From contig OX638149.1 in NCBI GenBank assembly GCA_951804945.1, positions 70,866,001 to 70,930,000 of the forward strand: DNA of 64,000 bases. Reading direction: 5' to 3'. Position 1 is the stretch's first letter, and each line of letters opens with the position of its first letter. The notes beneath the pieces were generated by a model. It had not been told where the DNA came from, did not search any database, and saw only the letters and a list, made by a program, of their open reading frames with translations. The translations under genes and the position numbers were made by a program. This document shows positions 1-64,000 of this stretch, in pieces. This DNA is from Podarcis cretensis (lineage: Eukaryota).

Positions 1-1399
1 AAAACGCCTCCACTCCTGCTGGTTCAGCCAGAGGGGAGACTTTCCGCAACCCAGCTTTGCTGCTGGGCTTCAGGCAGCCCTTGAGGACAATAGCTTATCC
101 CCACCACCACCACCAATTTTGGAGGCAGAAGTGGGATGTTTCACCTCAGGTGCCAAAATGCCTTGGGCCACCCCTGCCCCCTAACCTTAGCACAGTTGCC
201 ATTCAGCTTATGAAGAGTATTGCTGCATTGTCATTTTGCATGTAGCCACTATCATAATGTTCCACTGTACCAGAGTCATTGGGAACCAGTGAAGGATAGT
301 CAAAGCAGATGCACTCTGTTTTTCTATACCTTGCATATCAGGGTGAGAGTGAGATTCTGAAGGCATTTGTACCACGTGGTTTTGATCAACTGGAATACGA
401 TCTAAAGTAACTGAATCCTGCAGTATATTGCAAATCATTAATTATGAAAGCCGTAACCCACATGCCCCCAGTCCTGCTGTGTCTGGTGTCATCTGTTTAG
501 GTTTGAGGGTTTTTTCTATAATCAAGCAGCATATAAATTTTATAAAATAAATAATTATATTTCATTATGTACTGTACTCCATTGTAGGATTAGATACTTG
601 CAAAATAGCACTGCTAAGTAGGATATCTTTTTAACTGTCCTGGCTTTCCCTTGGGATTCCTGGGAACAGTAGCTGGTAATTCTTAAACATTCCTAGATTC
701 CTTTCAAAAGTACAACATAGAGAAGGAAACTATGGCAATTAAATCACTTTAGGTTTATATTGTAGGCTTGCACACTTTCAAAATATTAACCCAACAAGGA
801 ATGTATGGGAAAATAATGGATCCTTTCATATGTCTAACTATCATATAAGTTAATGAAAGCTTGCAGGTACTATCTACCATGCTGATATGGAAATAAATTC
901 ATTTGAAATGTATGACTTGTAGACAATTAAAGGTCACGTGTTGTGTTCTATACAGTACCTTTCATATAGGCACGTTAGTTCAATTAAAAAAAAACCACTT
1001 AACATCTGCTTAGTTTTCCTCCTAACAGCACAGAATGCTATGTTTAGGCCTCCTACAACAGACATTTTCCAGCTGCCTATCACTCTTATTTTCATTTTCC
1101 TAAATTTTCGTTTCACCTGGAATGAAAGTTTCAGAGTTCTGTTTGCTGCTTCTGCAGACATCAACTTCCTTAAAAAAGAAAAAATCCAGTTCTTGAACAA
1201 GACCTGGATGAGGGAGAAATATCCTACCATTTCAGGTAAAAGAGAAATATCACACCACTTGAGGAGAATTGAAGATGTGTCCGTAGTGTTAGTGATGAGC
1301 CCCTTGTGGAAGCACACTTGCTGCGTATCATGCATATACCATTTTCTTGCTCTATTCCTAATCTTGGGGAAAATGTGTTTTTCCAGTCCACCATTTTCT

Positions 1400-1523
1400 A
1401 AGGTAGTCCGTTCCATTGTCAGGACAGCTCTCACCATCAGAAAGTTCTTCCTAATGCTTATTCGGAATCCCCTTTCTTGTGATTTGAATCCATTGATTTG
1501 GTTCCTATCCTCTGGAGCAGCAG
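1400..1523 (-). mobile_element. CR1 LINE 3' fragment
   Basis: agaaagttcttcctaatg...ggaatcccctttcttgtgatttgaatccattg is typical reversed CR1 3' sequence; boundaries approximate. Confidence 0.65.
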
Positions 1524-2931
1524 TAATGCTCAGCGTCTATTGATATTTTTTGTCTTCCTAGTTTGTCATGTGTTATAAAGCATCCCACTGCTTAATTTAA
1601 AAACTATTTGTAGAATAGTTCTACAAATTCTGTTGTGGGCCAGTATATCACAGATGTTGTAGTTTAAGGTTTGGACAGAGTTGCAGCGAATGAAGTCCTG
1701 CTGTGAAATAAAAGTCAAAAGGCATCTTGGCATCCCAACCATTTCCTTGGGAGAAGATTACAGCCTGAGTATGCTGAACTTTATTGCTATGGGCCTCATG
1801 ACAGTTTTCAGAAACATGCATGGCATTTTTACTAAAGAAACTCAGATGTGCAGAAACATAGGGGCTGTCATTCTTGTATTTTATCATTGTCTTAAGGGGG
1901 GGGGGGAGTGAAGAACATGAGCCCTTAGGTTTAATAGTTTTTTTGTTACAATAAGTGACAATACTGATGTGAAATGTAGGAAATCACTCTTCTGTGACGG
2001 TTGAGCTTTTTTTTTTCTATTGTAAGAGAAGAATGAAGGAACAATGAATCTTACTCTATCAGTGTCATCACTGATTTTGACCGCTGTTAGTTTTAAAGTA
2101 CTGTAGCGCTGCTCAAGACAGATGTTTTGTATTGCCGAAACTTAACAATACTATTGAGGGTAAATCTAGGTAAAATTTGTTTTGGGTTGCAGTAGAACTA
2201 TTTGTCTCCAAGTCTGACTAGTGAAAAATTGCATTCAACCCTCATTTTCCCCCCATTCGTCCATCTTGAATTCACTCAAACCTATGAATGCCTGGCTCCT
2301 GCTGAACCATTTTTGTGCTGGGTGGGGAATGCACCAGAAACAGGATAATCTATGGACTAGTCAGCCTTTAATAACACCATTGTACGTTCCAAGCTTAATA
2401 ACAAATCTGATAAACATGAATAAATCAGACCTAGCTTTTTGGTTTGGCTTGTCAAGTTTTGGGGGAGATTGTTTGAAGGAGCAACTAGTATGATTTCATG
2501 GTAGTGTGACAGCTGGACATGCAGCTGTAGCACAGTATATCCCTTCATGCACCTTTTATAATCATTTTCAGAATAGAACTTGGTTTTTGGTTGACTGGGG
2601 GAAACCCTGGCAAATTAGTAGGAAAGACATCAGATAATGTTTTCATGGGAAAAATAATGATTCACTTTAGTAAATGTAGAACAACTATACACACAGGTGC
2701 TGCTTATGGAGCAAAAAATCAAGTTCCTAAGAAATTGTTTGTTAGCTTATTATGAGAACACTCACCTGACAATTTTCATTATTTCCTATGGTACCATTTC
2801 TACCTCTCCTGCCATGGTTGTTCCTAAAATGGCTACAGCAAAAGAGAAACAAAGGAGCAACTAATCTGTCTCATCTCTCCTGCTCTCTGATTTGTCAAAT
2901 CTCTCTGCCCACCCCCTCCATGGTTTGTACT

Positions 2932-3078
2932 TAATAATAATAATAATAATAATAATAATACCCCGCCCATCTGGCTGGGTTTCCCCAGCTGCTCTGGGCA
3001 GCTCCCAGCACAAAAGTAAAAACTTGATAAAACATAAAACATTAAAAACTTCCTGAAACAGGACTGCCTTCAGATGCC
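2932..3078 (-). mobile_element. LINE 3' end (L2/CR1-group) with (TTA)n tail
   Basis: (TAA)n followed by ccccgcccatctggctgggtttcccc; same family at 25105. Confidence 0.7.
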
Positions 3079-4345
3079 TTGACATGACAAATTTTAAGAG
3101 GCAACAGTGCAGCATAACCAGGTGACAGTCACTCAGGCCTATAGAGGCCAACTTGATGAGCAAGAGAAAGAGGTCACAATCAGCCTTGAATAGATATATA
3201 TAGCTGACTGTGCTCCCACTCACCCCACCTTCTTGGATGTCTCACTGATACCATAACTTAAGCATACTGAATATTAAACCTTTTCTAGCATAAACTTGCT
3301 TTTTCCTCTTGCTCTATTATTTTTTTAAAATCCCTTTTATTTCCTTGTTCTCATCACTCCTGACGCCTCTTGGTCCTTTCAGGTTCCAGTATTAACTTTC
3401 TAAGTAGATTAATTGCTGCTAAGAAAATAGTGGTATAAATTATTAAGGGCAAGAATAAATATACGCATACATATTTAAACCCTAAAATGCATAAAGAACC
3501 ATCTGCTTCTTTTTATTGCAATTGTGGGTTGATTTTAATTTGGTTTGCAATCGCTTGATTTATACTCACTTTGGAAAAACCTGAGTTGCATTCTTGGCAG
3601 CTCAGTTAACTTTTTGAAATGTTTACGGAGATTGAAATCAAATGGTTACAATCCGAACAAATATTCTAAATTTAGCTTTCCAGTGCTCTTTACATTATTG
3701 CTTGTGTGGTTTTTGTCACTTATTTTAATGTACTGATGTCATGTGGAAACTAAATTAAACTAAAAATGCATACAAAATCTAAATGCACTGAATGAATTGT
3801 CAGAAGCATAAGGAAAGTACGTACAAAATCTAGAATTCTGCAGTAGTGCTAATGCAGCTCAAGAGGAAGAAAATCTCAAACATTACTGGAGGCCAGTGGA
3901 AACCATCACAACGGTGGCAATTGTTGTTAAACAGCCTATGGCTAATGCAGGAATATGCAGGGGGCCACAACCTTGGCATTATCAGCACCATACTCTAAAC
4001 CAACTGAGCTACCTGGCGCACTGACACAAATATACTGACCACACTATACCTGACTACACTGGTGCAATCTGGGGTGTAAAGAGGCTTTATTATAATATAG
4101 GCACCAAAAGGATTGGTTAGCTGTAAATAGATATCTCAGATGGAAGTTTTTTCTGCTTTCCAGATTGTTTCAGGTTTGTTTGGTTTTTTAAAGAACTACC
4201 AGGAGGCTACATTTGCTTCTATCATGATTAAGTAGGGTTCTTTCTGGTCTTCAAAGCTCTCTGTGGGTAATCCTCATAATTACAATTGAAAATGCAAGCT
4301 GATTAGAATAACTTGCTAACTTCCTCTTTTTGTTTCAACTTGAAG

Positions 4346-4414
4346 GATTGTTCAACGTCAGAGGAGTACAACATTGCTGCAGCACTGCTGCCACTAACAA
4401 CTGCTTTTTATAGG
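4346..4414 (+). CDS. SBF2: SBF2 exon, 69 nt ([23 protein letters not shown])
   Basis: aag| acceptor, |gtaagt donor, phase 0/0; not in the ORF track. Confidence 0.93.
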
Positions 4415-6725
4415 GTAAGTTGTGGTTTTCTGGAAATTTGATAATAAGTGCTTGTATACCTCTATATTAATTGAGATCCCTTCTTGTGAGAATTTAGTTT
4501 TAATAATACCCTTTGAAGCCATTTCATGTACCCCCATCTGCATACCACACTTTGCAAACACACTAGTTTAAAGAACCAAGCTTGTCAGAGATTTGGTTGT
4601 CTTACTCAGAATTCATTCAATTCATGGTCATATTTAGACATAACCCCAAATGCATAGTGGGCTGGTTTATGTTACAGTTAAAAGGATGATTTTCATCAGC
4701 ATGGAGCGCATTGAGATGTTTAACCCTTTCCCTGCCTGCTATCCGAGTGGAAAATTTTTACTAAGGAGCTTTTCCCCCTAAATCTGGGGTGTGGTGGGGA
4801 TTTTCTTGGGATCACAGCTGGCACGGAAAAGGTAGCAGCAGTGCAGTGATTTGCACAGTGTGTACCAGCATACTGCTCATTTGTGGTAAACCATTGTATG
4901 TTTCTGACCATGGCTTTCCATTACATGTAAATAGGACCTAGTCTTTCTACTGTCTGGCTCTATTCTAGAAGTAAATGACTTCCTAAAAACCATCAGATAT
5001 TATCCTTCCCTCATTCCAGCTCCTTAGTAGTTTGCTAAGAACTTAAGAAGAGCCTATCTAGTCCAGCATTCTGTTCTCACAGTTACCTGTAAAATGCCTA
5101 TGGTAAGCCCTTTTAAGCAGGACCCGAGTGCAACAGTATTTTCTATTAATCTATGAAGAAATTCTTTTTATAAGTACAGATGCTCACAATAAACTTTGAA
5201 AATTAAATACTGTTTAGATTAGATGCATGTGTACCAAACTTTCAAAATGGAAGCAGTTTCTTCTAATCTAACTCAGTAAACCAGTGAGTTTTCACTAAAA
5301 ACGTTTACTAAGTCAAGTTAGCATGGTTGTCAGGTAGGAATGCTGTGCATTCTGTGTCTTTAAAATATAAATATTAGTGCAAAATGCTTCATTGTAATCA
5401 GAAAATCTGCTTTGGTGGAAGGCTAGCTATGTGATCTGGCTATTGTTTCTTAAAGTTTTCATGAAGCCTGTGGCTTCCAAGACGTTTAGTCTAGGGGCAT
5501 TGCACATGTGTAATTAAAATAACAAGAAAGAATTTCTGTTTACAATATATTGTGCCTCATGTGATGTCCGGTATAATTCCAGTAGTTAATACCCAGTGAC
5601 TAGACTCTTACAAAACCTGACAGGGCAGGATGTGACTGAAGAAATCCACAAGCTCATAGCCGTCAGCATTAAATTCATGGACAACAAGTCAGTACAATAG
5701 ATGCATACTTGTGGCCTGGAAGAAAATTTCATACAAACACCACTATAACTTCACTCTAGTTCAATTTTAAATTACTAGACCTAAGAAATCAAAAGAGTGT
5801 GATTCATCTAAGTCAGGAAGAGCACTCTTCACTGTGTGTAGTAATGTCCTGTACAAGCAAACAACTTTAGCCTTTGGGGCAGAAAACAGTGTTTCTGTTT
5901 ACCATTAGTAATACAATTGGAATTTGTTTAAAATATAAATAACACGTAATTATACAAGATACAATGTTTCCCTTCCTTTTGATGGAAGACGGCCTATTAT
6001 GTTAATTTTCCAGTGTTAGTTGTTAAAGGAATGTCTTTTCAAAACAGTGCGTGATAAATTCATGTACATATTTTCTCCTAGCAATACTTCTGCCTATAGA
6101 TTGCCTTTTCCCTTTTTTCAAATTTCTAGTTTCCACCCTGTAGACTGAGATAACATTGCTTGCCCTTGTGTATGATCTTCCATGGGAACTGACCTGGGGA
6201 AGATGGTCCCTCCTGATTCTTTTTGCCCTATGAGTTGCTTTCAATGTAATTGACCTTAATATTCATCTAAATCACCTGCCCAGGATGTGGCTTGTATGCA
6301 CTGTTTTATAATGACTCTAGTTCTTCCTGGAAAGCAGATCTTAGATGGTGGTACTGGGAAGCTGTTGCTCAACCCCATGGGCTTAGACTTAGGGATCCAG
6401 CACATTTTGTTTCCAGTGCTACATAGCATATACATGAGCTCTTGTGTAAGGATGTCTAGAGATTTGGGGTGTGGTGTGGCATTCACGTTATGCTGATGAT
6501 AGCATTTCCTCTCCTTTCCATTTAGTTCTAGAAAGAAAATGGATGTCCTAAACAAAGGTTCACTTCAGTAATGAACTGGTTGTGGGTTAATGCTTAAAGC
6601 TGAGACAGAGATGCTTTTATCCAATAGAATAGCTGGTCTTAGAAGTTCTTATACTACCTCTTAAGAATTGGATCCCCAACCTGAGATGGCTCCTGGCCAC
6701 AACATTACCCTAGATAGCCAGATAA

Positions 6726-6761
6726 GGGATGCGGGTGGCGCTGTGCTCTAAACCACTGAGC
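6726..6761 (+). mobile_element. Sauria SINE 5' fragment
   Basis: gggatgcgggtggcgctgtg matches the head of the 9803 copy. Confidence 0.6.
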
Positions 6762-9700
6762 TTTCACAGAAAAGTGCAAAATGATCCTCCAGCTGGGTAC
6801 TTATTGTACATTTTAAAGAACTCCCACACTACCACCAGAATACTGGGTACTGTAGTTTGCTAAGGGTGCTGGGAACTGTTGTTGTGGGGGGTAAACTACA
6901 ATTCTCAGGATTCTTTGGATGGTTGGGGAAGAATGTGCTTTAAATGTATGCTGTATACGCAGCCTCACTATCTCTGTGCAATGGAGTTTGTGCTGTTTGA
7001 TCAGAAATACATACCAGTGAATTCAGTGGAATTTATGTAAACAAGTTTAGGATGGCCACCTTAGGAATGACTAACTTTAACTGCACAGATATAATAAAAT
7101 CTAAGGAAAAATATTAGACGTTTCACTGAGAAATTACAATGTGCAATTAGATTATGTAACTGACCTCTTTTAGATCATTGATTCCCTTTGCTTGATTAAC
7201 TCAGCTAAAAGTTTTATATATAATTATTCCCTTTCCCGCCGCTTCCCCCCACCCCCGCAAAAAAAAAATTACATGATAGTTGTTTGATTTCTCACTGGTC
7301 TATGATCTCCTCTCTAAAAAACGTTCTAATCAGTATTCAATTTAAGGTTAAAAATTTAAACACTGGTCAGATATTTTGTAAATCTAGCCCTTGGGATTAG
7401 CAGAATAATTCATAGTCTGAGACATTGTTTATATTTCTACGCCCTCCTCCACCCATGCTTTCCTACCTATTCCCCAGACAAGGCGTTTGGTTTTTGATTT
7501 GTGTACATTATTTCTGAGGAAATGGTTTTCGCCAATAAGCTGTATCACTAGGGCCCTACCTCATTTGCGTACTTTCAAAGCCTTTTCCATGAAATGAACA
7601 TACTAATGGAATAATGATTATTTTCATATGTTTTTTTCTTAGGCCATTTTTTCAAGAAACATAAGTCTTATTGGGTGTTCAATCTCATGTGCCATAATCA
7701 TGTGGATAGCAGAGCTGATTGTGTTTACCCTGAGCTTCTGAATACACTTAGTATGGTGTCTGAACTAAAAAGCAACCTTTCTTGCGACCACTATTTTAGC
7801 TAAGAGTTATTTTGCTTATCATAATGCTTTGCATATAGATGTAGGGCCACAGGTAGTCTTCAGTATCAATATTTTACCCATTTTAATCATGTTGAAATTG
7901 GCACACAAAGGAACATTCTTGGATACACATTATAGTGGCGCCTTTCACACAATAATTGTTATGAACATATGTCAGAGCATCTAGGATGCTCCCTGTTGGG
8001 GTTTTATAACTTGGCACAAAAATGATCTTGGCAAAAATGACCTTTACGTTATTTTTGTAAGTGTATAGAATGTGATTGTGATCTTGGAACTGGAAATTAA
8101 ATATTTGTACCTTGCATTACCCTGGAGAAATCTGCACATTCATTGTTAAGAATGTACTAAGGCTGCACATTCAGAAGTGCAGTTTGAAAATACTGAGCAT
8201 GAGTTATCCAAGTAGAGCACTTTAAAACCCAAAGGGTATAGTGGGAGTCTTAGACATATACTTAAAATCTCTCCCTTCTGAAGCCAATGAGATTTAAAGG
8301 TTCTTTGGCAGGATCATGCCCCAATAGATTACTTTGCAGAGAGAGAGAGAGAGTACACTCTTTTATATTTGATCAGGATTTCTTGTGCCCAGTCATGATA
8401 CAAATGTACATATCCTAAATAAAAGAGCTGTAAACTGTATTTTCTTATGTATACACCTATGCACATATACACATCCTAAATTGTGATTGCAGTGCCCTTC
8501 AAAACAAGTCACGCGAGATGGCCATGCTCCTGGTTCTACATCTCTATAAGTTTTTCTATCATGGTGTGTCACAGATGCATTTTATTATTGTAGGTTATTT
8601 CCACAAGACTTACTCCAGCAACAATCAGATAAGATCCTGTCCATTCCAACTGATGTAGGAATAACCTTGCTCCCTTGTCCCTTTTTGTATAAACTCGCTG
8701 GGTGTACATTCTATTGCAGAAGAGGGAGAGTTCACAGTGTCCTGTGATTTAAAGAAGTGTACAGGATATTATAGGAACTCCCTACAACTGGTAATTACAG
8801 ATTAATAGTTGTTTTCTATGAGGATGAGTCTGGATAAGCTCACTGACTGCTCCTTCCTCATCTATCTAGCCACCATTTCAGGGAGTCCGTTATTAAATCA
8901 TTATGTGAATAATTTTTTTGGTGCTTCTTAAGATTGCCAGTATCAGACCAGAATCCTGAACTGCTGCAGTAAGCATGTGGGGTGCAATTAACATCTATTC
9001 ACACACTGGTGGGGCTTTGCAGAGCAGCAGAACCACCATTGCATCCGCGGCACAGCACCTCCCAGCAACCAGAGAGTAGCAGCGGCAGGACGATAGGGCC
9101 TGATCCCTGCACCAGCTCTATACTGATGCAGCGGTCAAACCCAAATCAGGCCTGATGCTGGCCTGCAGTTGCTGTGAGACTGTCTCAAGATCCAGCAGAT
9201 TCCAGGGCAGCTCAGCCCCATCCCATCCCCTGCCTTGGAATTTGGAGTCTTTGGGCTTTCCACTGGGCTCCACTGGTGGGCAGAAGGGGAAAGTCAGCAC
9301 GGACACAGTGATGTATTTCTCTGTCAATGGCACCCAGCTGGCAAAGCTGGGTGCAGAAATACCTTGGCTCTGTCCAAACTCCTGACAGTCTGGTGTGAGC
9401 AGGCCTGGATTGCACTATTGTTTATCAATTTGCAGTTTGCAAAACTAGAAACAATACCATCTCAATAAATATTATTTCTAACCCCAAAAGAAGAACACAC
9501 AACAGTCATAAACTGCAATACTAATAAAGTAAGTTAAACAGATAACATGAAACTGATAAAGAAGAGGAAGAAACCGCTTACTATGCTGCTCAGCAGCAGC
9601 AGCAGCAGTTGTGGTCTGGTGTGGCTGTGGGCAAGTTGGTTGGGGGCAAAAAGTCCCTGCACAGCTGGGCTGTGTCATCTGAGAATGATAGGACTTTTCT

Positions 9701-9802
9701 GCTGTTCAAATTTAAATTGGCCAATCATGGCCAAACTGCAGGGGGACATTTGGGAGTGGACCTGGTTTGAGCCTGTCTTTACTCAGGTCTATCCTCAAAC
9801 CA

Positions 9803-10168
9803 GGGACGCAGGTGGCGCTGTGGGTTAAAGCCTCAGCGCCTAGGGCTTGCCGATCGAAAGGTCGGCGGTTCGAATCCCTGCGGCGGGGTGCGCTCCCGCT
9901 GCTCGGTCCCAGCGCCTGCCAACCTAGCAGTTCGAAAGCACCTCCGGGTGCAAGTAGATAAATAGGGACCGCTTACCAGCGGGAAGGTAAACGGCGTTTC
10001 CGTGTGCGGCTCTGGCTCTGGCCAGAGCAGCGATGTCACGCTGGCCACGTGACCCGGAAGTGTCTCCGGACAGCGCTGGCCCCTGGCCTCTTAAGTGAGA
10101 TGGGCGCACAACCCCAGAGTCTGTCAAGACTGGCCCGTACGGGCAGGGGTACCTTTACCTTTACCTTT
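9803..10168 (+). mobile_element. Full-length Sauria SINE
   Basis: A box 9813-9823, B box GGTTCGAATCC 9867-9877, (ACCTTT)3 tail, TSD ATCCTCAAACCA at 9791-9802 and 10169-10180. Confidence 0.93.
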
Positions 10169-10188
10169 ATCCTCAAACCACTTAAACC

Positions 10189-10720
10189 TGTATGTGTGGG
10201 CAAGCAGGCGGTGCTTATGAATGCCGTGGAATTGCTTGATTGTTTTATTGGGGGCCAGGAAGGAATTTGCCTAATTGGCCTGGTTTGGAGGTTTTACCTA
10301 CCTCACAGCAATTGTCACAACTTGTTGGTGGAAAAACGCATTGGGCCGGATCCTTAGTCTAATCAGATGGCGTGGAAAGGAGCCTAACCCTTCCCCCTCC
10401 TCCAGATCAAAGTATCAGGGTACCCCGGTAAATGGGTCCAAGGGGAAGAATTCTGACTGTGTGTCCAGGCGGGGGCTAACAGACCACAGAACTCCCTTAA
10501 TGGTGTCCTCGAAGTGTGTCATATGGGGTCCCTTAACCCAGTATTGACCTCAATCAGCGAGCAGTCAGGTTGGTTGATTTTGGATACATACCCCATGCCT
10601 ATGCCAAAGCCTACTGGCATCTGTAATCAATAAAGTTGTGGTCATTTTCGATCCCAAAATGTTGTCATGTAGTTATTGCTACCTGTGCCCCATCCCAGCA
10701 ATCTTAGGCTTGCTGCAACT
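10189..10720 (+). mobile_element. Degenerate solo LTR related to 20017-20777
   Basis: Blocks cctacctcacagcaattgtcacaact and tgtaatcaataaagttgtggtc match the minus strand of the 20 kb element; ends uncertain. Confidence 0.55.
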
Positions 10721-11626
10721 GGGCCTGCAAAAAAAGAACTACTAGTACTTTAAAATTCATAGCATCTCAAAACCATACCATATATTTGGAAGGTTATTTT
10801 GACTGTAGTTAAGTAACAGAATCCCTTTGCTACAAAAGTATTTCATCTTTGTTGTTTCCTTTGACCTCAGAAAATGTCAACTTAGACATTAAGTTAAATT
10901 CCCAAGTTTTATCTATCCATTCATTAATATTAGATGTCCCCTGAGATCTTCAATTCTTTGCATGGCATTTTCTAGTGGCAGCTGCCATATAGGGAGAACA
11001 TCTCAGTGTGTTCTTTCTTTATTAAGTCAACCATATAGTTTATTAATAAATCATGTGAAATTTAATACTCCAATATCTTTGTTTTAAAATTTATAATCTT
11101 TTCCCATAATTCTTTTATGAAATTGCGCTTCCACCAGGCCCCTTATTATTTCCAGTGTTTCCCATTCATCTTAGAGTAATTCTTTCTTGTTTTACTTAAA
11201 ACATCAGAAGGAGTTGTTGTTGTTATTGACTGTACCTGAGAAATGAGTTCCAAAGATAAGATGCCACAACAGAAAAGTCTGTGTCACAGAACAGCTTCTC
11301 ATGAAAGGCAGGTTTATTGGGGGGGGGGGGGGAGAGAGACAGGCATTGAGTTATTCTGGTGCTGTCATTCAGGCTTTGAAAGTTAAAACCCACATTTCCT
11401 ATTGGACACAGAAATCAGTGAAGCCCAATGTACAACACACTGTAACCATCCATAGACAATGTTGCCAGAGTGTATGTAAGTGAGGCTGGATTTTCTTCGT
11501 CTAGGAGAGGCCATACTGTACCAGCCTAAATTGATGGTAGGTATTTTGTGCCAGTAATGCTCCTTGGGCTTCTAGAGATCTAAAAGCACTATCAAACTGC
11601 AACCCCATCCAGAATAAAAGGCTGTA

Positions 11627-11778
11627 TAGAATCATATATATATACAGTTTTAGAGCTGGAAGGGACCACAAGGGTAATCTAGTCCAACCCCTTGCAATTC
11701 AGGAACCTTTTTTTCCAAAGTGGGGCTCAAACCCACACCACTAAGATTAGGAGCCTCATGCTCTACCAACTAAACTAA
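11627..11778 (-). mobile_element. tRNA-head / CR1-tail SINE
   Basis: Minus strand reads tagtttagttggtagagcatgag...gggtttgagcccc then ggttggactagat...cccttccagctct; related tails near 14285 and 40730. Confidence 0.7.
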
Positions 11779-13010
11779 CTCCCATATCATCTCCCAAGTC
11801 AGATAGGCCACTTGTCAGCATAATCCCTGTCTGATCAGGACTGAAATCTAATTTATTGTCTCTTATGCCCTTATATGGAACCACACCAAGAAGCTAGCTG
11901 AGAGGAGTACATTTAGGTTTTGTTGTAGGCTAGCAGAGGTAAGATCAGGGGAGTACAGGACTAATGGAGAAGCATGGATATCATTTCAAGGAAAACAATG
12001 TAGTCACATGGCATACTATTGATATTTTTGTGTATGTAAGATTTCTTTTTTACAGGCAGATCTGTTAGGCAGAGTTCAGCACTGATCTTTCAGTTGTTGA
12101 GACAGTCAGCGCCACTATTTTATTAGCCTGCCTTAACAGAGAAATGGCATGTAGTTTCCACAGAAATCTATTGCCATCTGCTGGCTGCTATTTGGTTGCA
12201 CTGAATAACAGTTCTAATGAAACACCTGTAAGCTAATTCAGAAAGGTTGGCTAGAAATAGAAATCAGGGAAACATCTGGAATAATTTGGAACTTAGGATT
12301 GTTTTGGGATGGATTGTAATGTCGTATGACTTTGTATATAATTGAACAACAGATCAAAATATGCAGTGCATCTGATTTCAGTGACCCTAAAAGCTAATCC
12401 TCATTTTGTAATATAAACATGGAAGGAATGCAATGCTGCAATGTAGGTGGAGTATCTGAAGTTTCAACAAATACATTAAATGGGGGGGTATAGAGCCATC
12501 TCTGCATTATTTGCAGGAGCTTTGAAAAGACATTTGCTTTGATTAAAAAAAAAGCACTGTGTAATTGAAAATAGAGAAGAAATACTACTTTATGTACCTT
12601 GTAGACCTGCTTCAGATTCTTTGAAAAGCTACTCTCTACACACAAATTTCAGTGCAAATTTTGGAGTTCAATCAGGTGAAAATAGAGCAAACCAAGCTTA
12701 CATATTCCACTATCCCATTGTTCTCACTTTTGGACCTTGTACCTCTGTGTGTCTTGGTGCAACATTTATACTCAAGAATGAACCTTCTGTAAGATTTTAT
12801 CTTCAAATAAACAGAATTATTAGTGAGTTGCCCACTAGTTTACTCAACATGAATGTGTAGGAGAGAATATATTCATGATTATTATATGTACACATATATC
12901 ATTAGGATTAGTTGTCTGTCTCATTAATGATTTTTATTGCCACAACAGTTGAATACATTGTTGCTCCTACTCTTGAAAATTAATCTGATGACTCATCGTT
13001 GTGCTTTCAG

Positions 13011-13181
13011 AAACTAGCTCCTGGAGTCAGTCAGTTTGTTTACACCTGTGTTCAAGATCATCCAATATGGGCTAACCAGCAGTTCTGGGAAACAAACTTT
13101 TACAGTGATGTGGAAAATCAAATTCGTTCACTCTATCTTTCAGCTAAGGAAGACAATCATCCACAACACTTAAAGCAGAAA
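13011..13181 (+). CDS. SBF2: SBF2 exon, 171 nt (KLAPGVSQF...HLKQK)
   Basis: tttcag| and |gtaagt; inside ORF 12999..13202. Confidence 0.95.
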
Positions 13182-14608
13182 GTAAGTAAAACAATAATAT
13201 AGAAATTTTAATGAGCAAAGAAATAAGCTAAACTAAATCTGTGTTGAAGTCAGTTGGCATTTAGTTAAAGAAAATGTTTGATATTGTATAGTTTGTTGGG
13301 CTTTCTTGAATTAATATGCCAGGCAAGGGGTGTGTTCCTAAATACTGGAATTACTTCTTAAATCTTATGGTACTAGTTGTAATGAACTTGTTAATAGTGT
13401 GGGGAAGATTTAATATGTTTTATATATAAAGCAGCACAACTATCCAGGATAATTCATTAATACTCACAAAATAAATGTTTACTTTCCTTTAGAATAGATG
13501 AGTATATTATATTAATATGCTCACAGTCCTAACATGCATTACTACATGTTTTTCTAGCTTTGGCAGCACTCTGTTTCTTCTGCTTCAAATCAGACAGCAT
13601 TCCCAGACAAAACTTTACCCTTCCCTTAAGAATGTCCCCCCGCCTTCATCAGAAATGGATAGTAGATGTTGTGAATATTGGTGCCAAAGGAAACCTAAAA
13701 TGCAGATTTTCCACCCTGGTGCATAAACATAATTTCCAAAATAACTCTTTCCCCCAATAGCAGTAATGAATAACTGTGTATGAGTTTAGCTGCACAAATC
13801 TTGGAGCTTACTTTGTATTGGAACCCAAAGGCTAATTCAGCTGTCATGTCTTATCTAATTCCACAACAACTTTTGTTCTGGACCCTTATATCATGCAGTA
13901 TAATTGTATTGGCATTGTAATACTGTATATTTTGTACCAGGAGCATCTAAAAGTTCCTTCAGAGGCACACAGCATTCATGAAAAATAAAAATTCTTGTCC
14001 CGAGCACAAGCCAAAGATTTTCCCCTACCAGAGGTCTTTCCAAATTTAAGACCTTGGGAGGTATAAGCATCAATCTGGTCAATGTGGGGTAAAAATGTAA
14101 AATTTTCATCAAGATGTGTAGGCATAGTGGTTGGGGAGAAAGACCACTTGTCCACATGGTTCTGTGACCTGGCTAGCAGAGGGGAAAGCAGTAGTTATGG
14201 GGGGGTGCATGAGAAGTGGATGGTAGTGAAAGAGAGAGTCAGTGACAAGCTTGTGTGAACATGTATGATATCCAATACATGCTTATAGAATTGTAGAGTT
14301 GGAAGGGACCCCAGGGGTCATCTAGTCCAACCCTCTGCAACGCAGAAATCTTGCCCACCGCCATCCCTGGTTGGGCTTAAGCCACTGTTAACATCCAGAC
14401 ACACTGACACATTGCACCACAGTACATTGACTACTTGTCAGACTTACCAAGAAGCTTCACAACTGAACACATCCAAGATGTGTACTGGATTGCTCTCAAG
14501 TTACAAAAAAAAAGCACACTCCTTCCAGCCACTTCGTTACATGCTTCTTAAGAGCACATATGTAGAAAACTAATATCAAAATCAGCCCTTTGCTTGTGGC
14601 TTTTACAG

Positions 14609-14628
14609 TTACTTCAGCCACAGATAAA
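14609..14628 (+). CDS. SBF2: Candidate SBF2 microexon, 20 nt (LLQPQI+aa), in frame only with 14832-14838
   Basis: ACTAAT branch-like motif at 14569, ttttacag| acceptor, |gtaagt donor; no transcript evidence. Confidence 0.55.
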
Positions 14629-14831
14629 GTAAGTTTTCCTTCTCCCTTTCGTTGACTTGCTTTGAAGTCTTATGTCCAGTGCAGAGCTGAAAAGGCATGT
14701 CAGTGCTGCAGCATAAACTGGCTCCCATTTCATGTTGCTTTGTACAATGTGCCATCATTCTGTGTTATGTTGTTCTCTTTCTCTCCTTTCATTTTCTAAC
14801 CTTTTCCTCCCTTTTGGGGGCTCATAAACAG

Positions 14832-14838
14832 TGTTGTG
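14832..14838 (+). CDS. SBF2: Candidate SBF2 microexon, 7 nt (tgttgtg)
   Basis: Long pyrimidine tract 14770-14815 with CTAAC (14796-14800), cag| acceptor, |gtatgt donor, TGCATG at 14873. Confidence 0.55.
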
Positions 14839-15061
14839 GTATGTGAAATTGGACAGATCAAAAATATGAAGCTGCATGACTCTGGAAATATACTTTCTGC
14901 TTGTGTGACTACAGGGTCATCTTTAAACAAAGATATGCAGATTAGGCATGATAGCTGGTGTCAATAATATTATTGCACCTATACTGCAGGTATTACAGGG
15001 ATTATGCAGGGTGGGTGGGTGTTATAATGATTTAAGATGGGATGGATATTGAGCTACATCT

Positions 15062-15292
15062 GGACCAGTGTGGCGTAATGGTTAAGAGTGTTGGACTATG
15101 ACCTGTGAGACAAGGGTTTGAATCCCTACACAGCCATGAAGCTTACTGGGTGATCTTGGGCCAGTCACTATCTCTTAGCCTAGTCTACCTCCCAGGGTTG
15201 TTGTGAGGATGAAACGGAGAGGAGAACCATGCACACGATCTTGAGCTCCTTGGAAGAAAAAGTTAGTACATAAATGTAATAAGTAAGTAAAA
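15062..15292 (+). mobile_element. tRNA-derived CORE/MIR-like SINE
   Basis: tggcgtaatgg A box, gggtttgaatccc B box, ctgggtgatcttgggccagtcac core, cagggttgttgtgaggat. Confidence 0.8.
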
Positions 15293-16279
15293 TATAGGCA
15301 TGTCCTAATTGTCCTGTTATAAAAGGAACAGGTTGCATCTTTCCAGTATAGCAAAACCAGTAAAATGCCAGGAACTTGGCAATTCTAGACAAAGTAATAG
15401 AAGAAGGCACTCTGCCATCTTAGCGTGTCAATAATGTTCCTCTAAATTAGATGGACTATCAAACATGAAGGAAAAGCCATGAACAGGAAAGTTGCTACCA
15501 ATATTAACTGTACTATAGGGAAGCAACAGAGAACAGTGGTAGCAGAATTGGGAAATAGAAGCAGTTGTAGCACATATGCACACTTGAAGCTTTTCCTCAT
15601 ATTCTTCAGAAGTCTAAAAGGCTGATCATACAATTGTAGGTTCCTGCTGCTTTTTCCTTAAAAAATGAGGTTATGTGAAAACAGTTGCCAGTCACCTTTG
15701 CCCTAATTTCTTTAGACTACAATATGTTGTGTCTACGTGCCATCCACTTCGTTTACAGAGAACCACTGTTAGATTTGAAATCTGGCATGTGAAAACATGA
15801 AACTTTTTCAGTGCTATAGGCTATTTATAGCTACACGTGGCTCACTGACTCAAGCACTACAGAAGATTGGACAGTATCATCTGTGCCAGGCAGTTAGTTG
15901 AATGCCAGGCAGTTAGTTCTCAAGCCAATTCATATTCACTGTGAGAACGAGCCAAGAGTTTGCAAGCAGAATGAAATCCTAATGTATATATTAGCTTGTA
16001 AAACTGCAATGAGGAAACAAACAAAAACAATTATACCCACCAACAAGCAGATTAAATTGATGTTGTGTTGAAAGGGCTATAAGTGAATTAGACTTGCCTT
16101 CAGTATCGCTCCATGTTGTGCATTCCTTTTTCTATGGATTCTGTAGGTATGTCAGAAATAGTTTTTTTAAATTTTAAGACCAGCCATGGCCCTGTTCTTG
16201 CACAAGGATCTAATTTCAGATGCAATGGAAAGTAAAGGATAAGATGGGCACGACATTTGGAATGCATTTGGAACATTTC

Positions 16280-16618
16280 GACTGCAATAGGTCTTACCAC
16301 ATTGAGCCGCATGAAATGGAAGTCCATCAACCTCACCAAGAAATAAGACCTATTGCAGTCATTAAGAGTCGTCAACAGGCTCATCACAGCTATCTGCCAA
16401 TCACCCAATCCCACCACCCTTCTGAGTAATACCCCTCCCCACCTTCTCACTATATAGAAGGGTCTGGTGACTTCTGTTTCAGTGTATCTGAAGAAGTGTG
16501 CATGCACACGAAAGCTCATACCAAGAACTAACTTAGTTAGTCTTTAAGGTGCTACTGGAAGGAATTTTTTTATTTTGTTTTGACTATGGCAGACCAACAC
16601 GGCTACCTATCTGTAACT
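16280..16618 (+). mobile_element. Penelope-like element terminal (pLTR) fragment
   Basis: CCAAT/TATA, hammerhead core, tail ttag...taaggtgctactggaaggaatttttt...gactatggcagaccaacacggctacc; 5' boundary uncertain. Confidence 0.75.
16484..16521 (+). ncRNA. Minimal type I hammerhead ribozyme (PLE type), predicted cleavage after C16517
   Basis: GTAT-CTGAAGA-A-GTGTG(CATG)CACAC-GAA-AGCT-C-ATAC: helix I GTAT/ATAC, helix II, palindromic AGCT helix III. Confidence 0.8.
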
Positions 16619-16619
16619 G

Positions 16620-16764
16620 GAACGATGGAGGTGGAGGCGCTCCTTCAGGTATACTGGACCGAGGCCATTTAGGGCTTTAAAGGTCAGCACCAACACTTTG
16701 AATTGTGCTCGGAAACGTACTGGGAGCCAGTGTAGGTCTTTCAAGACCAGTGTTATATGGTCTC
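16620..16764 (-). mobile_element. L2-type LINE ORF2 3' fragment
   Basis: Reverse complement resembles the 48880-49436 LINE sequence (caattcaaagtgttggtgctgacctttaaagccc). Confidence 0.7.
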
Positions 16765-16864
16765 ATATATAGTTTATAGGCAGCCTTTGTCCCCATTCCA
16801 AAAGAACGAAAATAATTTAAAGCCACAGTATAATATTCTACCGTCTAACCATTTTCTCCCCTAG

Positions 16865-17127
16865 GAGATGAATTCTGATGCCCAGGCCCAAGAAAAGACT
16901 GCCATGGACTTAGCTGCTGAGCAGATGCGTCTGTGGCCAACACTTAGTAAAGAGACTCAACAGCAACTCGTACAAAGTGAAGAAAGTATGGTTTTCAGTC
17001 AGGCAATTCATTTTGCTAACCTCATGGTATACCTGCTGGTGCCACTGGACACCAGTAAAAACAAACTCCTAAGAACTTCAGCAACGGGCGACTGGGAGAG
17101 TGGAAGCAATAGCATTGTCACAAATAG
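16865..17127 (+). CDS. SBF2: SBF2 exon, 263 nt ([20 protein letters not shown]...SIVTN)
   Basis: ctag| and |gtgtgt; ORF 16868..17200. Confidence 0.95.
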
Positions 17128-17218
17128 GTGTGTAATCGGGACAACCACATTATTTTCAAATAGAGTGATGTTTATTTTGCTCCAATGTAGATTTAACTGA
17201 TTAGAATTGCTTTTTTAG

Positions 17219-17391
17219 CATTGCAGGCAGTGTTGCTGAGAGTTATGATACTGAAAGTGGGTTTGAGGATTCTGAGAACAATGACATTGCCAATGCTGTC
17301 GTACGCTTCATTACTAGGTTCATAGACAAGGTTTGTACAGAAAGTGGAGTTACACAGGATCACATTAGGAGTCTTCATTGTATGATACCAG
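17219..17391 (+). CDS. SBF2: SBF2 exon, 173 nt ([17 protein letters not shown]...HCMIP)
   Basis: ttttag| and |gtatga; follows a 91-nt intron. Confidence 0.95.
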
Positions 17392-17665
17392 GTATGAAGA
17401 GCTATACTGAAGTCTTGAAATATTTTGAGAGAGAGATATTTTGTACTGTCTGAGAAAAGATATTTTTGAAAAGAGCTTCTTTGTGTGTGTTATTTTCAGT
17501 TGACAATAAGGGTTTGCACTTCTAATTTTAGTCTGTCGCTGTCTACATAGTCATGTGAGAGCCCTATTCTGGGCTTTCTGAAAGCAGTTTTTAGAAGGGT
17601 GGAATTATTTTAGTTTGTTTTCTTCTTGTTATGTTTTGCTCATTTGCGGTGGTGTTTGCTCCCAG

Positions 17666-17739
17666 GAATTGTAGCAATGCACATTGAGACTCTGGAGGCT
17701 GTTCATCGAGAAAGTAGAAGGTTGCCACCAATTCAGAAG
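17666..17739 (+). CDS. SBF2: SBF2 exon, 74 nt ([24 protein letters not shown]), GC donor
   Basis: cccag| acceptor; AAG|gcaagt donor required to join PIQK to PKIL. Confidence 0.93.
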
Positions 17740-18692
17740 GCAAGTATTTTGGACTTTGTTTACACTATTTACATTTTAGGTATATGGCAAGTTTGCTCAG
17801 TTTTCTGTGGGGTTTTTCCCCCTAATATAATTGGGGAGATATTTGGAACATTTAAAAGGATGCTGAAAAATATGAAAAATTCAACAAATAAGCAGCTTGG
17901 CTATAGTTTTGTGAAATATGAACTAGAGAAAAAGTATCAGCCAAACCTCTGAATCAAAATAAGCTGCTGTTGCATGTCCATTGTTGATTTAAGACCTATT
18001 CTTTATCGACCCACTCCCTTTTCCAGTCAAACAGCATCTAAGCAAATAATGCTTTCCCTTTTGGACTGAAGAGGCAAAAACTCTAACCCAGACACTGGGA
18101 ACCTGTGACCCTCCTGCGTTGCTGAACTGCAACTCCCATCACGTTCCCCCCCCCCCCCCGACCATTGGCTATGCTAAGTAGGCAATGTTGGGAGTCCAAC
18201 AATATCTGGAGAACCAGAGATTCCCCACCCCTGCTCCAGCCCATCAGAGCCTTGCATCTTTGCCACTTTTCTAAAAAGATGGAACTTATTTTACTCAGTT
18301 CTTACTCTTATCATAGCTGAAAACCAGTCTGTCCAGTAAGCACAGGGGCAGAGGGATGTTTCTGACCATGAATGGTGATGAGAAATCTGAAAGAGTGCAG
18401 GAAAGCCCTAGGGAGACCAGATAAATGACTATCCGCCCAGCTGGCACACCTTATCCCTTCTATGAATGCTAACAATGTGATTGTTAGTGTGGTATAGTGG
18501 TTAGAGTGTTGGACTAGGGCTCTTTGTTAAGTCCCTTTTCTACAAAATACACCCATTTTTACAATAACCTGTCTTTTACAAACTATAGCTGTAATTCCAG
18601 CTCAATCCTTTTTAGTTTGACACCTGTAGTGTACTATGTGTAACACAGTTTGTGTATATATATATATATATAAATCTTGTCTTTGGGCTCAG

Positions 18693-18888
18693 CCCAAGAT
18701 TCTACGACCAGCTTTGCTACCAGGGGAAGAGTTTGTGTGTGAAGGTCTCCGTGTGCTTCTGGATCCTGATGGCCGAGAGGAGGCAACTGGAGGATTGCTT
18801 GGAGGCCCTCACATTCTCCCTGCAGAAGGAGCTTTGTTCCTTACTACGTACAGAGTTATATTTAAAGGCACACCTCATGATCAACTAG
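18693..18888 (+). CDS. SBF2: SBF2 exon, 196 nt, GRAM region ([13 protein letters not shown]...TPHDQL)
   Basis: ctcag| and |gtatgg; ORF 18636..18992. Confidence 0.95.
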
Positions 18889-20016
18889 GTATGGTCTTCT
18901 TTATGAATGTTAAAATAAATTTTTACTTCAGAACACACTTGAAGCTAACCCGCAGTCCATTTAAGTTGCTTAAAACAAATGTGCCAGAATAGGATCAGTA
19001 TCTATAATTCAACCTTTTGATCGGTATGAATTTCTGTAATCTGCATAGCTAATTAAATAACAAATTATTATAATTGTTCTCATAAGCCTTATTCATGTGT
19101 TCAAAAGAACATGTAAGGGCTTAAACTGGGGAGAACATACATGTCAGGTGCACTCACTGCACCCCAACTTTATCACATTGACTAGGTCTGAAGGGGGGCA
19201 TTTAGGCACATTCAGCTGGACACATTTACAAGCCTTCCTATGATTGGGAACCATGTATTATCTGCCGAATGCACTTAGAAGCCCCCTTCAAACCCTCCCG
19301 CTGAACTTGGAAAGGCTTACAATGGAGTGGGGACACTAGGCATATGGAGGGAACTTGGAGGCAGCATGCACAAGCCTGCTTCTCAGTTTAAGTCCTTTTT
19401 TCCTTTGAATGCATGGATCGGACTGTAATGTGATAGGCTTCATAAAAAAGTTTTCTTGAACTGTCTGGAGCATAGACATAAAGACATATATGTGGAGCAT
19501 AGGTAGATGGATGGATGGATGGATGTGCTTATATGGACAAACAAAAAATGTGATCCAGGAAATTGGTCAGATGCAATTCCCATGTCCACAACTGTTAATT
19601 ATGCATTTCTGGTCTTGAAAGTGATGTAGTCATATCCTTCATTCTCATGCTCATACTGTGGCCTAGAATGCATGTCAAGGTAGAGCATGGTTCAATACAG
19701 CATGCATAATCTGTGTTATCTGGGTTAATGCAGACCTCCTAGACCTGTCCTCCTCCCTTACACCTGGAAATGGAATTTGGCAGCATTTCTCAGGTTTTCA
19801 TAGCATGTGAACCAGAGATTATCATTTATAGCAAACACAAGTCAATTTCAAAACAAGCCAACTTCAAACTTTGGGCTATGGATCAGACTTTTTAGTTTGT
19901 TATAAACAACTATCCTTTGTTCACAAGCAGTAACAATCTGAGATTAAGTGCAAGCAAAGTAAGGTCTCCTGCCAGGAGCCAAAGGCTTGCTTGGGCTCAT
20001 TTCAGCTTATGCACAT

Positions 20017-20777
20017 TGTGAGTCGAGGACCCTCCATGTGCATATTGGTAAAATGAGACACAAGGACACATGTATTTTAGGTTAATGGGCTAAAGTAGGC
20101 CGCAACTTTTATTGGTTACAGCATGCGTGTGGTATTGGCTTAGGCATTAGGTCAAACAACCTATATTTGACCCCACCCATGCAGCAGGGGTCTTTGGAGG
20201 TTAACAAACAGTGGGAGGAGCTTGTTGATGCAAATACAACTTGAAGCTTCCCCTGATGTCACTGGGGGTTGTGCCATGGCCCTAGGCACTGGCAGGGCAT
20301 TGGACAGAATCCACGACCACTGGATTCCTTTAATGGAATACCCAACGAGGGGCAGGGTAGGTGATGGCCAAACCCCACCCACCAACGCACAACACATATC
20401 CCAGTGCCTAACCACCAGTACAATAAAGTTGTGGCGATTTGCTATGAGGTAGGCGAAAAACCAAGAGGCTGGTGCCAATCTGCCAAATGGATAAAAACTC
20501 CTACCAGGCCCCCTGGTCAACCAGGGCAACCAACCAAAGTCCATAGCAAGGTCAAAGCATAAATATGACCTAAAGGGAGGGAGGGCGGGCAGGTGATCCA
20601 ACGACTCCAGGGAAACAGAATGAGGCGCGGGGCTGCTGCGGCCGCCTGAATGCAGCTAGATCTCGCCCCCAAGCCAACCCTATTGGCTGGCCTGGTGGGC
20701 GGGGCGCGGCAGCCGGGTGAGTGATGCAGGGGGCCAAGTACACCCCCCTGCTGACGCGGGAAAGGCTCCCACTCACA
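20017..20777 (-). mobile_element. Solo LTR (761 bp)
   Basis: TGTGAGT...ACTCACA termini, imperfect 4-bp flanks ACAT/ACAC, minus-strand AATAAA at 20108-20113, GC-box-rich U3-like end. Confidence 0.7.
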
Positions 20778-22785
20778 ACACCTCCCCTCTGGGAGGAGGA
20801 GAGGCTTTATGCTAAGCTGTGGTATAGCATGACGTGAAGGTCCTGGTTATAGGTTACAGCTATCTACATTATACTCAGAAGAGACCCATTGAAACTAATG
20901 GACCTAAATTAATCATGTTCATGATTTTAAAGGATCTACTCTGAGTAGGAGAAACATGTTAAAAAGACAAGAGCAACTACTCAAGGATTACCTGGATTAC
21001 TCACATGAATAAAAGTAGATGGATAGATGGATGGTTGGTTGGATGGTGGCAGATATGCACAAATAATATGGAAACTTCATCTTGTGCAGGCAGAAATATT
21101 GAGTACATGACCTTTATTATCATTGGCTACTAGCACAATAGTTATTTTCTGCCTCTGCTGTTGGAGGAAGTAAGTCTCTGAATACCAGTTCCTGGGAATT
21201 AAAAGTGGGGTAAGTGCTGTTGCACTCATGCCCTATAGGCATCTAGTTGGCCACTGTGAGATCAAGATGCTGATGGGCCATTGGCCTAATCTAGCAGGCC
21301 CTTCTTGTGTTCTTATATACAGGATCAAGAAGTTGGTGTTACATGTTTAAACTGAGAAAGTTGTCAATCAGTGTTTTTTGCTTGCATTTGTAGCAGTTGT
21401 AAGTTCTGAATTACAGTTCATTTATCTTATTCCTGGCTAGTTCTGTGGTTCTTATGTGGCTAGTGTTTAACATGAGTGTTAGATATATAGCCAGTGAATG
21501 AGAAATTAGTGAACTGGTTTCTGCAACAACTCAGTGGAAAGTAATTTGAATCTATATAATCCTTCACTTTATTAAAAGAGCAGAAATTTTAAAAATTACA
21601 GTATTTTAAAATGTCATGAGAACAAATAATGTTAACAATTTTTAAAACTGCTATCTTGGGCTGATGAAAAAATAGCAATTATTTATTTAACAATTATCTT
21701 ATTTGTTTAGTGAAAATTGTAACTGTAGCTTTTTGAGGATAAGAATTCTACTTTGAAATCTCTGTGAGTTACATAAAAATAAAGCAGTGTGTTCCAATTA
21801 TTTCTACAGGCTGCAGAAAATAGATATGTAGTGAGAGCGATGCATCAAATATTTTGATGCATCACTTCTTTAGTGCACGCATATTTATTGGGATAATACA
21901 TAGACTTAGTTCTCATTAACATAGTGGTGGCTTGAACCGAAGACTTAAGACACTAGCCAATAAATGCCAGGTTGATGGTCAGCAACTTCTGTATCAGCAG
22001 CAGGTGACAAATCTGATATTATACTGACTTCGCATAATTGATATGACAGTGATACACTAGATACGCCATTTATAATGTTTGGAATTCATGTATAAAAGTG
22101 TGGCCACATGTTAACACTTTTATATAAATGGCTCTTTCCACACAACCGAAAGTGCCCCACAAAACAATTTTCCCTTTTGTTGCAAAACTGTAAACTTTGA
22201 CCCACTGCCACTAGAGCTATGCTTGTCATCCCATAATGTACAACTTTTCTAAATTCATCTTTCTCATGAAGATAGCCAAGTTGCTGAAATTGCAATTGAG
22301 CAATCTCAATTAAGCAATCCTAAACACATTTTTCTTGGGTGTAAGCTTCACTAAACACAGTAGGACTTACTTACTTACTTACTTACATACTTGTAAACAT
22401 ACATATGCTGAATATCTGTCATAATACATTTTAATGTAGTTTGGTGTAATTGAAGGAATAGATGTTACAAGGCATCATGTTGGTTTATTTTTAAAAAAAT
22501 GTTAATGTTAATAAAATAAATCAATTGATTCAGCTTGGTAAGCTGACTGAGGAAGTACATGTTCCTTTTTTTTGGGGGGGGGACTGATAGGCTCTTTAAC
22601 ATGTCATTCATGAAATGAGCTCAATATTTTGATAGACGTTCCAGCTTTGATTATGGCTTTGACTTTGTTGCATCTTTTATGCATCTGTGTAAGACTGATC
22701 ATACATATTGAGTAGAGTATGTAAAATATGAACAGCTCTGATAACTTGAACCGTGACTCAGTGCTCCTCTGACTAATATTCTTAG

Positions 22786-22913
22786 TGGGAGAACAAACTG
22801 TTATTCGGAGCGTTCCCATTGCCTCAATAACTAAGGAGAAGAAAATTACCATCCAGAACCAGCTTCAACAAAGCATGCAGGAAGGGCTACAAATTACCTC
22901 TGCTGTGTTTCAG
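22786..22913 (+). CDS. SBF2: SBF2 exon, 128 nt ([19 protein letters not shown]...AVFQ)
   Basis: cttag| and |gtaaaa; phase 1/0. Confidence 0.94.
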
Positions 22914-23223
22914 GTAAAATAAAGCTGCTTAAAGTTCATAGTTTGTTGGGTTTTTTTGAACACTCTTACTTCCTTCTGCATGTTATATTTACAATATCAC
23001 CAATTCCAAAATAAATCAACTCTCATGTCACTGAACTTTCTACTAAGAAAGTCTGCATATAAAGGCCACAATCAAACACAATTTTAAAAAATGGAGGCAG
23101 CCAATGTTGTTGTTGTCATGTTTGTTCTTTAAAATAAATAAAAAGTGTTGTTGTTGTTGTTTTAAAAAAACTCCCGCACAATTAAGTTAACTTTAAGCCC
23201 TGTTAGTTTAACTAAGGTTTTAA

Positions 23224-23263
23224 GGTATCTGAAGAAGTGTGCATGCACACGAAAGCTCATACC
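23224..23263 (+). ncRNA. Minimal type I hammerhead ribozyme, second copy, predicted cleavage after C23258
   Basis: Core identical to the 16484 copy; helix I GGTAT/ATACC. Confidence 0.8.
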
Positions 23264-23316
23264 AAGAACTAACTTAGTTGGTCTTAAGGTGCTACTGGAA
23301 GGAATTTTTTGTTTTG
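23226..23316 (+). mobile_element. 91-nt Penelope-derived insertion (hammerhead + tail) with 15-bp flanking duplication
   Basis: ACTAAGGTTTTAAGG at 23211-23225 and 23317-23331. Confidence 0.85.
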
Positions 23317-24222
23317 ACTAAGGTTTTAAGGGTTATTATTGTTAACTACCTTGGACATCTTCTGTAGAAAGGCAGAGTATGAATTAATTCAACTGAAAAG
23401 AGAGATCATCTTAAAAAAATGGAAACCATTACAACTATAATAGTTTTTCCTAGGAGCATTCCTTTTAAGGGCCACATCTGGAAAAATAAGCAACTGATGT
23501 TGGCACCACAAAATACTCATTTTGCAGAAGAGAACTGGTGATGCTCAGATTTCTCCCACTGCAACAGACAAAACTCAAAAACAAATAAAACACAGATCCG
23601 AAAAAAGCAAGCACACTCCCCTCACAGCACCAGTGCAAGGCAGATATCTGAGGGCACCATGGTTGGTGACCCTGGGTCTAGGTACACTAGGCAGATGTAC
23701 CAAGAACACTATTTTAATCTTTGTCACTCAATGCATCTGCCTCAAATTTATGACATAAATGTAGAGTAGGCTTTCTTAGCAAAAATCTGGACAATTTTTA
23801 TGCAACATTGGATGTCATTTTCATAAATTAATAAAGTGCCATCGCCTTCATTTAAAAATAGGTTGCCCATGACTTGTTCATAGTACAATAGAGAACTTAA
23901 GCAAAATGCCCATCAAAGAGTGAAAGTATATATGGAATGTATCCATAAACCTGGGCCATAGTTCTGTGGGGTCATGAGTTACTGTACCTGACTTCTGTTT
24001 GCCCACTTTCAGTATTGCCTATTTATTTCCAGGCCTTTTAAGCATGGCAGTTTTTGTCTTCCCTTAGTATTGAAGCACCTTGGTTACAAGACATGCAAAT
24101 AGGCCAGGGGATGCAGTGCCAGTCTCATAAGCAGCTTCTGTAGGAAGGAGCATTTGGGAGAGTCCTGTTCCAGGTTCCCCAAACATACTCTATTATCCTC
24201 CACTCTGTCTCAGCTTTCTGAT

Positions 24223-24791
24223 CATAGCTGTCAACTTACAGATTTGAAAATAAGGGACCAGCAGCCAAAATAAGGGACCTGCAGCCTCACCTGTTCCAGG
24301 CACTCCAGTCTTCCTGTCCTCCTGCAGTCTGGTCAAACTCATGCTGGTAGCTTCGAGAACACTGTCCAACCAACTTTGTAACCAGAGGTTCAGCTGAATA
24401 GAATCTGAATCACATGCACCACAAGGCCTATGCAGCCTCAACTTAAGATGGCTCCCCAGCCTGGCTTTGCACTGCAAAGTTTGCAGCAGCACATGCAACA
24501 AAATGGCGACCAGCATTCAAAAAACCCCTCAGCTTGCATTAACTAGCCACACACATGGCATTCAAGCTCCACCCCCCAGTCGTTCTTAGACTTCTTATTG
24601 GGTGAGCAACACAGCCAAGCAACACAGTTGGAGCCTCCCTCCTCCCTGGCCGGCAGGGAGGGAGGGAGAGGAGCTGCTTCCTTTGAAATTTAAGGGATAT
24701 TTAAGGGACATCCATCAATAAGGGACAGCAGCAGGACATGGCGCTGGAATAAGGGACTGTCCCTTCAAATAAGGGACACTTGACAGCTATG
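24223..24791. mobile_element. Non-autonomous hAT-type DNA transposon (569 bp)
   Basis: 12-bp TIR CATAGCTGTCAA, perfect 8-bp TSD TTTCTGAT (24215-24222, 24792-24799), repeated subterminal TAAGGGA(C). Confidence 0.88.
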
Positions 24792-25103
24792 TTTCTGATG
24801 GCATTTACCCTGCCCATATTTCCAAAGCATTTCAAGAGAAGATGGACAGGCTTGCAAACAGTGGGACAATATTATGGAAAATAGTTTGTCATTTTGCCCA
24901 AATGTTGGGTCTGTTCAACATAAATGTGACACTGATTAATCTTAATTGCTTTTCAAACAAAATAGCATAGAAATCTTCTGCCTCATTTTAATGCTTGTAT
25001 TTTCTTCTCTTTGTTATTCATGAGACAAACCAAAATAACACCTTCAACTTATACCATTCCACATAGTGTTGTTTTTTTTTAAATAAATACATACAGTGTG
25101 TTG

Positions 25104-25104
<1 letters not shown>

Positions 25105-25143
<39 letters not shown>

Positions 25144-25249
25144 TTATTTATACCCCACCCGTCCAGCTGGGTTTCCCCAGCCACTCTGGGTGGCTCCCAA
25201 CAGATTAAAAACAGAATAAAATATCCAACATTAAAAACTTCCCTAAACA
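25105..25249 (-). mobile_element. LINE 3' end with (AAT)13 tail
   Basis: Same family as 2932-3078. Confidence 0.7.
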
Positions 25250-25511
25250 TTTAAAAACTTCCCTATTACTATTGTCAAAACTCCTGTATGATTTTCTTTG
25301 ATGTTATACATTTTCTTTTGTCTTTTCTAATTTGTAAGCAATGCATTACAAAAATGATTTAATTAACCATAAAGTTTATATAAATTGCTTCATAAATCAG
25401 TAATACTATTTTATAATAATTTTTCATAATATTTTAGAAACTTTGATTTTATATTTCTTATATTTTATTTTACCTTTTATTTTTAATTCATTGCATCTTT
25501 TTTATACATAG

Positions 25512-25688
<177 letters not shown>

Positions 25689-26148
25689 TAAGGAATGGTC
25701 CCTTTTTGTATGTTTGCTTCTTATAAATACTGTTCTACATTATTAGTTTCAAAAAGGGTTATGCAACGGAGTTATGTTTAAGAAGTTTTAAAATCACGCT
25801 TATAGCATGATTTAGTAAAGGAGATGCTGCAATATATGTGAGAATTCTAATGACAATTGCATAATAATTATAATTATAATATGCAACATTATGATCATTA
25901 AGGTGGGATTTTCTGTATTTCTTGCTCCCAAATCACCTCACCAAATCTTCCTGTCGGTGAGAGAGGGACCTGCATCATGAAAATATGCCTCTGATTATTT
26001 GTGAAATACAAAGATTGAGAACATGCTGCAACAAAAAACCCTTTCATGTACAATATTCATTAGAAGGCATGGGATCACATCTATACTTTGTATATATTCC
26101 ACACATTTCTCTAGTGGCTGTTGGAGAGGAAGTTCCTAGAAGGGATAA

Positions 26149-26433
<285 letters not shown>

Positions 26434-26467
26434 TAAATATTAAGATAGTAAAATAATACAACTTTAG

Positions 26468-26666
26468 TTTCAGATGACAGTGAAATGCACACTAGTGCTA
26501 CTTTGAAAGCATCAGAGAAATCAACTATGGAACAGCTAGTGGAAAGAGCTTGTTTTAGAGATTATCAACGCTTGGGATTGGGAACTATCAGTAATAGCTC
26601 TTCTCGCTCAAAAACAGAGTACTTTCGAATAACGGCCTTGAACAGGATGTATTCTCTTTGCAGAAG
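26468..26666 (+). CDS. SBF2: SBF2 exon, 199 nt ([17 protein letters not shown]...YSLCR)
   Basis: tttag| (alternative cag 6 nt downstream) and |gtgagc. Confidence 0.92.
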
Positions 26667-27224
26667 GTGAGCCAACTTTCTTGTCGTAATTATTAAAACC
26701 ACAACCCATAAAATACATTCCAAATGGCATTGCATTTTGACAAATATTACAAAGCCTTCTTGATGTGAAATATTTTTAATTCTAGAAGGGAAGGGTTGTA
26801 GCTCTTGCTTTGCAATCCCTGGCATTTCCAGGTAGGGCTGGCAAACACTCCTGTCTGAAATCCTGCCAGTCAGTGTACACAATAGTTAGCTAGTTGGAAT
26901 AATAGTCCAACACAGTATTTACTTACTTTACATGCCATGACTTCTCACTATTGGCCTTCAAGGTGCTTTTGGCCAAACTACCCCCCCCCCCATAACAATC
27001 TGGTTCTGAGCCCCAATCTTAGTGATTTGAGGTGGAGCAAACTCCTAATGACTTCATATAGATTCTGATTAGTATTGGGGACAAAATGGTGTACCATGGC
27101 ACTCCAAAGTGTAAATACCAGAAGGCTGAAGAACAGTCACCCTATGCTAATCTCTGGACATGACCTTGTAACAGAGCCACCATAATAAAGTGCCACTATG
27201 CCCATCCACAGAGTTGGTCCAGAA

Positions 27225-27400
27225 GAATACCAGTACAGGCCTGAACCCTGGCCTGAACCCAGAGTGGAATGGATCCAGATAATCAGTCTCATTCAATAAT
27301 GTCTGCAGTTCTGCCACAATCCTCTCAATTATCCTCCTCCCCCACCCCAAGAAATATTTGAAACTGGGTAATAGTTGTTATAATTGATTGGATCCAGTGC
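27225..27400 (-). mobile_element. L2/CR1-group LINE reverse-transcriptase fragment
   Basis: ORF 27147..27350 contains ELQTLLNETDYLDPFHSGFRPG, a typical RT QxGFR region; degenerate. Confidence 0.75.
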
Positions 27401-29594
27401 CTGCTTTTTCAGTAGTGGCTGCACCATCGTCTCCTTTAGGGCGGAAGTCACTTCCTCCATTATGCAACGAAGCATTGAGCGCACCCTTGACCCCCCAATT
27501 CAAGACCCCCAAGCAGAATGTCACCAGTCACAATGGGCAGCGATCCAGAGGACACATAGTTGGATACAGCCCTGCAAGTACCTCACCCATATCATCAGGC
27601 TGCACAAGCTGAAATTGATCCCTCAAACACTGGACACTTCAGCTGGAACTGGAACAGTTATTGTAGCAATTAAATTGCTCTCAAGTTGATTGACTTAATT
27701 GTCAAAATGATGAGCCAGAGGCTCATCCCCACCAATTAGCAAGACCAGATTCTGGATTCTCCTGAAAAAGCTGTGCTGGATGGAAGCAATATGCTTCTGC
27801 ACCTAAGAAAATAGAAATTGTGCCAATCCTGCAGGTAGCTAATAAAAGCATTTGGTTTATCATTTGGTGTTTTCATTGTTGAATATAAAATGCTATTCTG
27901 CTATTTTATTTTATTTATTGCTATTTTGCTCTAGGTGGTTTGCCTGTTGGTATATATAAAAGCTATATAGTTGGTTCACCTTAAAATACATATACACATT
28001 TGTAAGTTTGTATAGAATTGTGGAATATGTTCAAGAGTTGGGGAAGGTTTGGAGGGTGGGGTGTTACTAGTCAGCAAGCCACTATCTTTCTGCAGTTGCC
28101 AGAGTCTACCCAGCCTCTTTGATAGCCTTTTAGAGACCTAGAGTTTCCCATCCACAAGGCTTTAAAGCCCACATGTGCTTTGAGGGGCTAGCAGTGTTCA
28201 TCAGTAACAAAAGTTGAACAGATCTGTTTTTGTTCTTTCAGGTCTCTATAAACAGGCTGTTTATTGAGCATTCATAGATTTTGTTTGCACAAGGTTTGCA
28301 GGGAGGTTCCATGACATCGACTATGCATTGAGCACTCTTTCTGATTTGAATCAAAGAAGGAAAGTTATACGAGGTTGCATCAAATGATTGCTATTCTACA
28401 AATTATAGTGCATTTTCCCTTCACTTTTCTTAGAAGTGTGTGTGGGGGGGTGTCAAATGAATTTTGCAGTCAGCCCTGGGAATTTATTTTTTCAGAAACA
28501 TAAGAGCTTCACTTTCCTTAATGTCATACAGGACCATACTGTGCATTTCTCAAAACCAGGAAATATTCATATAGATTAGAAATGTAATTTTTAATCATCT
28601 TAACTTTTATGTAAATGACTTTAGACACGTGTTCAAATTCACCTTATTTAAAAACATCCGGAGTCCCTGGAATCTTTTCTCTTTCGGCCAGGGTTGGAGT
28701 AGAATCTGAAGCAGCTGCGTTTCTTTGTTAACTTGCTCTATTTTTTAAATAAATTATATAACTAGCAGTTTGCTTACTATCATTTCAGAGCTGTTTAAAT
28801 GGATTTTGATGCAAGCCAGAGTTGGTTCCTTGTCAGAGCCAAAGTACTGGCAGTGTTTAGTGTGTTAAATTAGAGCATCTAAACATTCTTGCTCATAAAA
28901 AGTAAGTGCCTGTAAACAATCAGTCTAGGACAAGTATGAAATGTACCATGCTGTTTCTTTCTGTGTTGCTGTAGTGATCCCCTTACTGCTTTCAAAGGAA
29001 CTATTTAATAACACTTAATCTTAAAATGTAATATAATAACATGTTAAGGATCGTGCTGTGAATAATTTATGTTGTTGGAAAGTATCCGCAGGCTTCCTCA
29101 TTTTCACTTGCCATGGCAAGTGTGCCACCTTCCTCTGGTAAACATGATGAATCATAAAAGCCTTCTTTCTGGCAGTTGTGCTGTAATCTCTGCCCTCTCG
29201 CCCAGCTCTTAAGATTGAGAAGAAGGCTGTGGGCTGTTTGGCAGCTGCTGCTTGACTAAGGCACCCAAATACAAACCATCAAGCCCTCCAAAAGTTGGAA
29301 GGGTGTCTTTCTTGGCTCTGGCTAGCCAGAGATGCTCAGGGTGATAGCATCAAAGCTTGCAGGAGAAGAGGGAGAGGGGAAAACAGAAACCTGGCAACCC
29401 CTGTGTTTGGCTTTACTATCAAGCCTCATCAAAAACCATATCAACTGTTTGTATCCATCAATGATAAAATGATCAAGGAAGAAAATAATAAGTAAACCAC
29501 TTCATGTGCTGGGATAAATTATTAGTTATTTGAATTAATTTGTGTACAGTACAATTGCATATTGCGCAAGGTTCAGTTCCAAGAGTTCCTTGTA

Positions 29595-29834
29595 CAGTGG
29601 TACCTCAGATTACATACGCTTCAGGTTACATACGCTTCAGGCTACAGACTCAGCTAACCCAGAAATAGTACCTCGGGTTAAGAACTTTGCTTCAGGATGA
29701 GAACAGAAATCGTGCTCCGGTGGTGCGGCAGCAGTGGGAGGCCCCGTTAGCTAAAGTGGTGCTTCAGGTTAAGAACAGTTTCAGGTTAAGAACGGACCTC
29801 TGGAACGAATTAAGTATGTAACCAGAGGTACCAC
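29595..29834. mobile_element. Tc1/mariner (Tigger-like) MITE
   Basis: TA-CAGTGGTACCTCAGATTACATAC...GTATGTAACCAGAGGTACCAC, right TIR lacking its last 2 nt; internal ttcaggtta repeats. Confidence 0.8.
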
Positions 29835-31056
29835 ATGAAAATCATGTATACCCAAACCCTTGGCTCCACCCAATGGCTAACAGGTGAGAGGTAGAGAGAA
29901 TCCCCCATACTCCCAGAGCCTGTGTGCCATGCAGGCCTTGCCCAGCAAGCAAAGTGGAGAGCTTAAAAGCTCTTTTCACACTGGGTAACCCAAAACTGCT
30001 CAGTGCACAAACTTAGAGGCTAGGGATGGTTGTGCAAGAACTCTGATGACCCCACAATATTGGGTTATCCAGTGCATAACGTGCTCTCTGTCTTGTTTGA
30101 GGTGCAGTGTCTGCTCAGTGCACCATCTCTGGGATGCTCATGTGAGACTTCACAGGATGGCAGATGGCAGACCTGGTGCAAGAAGAGCTTTTAAACTCTC
30201 CACCTTGCTTGGATTTAACTTGAAGTTTCAACTAGCCTGCTTCCATCTGTGTATAGTTGAAATCACGCAAGTTAAATCTATGTAAGATGTGATCATACTG
30301 CACTTTAAATGTGAGCTGTAAATACAAAAATAAATTAATATAGAACTTGATAAATTCTGATGTTATCATTTCTATTCAATATGCCAATTTTTACAGTTCA
30401 GCTCCATAGGGACCTACCTCATTGTAAAATAATAAAAGCAACACTCTAATTCAAACAAAAAAAGCATAAAACCAGGAAGAGTCAATATAAAAAAGGGAGT
30501 TAAAACAACTCAAAAGCCTCATAGGACAGAAATGTTTTAATTCCTTTTAAAAAGGATCCCTCACAGGAGGGAATACCACAACTGGGAAGGAAGGCATTAC
30601 TATTTATAGGTGAAGGTTTTGCCTCTGTTAGTGACGGGGCAGGCAAAAGAGACCTTTTTATGCTGAGAAACAAAATAATGTGTCATAAACATTTCAAAAA
30701 TAATGTTCTTTAATTATATCCCTAAATGACGTAGCAAAGAAAGTTATTCATTTTGACAATGCGATCAATAAAATTATAAAGGGTAGTTGGATGCTTTGCT
30801 TTAATCTTGTTATTCCCCTCTTCTTCTGGATCATTGGAGATGACTCAAGTGGGTAGAACTGGAGCTAGATTTATAAATGCAAACTTGGCTAACATGATTG
30901 GTGGGTTTTGAATTCACACAGTATCTGATTAACTGAAACATTTGGAATAAGTAAGAAGTGTTCCTCAATCACATCTGTTTTCCTTGTAGCCTGGTACTAC
31001 AACTTGGCTTATCTGAACCATCTAATTCTCTCTCCTCCCCCTTCTTATTGATTTAG

Positions 31057-31253
31057 CTATCCAGGGCTACTAGTGGTACCTCAGTGTGTGCAGGACAGCA
31101 GCCTGCAGAGAGTAGCTCGCTGTTACAGACACAATCGCTTGCCAGTGGTCTGTTGGAAAAACTCAAAAACCAGCACACTTCTGCTTCGAGCTGGTGGCTT
31201 TCATGGCAAAGGAGTTGTTGGCCTTTTCAAATCTCAAAATACACAAACATCAG
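31057..31253 (+). CDS. SBF2: SBF2 exon, 197 nt ([13 protein letters not shown]...KSQNTQTS), myotubularin domain
   Basis: tttag| and |gtgagt; ORF 31073..31345. Confidence 0.95.
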
Positions 31254-33275
31254 GTGAGTGCATGTTTCACTCCCAGGGTATTTTGTGGGAAAGAAGTGTC
31301 TTCAATATAAGTTTACGCAGTCTGCTTTTTATTATGTTTTTCTAGTTTTTGTCTTCCCAAAATAATGCTCCATGGTATCATAGTGGGTGCCAGCCATGGA
31401 ATTTAACATTTAGGGCAGTATTCAACTCCTTTGGGTCATCAGTGAAGATTTCCACTTGTGCAACAAGGCTTCCTTCCCCAATGTACACCCCATGCTTTGT
31501 CCAGATCTGCTCTAGAAGGTGGGACAACTTCTGGAAAGATTTATGAGCCACACTGTGAAAGTGTGGAGTCCCATCATACATGTGTAAAAACAAGAGACTT
31601 ACATTGGACACAAACCATTATAAATACAGGGCCATCTCTTGTATTTCTCCCCTTCTCTCTGAAACATTGCAAATATTTGCATTGGGGCTGATAATTGAAA
31701 TAAAAATACTTAGGAGCATAATGGAATGAATGATGGGTTGAATTGCTTATGCCTTCTTGTGAACTTCCTTCTGAAGTGTCTTAGAGAAACCACCATCAGG
31801 AAGTGGATACTAGAGGTCATAGACATTTACTAAAATGTTCATCAAACAAGAGAATAACATGGAAGTTCAGTCCTACAGCAGTCTTATTTATGATGGCCTG
31901 TACCATGTTGTCATGGAATTATGTGGATACCAGTGCCCCCCCCCCAGTGCCCTTTAGATATATTGGACTCCAGCTCCCATCAGCCGCCGGTGCTCAAGAA
32001 TAATTGTGGCTGTAATCTAAAGCACCAAAAGAGCTCTAGGTTGGGGAAGGCTGCTCTGCAGTATCACTCCAGTAAGCAGCATACAGAATGCTTCTCATTC
32101 ACTAGAATCTGAGGGGTGGAGGCATGCTGCAGCCTCATCTGGCATTCCCCTGGGGTACAAAATTCCTGTTCTGCCTTTGTGAGGCACAGAGCCAACATGG
32201 AGATGAACCTCAGAGTTCATCTAATTTGGAAAGGAGGGAAAGGGCTTATTCCTGAGATAAACATTGGTGTTGCTGGCCTGCCTGAACAACTTGCCCTATG
32301 GAATTTCTAAAGAGGACAGTGGATAGAATAATTCATAGTTATGCACAAGTTACATAAGCGGTGAATCATTCAAGAGTTCATGATGAGGATAGATGTTCAT
32401 GGCTTAAATACTTCAGCATAATCCTATGAATGGCATACTACTTTGTGTGAGTTTGTAAGTAACATACATACACACAATAAATGAATTTTCCACAGTGGCT
32501 CAGCAAATAATCTACAAAGCATAGCTGTGCAAGTTTGTGTGGGTGTGTGCTGGTATCTACTTTCAGTATTTTAAAATACTAGATTACATTACTCCTTAAG
32601 CTTAACTACAAGAGTTAAGCAATTTGCAAAAATAAAACATAGCAGCAGAGGTAGAACTTTGGCTTTACCCCAATAGAAAACCACCGTACTAAAATCACAT
32701 CATGTGTAATCCAAAGTTTGGTGGTTACATAAACAGAATTATGCATAAATAGAGACTACCCCCTTCTCTACACTATTTGGGGTGGGCCTCAATGAGTGGG
32801 CTTGTGGGAGGGCAGGAGAAGGGGGGAAACAGGGAAAGAGGCAAAGTTTTAAAATGGGAGAATAGGAATGGGGAAGGAAACAAGTGTAAAAGTGGCCTGG
32901 GGTAAAAGGGGTCTGCCTCTAAGAACAAAACTAGTTGTAGAAAAATAAAATGGGTGAGAGCCTCATATGAGGATAACAGTAAAAAGAAGGGTATTTTCAT
33001 GAAGCAAACATGTTCCTCTCTTCAGAAATCTAAGTTCCAGCCACCAGACTCAGTCTTTGCCTGTATTTTTTGCAACCCTATTAATGAGCTATACCCAGGA
33101 AGTATTTTGGGAGTAGCCTTCAGCATAGCAAAAGTGGCATTCATCATTGGCATGTTATCCTTATTAATGTGAGCAGACATGTTTTTATACGTGAAAAAGG
33201 AAGAAATTGCCTCCATAGCCATAAAGGAAACTATATATGGGGGCATGTTAAGTAAACGTCCATAATGAGCTTTTT

Positions 33276-33530
33276 AAAGGTAAAGGGACCCCTGACCATT
33301 AGGTCCAGTCGTGGCCAACTCTGGGGTTGCGGCGCTCATCTCGCTTTATTGGCCGAGGGAGCCAGCGTACAGCTTCTGGGTCATGTGGCCAGCATGACTA
33401 AGCCGCTTCTGGAGAACCAAAGCAGCGCACGGAAACGCCGTTTACCTTCTATTTATCTACTTGCCCTTTGACGTGCTTTCAAACTGCTAGGTTGGCAGGA
33501 GCAGGGACTGAGTAATGGGAGCTCACCCCA
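33276..33530 (-). mobile_element. 5'-truncated Sauria SINE
   Basis: aaaggtaaagggacccctg tail and body homologous to the 9803 and 63537 copies. Confidence 0.88.
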
Positions 33531-33985
33531 TCTTAGAGACAGCAAAAAACCAACAAGAAACAAAGCAGCTGCAGACTCCTCTCCAGGAACAGGCACATTT
33601 ATGTGGTCCTGGTAAGCCATAGTTTGGCATGTAAACAGGCTTGTTTTAATGGGAGAGTGATGGTATCCTGATATTTTGAAATCAAAATTATTGCCACTGG
33701 AATTTATTCTTTATATATTATACTTGTGATCACAGAAGGGTAATTTGTACTTCCCACTAATACTTGGAGGTAGGTTGGTGATCAATAGTTTAATCAAATT
33801 TTATTTGTTGGGTTTTATTTTTAATACCAGAATATATTTACCATTTTCTCAACATTCTTTATCATGTCTGGATCTTATTCAGCTATCTAAATAAGAGCAT
33901 ACACTGGGCAATGCTTTCACTTCAATGACATGAAATATGCTGTATAAAGGATCAATATAATTTATTCCCTTCTTTGTTTGCATAG

Positions 33986-34120
33986 CTCCTACATCACTAG
34001 AATCATCAAACAGCATAGAACAAGAAAAATACCTTCAAGCCTTACTGAATGCAATTTCTGTCCATTGTAAAATGAATGGCAATACTCTCACTGTCAGGCC
34101 AACAATTGCTTTGTCTCCAG
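33986..34120 (+). CDS. SBF2: SBF2 exon, 135 nt ([20 protein letters not shown]...ALSP)
   Basis: catag| and |gtaatg; phase 1/1. Confidence 0.94.
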
Positions 34121-35005
34121 GTAATGTTATGGTTTTATATAGCTATGCTAAATGTAAGACCAGTCTGACTGTGTTATTATTTATTTTGTTTTGTTTCCTA
34201 GTTTTATCTCTGTATTCTCTCAGTGTGCCGTTGTCTGAATGGTTCACTGTCCACATAGATGACCTATCTGGTTTTTGCATATAATTTTTTTGTGTTTTCT
34301 GCATATAAAATTTTCAGGGTAAATTCAAAAGTAAAATGACTTGACTTAAGCAGAATTGTTAATGAAATTCTATTCCATATAGCTGGAAAAAATGTACAGT
34401 GCTTATATCAAAGTATTAGAAATTTATGCTGAAGAAATTGATTACTTTTCGTTCTCTAACAAACATAGGAATAGGGGGTTTTTTAAGCAAAGAGACTAAA
34501 ATGTAATAAGCTTTTTGTAGATAGGTCTTGATGAAGTCATTAAGAAATGCATTAATATTCTATTTCAGTTGTCATGTGATGAAACCTGATAGGGTTCATG
34601 CAAAGGTAAAAGCTGCTGTCTTAGACACAGGAGCATGCAACTTGCCAAGTATGTCCATTTGGCTTAATCAGTTGGTGAAATCAAGTGTATCTAAATTCTG
34701 GCTTTTCTCATAACATAACACCATCACCAAATTGTGCATGCCTTGCTTCATTTGTTGTTAAATACTTTGATTGTGTTAGCCATGCCTAACCTTCTGTGAT
34801 GCTGCAAATGTATACTTTTTAATTATGTGTAATGTCTCTTAAATGTTGTAAACTAGCAACAATTAGATATATAAGTCATAAAAAGAACATTTCTGTGTAA
34901 TTTTTTAAAATACCTCTTGGGCCTCAGGTCAGGATAACAAATAGGTAATGTCATCTTGCATGATACTGTACTTTTAATCTCTCCATTCTTTTTGACTGAC
35001 TTTAG

Positions 35006-35101
35006 GCACTGAAAGGAGGGCTTCAAGAATGTCCACTGTGTTTAAGCAGGTAGTGCCAGGACAGTTGGATGTAAATCTATCCAATAGCTTTGCCCGAGGA
35101 G
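35006..35101 (+). CDS. SBF2: SBF2 cassette exon, 96 nt (GTERRASRMSTVFKQVVPGQLDVNLSNSFARG)
   Basis: ctgac branch motif, tttag| and |gttagt; symmetric phase 1/1, open frame; resembles a recalled 32-aa mammalian SBF2 isoform insert. Confidence 0.85.
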
Positions 35102-35751
35102 GTTAGTAAGACTAGTTCAAAGCCTACACGGGGATGTAATATGAAAATAATGGTAACATTTGAGGAATTGCTATTGCGTTATCCTTCTGTTTCTCAGTAT
35201 AAACCAAATACTACCAACTAGTCTACCAAACTCCACCTGATCCACTTTTGAGAACAGGCTTACCCTTGCTGAAATAGAAACTGTACATGCAAATGGATAT
35301 GCATGTGGTTCTTGTGATTGGATTCCTGCAGCCAGCACCCAAGAGCTGTGCATGCAAATTCTGTTCACTAGACTGGGGCTATGCTCTTTAGCAGATGATG
35401 GGTGCCACCAATCCTATCTTGTGAGTGGAAAATTAACTGAGCCCATGCAGTCATTTACACACACACAACCTATCACAAAGGAGGAAGCGGCAACTGTTTA
35501 ACAAGCTGCTATGGCCATGCAAATATGTGCACACACACTTCTACAATATGTGGATATCTCCAGGCCAGTGTTTCCACTTCAGATAATAGTTGTAAATACT
35601 ACTGGGCTTCAGGCAGTTGTAGCTTCTAATTGTTCCATAAGGTAGCTCAAAGGTGAATTGTGAAGAGTATTGCTTTATTTCAGTTACTTGTATCACAAAA
35701 ATAATGTATGAACAAACTTGTAATGATGAAGTAAAAATTACTTTTCCACTA

Positions 35752-35752
<1 letters not shown>

Positions 35753-35786
<34 letters not shown>
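35753..35786. repeat. (ATT)n microsatellite
   Basis: Direct reading. Confidence 0.9.
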
Positions 35787-35787
<1 letters not shown>

Positions 35788-38700
35788 CCAATAATTATTA
35801 AACATCAATAATTATCTTCATTTGCAACCTATATTGATCACTTTGAATTGTATCACAGCCAGTCCAGATTCTCACTTAACTGAGGCTGTGCAGTCAGCAG
35901 AGTGTTTAAGTGTAAACATTCCTTTGCATAAAGTGGCGCATGCAGAAGCCGAAGGAGTATGCTTGTCAGTCTTGAACGTGGTGATATAGAATAACCAGAA
36001 TTGGAGTTTTAAGTACTGGGAAGAGTGACACTTTAAATCTGAAGTTAAATATATCTGCACAGGTGTCATTGGAAAATCATGTTCTAGCAACTAATAGATT
36101 TAGCAACTAATAGAAATTATGATTTAAAATGTAATACACCCTTAGCAATGAAGTGAGAGTAGAATTTGTAATGCTTTGTATTACTGGTTATATACTGTGG
36201 AAAAGTAAGGAAGGTGTTGAATTGTGAAGACAGTAGTCTGTCTAATGGCTCACTTCATTGCCCAATTACTCCAAAGTTCTTGAATTTAAGGCAGGTTTAT
36301 CTGTTGACTACAATATGACTAATGTTCTGGACTGAAAAATGACAGTACCAATTGAACTGCATTAAATTGAGAAAGCAAGGTGGGATTGTGCACAAGTACA
36401 TGGGTGTGTTTTACACTGGTCATTAGCAAGGCCTATTAGTGTATCACTTGAGTTTATGAAACAGTTTGTATGTTACACTAAATCATGGCTTAGCAATAAG
36501 TGGACCTTCAGAAGTCTAAGCAAGCCATCAGGCTCTCATGCTGCCAGGAGCATTTCAAAGAATCTGTACTTAAGTGTTATATGTTAACTAGGAACCTTTA
36601 AAGCCTAGTTGCTAAACAAGCGAACTTAATAGTGCATCATTGAATTTTGCTTGTCTAGCAATTAACTACTGTTTGTTTTAAACTAGGATTCCTAGATCAC
36701 TCACCTACCTATTTTGAAACTGAAATCTTTGGAGGAGGAAAGATGAGGAGAGCACATGAGCCCAACATTTTGCTCAGTTTTCTGTGGCATATCTGTGGTT
36801 AACCATGGTTTAGAGCTGCATGCTAGCTACTTTAGCACGGAGGGCGTATAATATAGAAGGGTTCTTGTACTGTGCCTACAGAGAAAGAATCTATGAATAA
36901 AATACCACAATTCTTTTGGAAGCTAGTCAGTGGCAACACTCTAAACCTGAAAGCCTCTGTCTAGGAGTAATTGTCAGTCACAGAGATCTTCCAGCATTGC
37001 CGTCATATAACTTGGGAACCAGATCATATGTAACAGTGGCAGGAAATGAACATGGTGGGAAGAATAATAACTCACCCCTGTTATGGGGAGCATAACTCAG
37101 TCGGTAGAGCATAATCTATGATTCCTCTCCTGTCATGCTGCCATTATTCACTCCCAAAGTCCTGTAGGGAATTACTTTACCACTGAATTAGGAAGTGAGT
37201 AAATAAGAATGCACTATGGCAGTACACTTGAACACAGTCTGGGATCCCCCTCATAATATCACAACTTGTGGTTTCCCATATCTTCCATTCCAGAGTGTCC
37301 ATGCAGACAGTGAATACTTCATTTCTGACTGTTTCATTCAGAAGTACTGTATGTGTACATTTCATGACTGTTCTGTGTCACATTCTATATAAACAAAAAA
37401 CTTAATTTACTGTAACTTTGGGGGGGGGGGGGAAATAGCAGCCAGGGAAGCAAATTTTTCAATGTTCACTATTATCAGGTTAAGTTGTGCAGGTTAATTA
37501 AATATACTGACATTTTTGACATTGACCAATATGAGTTCTAATTTATTATAATCCAACAATTCAGCATCAGCAGAAGTGATGACAACTATTTTTAACTTTA
37601 CAGTGAAGCTTATTCTTTTACAAGTATTCTGTCCTGATTTTAAAAAGAAAGTCTGCAACCAAAAAAATTAGAAGCTCCATATAGAAGCCCCCGTCTAGAT
37701 TTAGTCTCTTTGGCAATCATTGCCTTATATTTACTTATTTTTACCCTTATCTCCATAATTACAGTTACTAGAATTATTATTTTTTCAAATAAAAGCAAGA
37801 ATTCTCTAAATGTGGATGTACTGGCAAGCATACTAGATTCCATTGTTTATGGTATCTGTCAGAAATGTGACCAAATAGTTTCATTTTGCAGGAGTACGAA
37901 CATATTACTTGAAGTAGAGGCTTCTGCTTCTAATTCCCCTTTTTATTTGGCTCAAGTATGGTATGGTACTTAATCAGGTATCTGAAACAATGTTTGGCAT
38001 CCAGTTTATCCTCCAGCCATCTAGATATTAAGTGGTAATGTTAGTGAAATAGAATGTTTCCACAGGAATAATGGTCCCCTGCTGCTCTCAAATACTTTGA
38101 TGTCTCTGTAGAAAAATTTGGAATCTAAGCAAGAAAAGAAAAGTTTGTAAAACAAAGCAGGAGTCATTGTTACTGTGGTTTTCTATTTAAAACTACATTT
38201 TCATTATACCAAATGGCCTAAGTAACTTAATCCCATGGGAGGACTAGGTCGTCTTCTTCCTCCCACACAATGCATGAGTGCTGCTGGACAGAACTGCCCA
38301 AGAACAAAATAATGCATGCTATTAATGTGACTGTAAATAACCACATGCTTTGCATGGTGCTTTAGGAATGTAGATCTGTTTAGGTAGGGTTATGTGGACG
38401 TCTGCCCTGCATTTAGATTAATTTTACGCTTCTGGCAATCAAAGTGGGCAATAGAGATAAGTTGTGCTAAAAAATTTTTAACTGAAAAATCTCACACATT
38501 TTTAAAATGTTTTTCACAATGGACAAGTTTCCATTTGGTATAATACAATGGCACATCATTTTGGCTGTTTTGCATGTCTGCAATTAATTGCAGTGGCCAT
38601 AAACATTCTGTTTGGTAAATGATTTAATATAGAATTTCCCCCCTCCTATTCTTTTCCCCAAATTATCTTAGCTTGATTTGATTTGCTTTTTTCCCCCTTT

Positions 38701-38886
38701 TTGGCGATTCCTTGGCGCTAGCCATTAAAATCAAATATAATTAGCAGTTGTTTTATTTTAATCAAGTAAATAGAAATGTACAAGTAACCTTTTTCTTCTT
38801 TCCTGTTCAATTTGCTGTGACTGTCTCATTGCAATGTGCATTCCATTGCTCCTCCTTTTCCTCCTGTCCTTACTGCTATCTGCCAG

Positions 38887-38949
38887 TGCTTGGGTACAGA
38901 GATAAATGTTTCACACATTCAAATTCCAAATCAGGAAGAGTCTATCAAG
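38887..38949 (+). CDS. SBF2: SBF2 cassette exon, 63 nt (VLGYRDKCFTHSNSKSGRVYQ)
   Basis: Long pyrimidine tract, gccag| and AAG|gtaccg; symmetric phase 1/1; GYRDK-FT-SN-KS resembles a recalled mouse Sbf2 insert. Confidence 0.8.
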
Positions 38950-40943
38950 GTACCGTATTCTTTGCACTAATAGTACATTCTACCATCTCCATGATTATGC
39001 ATATCAGTATAGAGAAACCATGTAAACTTGCTTAGGCACGCAATTTAGTTACCATGTGACAGCTTTGCTGCAGGATGATATGGAATAACTTCTAGATCAT
39101 AAGTATCCTTGCCATCATTGCAAGAAAATGATAAAGAATATATTATCTCATCATCCAAGCTTTGATACTCAGTAGCCACAGAGTAAAGAAATGCTGTTAT
39201 CTACTGAGTAAACATTCATGCTGACATAAATTTTAAAATCATTATTTAGTAACATTTTACAGAGGTAATAACCATAGACCTTGGTGACATAATTATTAGC
39301 ACTGATAAAACAATGATCTCAAAATGAGAACAGGAAATGTGTTGTATGCCACTTTTGGTTTGTTGTTGTTTTTTAATAAAAAAACTTCTGTGGCAAGGAA
39401 TAGTAGCTGGGGAGTGATACGTAGAGACCTGTAAACCCTTTAATCACTGTAACTCATCACTGCTACCTGTTATAGTCTGCATGTGCTTTTCAATTAGCTG
39501 TGACTGTTGCTTCTATGTGGTGCAAATTATAATCAAGCTCGCCTTTGTCGATAGCAAAAAGTGGGATGGGTTGCTTTCTCCTGGACATCCTTTGGCTTTT
39601 AATTAAAAAAAATGAGGAATAACATTTATTTTCTGTGTAAGCTGTGATTCTTCGGTAACAAATCATGGTGTGTTTTTTACTAATAATATGGAAAACAAAA
39701 GTCAAATTAAACGTGCTCCCTGCTGAAGTGTTTGCTACAGCTTGCTTTATTTCAGAGAAGGAACTGCAGCAGCTTACCAGCTTCAATTTCCTAAGAAACC
39801 ATTTTTGTTTGTGTCCTCTATGTTCACATCTAAAGCAAGCAGACTGACTTTGATATATCAGCAGGCATGTCCCTAATTTTACCGTTTTAGTAAAAAAATC
39901 ACCTTTTCAAAGTGTGCACCTATTTCACCAGGAGTACTCAAATTACTATTTTTGGTACTACATGCATAAGCCAATGGCCCCCATTCCAATGCACTGTAAG
40001 ATTGGTCCGTTGCTGCACTAGCAGTTCTTAAAGAATGATTTGTGCTAAAATAGAGCCCCTTGTGGCCTTATACGCTCTCATATGAAACAACACCTGGAGA
40101 AAAGAGGCAGCAAGGTTGTGGCCTAAATCATACATCTCGGTAGTTTGGCTGACACCATGGTCAAGCTACACACTGTAATTGTAACATATGCAAGCATACA
40201 GCAAGTGGATTTTTTAGATCCAATGTGGAGATCCTTTGGCCTTCCAGGTGTTGCTGAACTAAAGTTCCCATCATCTCAGGCCATTGGCCACCCTTGATGG
40301 GACTGATGGCAGCAGTGGTATAGCAACATACAGAGCACAAAAGGTTTCCTACATTTGGCCTAGATCATAGGTTCACTCCCAGTGCCATTACTGCATCTAT
40401 ATGGGCTTGAGATCTAACCACATGGTTCACTAGCCCAACTGATGTGATGTTGCTTGTTTTACTGTTGCAACATAGAACCCAGCTACATGAAGTGGTTTTG
40501 TGATGGCAGCCAAAGCAAGCAATAAAACATCTTTGAACTAGTAGCTTCTTTCCTTCACTGAACAGTAACAGTAACAGTAACAGTATGGCAGGAGCATGGC
40601 GACACCCACCAGGCAGCCATACAAAATGCATAGGAATGCACAGGAAGAGTTCTGTATTAATGTTAAATGCGACGTGGTTTTGATTATTATCTCAGTTTAG
40701 GCAGATTTTGGCTATGCATTACTTCATAGAATAGAATTGTAGAATTGGAAGAGACCCAAAGCATCATCTAGTCAAACCCAAAGCTGGCACATTTTTTCCA
40801 GGTAAATTATGTGTGACCTATCCGAAAACATTGTAACTGAGATGCAAATGTTTTCTTTTCAAACAATGCACATTCTTTACTGGAGAGTTACAAAATTCCA
40901 TGAAAATATGAAATATTTCATTCTATTTTTAATCTTTCTAAAG

Positions 40944-41131
40944 GTGTGTGGGCAAGTCTTCGTTCTAGCAGTCGGTTTATCAGCACTCAAATGCCATTCC
41001 TCGATGTTGGTGCAAGATTAGCAGGGAAAGATGGTTCACCTTCATATACCAGCAGTAGTGCATATTTTCAAAACCGGCTTCTGAAACGCCAGGCTTCCCT
41101 CTACATATTTGGAGAAAAATCTCAACTAAGG
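40944..41131 (+). CDS. SBF2: SBF2 exon, 188 nt (VWASLRSS...GEKSQLR)
   Basis: aaag| and |gtatgg; ORF 40946..41182. Confidence 0.95.
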
Positions 41132-41849
41132 GTATGGATGCTTTCCAGTTATAATTTTGTATTTTTGCTTGGCTGCTTTTAAAGGGGAGATTTGTATGTA
41201 ACTGTGGTGCAATACAGCACAGAATTATGCAGGTTTAAGTCCTACTGATTTCTCTAGGCATTAAATGTTCATAACTGTGTGCTAGTTTGCAGGATATCTT
41301 TAGAGAGCATGACTACTTAAATGATCACAAGTATAGAAGTTTCTCTCCCTGAACCAGTGAAAGAGATACACATTTATTGCTCCTTGAGTTAAGAATTGTG
41401 AACATGTATCAAATGTACTTCCAAAAGCAACAGAAAGACTTAACATAATATGGCATAAGTTTTTGTAGACAAGAGTCCACTTGTGTCTGCACACATGAGT
41501 GCAAAAGGGGAAAACTGCACATGGTGGGTTAAATGGCAATGAAATGCAAGGATCAGTTAGACCTTCAGTTTATACAAAATAGTACAAAAAATGACAATTC
41601 ATAGAATCCGTAACACAATATCAAGGTTGTTAAATAAATCAACACCTGTTATGACTCATGAGGATTGGGTAACATCCAATTGTGGCAGCCTGTTTGCGTA
41701 ACAGCCATTCAGCTCATGAAAATGGGAGCAGGGCGGGAAACCACTCAATATTAAAGTAACACTATTAATAAGGTGTTAAAGTAAAATAAAGCAATATTTT
41801 ACTTTAAATGCACATTATTAACACAAGTAAATACCTTCTTTGTCCACAG

Positions 41850-42026
41850 AGCTTCAAACTTGATTTTGCTTTAAATTGTGAATTTGTTCCTGTCGAGTTC
41901 AGTGACATCCGGCAAGTGAAAGCTAGTTTTAAAAAGCTCATGAGTGCTTGTGTCCCTAGCAATATCCCTGCAGATTCTGAAATAACATTCCTTAAAGCAC
42001 TTGGAGAATCAGAGTGGTTCCCACAG
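41850..42026 (+). CDS. SBF2: SBF2 exon, 177 nt ([12 protein letters not shown]...SEWFPQ)
   Basis: cacag| and |gtaaat. Confidence 0.95.
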
Positions 42027-43593
42027 GTAAATTGATATGGTGGTGTCATAAATGTCTTGTGATTTCTGATGCATAGCAAAGTGCTATTTCTGTCCAGTGA
42101 AAAATTCTCCTTTTCTTCAATAACTGCTTTAAATATCATATGCTGTATTCTTATGCAGACAGATGTATTTCAGTGTTCACAGTGACAGATGTGAGATTTG
42201 ACGAATGAAGCATTACATGGCTCCCTATAAATTATAATCAGTCATGAATATGTAGTACATGGTTGTTATTATTTACTTTCTCTCTTAAAGTCAGTTTAGA
42301 TCTTTTGCTGCTTTTATTAAAGCAATTTCAGTTTAAATTTCCAGTATTTAAATTGATGTAACATGAATAACAGTGTGGCTGAATCTCTTATTGTTGGTTA
42401 TCCTTTGTAGTTAAGGATCTAACCACCATATTGTATTCATTCAGTACTTTGGCACAAGTCTCCTTGAACTGAAATGGATATTTTCTGCTTGAGTGCTCTG
42501 CAGATTAGACACTTGTTTCAAAAGTTATGGTCTACTGCATCTAAATATTTTTAGCCAGGATTTTCTACATCAGACATTATTTGAGAATCAATGGCTTTTT
42601 AAAAGTATATTGCAGTTGGGCGGTGGGCAGCTTATCCAGACTGGAGCCCTGATATGGGGCAAATGGGGGCTTTAAGCCTTTCTTCATTGCAGGGGTCCCA
42701 ATTGGCCTCACACCTGCTATTTATATTGAAGGGGGGAAACTTCTATTTCCACCAATTTCTTAGTGCAATTAAGTTAATTAATACCCATTCAGGACCCCCG
42801 TGGATGGGCAAAGATTAATGCCTCCAGCCACCCATGCTGGATCTCTTCCTACCCCATGTTTGGAGATTACTTTTTAAAAGCAAGTCACACAATTGGTAGT
42901 AGTATTGTATCTCATTTGCCCCCCCAATTTGGGATGGGGAACCGGAGGCCCTCCAGGTTATGTTATACTACAACTCCTATCATCCCTGACTATTGGTCAT
43001 GCTAGCTGGGATTGATGGGAATTGCAGTGCAACAACATCTGGAGGGCCACAAGTTTCCTACTCCAATGTAGAATATACACTCACGTTTTGCAGCTGTAGA
43101 GTGTGACACAGAATAATCGCAAGCTTTTTTATTATATGAACTAAGAGTCAGTGGTGCTTGAAGAGATTACAGAATATCTTTTAAATCAGATTATCAATCA
43201 AGGCTGCCAGTATTAGACTTCTGGACTGTTCTAAGCCCTCTTTGGATTTAATATGGGTAAAATCCTTCCCATAACCTAGATCTTAGAGCTCGGTTATGCA
43301 TTACTTCTGATGCCAGTAAAAAAAGCATCAGTATAGCATGTTCTCCAACTCTCCCTCCTTGATCTGTTGTTTATAACCTCTGACCTCAGTGAAACTTAAA
43401 TGAAACTGATTGTAGCTTTTAGACAAGGGTGTTGAATAATATTCATATAAAAATAAGTCTTTCTAATACTCATTTTTTACAAGACTAGTTTGTTGAGTAC
43501 CAGCATAATTTGATTCCAGAAATCATTTTGTTTACTAATTTACCCTTCATTCTAACATGCTCTTCATCTTTTATATATACATACTGTATATAG

Positions 43594-43695
43594 CTTCACA
43601 GAATAATGCAGTTGGGTGTGGTTATATCGGAGTTGCTTGAGAATGGTTCTTCAGTTTTGGTTTGCCTAGAAGATGGCTGGGATATCACAGCACAG
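43594..43695 (+). CDS. SBF2: SBF2 exon, 102 nt, degenerate P-loop (LHRIMQL...[12 protein letters not shown])
   Basis: tatag| and |gtgagc. Confidence 0.95.
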
Positions 43696-44712
43696 GTGAG
43701 CCTATAACGTATTAATGACCAGCAAAGATCACTTTGCTCTGACCAGTTTACTGTATCTGTTTAATAACTTCAGATACCAAAGAATGCATCAGACTTAAAA
43801 CCCTTCACAGCTTTCTTTTATTTAACTTTTTTTTTAAAAAAAAAAACCCATCCCTTGAATCTTTAATCCTTTAGAAAGAAATGAACTTTTTTGCTGATGG
43901 CCAACTGATGTGTAGTGTCTCTCTCTGTGTGGAACTGGATCTGTCTCACATACATTCATACTTGCAAGCACTCTTGTCCTATAATTCTGGTGTTTAGAAA
44001 AGGCTTGGTGTAAAAATAAACTGCCAGTAATTTTAGTCCTATGTAACAAACCATGGAAGAAATGAACAGTAATTCCAGATCTCTTTGACTGTGTTGTTTT
44101 TTCTAAAATTGCAACAGGTTACTTACTATATCCAACATAGTTTCTGAGTTATCGTGGCTTAATGTGAAAAAGCAGTGTGCTCTGATTTCATTCATCCCCT
44201 AGTGTGAGCAGGATAAACCCATTGTGCCCGAACCAGGGATTGCAGTTTGTTGCTTCCTAAGTAGTTATTATCAGCAAACATGACTTAAGATTGGTTATCA
44301 ATTGTGGCTTGTTTGGGAGCTATAAACCATGGTCCCTGGTTTAGATATAACATGAAACCAAGGGCTCCTGGTTTGTGTATTCCATGTGCACCAGAGGAGT
44401 GGTCCCAGAGTGATTGGGCAGTAGAAATTTTAAAAGTTGGACAACTTGTTTTTTTCTTTGAGCCTCATCCTCACCCCTCCCAATTCTTTACTGTTCTGGC
44501 AAGCTGTATCTGATGGTGACGCAGGGTTTGCATCACTCTACAAGCAATATTGACATTGTACATATTCACAGCAGTTCTGCTGATTGGTCTCACACTTCAA
44601 AGATAGAAGTACTAGGTACACTAAACAGTTGGTAGGGGGAAAGAGACAAGGAAAGGTATACACCACAGCAGTGCCCAGATATTTCTCATGCAACATACTA
44701 GATTGTTTCTAA

Positions 44713-44946
<234 letters not shown>

Positions 44947-44969
44947 TGAGCAAATCTTGATCTCTAATA

Positions 44970-44977
44970 TAGATAGG

Positions 44978-45014
<37 letters not shown>
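44970..45014. repeat. (TAGA)n microsatellite ~30 nt downstream of a donor site
   Basis: About 11 units, one variant unit. Confidence 0.92.
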
Positions 45015-47363
45015 GCAAAGTACCAACATTCCAGGGTAATGGACAAATATATTAGAAAACGAGGAACATGTTTTATGTTCTCAGTAGGATAAATAAATTT
45101 AGTGCGACAGAAAAATGTGAAATTAAAGCTGTTTTCATGGTAGTAGTGTAATGTACTTCTACCATACTTCTCAAAGAAAATATAAGAAAGTATCCACAAA
45201 TCTGCTCCATAGATGCTATGCCTCTAGTCCTCTGGCAAAAAGGACTCCCCCTAGCTCTCACTTGCAAAGCAGTTTGTAAAATTAAGTGACAGCAGCAGTA
45301 TCTTTCTCTCTTTTTTAATACATATTTTCCATATCTCAGCACAAATTAGAGAACCCTAAAGCCCTCTTCATTGCCATAAAGCTTTGGGGGGGGGGGAGGT
45401 GGCAAGTTGGTGGCAATCACAAATAGTGGCTGCCCGATAGGCCAATCCAATATTTGCAGACACCTGCAGGTAAGATTTTTCTACATTTGCAGAGCTCACT
45501 GGTGCTAACCCATCCACCTGAGTCAACACCAAGAAACAAAAATGAACATGCTGGATCATCCAGCTCAGTATCATATTTCCAACAGAGGACATGTGATGCG
45601 CAGATCAGCTTGTAAAGAGGATGTGGTGGTGATAGCCATCACTTGTTAGCTCCTGGCATCTGAAAATCATAGCCATGCTGCCTTGTACATGAAATGGACT
45701 ATAGTTCAAGAAACCTTGTGTTATAATAAAATGGTTAGCCTTTAAGGTGTCTCAAGACCCTGTTTCTTTTTCTGCATATATTGTTATCCTTTATCAAAGG
45801 TTTTTGATTCCTATGGTCAAATCTAGCATTGCACTGGAATAACTACTTTTTGGATTGTAGTCTTGCCTATGTAGAACATGGTTTTCTAGAATTAATTCTG
45901 CATAAAGATGACAATGGAATCCTTCTGTTTCTTTATTTTGGATCTGCTGTGCAAATTCAATCAGAAGCAATAAGTGAAGGTTTTAATGGCATGCCACTTT
46001 TAACACACTGAATGAGACTGGAATGATCCTGCGGAAAAAAGCCGTCCTTGTTTCAACTAGAAAGAACATATAAAACAGGGATTCTTAAATTAGAACTGCA
46101 TCATCTTACAAAAAGCCATTGTTTATGCCAGTATCTCCAGGTGTCAGCTGAATTATTAATGTGAATCATTATTTCACAATAGCAACATCTGGTAGATCTT
46201 GTAGATGTTTCTAGGAAGACAGAATTTGTGACAGTGATGTCACACTAGAAAGCTTCCATCACTTTCTCCAGAATCCCGTGTCAGTTTTAATGTGTTGTTA
46301 TAATGCTGCATTTGCATAAAACTTTTATCTGTGAAAGTTATTTCTTCTCTTCCTACCTCTTTCCACTTCCCCACCCTTACTGTAGTGAGGAAAAGTTACA
46401 GCATATGTTGCTGTCTCAGCCATGTGTGTTCTTTGTAGGCTAGACATAGACTGGGTATAATCCAAAGGTACACTTAAAATGAAATCTCACTGAAATGATG
46501 AGAACACCTTCCACCCCACTACCTCTATAGTAACTATCTGTCCTAGGAGTAGCCAATGTCTACCTTCTAGATGCTGTGGACTCTGCCTGCCAGACTTGAA
46601 GAAAGCACTAGGAATTTGGTGGAATATAAAAAAATGTTCAATGAATTGTTTTTGTGGGTAGCTTTTTCCTTTCATAGTATTATCAACATCATCATCATCA
46701 CTTGGGAACTTATAGATCTGTTTTCAAAACCCATTTGGCATGGATGCACATCTTCAGAAAATGCTACTTATCCATTTTAAGTAATTAACAGAAATCGTAA
46801 TTGTTGTGACTGAAGGTCCTAAAGAAAAATGGGAATACTGGAGCCATTCAGCCTCCTTTTCACCTGCTCTGTTCTTTTCCTGCAGAAAAAAAGGACAAAT
46901 TACATATTATGTGGAAGATCTGTGAGGGCCTTTACTTTCCTTCTGTGGGCAGGTAGCATCTGTGGGAGGGGTGAAAAGTAAAGCACTCCTCCCCCACGAC
47001 TGCTAACAGATTTTCAGGACAACACCCCCCCCCCCCGGCTGCTTTCCAGGTTTTTGGTTTTGAAAAAAACACCTAGTGAGTCAATCACAGATTCCTTGTA
47101 ACTCCTAGTACTTGAAGAAATATTGACTTCACTTTTAGCCCACTTAAACAATAATACCACATTGCCCTAGTTGGCTTTAATACAGTTCCAGCAGACAGTG
47201 TGGTGCAAGATTTTCATTGCTGTTATTGAACCAAAACTGGAATTTCAAGGCATTGCAAATATTTTCAAATAAGGCCTGCATTTTTATGTCCCCCCCCCCC
47301 ACTTTCTGTCCCATGATTTGGTTTGCAAGAACTCTCAATGCAGCTAGCAACTTCATAATGATA

Positions 47364-47692
47364 CAGTGGTGCCTCGCAAGACGAAAATAATCCGTTCCGT
47401 GAGTCTCTTCGTCTAGCGGTTTTTTCGTCTTGCGAAGCATCCCTATTAGTGGCTTAGCGGATTAGCACTATTAGCGGCTTAACGGCTATTAGAGGCTTAG
47501 TGGCTAAGCGGCTATTAGCGGCTTAGAAAAAGGGGGGGAAGGGAAAAAACTCGCAAGACTCGCAAGACATTTTCGTCTTGCGAAGCAAGCCCATAGGGAA
47601 ATTCGTCTTGCGAAGCGCCTCGAAAAACGGAAAACCCTTTCGTCTAGCGGGTTTTTCGTCTTGCGAGGCATTCGTCTTGCGGGGCACCACTG
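47364..47692. mobile_element. Tc1/mariner (Tigger-like) MITE, 329 bp
   Basis: TA TSD on both sides, 22-bp TIR CAGTGGTGCC(T/C)CGCAAGACGAA with 1 mismatch. Confidence 0.92.
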
Positions 47693-48058
47693 TACAAGGT
47701 ATGAAAACAAAATATCAGTCTTCAACAAATCAAACTGAGATGCTTTTGTAACAACTTTTCAAAAGTGGCATTGTGGCATGATGATGAAAATAGCAGTAAC
47801 AGTAGATTGTTTGTTTATTAAGACCACAGAATTTTAAAACACATATTTGGAACCTTTCCCTAAGAGCACTATAGTGCTTTGACAGAAGTGATAAAAACCC
47901 ATTTTAATCTAGCAGTTATAAGGTTGTAGCAGAAAAGCTTGCATAGGTGCCTGATCGATGAAAGTAAGATAAATAATATATTTTGCTGTTTAAGTTTAGT
48001 TTTTTAAATAATATATATTATTGTTGTAATATATGTTGCTATCATTTGTGCATTTCAG

Positions 48059-48185
48059 ATTCACAACCAGTATTCAACAGAGTTTGAATTCAATCAGTAT
48101 TACCTGAAGTTTGTAGCATTTCACTATGTTTCCAATCGATTTAAAACATTCTTGCTGGACTCAGACTATGAAAGACTGGAACATG
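48059..48185 (+). CDS. SBF2: SBF2 exon, 127 nt ([12 protein letters not shown]...YERLEH)
   Basis: ttcag| and |gtaagg. Confidence 0.95.
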
Positions 48186-48514
48186 GTAAGGATCCCAGTT
48201 TTGCTGGTGTTACTTTTTATTTTAATTTTAAAGCACTGACTAAAGTTAACATTAAAGTTGTTGTAATATACCTGCCACCCTTTGCTATCTTGTAATTTGT
48301 TCTGTGGCTGCAATCTTATACATAATTACCAGGACGTAAACTCCATTGAACTCAGCGGGCCTACTTATGAACAGACATGTAATGGATTGCATTTTATAGC
48401 TTGTGACATTGGAAGTTACCTATGACATTTAAAATTCGTGGCAAGTAGCTCCTTTTCCTAACCAGGAAAAGGAGGACACTATGCCTAGGAACCACATATC
48501 CATACTGCCTAGAC

Positions 48515-48720
48515 CAGAGCTTTCCAAACTGTGTGTCGCGACACGGTAGTGTGTCAGCTGCAGTGGGTAGGTGTGCCGTGTGAATGTTCCCCATGCTCCT
48601 CCCAGGGCTGGAAAGGGGCTAGTTTAACCTCCTGTTTGCTAGTAAAACTAAATTACTGTGTTGCAAAATGATGCATGTCTAAAAAGTGTGTCACCAGCAT
48701 GAAAAGTTTGGAAAGCTCTG
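48515..48720. mobile_element. hAT MITE, 206 bp
   Basis: 16-bp perfect TIR CAGAGCTTTCCAAACT, TSD GCCTAGAC/GCCTAGAA. Confidence 0.88.
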
Positions 48721-48879
48721 GCCTAGAAGGTAGAGCTCAATATGTGATATTACCAAAAGTAAAGTGTGTTCATTGCTCCCAGATAAGTCCTGCCTTCAGA
48801 GCTTTGAAGGCTTCTATTCCCTTTGGAGCCCTATTAGAATGAAATTTTATTTTTCTCACTTAAGTAGTTCACATCGCAG

Positions 48880-49436
48880 AATTCAGAGGCCAGGTTGCTC
48901 ACCGGGCAAGATGGTTTGAGCATATAACGCCAATCCTGTCAATTACTGTATTGGCCCAAATATAAGCTGCACCCGAATATAATCCACCCCTTTAAAATTC
49001 AAGGGGAGAAAAGGAAAAAAATACTATACCTGAATATAAGCTGCTCCCTTAAAATTCCACAGGCACTCACACCCGTTTCATTTTACCATATGTCTGTTTC
49101 AGCAACAATACTGTAAAAGCCAATTTTTGTAAGGTTACGAATTTAAGCCATACTTTAACTTTTCACAGTCAGAATTTGGGGGGAAAGTGAGGCTTATATT
49201 CAGGCCAATACAGTAGTTTCTGGGCCCAATTCAAAGTGCTGGTTTAGACCTATAAAGCCTTAAACAGCTCAGGACTACAATACCTAAAGGACCGCCTCTT
49301 TCCATATGAACCTACCCAGATCCTAAGATCATCTTCTGAGGCCCTTCTTCATGTGCTGCCTCCTCCACAAGAGGTCCGGAGGGTGGCAACTGAGAATGGG
49401 CCTTTTCTGCAGTGGCTCCCTGCTTGTGGCATGCAA
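48880..49436 (+). mobile_element. L2-type LINE 3' ORF2 fragment split by the MITE
   Basis: catataacgccaatcctg...|gtttctgggcccaattcaaagtgctgg...gggccttttctgcagtggctccc. Confidence 0.7.
48946..49213. mobile_element. Tc1/mariner-type MITE nested in a LINE fragment
   Basis: TA TSD, TIR CTGTATTGGCC(CA/TG)AATATAAGC 20/22. Confidence 0.85.
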
Positions 49437-49870
49437 GCAAGTTGAGAGAGGAGTCCTCGTTTTTGCCACAAATTAGTGCTGCTAGTTAACAGGTATTAGC
49501 AGTTAAATTACACTGTGATGTCACAGGCAGCTGTTAATAAAAGGCAGCTGAATTTCTTACAATTATGTTTATATCTGAAAGTACTCATGACACATAATCA
49601 GATGCATCTTTTCCAAACTTATAGGAAAAGAAAAGAAGCATTAGAAGGTCACAAGCTTACGTATAAGAACACTGGAGAACAGGGAGGAGCTATCTAATGC
49701 TCCTGGCCATTGTTCTGCTCCAAACCCCGCTTCTCTGCTTAGGCATGCTCAGTTGGATATTTTTACACGCAAACCCTGTGCTGTAAAGGTCCTTCATTTT
49801 CAAAAGTTATTTTCACTATCTGGCAAAGAGAGTTCTTTCCTTCAACTTCTTATGTTTTCTTGTTTTCTAG

Positions 49871-49998
49871 GGACACTGTTTGAAGATAAAGGAGAGAAAC
49901 ATGGCAAGAAAGGAGTTTGCATGTGGGAATGCATAGACAAAATTCACAAAAGAAGTCCTGTTTTCTTCAATTACCTCTATACACCAGCTGAAACAGAG
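49871..49998 (+). CDS. SBF2: SBF2 exon, 128 nt ([10 protein letters not shown]...YTPAETE)
   Basis: tctag| and |gtataa. Confidence 0.94.
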
Positions 49999-51208
49999 GT
50001 ATAAAGCAGAAAGGTTCAGGATCTTCATTATCCTGGTACCTGAATAAAGTTTGGTGTCTCATTTGAGACTTCCATTGAGTGAACTACCTAGATCACCTGA
50101 ATGTTTACTAGCATAAACGGGACTACAGAACCATGGCCAAGATCCCAAGAGCCTATCCAATGGATGGGGCATGCTCAATTGGATATTTTTAGTTCTTTAA
50201 CAAGCAAAATCCTGTACTGTGAAGAGCCTTCAGTTTCAAAAGCACTTTTCACTATCTGGCATGAAGCATTAATGTTTTCCAAACACAACCACCTGGGCAT
50301 GAGGAAGTAATTGTGCAGTTTGCTTTTTTTAGGAGAGGGGGAATAACAGCTTTGGTTCTGCAACCTTAAGCTTGTGTTGTGGGGCAAAGGTGTACAGACA
50401 TTGTAAGGCAAGCATATTTCCCTCTAATTTATTTGTGCCTATTACTAGAATATCCTATAACTCTGCATTAAAACAGCATCTTGGCTGGCAGAGCAGCAGG
50501 TAAGGCGCTGGGACATGGTCTCAGGAGGTGATCTCATGCTAATTCTTGAATTTAAACCTAGTTTTACTACTGAAAAGCTATAGCTTTGTTGGTGACACAG
50601 TTATAAAGGTACATGCCTGGCACTGTGAAAAGAGTTGAAACCAGGATCAGTAGAACTAGTGACAGCTCCTTATCACAAAATCTTAGAACCAAAAATCTGC
50701 AAAGCTATTTTTATTTAAACATGTATATTGGTGGGGTTTCTGAGTCTATAAATAATATTCAGCATATTTACTTTAATAATATCACCCATTTCTATCAGCA
50801 TTTTATTACATCCTTTCAAAAGGACCTTTCTGACCTATTTTGCTAGATGAATGAGGAGCCTAATATATCCTTGATAAATGGAATTTGAAAGAAAGGGAGG
50901 GCTTTCCAAGGTTAGAACTGAAATAAAGAGATAATGTACCCCCTGAACAGTATGGACAAACTGAAATTTGAATTTATTACCCTAGTAAGGAAACTGAATA
51001 TTTATCTTGTTCTTACAATTGAGGCAGCTTGCTTTAGCAATGCAAAAAGTTTGAGGTCAGGTCAGGTACGTTCCAGATGTTATCTATAAAATGTTAAGTA
51101 CAGAAGAGCAGCTGAAGTAGTGCACATCAATTGGCCTTTGAGGAAGTGGGGACAATGATACCAGAAAGCCATTATGCACTATTAATCTGCTGGCATTAAT
51201 TTCTACAG

Positions 51209-51442
51209 GCATTAAAACCAAATGTAAACATATCCAGTCTTAAAAAGTGGGATTACTACACAGAGGAGACTTTGGCTACTGGTCCTTCTTATGACTGGGC
51301 CATGGTAACTGCAAAATGTAGTACCTTGGATGAACCTGACCAAATGGACATGTCACCTTCCCACAGTAAGAGGAAAATTGTCTGGCCATGCTATGACAAC
51401 ATTAGCAAAGTGCAGCCAGATGCCATCACCAGCCTATTAAAT
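51209..51442 (+). CDS. SBF2: SBF2 exon, 234 nt (ALKPNVNISSLKKWDYY...ITSLLN)
   Basis: tacag| and |gtgagt. Confidence 0.94.
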
Positions 51443-51845
51443 GTGAGTATAATTTTTTTAAGCATCTATTGGTGTCAGGTAACATCCATTCAATTTTTAA
51501 AAATGTATTTCCCTTAAGAAAGCAGAAATAGAGCAAAATGATATTTTGGCTCAAAGGAAAGACCACTCCTTTTTCTGAGTTAGGATTGCCTATGCCTGTT
51601 TCCCAGACTAACTGAAAGCCAACCAACTGTCTGTAGAAATTAAGTTAGCAAAATACAATACATTTTGGATGTTAGTCCTTTTCTGGAAATATTGAAATGT
51701 ATCACAAGATTTTTTAAAGTCTGTGAGTGGTCTTTAGGATATTGTCTGTGAAATGCCCAATTTGGAGTATTTTTAACTATTTCACACAAAGAACTTATAG
51801 CTTCTCTCATTGTACAACAGAACTGCACTGGCATGTATTGGTTAA

Positions 51846-51925
51846 AAAGGTAAAGGTACCCCTGCCCGTACGGGCCAGTCTTGACAGACTCTGGGGTTGT
51901 GCGCCCATCTCACTTAAGAGGCCAG
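51846..51925 (-). mobile_element. Sauria SINE 3' fragment
   Basis: 80 nt, exact reverse complement of 10083-10162. Confidence 0.9.
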
Positions 51926-52435
51926 CGTCTGCCTAAACTAAGTGGAGCTGCTATGTAGTGTGGTTATCCTGCTAACTTCTAAGGAATAATAAATTCCATT
52001 GAAAAATGGTTAGGTAGTATCAAGGGTATTGAATGCAGACAAGTGTTATGAAGATGTGTTTTAAAATCTTTAAAATAGTTTTTATAATAAGCAGCAGCAA
52101 GACATTTTCCTGAACTAATTGCTATTTTAAAGCAATAAAAAATGCATACCAAACATATCAATTTGGGGGGCAGGGAAATGCCTAAATATTTTCAGCTTAC
52201 AATCAGTAATTGCTGTGCTTCCGTACTATGGAAAATGGATTCAAAATTAGCCTATAATAATAGTCCATGTTCGGCTTTATATACTTGAATTCAGTTTTTT
52301 CCTTTCTCTTAGCATATGATCCTTCTGCAATTTAGAAGAAAGAACTGTAATTTAGCAGTAAATAAAATGTGGTTTTGAAACATAATAACTATTGGCTCCA
52401 ACTAGCTATTTATGACTTTTTCAATGTTCCTAGAA

Positions 52436-52703
52436 CAGGGGTTGGCAACCTGCAGCCCATGGGCCACAAGCAGCCCACAGGGGTCGTTTAAACAGCCCAT
52501 GAGCTACCCCCGAACAAAGCCACCCGCTTGGCGAGTCCCCGCATGCTGTGCTAAACCGGCAGAGTGGGGACTCGCTTCCGCGGTGCCGGAAATTGCGTCT
52601 GCACAGACACCAGAAATCACGTCTGCACAGATGCGATCCAGCCCATGGAGCAATCTCCACGGGAGTAAACTGGCCCAGGTGAGGTAAACCTTGCCAACCC
52701 CTG
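52436..52703. mobile_element. hAT (Charlie-like) MITE, 268 bp
   Basis: TIR CAGGGGTTGGCAA, perfect 8-bp TSD TCCTAGAA (52428-52435, 52704-52711). Confidence 0.9.
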
Positions 52704-53317
52704 TCCTAGAATTTATACTTCGCTTTAGAACATAGAGGCTTAGATCCTAACTTTTAACCCTGTGAACAGAAGGAGAGCTGTATTTGCAGAGCACAATGCT
52801 CTTTGGGGTCATGGAGCTAAACTTTAGGCTCCGAGCCATACCATAGCAGATGATTTCCTAAAATTAGAGTTTTGAGGGCATTTCTTGCCACCTTATTTTC
52901 ATTGTTCTTTCTCTTTTGAAGCAGAAGATAATACAATGGCCAATAAGCTAATACTTGCTATAAATACAACGCTGCATTTTTATTAAAGGATTAAGATCAA
53001 ATGTTTCACAACAGAAGTTCAATAACAAGCAATATGCTCTTATTCAATTTAAGTAACAAAAACTTTGATATTAGCCAATGCTGCCATAGTTTGTTTTATT
53101 ACTGTGTGTCATGATAAGTTAACATGAACAACACTTAAATGGCAAAGCTGGTTTAAAGGTATAGCTGACATTTACTCATATAGTAACTTTCACAAAGTTT
53201 TGTGTTCCTTGTGCTCCTGCATTCATCTGCTTATGGTTTGTTTCAAGAGAAACAAACCATGAGCCCAAGTTCAGACAACATGATAAACCAGACTATGGCT
53301 TGTTTCATGACAGCCCA

Positions 53318-53349
53318 GCAGGAACAGGAACAGGAACAGGAACAGGAAC
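53318..53349. repeat. (CAGGAA)n hexamer repeat
   Basis: Direct reading. Confidence 0.85.
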
Positions 53350-53824
53350 ACGAGAGGAGCCATGTATCCATGATTTGCTGCTCATTCGCATTAAACCATA
53401 GCTAATTTAAAATATTGTTTAATCAGATGCACAAATCAAACGCCTATCTCACGAAAAATTCACACAGGAACATACATTAATAAAATGTTGCAAGAGGCTA
53501 CCAAAGAGTTCAAATTCCCAGTTTCACAACAAGAACAACTTACAGTCTGGCATACATACTAAATAAGTTTTTCTGTTTCATTTTTGTTTTTTATTACAGT
53601 TTGGTACTGTTCCTTAGAAAAAACAGGGTAAATGTTACTCTTGGCAGTTTGTAATATTGATGTCATAGCACTGGGCCTGAATTTTGCAAATACTCTTTTA
53701 AAAACATATCCAGCTCTTTTCATCATTTTTCATCATGGCAAGCAGTTATAGCTTTTGTTTTAATGATACAAACAAACCGTCAGAAATATTTAATGTCAGG
53801 AAAAACCCCTTCCATTGTTTTCAG

Positions 53825-53929
53825 GAAATCGAAAGATTGGAGAACAAGTTAAATCAAAGCCCAGAAAGGTGGCAGCCATTGTGGGAAAAAGTCAAAGTAA
53901 ATGTTAAAGAAGATACAAGGCAGGACAAT
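53825..53929 (+). CDS. SBF2: SBF2 exon, 105 nt, coiled-coil ([11 protein letters not shown]...RQDN)
   Basis: ttcag| and |gtaagt. Confidence 0.93.
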
Positions 53930-54394
53930 GTAAGTGGCAGAAAGCACACTGATCAGTAATTGCATTCCTTCTTCAAACAAAGACTGGCAAGAGTTGTGAC
54001 CAAAGCACCTTCTGAAATTGAATTCTTACCTGTTTAAAGTAAAAGTGGCAGTTTTAGATTTGCTTAGATCCGGACTTACACACAGTGGTGGTTTTCCCTT
54101 CTTCCTGGTTATTTCTAATTTTAAGAATATTGTGAAATAGTTATACTCTTTGTTTTGTCAATACATGAAGAAAATAGTATTGTCTAATGAGGTCAGCTAT
54201 AGTAATTCAGCTCCTTACACTTTTAATTCACTCTGTGAATTGGTGTGCTACATGTACTCTTGCCAAAATGTTTTAATGGTCACTGTGGTTCTAACTTAAA
54301 CCAGCCAGGAATCCCAGTTTAGAATGTTGCTTTGTTGAAACCTTGACTACCCCTCCATCTTAAAACTTCTTGAAATTTTATCACTTTTTCAAAG

Positions 54395-54588
54395 CATCGG
54401 AGACATCCTTCTGGCTCGTCAGCAATCATGTCTGCCAATCTGCATTCTTATCAAAAGAGGTCTTTGTTACATCTACCAGACAGTGGATTGGGTGAAGAAC
54501 AGAACACCAACATCTCACCCTCCAATGGTGTGGAAAGGAGAGTAACTACGCTGTACAATCAGTTCACATCAAAGAATGATGAAAATAG
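54395..54588 (+). CDS. SBF2: SBF2 exon, 194 nt (HRRHPSGS...TSKNDEN)
   Basis: aaag| and |gtaatt; [12 protein letters not shown] motif. Confidence 0.9.
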
Positions 54589-55321
54589 GTAATTTGAGCG
54601 GTTAGCATATGATTCACCTCTTTTTCAGCCAGGAAGGAAAGTCACATCCATTTCTTAATCTGCTGTTTCAAACTGCAGTTCATCAAATATAACAAAAAAG
54701 TAATCAGGGTATTGAAACAATACCATATTGAAATAGAAAGCCTACAAATCGAGTACAGACAACTAGCTACTATCTCTCTTATAAATTTTGCTATTTTAAA
54801 ATACTGTTTTATTCATATTATTTACATTTTTTTCTTCAAAAGAATTTTGAGGTAAATCCTTGGCTCAAAGAAGAAACGTTTCTGGGGATGTATGCTGACT
54901 ATTTAATGCTTTTGAGTAATGAGATACCATTTATTAAATCTGCATTTTTATTTTCAGCTTAATTCATAAGTATGTCCAGAGTGGCTGGGGAAACTCATTA
55001 AATTATTATTTACAATCTAAGGCATCTGGCTTCTTTCCTCCTAATGGCCATATTTCATTTAGAGGCAAGATGCTAGTTGCATTAAGACTCTACACAGAGA
55101 AATAATTGCTACATAGTCTGGCATACAATACAAACAGTATTTTTGATAACAGATAAAACACTTTAAACCTCATGGTTATCCAAGGATCACACTATTCCAA
55201 ATGCATTGACCTTGTAGGGATGTATGTACAATTCTCATTGAAGAAAATATGGATTTAACTGCATGGATTTAACAAGAAATATGAGGTAATTACTGATACT
55301 GATACATAAATGCTTACTTAG

Positions 55322-55492
<171 letters not shown>

Positions 55493-56160
55493 TAATAGAA
55501 TAATCTTATTATTCGTGCAAAATAAGTTTTGCAGAGACTGCAATAAATAATTATACCACTAGGCTGAGTGGGGGGGGGGGAGAAAGCAATTGTACTATCT
55601 GATCTCCCTGCTTACAGATGTTTCTTTAAGAGGCCTGAGTTTGGGCACCTTCAGTGAAGCAAGGAGATGCTTTCTGACGTCGGACTAGAATCTATGTTTC
55701 AGAAAAAAGCATCAAATGAACTGCTCAGTTTGTGTGTTGAGAGTTTCCACAGCACCTTGTACATAGGTCCATAAGAACTGCCTTGCTAGGTGAGACCAAA
55801 GACCTAGTCTAGTGGCTGTCAAACAGGTGCTCCTGGGAAGTAGTACCGGGCAGGGTATGGTAGCACACCCTGTTTTATTCCCAGCATTTGATCCTGAGGT
55901 ACGCTGCCTCTGAACACAATAAATTCTGCAAGTTAATCACCCATGGGTGGCTCCTCAAAATACAGTCCATTCAAAATGTCTAATTATAGCTCCTGAGTTT
56001 GTAACATCTGTCTATGTTTATTATGTAATCTCTCACGCAGAGGACAGTTAGAATTTTAGGCAATCAAAGATCTTTTTGAAAAAAATGTTCTGACCCCAAG
56101 GTGAAGCTTTGGGTGCTCTGCTGCATCCCTCCTCCCCTAAAGAGACTGGAATTTATCTAG

Positions 56161-56375
56161 TTATTTTATTGCATTTATACCCCACCTTTAATCCAAGGAG
56201 TTAAAAGCAGCATACATGGTTTCCCCCTCCCCATTTCATCCTCACAAGAAGCCTGTGAGGTAGGTTAGGCTGAGGGAGTGGCCCAAGGTCACTCAGTAAG
56301 GTTTATGCCTCAGTGGAGATTTGAACAGTGGTCCTAGCTCTTACTTCAACACTCCTAAGTATATCACACTGGCTC
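56161..56375 (-). mobile_element. CORE/MIR-like SINE, same family as 15062
   Basis: atcctcacaagaagcctgtgaggtagg...ggcccaaggtcactcag...cacactggctc. Confidence 0.75.
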
Positions 56376-56644
56376 TTGGGATGTATGGCCAGCACCGCTG
56401 AGTTTGTGAACTGAAGTGCCTTTGAGTGGAATTTTGAGAGCTGCCATTGAATAGTACCTAGGTTGATGTATTTCTTTGCAGAATTTATAAGCAGCAAGTT
56501 GCTCCAATATAATTGTAAATTGCAGTCCACCCAAGTCCTAGTGGTTCAAATTCTGTGAAAACTATGGCAATTGTTAGGTTCTCAAGTGTGTAATCTGTTT
56601 GTTGTTCCTTTTCATAGTGTATAATTTTCTTCTTTCGTTACTAG

Positions 56645-56776
56645 CTAAGATATTATGATTCTGTTGAGGATGCATGCTGCAAGGGCCATATCGATCTTGC
56701 AGAAGTAGAAAGTGTGATACCTGCTTCACCTACTATGGGTGCTCCAAAGCATGCTAACGAGAGAGCATTCTTTGAT
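56645..56776 (+). CDS. SBF2: SBF2 exon, 132 nt, PH domain (LRYYDSVED...RAFFD)
   Basis: actag| and |gtaagt. Confidence 0.95.
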
Positions 56777-57928
56777 GTAAGTATATTGGACTACTTCATA
56801 TTAGTACCAAAAATCCCTGCTCCCTCTGTGTGTTTGCATCTGTCTCTCAAACACACACATACACTCACACTAAGCAAACTTCATGTTTTTGAAGTTTTCA
56901 TCAGATAGCCTTAGTCCCTTTTCCCATTTTAAGAAAACAACACTGCTGCTAAGGTAAGGCTCTTGATTGACGCATATTGGTTTTACTCTTGAATGCTGAT
57001 AAAAGAGCACACTGGTATTCATGGCTGCATCCTTTTGAATATGAGTTTCAGCATACCTACTCAAGTGTAAGGCAAAAATGTCCTGAATATTCTGCCTGTC
57101 AAAGTAGAAATTACGCATGGCAGGACAATAATCCTGAACAGATAAATTCCCACCCCCATATCACTAACTCATTGTAATGTGTCACAGGCATGATATGCTG
57201 GATTTCTGCAATCCTCCCAAACCTTCTTTGAGGAAGAAAAGAGCCCACAGGAATAATGTTCACAAGTGTTCATACAATGCCTATACAGTTGAACCTCAGT
57301 TCCTGAACAGCTTTGTTGTCATACATTTTGGTTCTCAAACGCTGAAAACCTAGAAGTAATTGGTCCATTTCCGAATGTTTTTCGGAACCCAAATATGCAA
57401 CACGGATTTTGGAAGCCATTGTCAGCCCAAATGCATGGAACTCCTCTGTAACCAAAATTGACAACTTTATATATATATATATTGGAATGAAACAAAAAGT
57501 AACCTTTTGAGGGTTATTACTTAGTATGTAAGATTTTCAAGTTGCCAGCCCAACTTTTTCTGGGAAGATGAAATACAAACAATACAATATCTCAAGAAGT
57601 ATCAATTCTAGCCATTATTAAAGACTGTGTATTTTATTCTCTTTAAGAAAGACAATTCATATATTTCCAGAATATCTAAGATGTCAAATTTAAACACCCT
57701 GAAGGAGGCAAGTTTGCTGTCTGTCTTGGTAAACCTTCTAATGTCTGAAGGGGAAATGGGAACCATGAGCTGGCAGTAGTTCCTCAATAGTTGGGTCCTC
57801 CTGTCAAAAATTACAATTTATCACTGGGAGACATGTGATCTACAAACACCAAATTAATGTGTGCTGCACAAAGTATAAATTGGCCACAATAAGCTCTAAA
57901 ATTATGCTTAAGAAAGTATGGAAATTGA

Positions 57929-58075
<147 letters not shown>

Positions 58076-59735
58076 TTAGGAATTTTGCTTTGCTGCCAAC
58101 AGCAAAAAGGAAATGATTCCATATGCAAAATAAAATCACTTTGGATTATGAGAAGATTTGTTATTGCAGATCAAGCAGCCTTATATTTCAGCCATAAATA
58201 CTCAAAACATCGCCTTTCCTTAACCATATAGCCTGTATTATGACTCTCCATATGGAAAACACTCAAAATCAATTAACTTCTGTGCCTGCAAAATGGTTCT
58301 CTTCAATAGAATTGCAGGCCTGATGACCAGGCTTCTTTGTACTGGGATATGCTGTTATCTCAGACTTGCTATTTGTGAACAGTTTCTTCCAAATAACCCT
58401 CTATTTTCCAGTGTTTCAGCAAGGGAGTCAATTATCAGGCTAGTAAATCTTATACAGCATTATTAAAATATTCAAGACCCATTAAGAATTGTATCCCACA
58501 GGTGCATAAACAAAATACAGTTTGCACAACTATTTTTTTCTTCTGAAAAGCCTTTCTGGGCGGCTGAGGGACCCTCCTGAAAAATGTTGGTTCTGGTTGT
58601 ACAGGGCTGTATAGTGGGAAGGGGGAAGTGTCTATAATCAGGCTCATGCAAGATTCCTCAACCAAATTTCAGGTAATTTTTCCCTCCCCACTACCACCCA
58701 ACACAACACAGCCCACATTTTTCAGGAGACGTCTCCAACCCTCTGAGCTGCTGCACTTCCCAAAAGATTATCCAGAGGGGATGGAAAGAATGGATTGTGC
58801 AGGCTATCCTCTAGCCCTGTAACCATGGTTTGGAAACCAATAAATATGCATGACAGAGTCTTAAGGCATTTATTCTAGACACCAAAAAAGTTTAAGAAAG
58901 GTTTCTTTCCTGATATCTTTGTCTCCAGATATATCTAGATAGTTGAAGGATACATCATTTTTTATTTACATTCTCTTTACCTGTGGCAGTAGATAAATGA
59001 AGACAACAATAAAACTGACAAAGGTCGAAACCTTCTACAAATCACTTGGGAGAAAAGCCTAAGAAATATAAAAAGTATATTAATTTATGTGCTGTTCTGC
59101 TCGTTGTAAAATGAAATAACACAATGATAAATGCACTAAACAAAACAAACACTTGCACTGAAATCCTTGAAAGCAGACATTTGAAGGATAGAGGTAAATT
59201 ATTTATAGCAGAATGCTAGCTAGATAACAGTGATTACAGATAAAGAATATGTACATAATTGGGCATAATATGGTGTGATTTGATACTTTAAAAACATTTT
59301 TGCACATGAATTGGAAGAATGTTTTTAGATTTTTTACATTTGCTAACATTGTGTTTGTTCATCTTAAAAATCTTTGAGGAATGTTGTTGGTTTTTTTACA
59401 GTACAAAATTAATAACAAGTTTGACTTGGTGCAATCTGTGATGACTTTGAGTGTGGAGTCTCTAGATAGCTAACATGTCATGTTTTTGTTTTAAGTACTA
59501 ATATGTTTAAATATCAAGCTAATATGTCAGAGTTTGTACATACTGGTCAGTATTTTCTAGTGTTTAGTAATGTTGCTTGTAACTTAATGGCTACATTCAC
59601 ATGTCATGCTAAACTATGGTCAAGTGTAACAACGACAAACCAGCGAGTGTTGGGCTTGCATGCTATTCCCTCCTCTTCTGGTGCAGCAAAGAGGAACAGC
59701 TCAAAAGCTTCCCACTCAAACTGTTTAGTCTTAAC

Positions 59736-59870
59736 CAGGCATCCCCAAACTCAGCCCTCCAGATGTTTTGGAACTACAATTCCCATCATCCTGACCACGG
59801 GTCCTGTTAGCTAGGGATGATGGGAGTTGTAGTCCCAAAACATCTGGAGGGCTGAGTTTAGGGGTGACTG
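59736..59870. mobile_element. Palindromic hAT MITE inside the probable 3'UTR
   Basis: Perfect 8-bp TSD GTCTTAAC (59728-59735, 59871-59878); arms are near-perfect reverse complements; degenerate relatives near 18090, 31960, 40230 and 42930. Confidence 0.9.
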
Positions 59871-60551
59871 GTCTTAACTGTAATTAGTAAAAACAAGGCA
59901 ATTTGAACCCATATTTTACAAAGCTGGAGTATTTTCACTAATGATAGTTAATAGCAGGTACAGTTTAGGAATTGGACAGAATATTCAATTGTGGTTGATG
60001 TAAAAGGGAAGAGGGAGCTTTCATTCTGCTCAACACAAGTGTGCTAGAGGTGAGGAAGGGAGCATATTAGCCCAAGGCTCATTGTGGCTTTTCATTCTAA
60101 CATCAAACCATGGTTTACAATCTCATGTGAACTGGGTCACTACCAACTAACCAAACTGACTTCATTTATAGAATTTCAGTTACTGAAATTGTTTACCTTT
60201 TTTTAAAAAAAAAACCACTACTTTTTCTATATTTTTTAAAGTAAATAGTGAATACAGATTTCACATTGTACTCAGACTAGGAAATAAATCTGTTTTAAAT
60301 ACATTGGAATCCCAAAAACAAACAGGAATGAAGGATTTTTCTAGCATTTTCAGCCAATAAACCACCACCTATGAAAAATGGTGTTTGCACATTCATGTAT
60401 TTTTCTTTGTATATGAAGTACTTTTATATGTACTTTGTATAATTATTCTGTTCTATAGTTGTTTAAAATGTACACTACTTCTATGGTTGTAACTAGCCAA
60501 TTTTAATTATTTTATGTATGTTACATAACTAGTATATGCTAACCAACTTGT

Positions 60552-60557
60552 AATAAA
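60552..60557 (+). terminator. Candidate polyadenylation signal AATAAA (others at 58839, 59008, 60283, 60356)
   Basis: Hexamer preceded by multiple TGTA elements. Confidence 0.55.
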
Positions 60558-62269
60558 GATACTTCTTAAGAAAGCATCCCTTCTTTCCTCTACTGAGTGG
60601 TATACAATAATACCTTGCCTCATATAACTGTACAGTTAAATTATATTCCAAATAACCCTGTAATAAAATTCATATTTTTATACAGGCAAGTGCCATCTTG
60701 TATGTGGAAAAGACTTGTTCTTAAGTGTGTTTTATCATTATTAAACTCACAACATTCCATTAATACTACAGGCGGCCAGTAATATTTCACTTTAATTACT
60801 TGCTTAGAAAAGTTGTGCTTCTGTATTAAGTGAATACAAAAAAAAAATAAATCTACATGCAACATGAATATGGATACAATATACAAATGGCATGTTCACC
60901 AGAACTGCCATAGGAAGGCTTAGACATCTGGCATTTTCCGTTGTCTACAGGAAAATAGTAGGTTTAGGAGGCCTTTTCATTGAGTATTAATACTTCATCA
61001 AAAAAATTATTCTAAGTATGCCCTCCAATTTATCTTTAAATGTGCCCAAAACACACTGTAATTTAGGGCATAGCTGCCAACAGCAAGATTTTGTGAAATT
61101 AATATGATAAAAAATAGAGCAAGTAAATTATATAGCCCATAAACTGGTGACATTTTCTATTCAGTGCACTATTCTTGGGTTTCTTTGCATGCAATATAAA
61201 CATCTTATGGTAGTAACCTTTGTACTTGTTTTGTTATTTTCCTAATGTTCAAATGTTTCACAATCTTTCACATCTCAGATATTAAATTTAATGTAGATAA
61301 CATAATTTTGAGTAGATTTTCTCATGAAGTGTTGGCAGCGGATGCAGAAGACGCTCAGACCATCTCCTCCACATCTGCTGCTTGATTGTCACTTTGACCT
61401 GTGATGTTCTTGCATGACAGTTTGGCTCTGCAAAGGGGTTTGGTTTCCTAGAATGGCCAGCCAGCTCTGACCTGGCAGTTCCTAATAGCAGGCACCTTTA
61501 TCTGCCTTAATCATCAGCTCCACAGGGATTCTGTAGGGTCGTCCTCAAACTAATGATTGCCTAGTTGGTTTGACTTGTTGATTGGGTTGATTCCTGGGTG
61601 AAAGGCCTAACCCAGTATTTTGATTGAGAGGCAGAGTGCTGGGAAATGGTGACCTGATAAGAACATGGCAACCATTCATGGACACATCCACAAGATGGCA
61701 ATGTCGGTGGCAATGTGATCTGTTGGGCAATTGTGTTGGGAGCTTCTTATTCAGGGTCCTGAGATTTGGAAGCGAATGTGTATGAGTCGAGATGTGAGAC
61801 ACAGTAGAGGAGAAGAGACTGATGGTAACCCTATACAAGTGACCACAGGTAGGGGGGGCCATTGGGTGTATAGGTGATCTAGATGACTATACAGGCCATT
61901 CATTACAAGCACCTGGTGCCAACTGAGTTGGTGCTACTGTTTAGTTTGATTACAAATGAAGGAACCTGTCTAGCCTGTATTACTAAGACCTGGGTGAGTT
62001 GGGCAGAGTGGATCTGATTCAAGGTTTAACAGATATCTGGTGCAGCATCCACCTTGTTTGGAGGTCCAGAGAAGGGGAGTCTCTGTGGCCCATAGAGTTT
62101 GTGTCTTGTTCACCAGGAAGCCTTTCCATCCTGCAGTGGGCTACGAAGGCCTGTACCTTGGTAGCCTCAAGGTGTGGTGTTGGGAGAATTCCATGGCACT
62201 GGTTCTGGTAGCTCAATAGCTCTATCAAGTGTAGGGTAAGATCAAAACTTCATGTTCTCCATGAAATCC

Positions 62270-62840
62270 ACGGGGCTGTTCAAAGTTGTCAGCAGCCCAA
62301 TGCATAGGATGTCACATACATACCCTGATTTGGTCTTTACCTCAGGGTGTGAGGGGTGGTGGTCTGAATATGGGTGGAGAGGGAGAGGTTTGAATTAACC
62401 TTTGTCATGGTCAGACATGGTTATGTTTGGTCTTACATCATGTGTCTTCCTCCTACAGTGGTGAGGGGTCCTTCATAGTGTCCACTGCCAAAGACTTGTG
62501 GAATTAGAGGAATTTATTAATGCTTTGGGGGATTTTCCAGAAGTCAAAGCCTGCAATCCTGCTAAGACCTTCATTTTACTATGGAATAGCAGCAATCCAG
62601 CTGCAAACACTCTTGAAGGAAGCTGATTATCTTGACGCATTTCAGTTTGGGTTCAAGCCCAGCTTTGAGACAAAACAGGCCTTGGATGGATGACCCTGTT
62701 TGTTTGTTTGTTTGTTTGTTTGTTTCACAACATAAAAATACATTACTTATCTCTCAGTGGCTTTCAATACACTGATCATGGCATCCTCCTGGACTGTCTC
62801 TGAGTTAGGAGTTGGTGGCATTGTGTTGCTGTGGATCCCT
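62270..62840 (+). mobile_element. Highly degenerate L2/CR1-group LINE fragments with (TTTG)n at 62696-62725
   Basis: cataccctgatttggtcttt (TLDLVF-like) and gattatcttgacgcatttcagtttgggttcaagccc (DYLD-FQ-GF-P). Confidence 0.6.
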
Positions 62841-63536
62841 AATTCTTTCTTTTGTTTTAAAATACTTTTATTATACTGTTTTATATTGTATTGTTGCTTT
62901 AATGATATTGTTTATTGTTTTTAAAATCTCAAAGTGGTGTACAACACAAAAAGTATTAAATTGTTTATAAATGCTTTTACATAAAACAAAAAATAAATAC
63001 TGTCCTGCCCCTTCCAGCATTAGTTGTTTTTTTTGGGGGGGGATTATTATGTTTCTATGTATAACTGCCTTTCTTGATTTTTCTTCTCACTTGCAGCATC
63101 CTGCTACATCACTATTCCACAGAAATTTCTCTCTCACACATACACACACATATTTGCAGGGCACATACACAACTAGTTTTTTTTATAAAAAAGATGGCAA
63201 ACTGCAAAGTACTGTAAAGCCCATTTCACACATGACAGAGAACTATGAACTAGCTCTGCATGATAAGCCATTTGTGTGAGTGATTCTGTTCAGTATTCAG
63301 GTGAGTTTAACTGTGCTGTTTAAGCCCTTCTGATGTACATCCTAGTGCCCTAATCGCTGCACAGAAAAAAATGTTTTTTTAATTTAAAAGGTACATCCAG
63401 AATTAGAGCATACTAAAATGAATATGAAAGAGTGAGAGAACTAAAAACAGGAATGAAAATAGGAGACTGAGAAGGAAAGAGAGCAAATATAAAATGGGCT
63501 ACTTTGAAAAACAGCTGGAAAAGCAGGTGCTAATTA

Positions 63537-63886
63537 AAAGGTAAAGGGACCCCTGACCCTTAAGTCCATTCGCAGATGACTCTGGGGTTGCAGCGCTCAT
63601 CTCACTTTATTTGCCAAGGGAGCTGGCATACACTTGTGGGTCATGTGGCCAGCATGACTAAGCCACTTCTGGCGAACCAGAGCAGTGCATGGAAACACCA
63701 TTTACCTTCCCGCCGGAGCGGTACCTATCTATCTAATTGCACTTTGACGTGCTTTTGAACTGGTAAGTTGGCAGGAGCAGGGAGCGAGCAACGGGAGCTC
63801 ACCCCGTTGCAGGGATTCAAACCGCCAACCTTCCGACTGGAAAGCCCTAGGCTCTGTGGTTTAACCCACAGCGCCACCCATGTCCC
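63537..63886 (-). mobile_element. Full-length Sauria SINE downstream of SBF2
   Basis: Head gggacatgggtggcgctgtggg on the minus strand, aaaggtaaaggg tail, TSD AGGTG(C/T)TAATTA at 63525-63536 and 63889-63900. Confidence 0.9.
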
Positions 63887-64000
63887 ATAGGTGTTAATTA
63901 GGAAGCACAAATTAGGAGCAACAATGTTAGAATGGAAACGTGCTACCTGGATATGTGAAATTATTGCTATAGGAGCAAAAGCTAATGAGTTTGTTTGAAT

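What the first reader, a model, noticed from the sequence alone, without database searches (positions are those of the whole stretch)
16484..23263. Two identical-core hammerhead ribozymes on the sense strand bracketing an in-frame five-exon block of SBF2
Seen: both copies have CTGAAGA, an extra A, helix II GTGTG/CACAC, GAA, a palindromic AGCT in place of helix III, a TC cleavage site and helix I (GTAT/ATAC; GGTAT/ATACC). Predicted cuts after 16517 and 23258 are 6741 nt apart. The enclosed exons total 263+173+74+196+128 = 834 nt = 278 codons, phase 0 at both ends, and include most of the GRAM region. Established: Penelope-like elements carry minimal type I hammerheads whose palindromic helix III supports cleavage as dimers; an extra A after A9 is tolerated in the CChMVd viroid hammerhead. 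Inference: two independent insertions give each monomer a cis partner in one pre-mRNA. That could allow ribozyme cleavage that attenuates SBF2, promotes in-frame skipping, or releases a 6.7-kb RNA that might circularise. It may equally be a neutral coincidence of an abundant repeat, since co-transcriptional splicing could separate the two copies.
Basis: partly seen in the sequence, partly recalled or inferred. Interest (0 to 1): 0.85.

Follow-up and report, generated by a model that had tools for sequence, protein, structure and literature searches.

The report
Two Penelope-type hammerhead repeats in SBF introns
Two short copies of a very abundant lizard retrotransposon, each carrying the minimal hammerhead-ribozyme motif typical of Penelope-like elements, lie in two introns of an SBF-type gene; they look like ordinary passengers, not a device that regulates the gene.

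Summary
Identical 35-nt hammerhead-like cores lie at 16488-16522 and 23229-23263 on the + strand, the sense strand of an SBF1/SBF2-type myotubularin-related gene. The predicted cut sites are 6741 nt apart. The five enclosed exons are 263+173+74+196+128 = 834 nt, with phase 0 at both ends.

The motif has every feature published for the minimal hammerhead of Penelope-like elements (PLEs), including the extra base after A9, so the extra A is a family hallmark. Both copies are separate retroelement insertions. Copy B is a 91-nt, 5'-truncated insert with a perfect 15-bp target-site duplication. Copy A is longer and carries the optional PLE "tail".

The family is very high-copy in three related genomes and forms head-to-tail tandems elsewhere. 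This scan has already noted hammerhead motifs 123 times in 537 windows of the same genome. A same-strand pair a few kb apart is therefore expected many times by chance, and an in-frame exon block has a one-in-three chance.

Nothing supports an effect on the gene. The only runs available were contigs, which cannot show RNA ends. The one tested lizard PLE hammerhead (Anolis) cleaves only with PLE protein and leaves no RNA-seq ends at its cut site. Verdict: a known kind of repeat, and the pairing is most likely a neutral coincidence.

The parts
16263..16629 (+). Copy A: longer copy of the PLE-type hammerhead-bearing repeat (upstream pLTR-like part, hammerhead, downstream part and tail). The 5' limit is approximate.
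   Evidence: Single-copy contigs of three related genomes stop aligning at 16262, and summed depth rises 10^3- to 10^5-fold after it. Joints 16629->16296 (+4 nt) and 16629->16484 (+39 nt) in other genomic copies define the unit ends.
16484..16522 (+). Minimal hammerhead motif A. The predicted cut is after C at 16517.
16587..16629 (+). About 43-nt 3' extension present in copy A and absent from copy B. Read as the optional PLE 'tail'; it contains the AC-rich stretch at 16589-16607.
   Evidence: Alignment. Tail concept and the two reverse-transcription start sites come from PMC11167929. Inference.
16333..16483 (+). 151-nt segment of copy A that many other copies of the family lack (long form versus short form).
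   Evidence: Joints 16326-16338 -> 16484-16489 in contigs of related genomes.
16620..16764 (+). Fragment of an unrelated high-copy interspersed repeat that abuts copy A.
   Evidence: Loose ends at 16620 and 16764 with a consensus continuation in other copies. 76% match to 49211-49298 on the minus strand.
23226..23316 (+). Copy B: 91-nt, 5'-truncated, tail-less insertion of the same repeat.
23224..23263 (+). Minimal hammerhead motif B. The predicted cut is after C at 23258. The two G of helix I (23224-23225) belong to the duplicated target sequence.
23211..23225 (+). Target-site duplication of copy B, left copy (15 bp).
   Evidence: Read directly.
23317..23331 (+). Target-site duplication of copy B, right copy (15 bp, identical).
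   Evidence: Read directly.
12984..13181 (+). Reading-frame-open part of the upstream exon. It ends at 13181 on a codon boundary; its 5' limit was not determined.
   Evidence: Pfam SBF2 2.5e-24
16865..17127 (+). Enclosed exon 1 (263 nt).
   Evidence: Pfam SBF2 1.7e-17
17219..17391 (+). Enclosed exon 2 (173 nt).
17666..17739 (+). Enclosed exon 3 (74 nt, GC donor).
18693..18888 (+). Enclosed exon 4 (196 nt, GRAM).
   Evidence: Pfam GRAM 1.4e-4
22786..22913 (+). Enclosed exon 5 (128 nt).
25512..25687 (+). Next exon downstream. It starts at 25512 on a codon boundary; the 3' limit is a candidate donor only.

Best explanation
These are two separate, 5'-truncated insertions of one young, very high-copy, protein-less retroelement family of the Penelope type (pLTR-derived, retrozyme-like). 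Each carries the family's own minimal type I hammerhead motif. In the element's life cycle that motif sits in head-to-tail tandem units of about 190 or 340 nt. There two neighbouring copies can form a double hammerhead through the palindromic AGCU, probably helped by PLE protein. In these SBF-gene introns the two copies are solitary monomers 6.7 kb apart. They are transcribed as part of the pre-mRNA and removed with the introns, with no designed effect on the gene. The same strand, the bracketing of five exons and the in-frame sum are coincidences of an abundant repeat. Shown: sequence, anatomy, target-site duplication, repeat abundance, tandem junctions elsewhere, exon arithmetic. Inferred: neutrality, tail assignment, mode of cleavage.
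For: The motif has all the PLE minimal-hammerhead features listed in PMC4209133, read: core bases, an unpaired base between 9 and 10.1, G10.1-C11.1, palindromic 15.2-16.2, and helix I of 4-5 bp.

Copy B is 91 nt between perfect 15-bp direct repeats. The flanks of A and B are unrelated. Copy A runs about 43 nt further 3' than B through an AC-rich stretch, matching the optional 30-40-bp PLE tail produced by two reverse-transcription start sites (PMC11167929).

In contigs of three related genomes, summed depth over 16388-16633 is about 10^4 to 10^5 times that of the flanking intron. Joints link unit end to unit start, showing head-to-tail tandems.

The scan holds 123 hammerhead notes in 537 windows of this genome, in both sense and antisense orientation in introns.

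No RT or endonuclease ORF lies between the copies.

Published: PLE minimal hammerheads cleave poorly in vitro even as dimers. The Anolis PAc hammerhead is inactive without PLE protein, and RNA-seq reads do not start or end at its cut site.
Against: No RNA data of this species could be examined at read level, so low-level cleavage in the pre-mRNA is not excluded. Both cores are intact and identical, but youth of the insertions explains this as well as selection would. The copy-number figure is rough, because the tool warns that summed contig depth is not a copy number. No genome-wide census of pairs or of strand bias could be run.
Confidence: 0.85

Rival explanations
1. The two sense-strand monomers pair in cis within the nascent pre-mRNA, through AGCU/AGCU plus swapped helix I, or each pairs with transcripts of other family copies. 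They then cleave at a low rate. This slightly lowers gene output, favours skipping of the 834-nt block, or releases a 6.7-kb RNA that may circularise.
For: Both cores are complete and on the transcribed strand. Double-hammerhead action of motifs with short helix III is established for tandem copies (PMC4209133). The skipped block would stay in frame. In Xenopus, retrozyme sequences are under-represented in introns, which is compatible with some cost (preprint 10.64898/2026.07.22.740005).
Against: The copies are 6.7 kb apart with four introns between them, not the 190-340 nt of tandem units. The predicted double-hammerhead (-16.7 kcal/mol) is less stable than the two separate monomers (-20.8). 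In copy A the core is predicted to be sequestered by an upstream UUCAG. The Anolis PLE hammerhead needs PLE protein and leaves no RNA-seq ends. Minimal hammerheads show low activity in vitro. Thousands of such copies lie in genes, so nothing singles out this pair.
Confidence: 0.08
2. The perfect 14-nt palindrome of helix II plus its loop (16496-16509 and 23237-23250) lets the two direct copies pair with each other across the exon block. Flanking inverted repeats do this in back-splicing. The pairing would promote an 834-nt exonic circRNA (22913 joined to 16865) or exon skipping, without any ribozyme chemistry.
For: Cofolding of the two 53-nt segments gives -37.8 kcal/mol through a 14-bp intermolecular duplex, against -20.8 for the monomers. 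The copies lie 348 nt upstream of the first enclosed exon and 313 nt downstream of the last.
Against: Each palindrome folds on itself as a hairpin first, because it is local and fast. From my own knowledge, 14 bp is short compared with the roughly 30-40 nt of complementarity that supports back-splicing in reporter studies. No read evidence exists, and every copy of the family carries the same palindrome.
Confidence: 0.03
3. The two copies arose by local duplication or gene conversion, or are the two terminal repeats of one full-length Penelope element. On this reading they are not two independent insertions.
For: The 69-nt core is identical, and both copies are on the same strand.
Against: Homology stops at the element borders and the flanks are unrelated. 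Copy B has its own 15-bp target-site duplication. The copies differ in their 5' and 3' extent. Five host exons lie between them and no RT or GIY-YIG ORF does.
Confidence: 0.02

Closest known systems
Minimal hammerhead motifs of Penelope-like elements (Cervera & de la Pena 2014, PMC4209133; Lunse, Weinberg & Breaker 2016, known here only from the reference list of PMC6765202)
   Same: Type I topology with open helix I of 4-5 bp. Complete catalytic core. An unpaired base between A9 and G10.1. A G10.1-C11.1 pair. No helix III of its own, but a palindromic 15.2-16.2 (AGCU), implying action as dimers. Mostly dispersed single copies from 5'-truncated insertions. Reported in reptiles.
   Different: Nothing essential. 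This is a lizard subfamily whose helix II and loop form a perfect 14-nt palindrome. Activity of this particular sequence is untested.
Poseidon PLE of Anolis carolinensis (PAc; Frangieh et al. 2024, PMC11167929)
   Same: A lizard PLE with the hammerhead near the pLTR-ORF junction, 5'-truncated insertions and an optional tail from two internal reverse-transcription start sites in an AC-rich region. Copies A and B here differ in that way.
   Different: PAc encodes RT-EN, and its ORF starts in stem II. No sequence comparison with PAc was possible with these tools.
Animal non-LTR retrozymes (Cervera & de la Pena 2020, PMC7229834; Li, Clavereau & Pollet 2026 preprint)
   Same: Short, non-coding, hammerhead-bearing units that form head-to-tail tandems and derive from PLE pLTRs. 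The reptile consensus averages 176 bp, against about 188 nt for the short unit inferred here. Monomer copies are scattered along chromosomes, including introns.
   Different: The two copies in the window are solitary monomers, not tandems. Circular RNA from this family was not examined.
Conserved intronic hammerheads of amniotes (RECK, CTCL, DTNB; de la Pena & Garcia-Robles 2010, reviewed in PMC6155905)
   Same: Type I hammerheads on the sense strand of introns of protein-coding genes, thought to descend from retroelement ribozymes.
   Different: Those are single, monomer-competent ribozymes with loop-loop tertiary contacts, conserved at orthologous positions across classes. Here the motifs are minimal, dimer-dependent, young repeat copies, and Rfam models including HH9/HH10 give no hit.

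Membership tests
Hammerhead ribozyme, minimal PLE variant | Catalytic core C3 U4 G5 A6 N7 G8 A9 / G12 A13 A14 / A15.1-U16.1 / H17 | tested here: met
   CTGAAGA ... GAA A..T C in both copies.
Hammerhead ribozyme, minimal PLE variant | Unpaired nucleotide between A9 and 10.1, and a G10.1-C11.1 pair closing helix II | tested here: met
   A at 16495 / 23236, with G...C at the base of GTGTG/CACAC. Feature list from PMC4209133.
Hammerhead ribozyme, minimal PLE variant | No helix III of its own; palindromic 15.2-16.2 that allows a dimeric helix III | tested here: met
   AGCT at 16513-16516 and 23254-23257.
Hammerhead ribozyme, minimal PLE variant | Open helix I of about 4-5 bp flanking the motif (type I) | tested here: met
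   GTAT/ATAC in A and GGTAT/ATACC in B. In B the two G come from the target site.
Hammerhead ribozyme, minimal PLE variant | Compensatory changes in helices I and II across family members | not testable with these tools
   Only two identical copies are in the window. No lizard genome can be searched. The metagenome scan gave one chance match.
Hammerhead ribozyme, minimal PLE variant | Site-specific self-cleavage | not testable with these tools
   Needs a bench assay or read-level RNA ends. The runs available were contigs only.
Hammerhead ribozyme (Rfam families Hammerhead_1, _3, _II, HH9, HH10) | Match to a curated covariance model | tested here: not met
   No hammerhead hit at gathering score, or at E<=10 on 16300-23500. 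This is expected for motifs without helix III.
Penelope-like element insertion | Target-site duplication and 5' truncation | tested here: met
   Copy B: 15-bp perfect duplication at 23211-23225 / 23317-23331 around a 91-nt insert that starts at helix I. No duplication was found for copy A, whose 3' side abuts another repeat.
Penelope-like element insertion | Optional 30-40-bp 3' tail in a fraction of copies | tested here: inconclusive
   A extends about 43 nt beyond the 3' end of B, consistent with PMC11167929. With only two copies the two end classes cannot be shown.
Penelope-like element insertion | Head-to-tail (pLTR-forming) tandem arrangement of the family | tested here: met
   Contig joints 16629->16296 (+AGTC) and 16629->16484 (+39 nt homologous to 16296-16332) in a related genome.
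Penelope-like element insertion | RT plus GIY-YIG endonuclease ORF in autonomous members | tested here: not met
   None in or between the copies. The family looks non-autonomous. No autonomous partner could be searched for.
Domesticated intronic ribozyme (RECK/CTCL/DTNB type, CPEB3 type) | Conservation at the orthologous intron position across distant species; monomer-competent fold | tested here: inconclusive
   Only close relatives were available, and their contigs break at the repeat. The motif is not monomer-competent by design because it has no helix III.

The most novel reading that the evidence does not exclude
Two sense-strand minimal hammerheads of a Penelope-type repeat, 6.7 kb apart in one pre-mRNA, find each other through their palindromic AGCU and/or the 14-nt helix II palindrome. 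They then cause ribozyme cleavage or pairing-driven skipping or circularisation of an in-frame 834-nt block that includes the GRAM region. That would be a repeat-borne, dimer-dependent switch on a host gene.
Probability: 0.04. Interest if true: 0.6.

Novelty: already known. Interest (0 to 1): 0.1.

Why it matters
If the pair really acted on the pre-mRNA, it would be the first case of dimer-dependent transposon hammerheads regulating a vertebrate gene. It would also suggest that thousands of intronic copies could do the same. As it stands, the value is practical: in this lizard genome intact-looking minimal hammerheads are repeat baggage and turn up in nearly every few windows. Pairs that bracket exons should not be read as designed without RNA-end evidence or a genome-wide test.

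Tried and rejected
- **Rfam scans:** whole window at gathering score and 16300-23500 at E<=10. No hammerhead family scored. The models need helix III, so this is not evidence against a minimal motif.
- **Other copies in the window:** pattern searches and blastn. Only the two copies exist.
- **Metagenome scan for family members, to test covariation:** one hit, which on reading is a chance match without the ribozyme.
- **RNA evidence:** all 24 runs are kept as contigs and none is on record as RNA. Laying four of them on the intron 13190-16860 gave repeat structure but no molecule ends. I laid only intronic sequence.
- **One full PLE with two pLTRs:** rejected.
- **Segmental duplication:** rejected.
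- **Lunse et al. paper (PMC5785218):** not held. It is cited only through the review PMC6765202.
- **Presence or absence of copy A in relatives:** single-copy contigs of all three genomes stop aligning at 16262 although each record runs on for about 320 more letters. I could not see what those letters are, so dating was not possible.
- **Joined spliced model:** Exons were searched one by one by reference.


Full report
**What is there**

The window holds two exact copies of a 35-nt string, at 16488-16522 and 23229-23263, both on the + strand. Homology extends over about 100 nt: 16476-16575 against 23217-23315, at 94-100% identity.

Read as RNA, each copy has:
- a 5' helix I strand (GUAU in A, GGUAU in B);
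- CUGAAGA, then one extra A;
- a 5-bp helix II GUGUG/CACAC closed by CAUG;
- GAA, then AGCU, then C;
- the 3' helix I strand (AUAC in A, AUACC in B).

The predicted scissile bonds follow 16517 and 23258, 6741 nt apart. A relaxed descriptor of my own required the core, an optional bulge, helix II of at least 4 bp, a palindromic helix III substitute, H17, and helix I of at least 4 bp. It finds exactly these two sites on both strands of the 64 kb and none in 200 shuffles. The motif is therefore real and specific. Rfam's hammerhead models do not score it even at E<=10, as expected for a motif with no helix III of its own.

**The gene**

The + strand carries an SBF-type myotubularin-related gene. 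Pfam was run exon by exon, by reference. It gives the SBF2 domain for the exon ending at 13181 (2.5e-24) and for 16865-17126 (1.7e-17). It gives GRAM for 18693-18887 (1.4e-4, just under the cut-off for this fragment) and Myotub-related further on (2.7e-27).

Splice sites and frames give the enclosed exons as 16865-17127, 17219-17391, 17666-17739 (GC-AG intron), 18693-18888 and 22786-22913. Their lengths are 263+173+74+196+128 = 834 nt. The flanking exons end at 13181 and begin at 25512 on codon boundaries.

**What the copies are**

Copy B is a 91-nt insert (23226-23316) between perfect 15-bp direct repeats at 23211-23225 and 23317-23331. That is a target-site duplication around a 5'-truncated retroelement copy that begins at helix I. 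The two G that lengthen its helix I belong to the duplicated target.

Copy A is longer on both sides. Its 3' end runs about 43 nt beyond that of B, through an AC-rich stretch, to about 16629. The flanks of A and B are unrelated. No RT or endonuclease ORF lies between them, only host exons. They are two independent insertions, not a duplication and not the two terminal repeats of one element.

**The family**

I laid contigs of three related genomes and one possible RNA run on the intron 13190-16860.
- **Repeat block.** Single-copy contigs align up to 16262 and again from about 16736. Between these points the summed depth is 10^3 to 10^5 times the flank: about 15,000-29,000 times in X1, 13,000-23,000 times in X17, and more in X5, over 16388-16633. 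The tool warns that this is not a copy number, so I take it only as "order 10^4 or more".
- **Tandem units.** Joints in other genomic copies link 16629 to 16296 with 4 nt between. They also link 16629 to 16484 with 39 nt between that are homologous to 16296-16332. So the family forms head-to-tail tandems, with units of about 338 nt (long form) or about 188 nt (short form).
- **Long and short forms.** Other joints (16326-16338 to 16484-16489) show that many copies lack the 151 nt at 16333-16483.
- **Neighbouring repeat.** A different high-copy repeat abuts copy A at 16620-16764.

This scan has already noted hammerhead motifs 123 times, 62 of them together with "Penelope", in 537 windows of the same genome. 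They occur in both sense and antisense orientation in introns. Two follow-ups called the carrier a high-copy, protein-less lizard repeat that inserts in the Penelope manner.

**Comparison with what is known**

Cervera and de la Pena (PMC4209133) defined the minimal hammerhead of Penelope-like elements. Its features are a short helix I (4-5 bp), a conserved unpaired base between 9 and 10.1, G10.1-C11.1, and no helix III but a palindromic 15.2-16.2. These motifs occur mostly as single dispersed copies from truncated elements, are present in reptiles, and have low activity in vitro even as dimers. Every sequence feature is met here, so the extra A is a family hallmark and not an oddity.

Frangieh et al. 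(PMC11167929) studied the Poseidon element of Anolis carolinensis.
- Reverse transcription starts at two internal sites in an AC-rich region. This produces the optional 30-40-bp tail and fits the A/B difference.
- The hammerhead cleaves only when PLE protein is present.
- Public RNA-seq reads do not begin or end at the cut site.

Li et al. (2026 preprint) derive animal non-LTR retrozymes from PLE pLTRs and give a mean reptile unit of 176 bp, close to the 188-nt short unit here. They also find monomers spread along chromosomes, with 42-44% of copies in Xenopus introns.

The conserved intronic hammerheads of amniotes (RECK, CTCL, DTNB; PMC6155905) differ. They are monomer-competent, have tertiary contacts, and are conserved at orthologous sites.

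**Is the pairing more than chance?**

The scan notes give a lower bound of one motif per roughly 280 kb. The depth ratios suggest one per 50-130 kb if the genome is 1.5-2 Gb, a size that is my assumption. Under a Poisson model, the chance that a copy has a same-strand neighbour within 6.8 kb is about 2% at the lower bound and 5-13% at the higher densities. That means hundreds to thousands of such pairs per genome. Many would lie in the long introns of large genes, and one in three enclosed exon blocks is in frame. "Phase 0 at both ends" is the same condition as "sum divisible by three" once the flanking introns share a phase. The arrangement is what an abundant repeat produces without selection. 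These numbers are rough, and a real census is the first next step.

**Could the pair still act?**

In the element's tandem arrays two hammerheads lie 190-340 nt apart. Here they lie 6.7 kb apart with four introns between them.

With ViennaRNA on 53-nt segments:
- The canonical double hammerhead has helix II within each copy and helices I and III between copies. It evaluates at -16.7 kcal/mol.
- The two separately folded monomers total -20.8 kcal/mol.
- In copy A an upstream UUCAG is predicted to pair with the CUGAA of the core.
- The most stable predicted dimer (-37.8 kcal/mol) uses the 14-nt perfect palindrome of helix II plus loop as an intermolecular duplex. That duplex is not the catalytic fold.

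These are nearest-neighbour predictions without tertiary structure or proteins. Together with the Anolis data they make efficient cleavage of this pre-mRNA unlikely, but they do not exclude a low rate. No read-level RNA data were available, so cleavage, skipping and circles remain untested.

**Verdict**

The identification as Penelope-type minimal hammerheads and as independent insertions is supported. This is a known kind of element in a known kind of place.

Noticed in passing
window 17739-17745: The 74-nt exon (17666-17739) is followed by GCAAGT, which makes this a GC-AG intron in the SBF-type gene.
   Followed up: partly
window 16265-16387: Summed contig depth over this 5' part of copy A is about 280,000 (X1) and 168,000 (X5) but only 687 in X17. 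The segments to its right are abundant in all three. The long-form 5' segment seems to have amplified in some close relatives and not in another.
   Followed up: no
window 16262/16263: Single-copy contigs of three related genomes all stop aligning at 16262, although each record continues for about 320 more letters that were not shown as aligned (table 8). Those genomes may differ from the window to the right of 16262. CATTTGGAA occurs twice here, at 16254-16262 and 16265-16273.
   Followed up: no
window 14174-14419: This is the most abundant repeat of the intron, with summed depth up to 2.5 million in X1. Hundreds of contigs enter or leave it at 14285-14290 and 14332-14334, and it is also abundant in the possible RNA run X19.
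   Followed up: no
window 11720-11777 (-): Rfam tRNA match covering model positions 8-63 only (32.8 bits, gathering score 29). It lies in an intron and is more likely the head of a tRNA-derived SINE than a tRNA gene.
   Followed up: no
window 16496-16509 and 23237-23250: Helix II plus its loop is a perfect 14-nt palindrome. Two copies are therefore predicted to form a 14-bp intermolecular duplex (-37.8 kcal/mol for the pair) that competes with the hammerhead fold. This may matter for how the family's RNA dimerises.
   Followed up: partly
window 16620-16764 and 49211-49298 (-): Two fragments of another interspersed repeat, 76% alike. The first abuts copy A and is cut at both ends relative to other genomic copies.
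   Followed up: no
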